This document shows, piece by piece, positions 1 to 17,529 of a stretch of 17,529 bases of DNA. Each line of letters opens with the position of its first letter. Positions within the stretch are counted from its first letter, which is position 1. The position numbers and the translations under genes were made by a program. Origin of the DNA: Candidatus Odinarchaeota archaeon (lineage in GTDB: Archaea > Asgardarchaeota > Odinarchaeia > Odinarchaeales > Odinarchaeaceae); NCBI GenBank assembly GCA_038826135.1, contig JAWBON010000023.1, positions 1 through 17,529 of the forward strand, read 5' to 3'. The notes beneath the pieces are model-generated. The model was not told the origin of the DNA, ran no database searches, and saw only the letters and a program-made list of their open reading frames with translations.

Positions 1-171
1 TAGAGCTCTTGAAGTTATGTTACCGGTTTTTCTAAGGAGTTTCTGGATTGAGTTAAAGTTAAGTTTACCATAATTTGCTAACAACTCTATTATTGCAAAA
101 GTCCATTTTGTACAAATACTTTTGAAAGGGCAGTAATGGTCTATTTTAATCTCATCGCCGCTCGAGGACAT
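1..171 (-). CDS. HxlR/DUF24-family winged-helix transcriptional regulator, N-terminal 57 aa; runs off the left edge and is absent from the ORF track
   Basis: Manual translation from ATG at 171: MSSSGDEIKIDHYCPFKSICTKWTFAIIELLANYGKLNFNSIQKLLRKTGNITSRAL, no stop. It matches the HxlR pattern CP...KW..lI...L..G.l.Fn.l...l..IT.r.L. Confidence 0.85.
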   Translation of the reverse strand, partial: MSSSGDEIKIDHYCPFKSICTKWTFAIIELLANYGKLNFNSIQKLLRKTGNITSRAL

Positions 172-188
172 AAAGCTCAATATAAATT

Positions 189-215
189 AGTATACCATAT
201 ATATAAAATTATACT
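189..215. promoter_or_regulatory. Inverted repeat AGTATA-N15-TATACT enclosing a TATA-like tract in the divergent promoter region; candidate operator
   Basis: AGTATA at 189-194 and TATACT at 210-215 flank CCATATATATAAAAT, between the divergent starts at 171 and 285. The AT-rich context raises the chance of coincidence. Confidence 0.35.
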
Positions 216-284
216 GTTATATTTATATTAAAGAATAAATAGGCTGTAAAACGCCTATATAAGTCAAGTATAGGAGATTATTCT

Positions 285-1643
285 ATGAGAATTATAATTG
301 TAGGTTTTAACGCTGCTGGTTTAAGCGCGGCTGTAAATGCGCGTAAAACAAACTTGGACGCGGAGATAGTGGTGTATGAGAAAGAAAAGTATCCCGCCTA
401 TTCCAGATGCGGCATACCCTTTGTGATAAGCGGCGAGGTTAAGAGTTTTCAAGATTTAGTAGAGTACCCTGATGATTTTTATAAGAAAAATAAGATAGAA
501 ATTAACCTCAACTGCGAGGTAACATCTATAGATCCCGTTAATAAAAAAATTCATGGCGTTAAAGGTAATACTTCTTTCACAGATCACTATGATAAACTTA
601 TATTAGCAGTCGGAGGCACACCCAGAATCCCTCCTATTAAAGGCCTTGATAAAGAGAATGTCTTCTATGTTAGAACAATAAATGATGGTGAACGCATACT
701 TAAGGCTGCTAAAAAATATGAGAAATGTATAATCATAGGCGGTGGTTTAGTCGGTCTTGAAATGGCCGACGCGCTGTCAAAAATAGGTGTTAAAGTAACG
801 CTTATCGACCGGAAACCCCAGATTTTACCTAACCTACTAGACGCTGATATGACTAAGCGTATACTGCCCGAGTTCGGTAGAAGGGGTATAAGACTTATAC
901 TTAACGCTCGCTGCTCAGAGATAACTGGATCAGACCATGTTCAAGGTGTTAAAGTAAACGAGGAGATTATACCAGTAGACTTCGTAGTGGTATCAACAGC
1001 GGTTGATCCTAACGTGATGCTTGCTGTAAAAAGCGGCATAGAGCTTGGTGAGTTGGGAGCTATAAAAGTCAATATGAGAATGGAGACAAGTGTTAAAGAC
1101 ATATACGCTTGCGGTGACTGTGTTGAACTCCCTGATCTGATAACAGGAAGATCAAGCTGCTTCCAGGTTAGAACAGGAGCTGACTCAATGGGAGCTGTAG
1201 CTGGTATTAACGCAGCCGGCGGTTACTCAGTTCTACCGGCTATATTAATAGTTGGAATGGTGCAAATATTCGGTCTTCAAATAGCGCATGTAGGTTACAC
1301 TGAAAGAGATGCAAGACAGCGCGGTATAATTCCAATAGTCTCAGTGGTGGATGGTAAAACTAAAGCAGACTATTTCCCTGGGGCTAAATGGATAGAGGTT
1401 AAACTAATATTCGAGCTTGAATCAACAACACTAATAGGTGCTCAGCTTGTAGGGGAGGAGGGTGTCGCTATGAGAGCTATATTCCTATCCGCGGCTATGA
1501 CAAATAAAATGACGGCCTCAGAGCTTGCGAAACTTCACATAGGCTACACCCCCCCGTTAAACAATCACAGTGAACCGATATGCAGAGCTGCGGAAGCGGC
1601 TTTCGACTCTATAAAGATATGCTTGTTCAGAGTGCCTGAATAG
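285..1643 (+). CDS. FAD-dependent pyridine nucleotide-disulfide oxidoreductase (CoA-disulfide reductase / NADH oxidase / NAD(P)H:sulfur oxidoreductase family)
   Basis: N-terminal FAD motif IIVGFNAAGLSAA, single redox Cys in YSRCGIP, NAD(P)H motif GGGLVGLE, second FAD motif TSVKDIYACGD, C-terminal GYTPP dimerisation motif; SD AGGAG at 272-276. Confidence 0.92.
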   Translation: MRIIIVGFNAAGLSAAVNARKTNLDAEIVVYEKEKYPAYSRCGIPFVISGEVKSFQDLVEYPDDFYKKNKIEINLNCEVTSIDPVNKKIHGVKGNTSFTDHYDKLILAVGGTPRIPPIKGLDKENVFYVRTINDGERILKAAKKYEKCIIIGGGLVGLEMADALSKIGVKVTLIDRKPQILPNLLDADMTKRILPEFGRRGIRLILNARCSEITGSDHVQGVKVNEEIIPVDFVVVSTAVDPNVMLAVKSGIELGELGAIKVNMRMETSVKDIYACGDCVELPDLITGRSSCFQVRTGADSMGAVAGINAAGGYSVLPAILIVGMVQIFGLQIAHVGYTERDARQRGIIPIVSVVDGKTKADYFPGAKWIEVKLIFELESTTLIGAQLVGEEGVAMRAIFLSAAMTNKMTASELAKLHIGYTPPLNNHSEPICRAAEAAFDSIKICLFRVPE

Positions 1644-1706
1644 ACTGAGAATAATATTTAATTACATCCCCCAGAATAAGGTATTTGCTCTACGAGGTGA
1701 CATAGA

Positions 1707-2711
1707 TTGTATATGAAAATCATGGAGAAAGACTTAAACAGTTTCATATCGATACTAGGAGAGTTTGGGGTTGTTTACGGGCCTGTGAAGGAAACAGGAA
1801 AACTCTACAATTTCACAGAGATATCCGATTACCAGAGGCTAAGCTTAAACTATACCAGGACAATGATACCTCCTAAAAAATTTCTTTTAAAAACGAGGGA
1901 GCCCCTCTACCAACTGAACACTGAAAAAGGGTTCAATGAAATCCTTGATGATTCAAAGATTATTTTATTAGGAGTCCACCACTGTGACGTGAACGCGATA
2001 AACTTTTTAGATAAAGTTTACCTTAGCCAACTCTCAGATCCCTACTATAAAATGAGGCGTGAAAACACAATCATTATCGGTGTGAGCTGTCAACCAGATG
2101 GAAACTGTTTCTGCACATCCACTGGGTCAAGCTATGCTAACCAGGGATTCGACCTATTCCTACATGAAATAGATGATGGCTATCTTACCCGTATAGGTTC
2201 ATTAAAAGGTAATCAAATAATTCATAGATGTCAAGAAATATTTAGGGAAGCGTCAGCTTTAGATATAGAAAATTTTAAACAGGCTGAAGCTGAACGCTTG
2301 GAAAAAATATCTCTCAAACTTAATGTTAACGGTATTCAAGACATACTTGATCTCTCATATGAGAGTTCTGTATGGCGGGAGAATGCTGATATATGCTTCG
2401 GCTGCGGCTCATGTAATCTTGTATGTCCAACCTGCCGATGCTATGATGTTTTAGATTATTTAAAACTGGATTTAAAAAATGGTGTGAGGCTTAGAAGATG
2501 GGATAGTTGTATGCTAAAACAGCACGCTCTGGTAGCAGGCGGTCTTAATTTCAGACCGTCAAGGATTGAGCGCCTGTTTAACAGATTCAATTGTAAAATG
2601 AGTTTAAGCGAAGCCTCTTTAAATTGCGTCGGCTGCGGTAGGTGCACTGTATACTGTCCGGCTGATATAAACTTCGTAGAAGTACTAAAACAGGTGAGGG
2701 GTGAAGGTTGA
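1707..2711 (+). CDS. hydB: Group 3b [NiFe] sulfhydrogenase beta subunit (AsrA-like 4Fe-4S protein)
   Basis: Cys clusters CQPDGNCFC, CFGCGSCNLVCPTCRC and CVGCGRCTVYCP; TTG start with SD GAGGTGA at 1694-1700; first of four coupled genes. Confidence 0.92.
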   Translation: MYMKIMEKDLNSFISILGEFGVVYGPVKETGKLYNFTEISDYQRLSLNYTRTMIPPKKFLLKTREPLYQLNTEKGFNEILDDSKIILLGVHHCDVNAINFLDKVYLSQLSDPYYKMRRENTIIIGVSCQPDGNCFCTSTGSSYANQGFDLFLHEIDDGYLTRIGSLKGNQIIHRCQEIFREASALDIENFKQAEAERLEKISLKLNVNGIQDILDLSYESSVWRENADICFGCGSCNLVCPTCRCYDVLDYLKLDLKNGVRLRRWDSCMLKQHALVAGGLNFRPSRIERLFNRFNCKMSLSEASLNCVGCGRCTVYCPADINFVEVLKQVRGEG

Positions 2712-3592
2712 CATCTAATAATCCTTTAACACCGTTAGAGGCTGAAATAATTAAAATAGCGGATATGACAGGTATAGAAAAACTTTTAGATTTAAAGATT
2801 TCAGCCAGCGAAACCAACAGCAGATTAATTTACAAGCCAGGCCAATTCGTGGAGGTAAGTATACCCGGGGTGGGTGAAGCTCCAATATCTATATGTGACG
2901 CTCAACGGGATGAAAACCATCTACAATTATGTATTAGAAGAGTTGGAAGAGTGACAAATGCAATACACAGGCTCAAAGTTGGAGACAAGCTATGGATAAG
3001 GGGGCCGTATGGTAACGGTTTTCCTATGGAGCTTATGGAGAACCATAACCTCATACTAGTAGCTGGAGGTTTAGGCATAGCACCTTTAAGAAGTGTTCTC
3101 CAACATGCGCTTCTCAACAGAAACAGATATGGTTTAATAACCGTCATGTACGGAGTAAGATGTTACTCTATGATGCTATTCCGGGAAGAGTTCCTGAAAC
3201 TTTTCCGTGAAGGGGATAAGTTAAACGTTAAATTCCTATTAGCATACGAGGATAAAGAGGATAAGGAATGTTATCAACTAGCATGTGAGCGCAGCGATCG
3301 CTGTATGAGCGGTCTTGTAACTAAACTGGTTGAGTCAACCAGTATTTCACCAGATAAAACATACGCGGTTATATGCGGGCCTCCTGTAATGTATAAGTTT
3401 GTTGTTAAAGCATTAACGCAGAGAGGTTTCACTCCAGGCCAAATATACATGACGATGGAGCGGAGGATGAAGTGTGGAATAGGGAGGTGCGGTCACTGCA
3501 TAACCGGCTCCAGCAACTCTATAAAATATGTTTGCAAAGACGGGCCGGTATTCACCTACTGGGATGCTTTAAAAACAAGAGGTTTGATGTAA
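2708..3592 (+). CDS. hydG: Sulfhydrogenase gamma subunit (FAD/NAD(P)-binding, 2Fe-2S)
   Basis: PGQFV and GPYGNGF FAD-binding elements, VAGGLGIAPL NAD-binding motif, CGPP, and the 2Fe-2S signature RRMKCGIGRCGHC...VCKDGPVF; TTGA overlap with the hydB stop. Confidence 0.94.
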   Translation: MTSNNPLTPLEAEIIKIADMTGIEKLLDLKISASETNSRLIYKPGQFVEVSIPGVGEAPISICDAQRDENHLQLCIRRVGRVTNAIHRLKVGDKLWIRGPYGNGFPMELMENHNLILVAGGLGIAPLRSVLQHALLNRNRYGLITVMYGVRCYSMMLFREEFLKLFREGDKLNVKFLLAYEDKEDKECYQLACERSDRCMSGLVTKLVESTSISPDKTYAVICGPPVMYKFVVKALTQRGFTPGQIYMTMERRMKCGIGRCGHCITGSSNSIKYVCKDGPVFTYWDALKTRGLM

Positions 3593-4405
3593 ATGAATGT
3601 TTCTAAAAATAATGGTAAACCGAAGATAGGCGTGTTCAGTCTCACAGGATGCGCTGGAGACCAGTTAATGATACTGAATCTTGAAGATGAATTGCTAGAA
3701 CTTCTAACAAAATTTGATATAAAAGCGTTTCAAGAAGCCAGCAGCTACTATGAGAATTCGGAGCTGGATATTGCATTCGTAGAAGGCTCAGTCAGCACAG
3801 AGCATGATCTAAAGGTTTTAAAGAATATAAGAAGTAAATCTGCGCTTCTTGTTGCAATAGGCGACTGCGCTACTAACGGTTGCGTTCAAGCTATGCGAAA
3901 CAATCAAACAAGCATCGCTGAGAAAATGCTTGAAGTATACGGGGTTAAAGACAACATATACATGGCTGTTGAGCCTAAAGGCATAGGCGAATTCGTGAAA
4001 GTTGATTACGAGATCCCAGGATGCCCTATTGAAAAAGACGAAATCCTGAACGCTATGATCTCGCTTCTCCACGGTGATCCGCCGCTAATACCCGACCACC
4101 CTGTCTGCGTAGAATGTAAACTGAACGGCTACCCGTGTGTAATAGTGGAGGAGGGGAAACCGTGCCTGGGCCCTATTATAAAAGCTGGCTGTGACGCGCG
4201 TTGCCCGGGTTTAGGTTTAGACTGTATAGGATGCCGCGGGCTTATAACCGGTGAATCGAACGCTGAAGCGGAGCTTGAAGCCCTTAGAAAAAGAGGCTAC
4301 AGCGACAAATATATAATTAACAGGTTAAGATTCTTCGGAGGAAACTTCGACGATATAACTGTACTAGGCAAACCGAAACCTAGTGAAAAACGTGGTGATA
4401 AGTAA
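3593..4405 (+). CDS. hydD: Sulfhydrogenase delta ([NiFe] small) subunit
   Basis: LTGCAGDQ proximal motif, VEGSVS, AIGDCATNGC, IPGCP, VCVECK and CLGP...GCDARCP...CIGCRG Fe-S motifs; starts directly after the hydG stop. Confidence 0.94.
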   Translation: MNVSKNNGKPKIGVFSLTGCAGDQLMILNLEDELLELLTKFDIKAFQEASSYYENSELDIAFVEGSVSTEHDLKVLKNIRSKSALLVAIGDCATNGCVQAMRNNQTSIAEKMLEVYGVKDNIYMAVEPKGIGEFVKVDYEIPGCPIEKDEILNAMISLLHGDPPLIPDHPVCVECKLNGYPCVIVEEGKPCLGPIIKAGCDARCPGLGLDCIGCRGLITGESNAEAELEALRKRGYSDKYIINRLRFFGGNFDDITVLGKPKPSEKRGDK

Positions 4406-5697
4406 TGGATAGAGTGCTCAGAATAGATGAGATCACACGGGTTGAAGGCCACGGTGGAATAACAGTTATAATAGACGGTGACCATGTTAAAGACGTTACA
4501 ATGAACATATTTGAAGGCCCACGCTTCTTCGAGTCGATTATTAAAACCGTTTACTATGATAAAGTTCCTGACGTAATGCGTCGAATATGCGCTATCTGCA
4601 CAGCCTCACACAGCCTAGCTAGTATAAGAGCCATAGAAAACGCCTTCAATGTACAGGTAAGTGAGCAAACTCAAACACTAAGGGATCTACTAATAAACGG
4701 TGAAACAATAGAAAGCCACACGCTTCACGTGTTCATGCTCTCGCTACCAGACTATTTAGGTTATCCTGACGCTTTAAGAATGGCTTCAAAACATCCTGAA
4801 ATCGTTAAAGCCGCTCTGGAATTAAAGAAAGCTGGTAACATGATACATAACATACTCAGTGGAAGAGAGGTTCACGGAATGAATGAAAGAGTTGGTGGTT
4901 TTTCAAAAACCCCGAGTGAAAGAAAACTAGCCGCATTAAAAGAAGAATTGTTAAAGGTTAAAAAAACCGCGGAGCTAGCTGTGGAGCTTTTTGCTAAAAT
5001 ACAGCCGCTTGGATGCGTTGACTCAAATAATATCTTCATGGCGCTTGACCCTGGTGAACACTACGGCTTCATAGGGGATAGTGTTCTAATCTCGGACGGT
5101 AGCCGTTATCATATAAACGATTATCTTGAAATTATTAAAGAGAAAACAGTTAAACAATCCACAGCGAAGCTATCCACATATAAAAACACTCCTTTCATGG
5201 TTGGCGCCTTAGCCAGAATATTTCTAAACAAGGATAAGCTTGAAGGCACAGCTGAAACACTGTTTAAAACATACCGCTCCATTATAAATGAGAGGAACCC
5301 GCTTACAAATAATATAGCTCAAGCTATTGAACTAGTTCAAAGTGTTGAACGGGCTGTAACTTTAATTGATGAATTAAAATCTCGCAAACTTATTAGAGAG
5401 CATGTGCCGGTGGTTAACGTAAAAGAGGGCCGAGGGGTCGGCGCTGTGGAGGCACCGCGTGGAACACTATACCACGACTACACATTTGATAACAGGGGTT
5501 GTATAGTTAAATGCAATGTGATAACCCCCACAGCACAGAACATAGCTAGCATGGAGAAACATTATCGAGAAATCGCTGAGCGAATGATAAAAGAACAGGA
5601 TGATAAGATTAAATTCAATCTTGAATTACTCGCCAGAGCTTACGATCCCTGCATTTCATGTGCAACACATATTATACGGCTTAAACATAATCGGTAA
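4405..5697 (+). CDS. hydA: Sulfhydrogenase alpha ([NiFe] large) subunit, group 3b
   Basis: RVEGH, L1 motif RICAICTASH, EAPRG, L2 motif DPCISCATH plus an 8-aa C-terminal extension; TAATG overlap with hydD. Confidence 0.96.
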   Translation: MDRVLRIDEITRVEGHGGITVIIDGDHVKDVTMNIFEGPRFFESIIKTVYYDKVPDVMRRICAICTASHSLASIRAIENAFNVQVSEQTQTLRDLLINGETIESHTLHVFMLSLPDYLGYPDALRMASKHPEIVKAALELKKAGNMIHNILSGREVHGMNERVGGFSKTPSERKLAALKEELLKVKKTAELAVELFAKIQPLGCVDSNNIFMALDPGEHYGFIGDSVLISDGSRYHINDYLEIIKEKTVKQSTAKLSTYKNTPFMVGALARIFLNKDKLEGTAETLFKTYRSIINERNPLTNNIAQAIELVQSVERAVTLIDELKSRKLIREHVPVVNVKEGRGVGAVEAPRGTLYHDYTFDNRGCIVKCNVITPTAQNIASMEKHYREIAERMIKEQDDKIKFNLELLARAYDPCISCATHIIRLKHNR

Positions 5698-5780
5698 AAT
5701 CCACTATTACGCTTTAACTGTAATTTCATTATTAAAAATTACCTAGTTTATATAGCTTAGTTAGATAATCTGACGCTAAA

Positions 5781-5788
5781 TTATATAT
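5781..5788 (+). promoter_or_regulatory. TATA box for the small ORF at 5827
   Basis: TTATATAT preceded by an A-run, about 26 nt upstream of a GGGGGT SD-like site (5815-5820). Confidence 0.5.
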
Positions 5789-5826
5789 ACTTGTTCAAAC
5801 CACTGCTTAACAATGGGGGTTAAACC

Positions 5827-5991
5827 ATGCCCGGTTACAAGGTTTACGTTAAAAAAACAGGTAGTATGGGATCAATGGAGAAACTATGGGATGTAATCAC
5901 AGTGGAGGCTGAAACTGAAGAGGAGTTAAACGCCAAGGTATCTGAACTATCAAAGAAGGGCTGGAAGGTTTTCAGAATAAATAAAATATAG
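5827..5991 (+). CDS. Small hypothetical protein, 54 aa (below the ORF-track cutoff)
   Basis: MPGYKVYVKKTGSMGSMEKLWDVITVEAETEEELNAKVSELSKKGWKVFRINKI*. It has a TATA box, an SD GGGGGT 6 nt before the ATG and an amphipathic pattern, and it fills an otherwise empty 375-nt gap. Confidence 0.8.
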   Translation: MPGYKVYVKKTGSMGSMEKLWDVITVEAETEEELNAKVSELSKKGWKVFRINKI

Positions 5992-6021
5992 TAAATCTAT
6001 TTTTATCAGTTTACCTAACTA

Positions 6022-6029
6022 TTTAAATA
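6022..6029 (+). promoter_or_regulatory. TATA box for the AAA+/VWA pair
   Basis: TTTAAATA about 45 nt upstream of ATG 6073; SD-like GGTG at 6063-6066; a T5 tract at 6000-6004 could end the upstream transcript. Confidence 0.5.
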
Positions 6030-6072
6030 CCATATAGGTGAATTTCATATCGCTGTTTCAACGGTGTTAGTT

Positions 6073-7023
6073 ATGTCTAAGTTTAACTCTCTTACTGATG
6101 AAATTGTTAGCGGGTCATCCGTAGAGATAATAGCCCCGGATCCGAATGAATATATTCCAGTTGACGTACCACCATTCGTTGACACTAACAGTCAGACAGA
6201 TATAATAAAACTCCATCTGGAAGCACAGCCGCCGCAGCCCTTATTATTCATAGGTTTTAAGGGGACTGGTAAAACGCTCGCCTTCGCCAGTGTAGCATAC
6301 CAGCTAAAAATACCTATAATTCAAGCCGATCTAAGCGAGAACACTAAGCGCGGGGACCTTATAGGACGCTTTATACTACGCGGCTCAGATGTAGTATATC
6401 AGCTTGGAATACTACCCTCCGCGATATTAATAGCTAACAAGGTCGGTAAAGCTATCCTCGTATTAGAGGAGCTTAATGCTTTAACCCCTCAAATGCAAAA
6501 AGTTCTTAATCAACTGCTGGATTGGCGGGGCCAAATTCACGCACCTGAGATAGGTAAAATATTTAGGTTGAATAAGGGTTGTAAACTATTGATAGGAGCC
6601 ACTAGCAATCCCTCAAACTACGGAGGTGTCTTCGAGATAAACGAGGATCTTCGAAGCCGTTTTGCAACCCTATGGTTCGACTATCCTAAGAAGGATGATG
6701 AACTCCGAATCCTAAGAGCCTACAAATCATTTGATGATAAACTTAACGAGCTTCTGATAAGATTAGCTGTTGAAACCAGGAAGGCCGTTGATAGAAACGA
6801 GATTGAATACGCTCTCTCACCCAGAGACCTTGTAAGATTTACTCAGATAATGAAAATCTATGTTTCAAAATTTTCAGAAGAAGAAGCGTTGAAGAAGACA
6901 TTAGAGATAGTGGTTCTAGGTAAATATGAAGACATAGATGAAAGACAGTTAATAATGCGGAGAATAGAATCTATTTTCGGTTTAAAAATGGGCGGAGAGT
7001 CAAATGACTCAGAGACTAGCTGA
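6073..7023 (+). CDS. MoxR-family AAA+ ATPase, CbbQ/NirQ/NorQ-like (alternative GTG start at 6064)
   Basis: Walker A GFKGTGKT, GDLIGRFIL...YQLG motif as in CbbQ/NorQ, Walker B ILVLEELN, sensor-1 ATSNP, arginine finger LRSRF, C-terminal LSPRDL. Confidence 0.9.
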   Translation: MSKFNSLTDEIVSGSSVEIIAPDPNEYIPVDVPPFVDTNSQTDIIKLHLEAQPPQPLLFIGFKGTGKTLAFASVAYQLKIPIIQADLSENTKRGDLIGRFILRGSDVVYQLGILPSAILIANKVGKAILVLEELNALTPQMQKVLNQLLDWRGQIHAPEIGKIFRLNKGCKLLIGATSNPSNYGGVFEINEDLRSRFATLWFDYPKKDDELRILRAYKSFDDKLNELLIRLAVETRKAVDRNEIEYALSPRDLVRFTQIMKIYVSKFSEEEALKKTLEIVVLGKYEDIDERQLIMRRIESIFGLKMGGESNDSETS

Positions 7024-8659
7024 ATACATTCCGTTAAACAAATCAATATTCTATAAAACTGTGTCAATTTTTTCAGAGATAGAGAAAAAAGAGTTAACTT
7101 TAAGATTCATCCCGGAGGCTATACCCCCGCACACAAATATGAATATTATAATACTGCCTTTAATTAAAACCCCCCCACTTATATTGAATGAAGATGACCT
7201 TTACACATCCCTGGAATTTGAGTTAGCCCACTTTGTTTTTGGAACAGATTATAGTAAAGCTGAGCAATGGGCTAGAAAATACGGCGCTCTATCGGAAGCG
7301 GCTTTAACAGTTTGGAAAATATTAGAGGATCAAAGGGTTGAAAGCCTCTGGGGTAAACTATATAAGGGAAGTATGTTCCGGTTTAAACTCCGCCGGGAAC
7401 GGCTTATAACACGGGATGCGGTAAACCTTATTGAGGTTTTAACAGCGGCTAGGGCTAAAAGACTGGATCTTGTACCTGAAGCCTTACTAGAACACGCTAA
7501 CTATTTTCAAAACGCTCTTCGCGAAGTAGAATTATGCGGTCCTGAAGCCTCATTCATAGTCGCTGAACGTATAATAGCTGTTATAAAAACCTCATCTAAA
7601 ATAGAGGAGAAGATAAAAAGCGGTGAATTAAAAGAACAGGTTATTGAATATGTTTTAAAGGGTGTTGAGGGGCCCTCTAGCGAGCTGAAAGACGAGAACC
7701 TAGACGATATTAAAGAAGCGCTTCAAAAAGCTAGAGAAGAAGGATTGGAACGCATAAATGAGATAAGTCAAGCTCTTAGCAGAATAGAAAAAATTTCTAG
7801 AAAAAATAGGTATATCGAAGATAAATGCCAGGAGTCTACTGTAACACTTGACCCTATCCGAGAGGATATTGTAACAGCTAAAAAGTTTATTCAAGTATTT
7901 AAAAATATGATTTTTAAAAGACTATATGATCCTGATAATGAAGGCATCGAACTGGACATAGATGAATACGTTCAGTGGAGGTTAAACCCATATCAAGATA
8001 GGCATCTCTTCTTAGATGATGATAAAGAAAATCAGTTCACATGTACTGTCTTATTAGATCTAAGTCTAAGCATGAATCCTAGATACGGTTCATACTCCGA
8101 CTCTTATACCGCTGTAGGATTGAGTACTAAACTCGGACTGGCTAAAAGAGCTGCCACAGTTTTAGCTTTAGCGTTTAAAACCGTCCGCTCTGTAAAATTT
8201 AAAGTATACGGGTTCAGCGGTAACACTAATGATCTTATTGTTCTAGTCAGAGAGGCTGAAAATATTTTAGACATTCAGAAACTAGACTGCACACCAGGAT
8301 GGGCTTTAAGCCCTCTTCATCTAGCTATCAATGTGATAGCTGAGAGTCTTAGAAACATTAAAGGTAGACGACTATTGTTTATTATAACTGACGGTTTACC
8401 CGAAGCAATGCTCTACGGTAAAGCTGTTGAACAGGAATGGTTGATTAAATGGACCCGGGAGGCTGTTAAAAACGCTATTGAAAAAGGAATACAAGTATAT
8501 ACAATAATGATTGACCCTGACATAGACCAGGAGACAATGCATACAATGTTCGGGTCATCTGAAAGGTGGACGATACTTAGAGATAAAGATAAGCTGAGAG
8601 AAGTTATGTTAAAATATGTTGCTAAACATGTTGCTAAACTAATCCAGAAATCCATGTAG
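7004..8659 (+). CDS. VWA-domain protein, CbbO/NorD/CobT-like AAA+ partner
   Basis: C-terminal MIDAS LLDLSLSM (8057-8071) and LFIITDGLP; GIELDIDEY motif before the VWA domain; N-terminal FELAH...ILEDQRVE segment typical of CobT/NorD N-domains; 20-nt overlap with the ATPase. Confidence 0.88.
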   Translation: MTQRLAEYIPLNKSIFYKTVSIFSEIEKKELTLRFIPEAIPPHTNMNIIILPLIKTPPLILNEDDLYTSLEFELAHFVFGTDYSKAEQWARKYGALSEAALTVWKILEDQRVESLWGKLYKGSMFRFKLRRERLITRDAVNLIEVLTAARAKRLDLVPEALLEHANYFQNALREVELCGPEASFIVAERIIAVIKTSSKIEEKIKSGELKEQVIEYVLKGVEGPSSELKDENLDDIKEALQKAREEGLERINEISQALSRIEKISRKNRYIEDKCQESTVTLDPIREDIVTAKKFIQVFKNMIFKRLYDPDNEGIELDIDEYVQWRLNPYQDRHLFLDDDKENQFTCTVLLDLSLSMNPRYGSYSDSYTAVGLSTKLGLAKRAATVLALAFKTVRSVKFKVYGFSGNTNDLIVLVREAENILDIQKLDCTPGWALSPLHLAINVIAESLRNIKGRRLLFIITDGLPEAMLYGKAVEQEWLIKWTREAVKNAIEKGIQVYTIMIDPDIDQETMHTMFGSSERWTILRDKDKLREVMLKYVAKHVAKLIQKSM

Positions 8660-8664
8660 AAAAC

Positions 8665-9315
8665 TTAGAATTTAAAGGCTGAAGGGCATAAATTATTAAT
8701 CACACATTTATCACAACCAGGATTCCTCGCAGTACACACAGCACGACCATGAGCTTGAAGCAAATGTGCTATATGCCCCCAGTCAGCCCGCGGCACCGCA
8801 TCCATAAGATCCAGCTCGATTTTTTCAGGGTCATCACTGCCACTTACACCCAGCCGCTGAGCCAGCCTTTTCACATGCGTGTCCACAGCTATGCCTTCAA
8901 CAATCCCGTAGCCGTCTGTTAAAACAATATTCGCTGTTTTACGAGCCACTCCTGGGAGACTTGTAAGATCCTCCATTTTATCTGGGACTCGACCGTTAAA
9001 TTTTTCAACAATAATCTGAGACGCCCTCTTAATGTTTCTAGCCTTATTCTTATAAAACCCGGTTGAATGAATAATATCCTCCAGCTCATTAATATCCGCG
9101 CTTGCAAGCTCAGCTGGCGAAGAATATTTTTTGAAAAGAACCTCAGTTACTTTATTAACCTGGTCGTCTGTGCATTGAGCTGATAGAATAGTGGCTATAA
9201 GCAGCTGAAATGGATTATGAAACCGGAGTTTTATCCTCGCCCCAGGGTAAGCTGTTTTAAGAAGATGAAGCATTTCACCGAATCTTACACGTGCATTCAA
9301 TCCAATCACTCCCAT
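8665..9315 (-). CDS. nth: Endonuclease III (HhH-GPD DNA glycosylase/AP lyase)
   Basis: LLIATILSAQCTD, HhH motif LPGVARKTAN, IAVDTHV, and the 4Fe-4S motif CTARNPGCDKCVINNLC. The exact start is uncertain (ATG 9315 or TTG 9300). Confidence 0.96.
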   Translation of the reverse strand: MGVIGLNARVRFGEMLHLLKTAYPGARIKLRFHNPFQLLIATILSAQCTDDQVNKVTEVLFKKYSSPAELASADINELEDIIHSTGFYKNKARNIKRASQIIVEKFNGRVPDKMEDLTSLPGVARKTANIVLTDGYGIVEGIAVDTHVKRLAQRLGVSGSDDPEKIELDLMDAVPRADWGHIAHLLQAHGRAVCTARNPGCDKCVINNLCPSAFKF

Positions 9316-9317
9316 AA

Positions 9318-9337
9318 TTTAATAACTTGTTATTAAA
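9318..9337. promoter_or_regulatory. Perfect 9-bp inverted repeat TTTAATAAC-TT-GTTATTAAA in a 34-nt divergent gap
   Basis: Arms at 9318-9326 and 9329-9337 are exact reverse complements; each arm resembles a TATA box. Confidence 0.5.
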
Positions 9338-9349
9338 ATAATAAACTCT

Positions 9350-9619
9350 ATGAAACATCATATAAACAGTGTTATCAGCACTACTATTAAAGAATTTAAT
9401 AAATATACGGGTGCTGAGATTCAAGCTAAATTAATCTCCTCGGATAAAAACACTTTTACAATAAGATTCTATGGATCATTCTGTTACACATGTGGTTTAA
9501 TAGACTATTTTGAAGACTTCAAACTCCTGTTACAGGAGAAAACGGGTCTAAAATTTAAAATACAAGATTATAAGGAAACCGATCAGGATACATACCTAGT
9601 AAAATACTCCCTCCTATAA
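9350..9619 (+). CDS. Small archaeal hypothetical protein with a CxxC motif (NifU-C-like pattern)
   Basis: 89 aa; EFNKYTGAEIQAK...IRFYGSFCYTCGLIDYFEDF resembles an uncharacterised archaeal family recognised from memory. Confidence 0.8.
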   Translation: MKHHINSVISTTIKEFNKYTGAEIQAKLISSDKNTFTIRFYGSFCYTCGLIDYFEDFKLLLQEKTGLKFKIQDYKETDQDTYLVKYSLL

Positions 9620-9666
9620 TACTATTATAAATGAAAAACGCATGTAATGATTCCACGAGTACAATG

Positions 9667-9680
9667 TTAAAAATTTTTAA
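9667..9680. terminator. Palindrome TTAAAAATTTTTAA between convergent genes; possible bidirectional T-tract terminator
   Basis: Perfect 14-bp palindrome giving a T5 tract on each strand between the stops at 9619 and 9685. Confidence 0.35.
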
Positions 9681-9684
9681 ACTT

Positions 9685-9963
9685 TTAGAAAAGGTATAGA
9701 ACCCCATCCGCTTCTAAAATGTTCGCCGGCTTCACTTCTCTAATACACTTATCTAAATCCTCCTCCGGCTTAACTCCAGTTCTAATACAAGCTGGCAAGT
9801 ACTCTCCACCCCCACCTCTAATAAATCTGATTGTGCAAAGCCATTGTTTAGGTGGCGAAGTGGAAAATACTCTCTTAAGCATGTGCCTTTCTACCAGATA
9901 TCTCTCTAACTCCTTTAAAGCCATAGATCTGGCTGAGCAAAATCCACAATCCACATCACTCAT
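9685..9963 (-). CDS. Hypothetical protein with an N-terminal CGFC motif
   Basis: 92 aa; strong SD GGTGA just upstream on the minus strand (TCACC at 9968-9972); five Cys; no family recognised. Confidence 0.72.
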   Translation of the reverse strand: MSDVDCGFCSARSMALKELERYLVERHMLKRVFSTSPPKQWLCTIRFIRGGGGEYLPACIRTGVKPEEDLDKCIREVKPANILEADGVLYLF

Positions 9964-10048
9964 TTAATCACCGTCATCCTAAACTATAATTAGACAGTAT
10001 GACTATAATAATCTTCTAAAAATATTATTCCATGGCAGGCTATGTAAA

Positions 10049-11827
10049 ATGGAGAATGACAATCTTCTAAACGAGGCGAATCTGTTATTTAAACAAGAAA
10101 AATACAAGGATTTAATCAATTTATATGAAAGCCTGCAGTCGCTAGATAATTTAGATTACCGTCACTTCAAAATTTTAGCAGTAAGTTATCTTCAGACGTT
10201 TCAATACAATGAGGCTTTAAAAACATTCGATGAATGTATTAAAAGATACCCTCGCATAGAGGAGCGGGATCAACTTATAGTTGAACCATTATACCTATTC
10301 GCGCATAAGCTTCTTAAAAACCGGCAGTATGAAGACTTTGAAAAAGCTAGAAAACTCCTTTTAACTTTTAACCCCGATTACTATTTTTTTAGAAGCATGA
10401 TCTGGAAGCTGAAAAGCTTCAGAGACATGGATAGGCGCGGAAACTTCGATAACGCTATAACTATGATAAATCACGTGCTTGAGGGTGAAAAATACCTTAG
10501 ATCAGATATTGAAAGGGAGAGGGAGCGTGAAAGCTGGGAGGAGAAGTGCTTTGATCACCTGCAAAGAGCGCTCGAAATATCAGGCGGGTTACCATTCATA
10601 CTTGAAGAGCTGGGTTTATTCACCCTGATGATATTAGACTTCGAAGAATCTGAGAAATATCTCAGCAAAGCATATGCTATGAACCCTGGAAGCGAAACTA
10701 TAAGATATCACTTAGGCTTTTTAAACGAGAAAAAAGGAGTATATGAAGATGCTATAAAATACTATAAAGAAGCCTTAGAAATAGACCCATCCTACACGTT
10801 ATGTGACAGACATATTAACGTTTGCAGAGCTAAAATTTTATTATCATCCGCTCTTAGCGATCATAGAAGAGGGGCATATGAAGAAGCGATAAAAAAATAC
10901 CGGGAAAGCATTCAATTAAATCCGGAGGACCGTGAAGCTGTAAATAAGATGAAAATAGCTGTTAAACAGAATATAAACAAGTGTATTTCAGAGGTTAAAG
11001 AATATATTCAAAATCATAAATTGCTAGAAGCTGAAAAACTCCTTTCCAAGCTTATGGATGAGTATCCCGGTGACAGTGATGTAAAAGACATGTACTATAA
11101 ACTCGCTGAGAGCACTCACCAACAGGACATTAATAGGCAGATAATTTTAAACAGGGAGCGGGAGCGCGATGAAAGTCTCATACTAATAACTGCGCTTGAA
11201 ATATTAAGAGATAAGAGCGTCGCCGCCGAGAATAAGTTAAACTTAATAACCGGCGAACTCTCCAAGCTTTCGGAACAACAGCAGCTTAAAATTCTCGAAA
11301 GCCTCCGTATGATAGAAGCCTCAGCTAACGACGTTGGAAAGAGACTGGATCAATTATTATGCACTGAACTAGATAGAATCAACTGCACCTCAAGCTGTTT
11401 CATACCAGCTTTAATTGAAACTAATATACCTGTAGACTTATGGTTAACTGTAGATTTAAACAGTAAAATAAAACAAGTTGTTAAAAAATATAATAGATGG
11501 GTTGAAGGCATTCCCACCGTTATAAAATATGATTTAACTAGTAATCTGTTAACGCAAGCCTCTGGTTTAATACCGGTAAAAGCTATTCTTTTAATCGATA
11601 AAAAAGCTGATGGGCCTGCGGCTTATCAAATATGGCTTAGCTCAGAAGGCCAGTTACTTCTCTTAAAGGCGAGCAGCTATACTGAAACCCGTAATTTACC
11701 GAATACTATAATAGGTGAATGGATTTTCACGCCGGAGAAGGCGGCTCTCCATAACCGGCTTATACAACTCCACCGTTATGAAATAAAAACTGTCATAGAT
11801 GGATTAATTGAAAAGTCTACCAGTTAA
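10049..11827 (+). CDS. Tetratricopeptide-repeat protein with an unassigned C-terminal domain
   Basis: About 5-6 TPR-like units, e.g. LAVSYLQTFQYNEALKTFDECIKRYP, HLGFLNEKKGVYEDAIKYYKEALEIDP and YEEAIKKYRESIQLNP. Confidence 0.85.
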   Translation: MENDNLLNEANLLFKQEKYKDLINLYESLQSLDNLDYRHFKILAVSYLQTFQYNEALKTFDECIKRYPRIEERDQLIVEPLYLFAHKLLKNRQYEDFEKARKLLLTFNPDYYFFRSMIWKLKSFRDMDRRGNFDNAITMINHVLEGEKYLRSDIERERERESWEEKCFDHLQRALEISGGLPFILEELGLFTLMILDFEESEKYLSKAYAMNPGSETIRYHLGFLNEKKGVYEDAIKYYKEALEIDPSYTLCDRHINVCRAKILLSSALSDHRRGAYEEAIKKYRESIQLNPEDREAVNKMKIAVKQNINKCISEVKEYIQNHKLLEAEKLLSKLMDEYPGDSDVKDMYYKLAESTHQQDINRQIILNRERERDESLILITALEILRDKSVAAENKLNLITGELSKLSEQQQLKILESLRMIEASANDVGKRLDQLLCTELDRINCTSSCFIPALIETNIPVDLWLTVDLNSKIKQVVKKYNRWVEGIPTVIKYDLTSNLLTQASGLIPVKAILLIDKKADGPAAYQIWLSSEGQLLLLKASSYTETRNLPNTIIGEWIFTPEKAALHNRLIQLHRYEIKTVIDGLIEKSTS

Positions 11828-12291
11828 TCCTCACATTTACTATAATCCTCTCGAACCTGTTCATAGTATGCCTCACTAGAAATCCCCCAGTCACCAGGTT
11901 CGCTTCCAAGATGTTTAAGTGTTTTCAAGGCAATAAAATACACTGATGTTTCACCGCTTCTATTAAGCTCGTGCACCGCGTCTTTTCTTAACACTCTCAC
12001 CCCGTAGTCTTTAACTATACTTATAAGGGATCCAACACTATCCGGATCACCTATCGAATAAAGTATTCTTATAAGTGTGAATTTTAAAAAATTATGTTTA
12101 ATCCCCGGCAGCATTTTACATATCGCCTCAGCTGATGGTTTACCTATTCTAGCTAACGCCATCATTGCTTTTCCAGCTATAACCTGATTCTTATCAATGT
12201 TAGCGGCAAGATAATTTAATAGCCCATATACGTCTTTCTTCTTAAGCATTCTAGATATTTTCAAGTGCGTGAAGATGCTGAGCAACCTCAT
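11824..12291 (-). CDS. HEAT-repeat (PBS-lyase-like) protein (alternative GTG start at 12297)
   Basis: KKKDVYGLLNYL N-cap, then AMMALARIGKPSAEAICKML and LIRILYSIGDPDSVGSLISIV HEAT-like units; stop overlaps the TPR gene stop; TTATAA box at 12335-12340. Confidence 0.75.
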   Translation of the reverse strand: MRLLSIFTHLKISRMLKKKDVYGLLNYLAANIDKNQVIAGKAMMALARIGKPSAEAICKMLPGIKHNFLKFTLIRILYSIGDPDSVGSLISIVKDYGVRVLRKDAVHELNRSGETSVYFIALKTLKHLGSEPGDWGISSEAYYEQVREDYSKCED

Positions 12292-12365
12292 TCCCACCTT
12301 ACTGAAAGCCTATTTGAAAATGGTTCAACCTCACTTATAAGATGTTGCCATCCATATTAGATAAA

Positions 12366-12373
12366 TTTATATT
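12366..12373 (+). promoter_or_regulatory. TATA box for the queT transcript
   Basis: TTTATATT with a purine-rich upstream BRE-like run; standard spacing predicts a transcription start near 12393-12397, where the GC-rich element begins. Confidence 0.55.
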
Positions 12374-12392
12374 TACTAATAGTATAATTATT

Positions 12393-12446
12393 CGGTGCGG
12401 GTGGAGCCTCCCTCCGTTCCGCGTAATAAACCCCGGCTGGGAGATT
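12393..12446 (+). ncRNA. Structured GC-rich 5' leader of queT; candidate cis-regulatory RNA (riboswitch-like)
   Basis: 35 of 51 nt are G/C in 12393-12443, versus 2 of 32 immediately upstream. Stem GCGGGUGGAG/CUCCGUUCCGC with loop CCUCC; the loop is complementary to the SD GGGAG at 12439-12443. Confidence 0.5.
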
Positions 12447-12971
12447 ATGAATAAGACTCTCATGATTTCTCTAACAGCTGTTTTCGCTTCGCTTTACGCT
12501 GCAGGAGTTATTTTACTAGCACCTATATCTTACGGCGAGATCCAGGTTAGAGTAATAGATTGCTTGATACCTCTCTCGGCTGTTCTCGGTCTCCCAGTCG
12601 TTTTTGGCGTAACTTTAGGAAACATAGTTGCAAACATATTCGGCGGCCTTGGGGTGGTGGACATAGTTGGCGGAACAATAGCTAATTTTATAGCCTCTTT
12701 AACAGTGCTTTATATAAACAGAGAAAAAACAGTTTTAGAGAATTCGAAAACAATGTTCGCGGTAACCTACGCTTCCACTCTTTTAGCCACAGTTATAATA
12801 ACTTTAATAGTCGGATCCTATCTGGCTGTAATCTTTTCCGTGCCTATTACAGTAATGATGCTGAGCATATTCTTAGGCTCATTTATATCGATCACAATAT
12901 TAGGCGGTTCTATTATAATTCTACTTCGAAAAGCTGAGCCTTTTAAAACCATTTCAAAACAGGTAAGTTAG
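12447..12971 (+). CDS. queT: QueT-family (COG4708) membrane protein, putative 7-deazaguanine precursor transporter; real start ATG 12447 rather than TTG 12342
   Basis: FASLYA...LAPISYGEIQVRV..L...GVTLGNIVAN..G.LG.VDIVGG matches the QueT signature; multiple hydrophobic helices; SD GGGAG directly upstream of ATG 12447. Confidence 0.85.
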   Translation: MNKTLMISLTAVFASLYAAGVILLAPISYGEIQVRVIDCLIPLSAVLGLPVVFGVTLGNIVANIFGGLGVVDIVGGTIANFIASLTVLYINREKTVLENSKTMFAVTYASTLLATVIITLIVGSYLAVIFSVPITVMMLSIFLGSFISITILGGSIIILLRKAEPFKTISKQVS

Positions 12972-13993
12972 CTTTCAGCATATAATATAACCTTCAAAGA
13001 CTCATCGCTGGAAGCAGCTATCTTGAAACCCTTCTGAGCTTCCTTTAATGGTAGTCTATGGGTTATCATATCGACGACGTTAATTCTTTTACTCTTAATA
13101 AGCTGCAGCGCCTTATATAAGTCGCTTGGAGCGGCTGCGTACGACATTTTAACAGTCACATCATCCCGCCACAGTCTATTTATATCTACAGTTATACGTG
13201 TCTCCGGAGGTGGGACTGCATAAAACAATATCACTCCGCCTTTATCTATTAATTCGAACGCCTGTTCAGCCGCCTGCACGGCTCCTGTTGAAACAATCAC
13301 TCTATCAATTAATTCCCCGTTATTCAGCTTCCTTATGTTATCAACTGTTGCCTCTTTAGGCGTAATCGCGTAATCGGCTCCAAACCTTAATGCCGCGTTT
13401 CTCCTAAACTCCCTGTTATTCGTCGCTATTATATTTCCAGCCCCTAGCATTCTTGCAAGCTGGATGTGGAGTATACCCGATACTCCGCAACCCATGACAA
13501 GTATCGACTGGCCTTTTCTTATATCAATCAACTCCTGACTTCTGATAACGCAGCCTAAAGGCTCTATGAAAACACCTTCATCATAGCTGACTGAGTCAGG
13601 TAGTATGAAAACACCTCTATCAACATTTATAGCCGGTATTCGGATATATTCAGCAAACCCGCCTGGATCATAGTTAGTGGTGTGAAGTGTTCGGCATGCT
13701 GTGTGATTACCGTAAAAACAGTATTTACATGAATTGCATGGTACATGATGTGATACAAACACCCTCTGCCCTACACTGAATTTTTTAACCCCCGCTCCGA
13801 CTTTCACAATCTCCCCCGTCATCTCATGCCCTAGCACACGCGGTGCTGTTTTTATCCTATACCACTCCATAACATCGCTGCCGCATATACCACAGGAGTG
13901 CATTTTAACGAGGATTTCTTTATCAGTAATCTCCGGTATAGGCCTCTGCTCTATTCTAACGTCATTATTATTATAGTATACTGCTGCGAGCAT
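12968..13993 (-). CDS. Zinc-dependent medium-chain dehydrogenase (sorbitol/threonine dehydrogenase-like)
   Basis: Catalytic Zn motifs CGICGSD and GHE, structural Zn motif CNSCKYCFYGNHTAC, NAD motif GCGVSG; substrate not determinable. Confidence 0.92.
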   Translation of the reverse strand: MLAAVYYNNNDVRIEQRPIPEITDKEILVKMHSCGICGSDVMEWYRIKTAPRVLGHEMTGEIVKVGAGVKKFSVGQRVFVSHHVPCNSCKYCFYGNHTACRTLHTTNYDPGGFAEYIRIPAINVDRGVFILPDSVSYDEGVFIEPLGCVIRSQELIDIRKGQSILVMGCGVSGILHIQLARMLGAGNIIATNNREFRRNAALRFGADYAITPKEATVDNIRKLNNGELIDRVIVSTGAVQAAEQAFELIDKGGVILFYAVPPPETRITVDINRLWRDDVTVKMSYAAAPSDLYKALQLIKSKRINVVDMITHRLPLKEAQKGFKIAASSDESLKVILYAES

Positions 13994-14025
13994 ACAGGTC
14001 CATCCAAAAATTTGAGGAGAATAAG

Positions 14026-14808
14026 TTACTTACTCTTCTCCTCATTAAATAATTCAAAAGCCTCATCTGCAGTATAATTATTGTGCACTACAGCTCTAAC
14101 CGCTTTAATCATAGCTAAAGGAGCCTCAGACTGGAATATGTTACGTCCCATATCTACACCAACAGCGCCTGCGTGAATAGCGTTATAAGTAAGTATTAAA
14201 GCGTCCTTCTCAGGTATCTTCTTACCGCCAGCTATCACTATCGGAACAGGGCAGGATTCAACAACTTTCTCAAACCCCTCGCAATAATAGGTTTTAACCA
14301 TATGTGCTCCAATCTCCGCTGCTATACGGCAGGCTAAGCCTAGATATCTACTATCCCTGGTCATATCTTTACCAACAGCTGTCACAGCTAAAACCGGCAT
14401 ACCCACTCTTTCACCCTCGTCTATTAAACTAGCTAAGCTGAGCAGGGTCTGTCTCTCATACTGCGCCCCCACGAAAATAGATAAAGCCACTCCTGAAGCG
14501 TTAAGTCGCACAGCATCCTCCATACAAGTGATTACTCCCTCATTTGAAAGCTCTGTTAGAATACTTGTCCCGCCGGAGACGCGGAGAACTATAGGTGTAC
14601 TTATCTCAGGGTCGATGCATCTTCTAAGAACACCTCTAGTTAGCATAAGACTGTCCGCGTATGGTGTAAGCGGCATAATCGTCTTCCTAGGCTGCTCTAA
14701 ACCTGTAGTCGGTCCTAGAAAATAACCGTGATCTACAGCTAACATAACAGTTCTTCCAGTCTTAGGCTGGATGATACGTGAAAGCCTGTTTTTCAATCCC
14801 CAATCCAT
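14026..14808 (-). CDS. lsrF: LsrF-like class I aldolase/thiolase (DhnA family); real start ATG 14808
   Basis: [36 protein letters not shown], catalytic Lys in MVKTYY, IAGGKK and [11 protein letters not shown] closely follow enterobacterial LsrF as recalled; SD GGAGG upstream. Confidence 0.9.
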
Positions 14809-14824
14809 AAAAATCCCTCCAAAG

Positions 14825-15034
14825 CTATTTTTTCCTAACAATAATATATCCTTTATCTATTAACCAGTGATGAAACTGCCATGTAGTGTATTTACAACTA
14901 GTGGTGCAAACTCTCCTGACTTCCTCATATTCTTTAGAACCCTCTTGAAGCTGGTTAAGTTTTAGTTGAATAGGGCATTTCACATCGTTACAGAACTCTC
15001 TTTTCCTGTACTCTACATATCCTTCAAGAACCAT
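14825..15034 (-). CDS. Small Cys/His-rich hypothetical protein, putatively metal-binding
   Basis: 69 aa with C-x4-C...C-x3-C...FHHW; SD-like AGGTG upstream; first gene of the lsrF run. Confidence 0.78.
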
Positions 15035-15223
15035 GAGCTGACACCTTCTCTGTAATAAAAACCTTAATGTTTTAAATTAAAGCTAGAAGTTATAAATGTT
15101 CTGGAGACAAATATAGTTTAATAAACACTGTTATACTACCATTATACTCGTCTAATTTGAAGCGGGTTCAGCTTGCTCAAAATGGAGTGTAATCTAACAC
15201 GCTATTAGAATAGGTGCGTGAAA

Positions 15224-15682
15224 ATGTGGTGTAGTACTTGTAATAGAGTTTTCGATACATTAGACAGCGGTGTTTGCCCTGTATGCGGTATGAATTCTTT
15301 ACATAAAACACCGGAAATCGCATGCCCTATCTGCGGAGTGAAGATGAAGCCGGGGTATATTTCTGTTCCGCTTAAAATAGACTGGCGTGATAAATGGGTT
15401 AAATCAGGCGATCCGAAGATAACGATAAGTGATAGGGTTGCTGATAGAGGCTGGCTTAGAAGACTAACTTATTACTGTGAAAACTGCTGCAGTTTCTTCC
15501 TTTATAACGCTTTAAAAACATTTACCAGTCAAGCTGAAAGTGTTAAAAAAACTCTTATAGGGCCTTTATGCCCGGAGTGCGGTTCAGAAATAATTGAAAA
15601 AATTAATTTCTGCCCGTTCTGCGGTTTTAAGATTAAAGACGAAGATGAGAAAAAAATACATAGATTAAAACTCGGCTTATAA
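15224..15682 (+). CDS. Multi-zinc-ribbon protein (alternative GTG start at 15218)
   Basis: Six CxxC knuckles (CSTC/CPVC, CPIC/CENC, CPEC/CPFC) forming three predicted Zn sites; SD AGGTG at 15212-15216. Confidence 0.82.
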   Translation: MWCSTCNRVFDTLDSGVCPVCGMNSLHKTPEIACPICGVKMKPGYISVPLKIDWRDKWVKSGDPKITISDRVADRGWLRRLTYYCENCCSFFLYNALKTFTSQAESVKKTLIGPLCPECGSEIIEKINFCPFCGFKIKDEDEKKIHRLKLGL

Positions 15683-15748
15683 ATAAAACAGTCATGTAAT
15701 ATAAGCGGTTAAAATATGTAATCTGCGTTTTGAAAAGTGATTGCGAAT

Positions 15749-16120
15749 TTACAGTTCTATGGGCATATTTTTAATTATCTCCACTGAACGCTTATACCAT
15801 TCCTCTAGGTTTCCGAGCATTTTCTCCCTGAACTTTTCAGCGGGTATCGCATGATAATAGTACATGTAACCGCCGTTCAGAAAGATTTCCCGTTTCCTGT
15901 AGACTAATCCTTTTCCTAATAATGATCCTAGTATTCTTTGAGCTGAAGGCCTGCTCTTATTGATGTTTTTAGATAATTCGCTGACTGTCATAGCTCCTTT
16001 TTTAAGAAGGGTGAGGTATACTTCTAACTCATATTCTTTAAGTCCGAGTGTGCATAATGCAAGGCAGCTTATATTTAAATCCGGCATTGAAATAAACTGG
16101 AATATTTCTTTAGCTTCCAT
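15749..16120 (-). CDS. TrmB-like winged-helix transcriptional regulator (COG3355-type)
   Basis: LCTLGLKEYELEVYLTLL..G.MTVSELS...KSRPSAQRIL..LL.KGLV.R...GGYMYYY pattern; DNA-binding domain only, with no sugar-binding domain. Confidence 0.85.
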   Translation of the reverse strand: MEAKEIFQFISMPDLNISCLALCTLGLKEYELEVYLTLLKKGAMTVSELSKNINKSRPSAQRILGSLLGKGLVYRKREIFLNGGYMYYYHAIPAEKFREKMLGNLEEWYKRSVEIIKNMPIEL

Positions 16121-16164
16121 ATTATCGCCTGTTTATGGTTTTTAATCAACCGTAAATAAATATA

Positions 16165-16181
16165 TATATCTATATGATATA
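16165..16181. promoter_or_regulatory. Inverted repeat TATATC-N5-GATATA in the regulator/thioredoxin divergent promoter
   Basis: Arms at 16165-16170 and 16176-16181; very AT-rich context. Confidence 0.3.
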
Positions 16182-16216
16182 AATTTTTTTATACAGCTAA
16201 CCGTTCAGGTGAGATT

Positions 16217-16627
16217 ATGGTAGCTGATGATTTAGACTTAGAGCGAATAAGGTTGAAAAAAATAAATGATTTAATTAATAAGTCAAAGGAGGTTAAAACA
16301 AGTATGCCTGATAAACCATTAGAGCTGAACCAATTAAATTTTGATAAAATTGTTAATGAAAGTGAACTGCCGGTTCTAGTAGACTTTTACGCTACATGGT
16401 GTATGCCTTGCAAGATGATGGCGCCTGTTATTGAAGATTTAGCTCGAAAATACGCTGGAAAAATCATTGTAGGTAAAGTAGATGTTGATAAGAATCCTAA
16501 ACTAGCGGTTAAATACCAGATTATGAGTGTGCCCACGTTCATGGTGTTTAAAAAAGGAAAATCAGTAGACCGTATTATGGGTGCTGTGGGCAGTAGGCTG
16601 GAGGATATAATAGCCACTCACATATAA
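16217..16627 (+). CDS. trxA: Thioredoxin with an N-terminal charged extension
   Basis: VLVDFYATWCMPCKMMAPV active site, IMSVPTF cis-Pro loop, FKKGK..DRIMGA; SD AGGTGA. Confidence 0.95.
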   Translation: MVADDLDLERIRLKKINDLINKSKEVKTSMPDKPLELNQLNFDKIVNESELPVLVDFYATWCMPCKMMAPVIEDLARKYAGKIIVGKVDVDKNPKLAVKYQIMSVPTFMVFKKGKSVDRIMGAVGSRLEDIIATHI

Positions 16628-16634
16628 TAGAGGG

Positions 16635-17529
16635 CTAACCTGTTTTACCGCTCAATATTTTTCTACACCTCTCTTCTAGCACCTCAGCAGGGAGATCGTA
16701 TAATCTTAGCTGTGTTCTCCTCCCTCTCCTACCAGCTCCAAGATTTATAACCACGCTGGCGATTATACCAAGATCTGACAGAAATTTAATAAACTCTCTG
16801 AAAGCTGATTTTGATTTAGGCTCTAATTTATATTCTTCACATGAAAGCCTATAATATTCATAGGCTTCATCGATTGTTGTTGAAACAATTCCTTTATGCT
16901 TCAATCTCTTAGCGATCGCAAGAGCTGATAGTAGTTCATGTTTTTTCAAGTCTTGAAATATATCGGCTCTAAACTCGGGGTAAACCTCGTCCTTAGCTTT
17001 TCTAATCATTTCAGGTGTAATATTATCCTCGGAAAGATGATCCGCTATTTTACCAGCTCTGAAGAGCAGCTCTATAGCGTGTCTAGCGTTCTCTGTTTTA
17101 GATGCAATATCAGCAACCATTTCAAGAACTTCCTCGGATATAACACCCGCTCTAAACGCCAGCTCCGCCCTGTATTTTACTATTTCTAGGAGTTCATCTT
17201 TAGTGTAACCGGATAAAGTTATCTGGTCTGTTATTCGACCGCTCAGTGTGGTGTTCAGCAAGCTCCTCCACTCGTTTAATCTGCTTATGATAATGGTGGA
17301 TATCCTCGCTGACCCTCCTCCGTAAACATCATTACTTCGTATAATACTGAGGATAGCCTCTCCCCCTAGAATATAGGATTCATCTAACCCTATTAGCAGA
17401 TGCGCTTCTTCACTGTGTAACCGTTTTATCAACATGCTTAGCAATTCTTCATCTGAAAACCCTCTGCTTGTAATATTAAATTTCGCTAAAAGATTACTTA
17501 AAACACTGCTTTTAGTTCTAGCTGCGAAA
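16635..17529 (-). CDS. cdc6: Cdc6/Orc1 replication initiator, 5'-truncated; the frame stays open to the window edge
   Basis: The frame extends upstream of 17444 without a stop (FAARTKSSVLSNLLAKFNITSRGFSDEELL...). Walker B LLIGLDES, ITLSGYTKDELLEIVKYRAELAF, sensor-2 ARHAIELL, C-terminal winged helix with GRRGRRT. Confidence 0.93.
   Translation of the reverse strand, partial: FAARTKSSVLSNLLAKFNITSRGFSDEELLSMLIKRLHSEEAHLLIGLDESYILGGEAILSIIRSNDVYGGGSARISTIIISRLNEWRSLLNTTLSGRITDQITLSGYTKDELLEIVKYRAELAFRAGVISEEVLEMVADIASKTENARHAIELLFRAGKIADHLSEDNITPEMIRKAKDEVYPEFRADIFQDLKKHELLSALAIAKRLKHKGIVSTTIDEAYEYYRLSCEEYKLEPKSKSAFREFIKFLSDLGIIASVVINLGAGRRGRRTQLRLYDLPAEVLEERCRKILSGKTG

Follow-up and report, generated by a model that had tools for sequence, protein, structure and literature searches.

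A conserved pseudoknot leader of archaeal queT genes as a candidate preQ0 riboswitch class

Riboswitch control of queT is established in bacteria, where the leaders of these genes sense preQ1 (PMC11625349). Three bacterial classes, preQ1-I, preQ1-II and preQ1-III, serve as the points of reference for any new element upstream of a queT gene, and one of them, preQ1-II, is restricted to Bacillota (PMC11625349, PMC11602147). When the preQ1 family was reviewed in 2024, only bacterial classes were treated and archaea were not mentioned (PMC11625349). Riboswitches of any kind are rare in archaea, and a survey from 2017 counted fewer than 90 of them, most belonging to two classes, TPP and fluoride, that are shared with bacteria (PMC5473149).

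The leader described here precedes a queT gene of an Asgard archaeon and lies within a window of 17,529 nucleotides, the whole stretch of DNA that was analysed. That this leader is a real, conserved and structured cis-regulatory RNA is close to certain. It is probably also a metabolite-binding riboswitch, whatever its ligand, a judgement made in the absence of binding or expression data. The more specific proposal is that approximately positions 12394-12446 constitute an undescribed, archaea-specific riboswitch whose ligand is a free 7-deazaguanine, in all likelihood preQ0, and which represses queT at the level of translation. We lean towards this proposal while recognizing that no binding data support it.

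The queT locus and the parts of its leader

The window belongs to a 1.26 Mb genome of hot-spring origin that is 93% complete. The product of its queT gene matches the Pfam family QueT (PF06177, E 1.3e-26, 94 bits), and the match begins at residue 9 when the protein is started at 12447. The spacer between queT and the divergent HEAT-repeat gene is 149 nt long and uneven in composition. GC content is 25% over its first 95 nt (12298-12392) and reaches 68% over 12397-12443 (63% over 12393-12449), which bears out the GC island of the original prediction, a reading made from the letters of the window alone. All of the sequence features which that reading listed between 12366 and 12449 are found where it placed them, the TATA box of queT among them (Table 1). 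Further upstream, the palindrome CTTATAAG (12333-12340) is situated about 36-43 nt before the GTG start of the HEAT gene (12297, minus strand). It could serve as the TATA box of that gene, in which case the two divergent promoters would be approximately 30 bp apart.

Table 1. Features of the queT leader and its flanking genes in the window
Feature	Position	Strand	Pairing, basis or description
TATA box TTTATATT, queT promoter	12366-12373	+	Sequence
P1, 5' strand GCGG	12397-12400	+	Pairs with 12419-12422
Junction G-U, unpaired, conserved	12401-12402	+	Invariant in 15 protein-anchored leaders
Local hairpin P2	12403-12415	+	GGAG 12403-12406 with CUCC 12412-12415, loop CCUCC
Anti-SD CUCCC	12408-12412	+	Inside P2; complement of GGGAG 12439-12443
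CCG, then junction UU	12414-12418	+	CCG 12414-12416 pairs with CGG 12434-12436; final U near-invariant
P1, 3' strand CCGC	12419-12422	+	Covariation as for the 5' strand
A-rich linker L3 GUAAUAAA, then conserved CCC	12423-12433	+	Family comparison
Pseudoknot helix, 3' strand	12434-12443	+	CGG 12434-12436, spacer CU, SD GGGAG 12439-12443; complements 12408-12416
HEAT-repeat gene	11824-12297	minus	Divergent neighbour of queT
queT, regulated gene	12447-12971	+	174-aa substrate-capture component of ECF transporter

The architecture of the leader differs in part from the one first proposed. A single stem of 10 bp had been drawn between GCGGGUGGAG (12397-12406) and CUCCGUUCCGC (12412-12422). Both sequences are present, but they make up two helices, P1 (GCGG with CCGC) and P2 (GGAG with CUCC), separated by a conserved internal loop. 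P1 could gain two more wobble pairs from U12396 and G12395, if these bases are transcribed. The complementarity proposed between CUCCC and the SD GGGAG, which ends three bases before the ATG of queT, is also present, and the helix is longer than was supposed, with CCG and CGG pairing as well. Two competing interactions on the earlier list, AGCC with GGCU and a CCC-GGCU-GGG hairpin, are not conserved in relatives. The unpaired G-U at the P1 junction is a candidate for the ligand pocket or for a tertiary contact, a role that is inferred.

Several observations bear on where the leader sits in its transcript. From the usual distance between an archaeal TATA box and its start site, transcription of queT is predicted to begin at about 12394-12398, a position for which there are no RNA data. 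An upstream element, TAGATAA-N-ATTTATAT, is common to the window and three congeners, and the TATA box of the window is 4 bp nearer to the leader than are those of the congeners. The AT fraction of 182 distinct copies of the element is highest (0.92) at positions -31/-30, counted from the first G of GCGGG. This TATA-like peak spans -37 to -29 in the family and predicts a start a few bases before P1; its fixed distance would put the element at the very beginning of the mRNA. Two runs labelled metatranscriptomic yielded short contigs elsewhere in the window and left the start of the leader uncovered. The only piece from metatranscriptomic runs that crosses the motif is 37 nt long and derives from another organism's copy.

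Conservation, covariation and exclusive folds

QueT homologues were located by protein search in 60 relatives, and the DNA upstream of each was then read. An element of about 55 nt is common to 15 leaders anchored in this way, which represent the genus and the order of the window's organism together with four further Asgard families. Because this set was reached through the QueT protein, the conservation observed in it is not an artefact of a motif search. The element opens with GCGGGUG, a variable hairpin, CCG, a junction of 2-5 nt ending in U, and CCGC. It continues with an A-rich linker that ends in AAA-Y-CCCGG and, after another 1-6 nt, an SD-like purine run. The original prediction would have failed without a comparable structure upstream of orthologous queT genes; one is present there, and it covaries both in the stem and in the pairing between loop and SD.

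Pattern scans extend this distribution to six families among 400 Asgard genomes and, in GenBank, to records named Bathyarchaeia, Nitrososphaerota/Thaumarchaeota, Methanomethylicota, Promethearchaeota and Hermodarchaeum. Every convincing copy is archaeal. The pattern matches in bacteria have neither the CCG-UU-CCGC core nor the SD pairing and appear fortuitous. One record (L085) carries a bacterial title, 'Candidatus Deferrimicrobium sp.', and is the same as an Asgard locus (L050, genome G157) over the motif and 45 nt downstream; it is probably a mislabelled or mis-binned contig. Contigs of another organism in the same hot-spring samples (runs X2, X4, X6 and X8) carry a second copy of the motif, which differs from positions 12407-12443 of the window at 3 of 37 nt and has unrelated flanks.

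Fifty-six copies served to train a covariance model, R1, with one Asgard subtype (f12/f26/f27) left out. The model recovered all 19 copies of the held-out subtype, at E values from 1e-4 to 8e-10, and gave no match on queT-like loci without the motif. Its sole significant match in the 1.26 Mb genome of the window is at 12391-12458 (51.2 bits, E 8e-12), the next match having an E value of 0.05. When an even sample was drawn from the phylum of a Bathyarchaeia carrier, 28 of 151 genomes had a match. A model-based alignment was used, because MAFFT, applied to all subtypes, misplaced the P1 3' strand of the f12 type.

In a set of 187 copies, the linker is 7-18 nt long, is 59% A and ends in AAA-Y-CC. 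The junction takes different forms in different lineages (UU, AU, UGCU and AGUU), and its final base is U in 186 copies. This set was partly selected by the search pattern. Many of the positions that appear invariant are fixed by the search patterns, so that conservation is partly a matter of ascertainment, a concern that is reduced, not removed, by the 15 protein-anchored leaders and the held-out test of the model.

The RNA motif is absent from the QueT-like genes of two Asgard families, f17 and f20 (L011, L014, L018, L020 and L021). These genes carry a DNA palindrome, TACGTA-N4-TACGTA, at 10-25 nt before the start, and in L014 it is a perfect 16-mer. The palindrome could act as an operator for a regulatory protein; alternatively, the genes may encode components for a different substrate.

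The core of P1 consists of four invariant pairs, GCGG with CCGC, and its covariation is observed in the pairs that extend it outwards. The first of these is formed in 73 of 75 copies (GC 39, AU 23, CG 4, GU 4 and UG 3), and the second in 52 of 75, with six pair types. None of 500 shuffles reached the covariation score of P1, and the signal is lost when the partner strand is slid by 1-3 columns. Over 56 relatives, pairing in the columns of P2 amounts to 95%, and some of the changes affect both sides of the hairpin.

The pseudoknot helix unites the P2 loop, the 3' strand of P2 and CCG on one side with CGG, a short spacer and the SD on the other. At least 12 compensatory variants of this helix are found across lineages, including CCUCCC:GGGAGG, CCUCCU:AGGAGG, CUUCCA:UGGAAG, CACCUCC:GGAGGUG, CUCGCA:UGCGAG, UUCGCA:UGCGAA, CCUCUCA:UGAGAGG and CCCAU:GUGGG. 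Several of the changes in the helix fall upstream of the SD core, in a region that is unconstrained by ribosome binding. Duplexes between loop and tail have a mean energy of -11.2 kcal/mol for cognate partners versus -9.1 kcal/mol for swapped ones, a result reached in none of 10,000 permutations, and in 5 of 10,000 when only 14 non-redundant representatives are used. The invariant CCG:CGG block was left out of this test.

P1 and the long-range helix together describe a classical H-type pseudoknot in which the A-rich linker is the third loop. By analogy with H-type pseudoknot riboswitches, this linker is inferred to dock in the minor groove of P1. The long-range helix takes up at least 2 nt of P2's 3' strand in 70 of 75 copies, and this sharing of nucleotides makes the hairpin and the pseudoknot mutually exclusive folds. 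No pairing partners can be assigned to the G-U, the last U of the junction or YCC because these positions never vary. One copy that combines U11 with UCACGG (L310) hinted that position 11 might form a tertiary pair with the middle C of CCCGG; this idea was rejected, U11 being explained by a U-G pair in P2.

Associated genes, proposed mechanism and other readings

QueT homologues lie downstream of the motif in relatives as they do in the window, and nearly all genome copies precede one. The 120 metagenomic copies include 101 before QueT and 3-4 before QueE-like radical SAM proteins. Four others stand before different membrane proteins, two of them without a Pfam match and one weakly matching an ECF substrate-binding component, and the rest are truncated. 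For the QueE-like proteins, the five best NCBIfam matches are all QueE models, at full length and with E about 1e-31; the scores are below the bacterial cut-offs of these models.

Some copies reach further into the pathway. One Nitrososphaerota MAG (G401; L305, L309 and L310) has three, located before queE-queC (QueC 120 bits), before queE-like-folE (GTP cyclohydrolase I 119 bits) and before queT-queC (QueT 73 bits, QueC 129 bits). In the third of these, UCACGG replaces UCCCGG, which is invariant elsewhere. In another genome (G404, L308:2-856), the gene after the motif is queE, and behind it lies an open reading frame, cut by the end of the locus, with a glutamine amidotransferase domain. This frame resembles the N-terminus of Gat-QueC and may represent a Gat-QueC-type archaeosine synthase. 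Across distant lineages, the element is observed to be tied to a single pathway, represented by queT, queE, queC, folE and the Gat-QueC-like frame, and this set of genes is the regulon expected of a preQ0-pathway sensor. The SD-sequestering pseudoknot of the original prediction has survived wherever it could be checked, that is, in the covariation between loop and SD, in the queT orthologues and in the leaders of queE, queC and folE.

A mechanism can be proposed from these comparisons, although it involves an inferred small-molecule ligand. P1 would close a loop, and the anti-SD CUCCC within that loop could pair in either of two ways. When preQ0 is scarce, the anti-SD would pair with GGAG in P2, leaving the SD free and allowing QueT to be translated. 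When preQ0, the inferred ligand, is abundant, it would bind at the junction between P1 and the long-range helix and stabilize the pseudoknot. The invariant G-U, U and AAA-YCC residues are placed at this putative junction, and their assignment to a pocket is likewise an inference. In this conformation, the anti-SD and the adjacent CCG would pair with the downstream CGG...GGGAG, giving an H-type pseudoknot whose third loop is rich in A. The SD and bases up to -4 from the AUG would be buried, and ribosome binding would be blocked. Such OFF logic, and with it any effect on expression, is inferred; end-product repression of this kind would suit uptake and synthesis genes alike.

The covariation and the gene association would suit any trans-acting factor that recognizes the folded leader. 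The leader could, for instance, be the binding site of a preQ0-sensing regulator, or of tRNA-guanine transglycosylase acting on a substrate mimic, with the protein stabilizing one of the two folds. The DNA palindrome before the QueT-like genes of families f17 and f20 is a sign that protein control may exist in the phylum. We nonetheless consider a protein site unlikely. No candidate partner gene is present in the flanks that were inspected, which are those of the window, L305 and L308-L310 and do not amount to a systematic search. Approximately 20 near-invariant nucleotides in unpaired or junction positions are retained across phyla, as is typical of small-molecule aptamers. Compactness (about 50 nt) and a direct overlap with the SD are further traits that the leader shares with known translational riboswitches.

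The metabolic setting bears on which small molecule the proposed preQ0 riboswitch would sense. The genome of the window encodes a tRNA-guanine transglycosylase (TGT, 286 bits) and, away from queT, two EcfT/CbiQ genes. The archaeal transglycosylase inserts preQ0. Neither QueD nor QueF was found in four genomes of the genus, and full-length QueC was not found there either, the only matches being ones of 25-30 bits to the PP-loop region of larger proteins; the genomes searched for these three proteins include a single-contig genome that is 98% complete. QueF was not found in a further genome (G017), and QueE was not found when the window's genome alone (93% complete) was searched with one protein query. 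The presence of TGT where QueD, QueE, QueF and full-length QueC were not found suggests dependence on an imported precursor, and the genus appears to rely on precursor salvage. Because QueF was not found, preQ0 is taken to be the free base that matters here.

A regulon that contains folE, queE and queT could in principle respond to any product or intermediate of the pathway. The leader might then be a riboswitch for preQ1, CDG, guanine, archaeosine base, queuine or an early intermediate formed after GTP cyclohydrolase I, and preQ1 is what bacterial queT leaders sense (PMC11625349). An alternative ligand nevertheless seems rather improbable, since no route to preQ1 has been found in the genus or in G017, where QueF was not found. 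preQ0 is both the base inserted by the archaeal transglycosylase and the end product of the regulated enzymes. Its salvage is, moreover, expected in archaea (PMC5372724).

The energetics of the window copy raise a different issue. Its fold is by itself not above chance, with an MFE of -20.6 kcal/mol and a z-score of -0.27, and 72 of 200 shuffles fold equally well; its significance arises only through comparison. According to the nearest-neighbour model, P2 contributes -4.3 kcal/mol, P1 and P2 together -10.8 kcal/mol and the long-range helix -10.7 kcal/mol, which makes the two folds near-equal in energy, and they are nearly melted at 75 C. The pseudoknot of the window is the weakest in the family, with 5 + 3 bp, because its SD reads GGGAGA instead of GGGAGG. 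In the test with 14 representatives, all 13 foreign partners pair better with the window copy than its own does. Balanced folds that nearly melt at this temperature, in a hot-spring organism, would be compatible with a structure that needs no ligand, such as an RNA thermometer, an mRNA-stability element or a constitutive damper of translation. There is, however, very little to recommend such a structure when the element stands only before preQ0 pathway genes, in up to three operons of one genome, and is present in many other metagenomic records (habitats not examined) as well as in hot-spring genomes. A thermometer, furthermore, has no need of invariant unpaired nucleotides.

Finally, the notion that the GC island encodes an N-terminal extension of QueT begun at 12342 can be dismissed: the codon there (ATG, not the TTG given in the original prediction) does open an in-frame extension of 35 codons through 12447 in the window genome, but the upstream frame is closed in three congeners, whose open frames are 174-178 aa long versus 217 here, the Pfam match starts only at residue 9 of the 12447 product, and the conserved pattern is that of base pairing and not of codons. 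The 12342-12446 frame is a chance open frame across the leader.

If the element represents a widespread archaea-only class that binds preQ0 through an aptamer fold of its own, 7-deazaguanines would be sensed by a fourth RNA architecture of independent origin, and Asgard archaea would have their first known riboswitch class. RNA metabolite sensing would then have arisen or persisted independently in a lineage related to eukaryotes, and a fourth natural 7-deazaguanine aptamer would become available for structural comparison. The class would also supply genetic evidence for preQ0 import by archaeal QueT as a source for archaeosine synthesis. In addition, archaeal genetics, including that of thermophiles, would gain a compact ligand-controlled switch. 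The occurrence of the class in both Asgard and TACK lineages means that it is possibly older than their split. Our judgement is evenly divided on the full evolutionary claim, which is that of an archaea-only class, possibly of this age, whose preQ0 aptamer is unrelated to the three bacterial preQ1 classes.

Comparison with known riboswitches

No family in Rfam 15 reaches its gathering score anywhere in the window. The earlier suggestion that the leader falls outside preQ1-I, preQ1-II and preQ1-III is upheld even at a permissive threshold, as none of the three gives a match at E <= 10 on positions 12300-12520. A copy closer to the consensus (L121) likewise has no match to preQ1-I or preQ1-III in Rfam 15. 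The best weak match was to wcaG RNA (17.9 bits against a threshold of 42, E 0.27) and was rejected as chance. Full-text literature searches found no description of the element.

Fluoride and TPP riboswitches resemble the element in that they, too, occupy leaders in archaeal genomes, where they sense an ion or a metabolite (PMC5473149). They are shared with bacteria, and their sequences and ligands are unrelated to those of the element. Of the three preQ1 classes, the preQ1-III riboswitch (RF02680) is also associated with queT, and it has an anti-SD in a hairpin loop that pairs dynamically with the SD; for the archaeal element, such dynamics are inferred. It is approximately 100 nt long, with five helices and an SD that is far from the pocket (PMC11625349), in contrast to the element's length of about 50 nt.

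The preQ1-II riboswitch (COG4708/queT motif, RF01054) shares with the element its position in queT leaders and the inclusion of the whole SD in a pseudoknot helix. It adopts the HLout type of pseudoknot, in which the third loop contains an additional hairpin, P4, and U-A-U triples make up the floor of the pocket (PMC11625349, PMC11602147). The third loop of the element is instead a plain A-rich linker of 7-18 nt without a U-rich strand; although it was not folded separately, this loop is too short and A-rich to contain a P4 hairpin.

The likeness to preQ1-I (RF00522, types 1-3) is greater. In both RNAs, P1 is short and GC-rich, the third loop is rich in A, and the H-type pseudoknot takes SD bases into the 3' strand of its second helix. 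Both also precede queT and que synthesis genes and act on translation, an effect that is inferred for the element. The element is nevertheless larger, at about 50 nt compared to 34, and its second helix has 8-12 bp and competes with a local hairpin, whereas that of preQ1-I has 2-4 bp. The invariant residues of the element (GUG, CCG-UU and YCCCGG) are unlike those of preQ1-I. In particular, preQ1-I pairs its ligand with a C, within AC or UC, immediately on the 5' side of the P1 3' strand (PMC11625349), where the element has U in 186 of 187 copies. An equivalent C would be possible only if the first C of CCGC were unpaired, and that pair never varies. The element is found in archaea, and preQ1-I in bacteria. 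Among known riboswitches, preQ1-I is therefore the closest in working principle, and the likeness is one of topology only.
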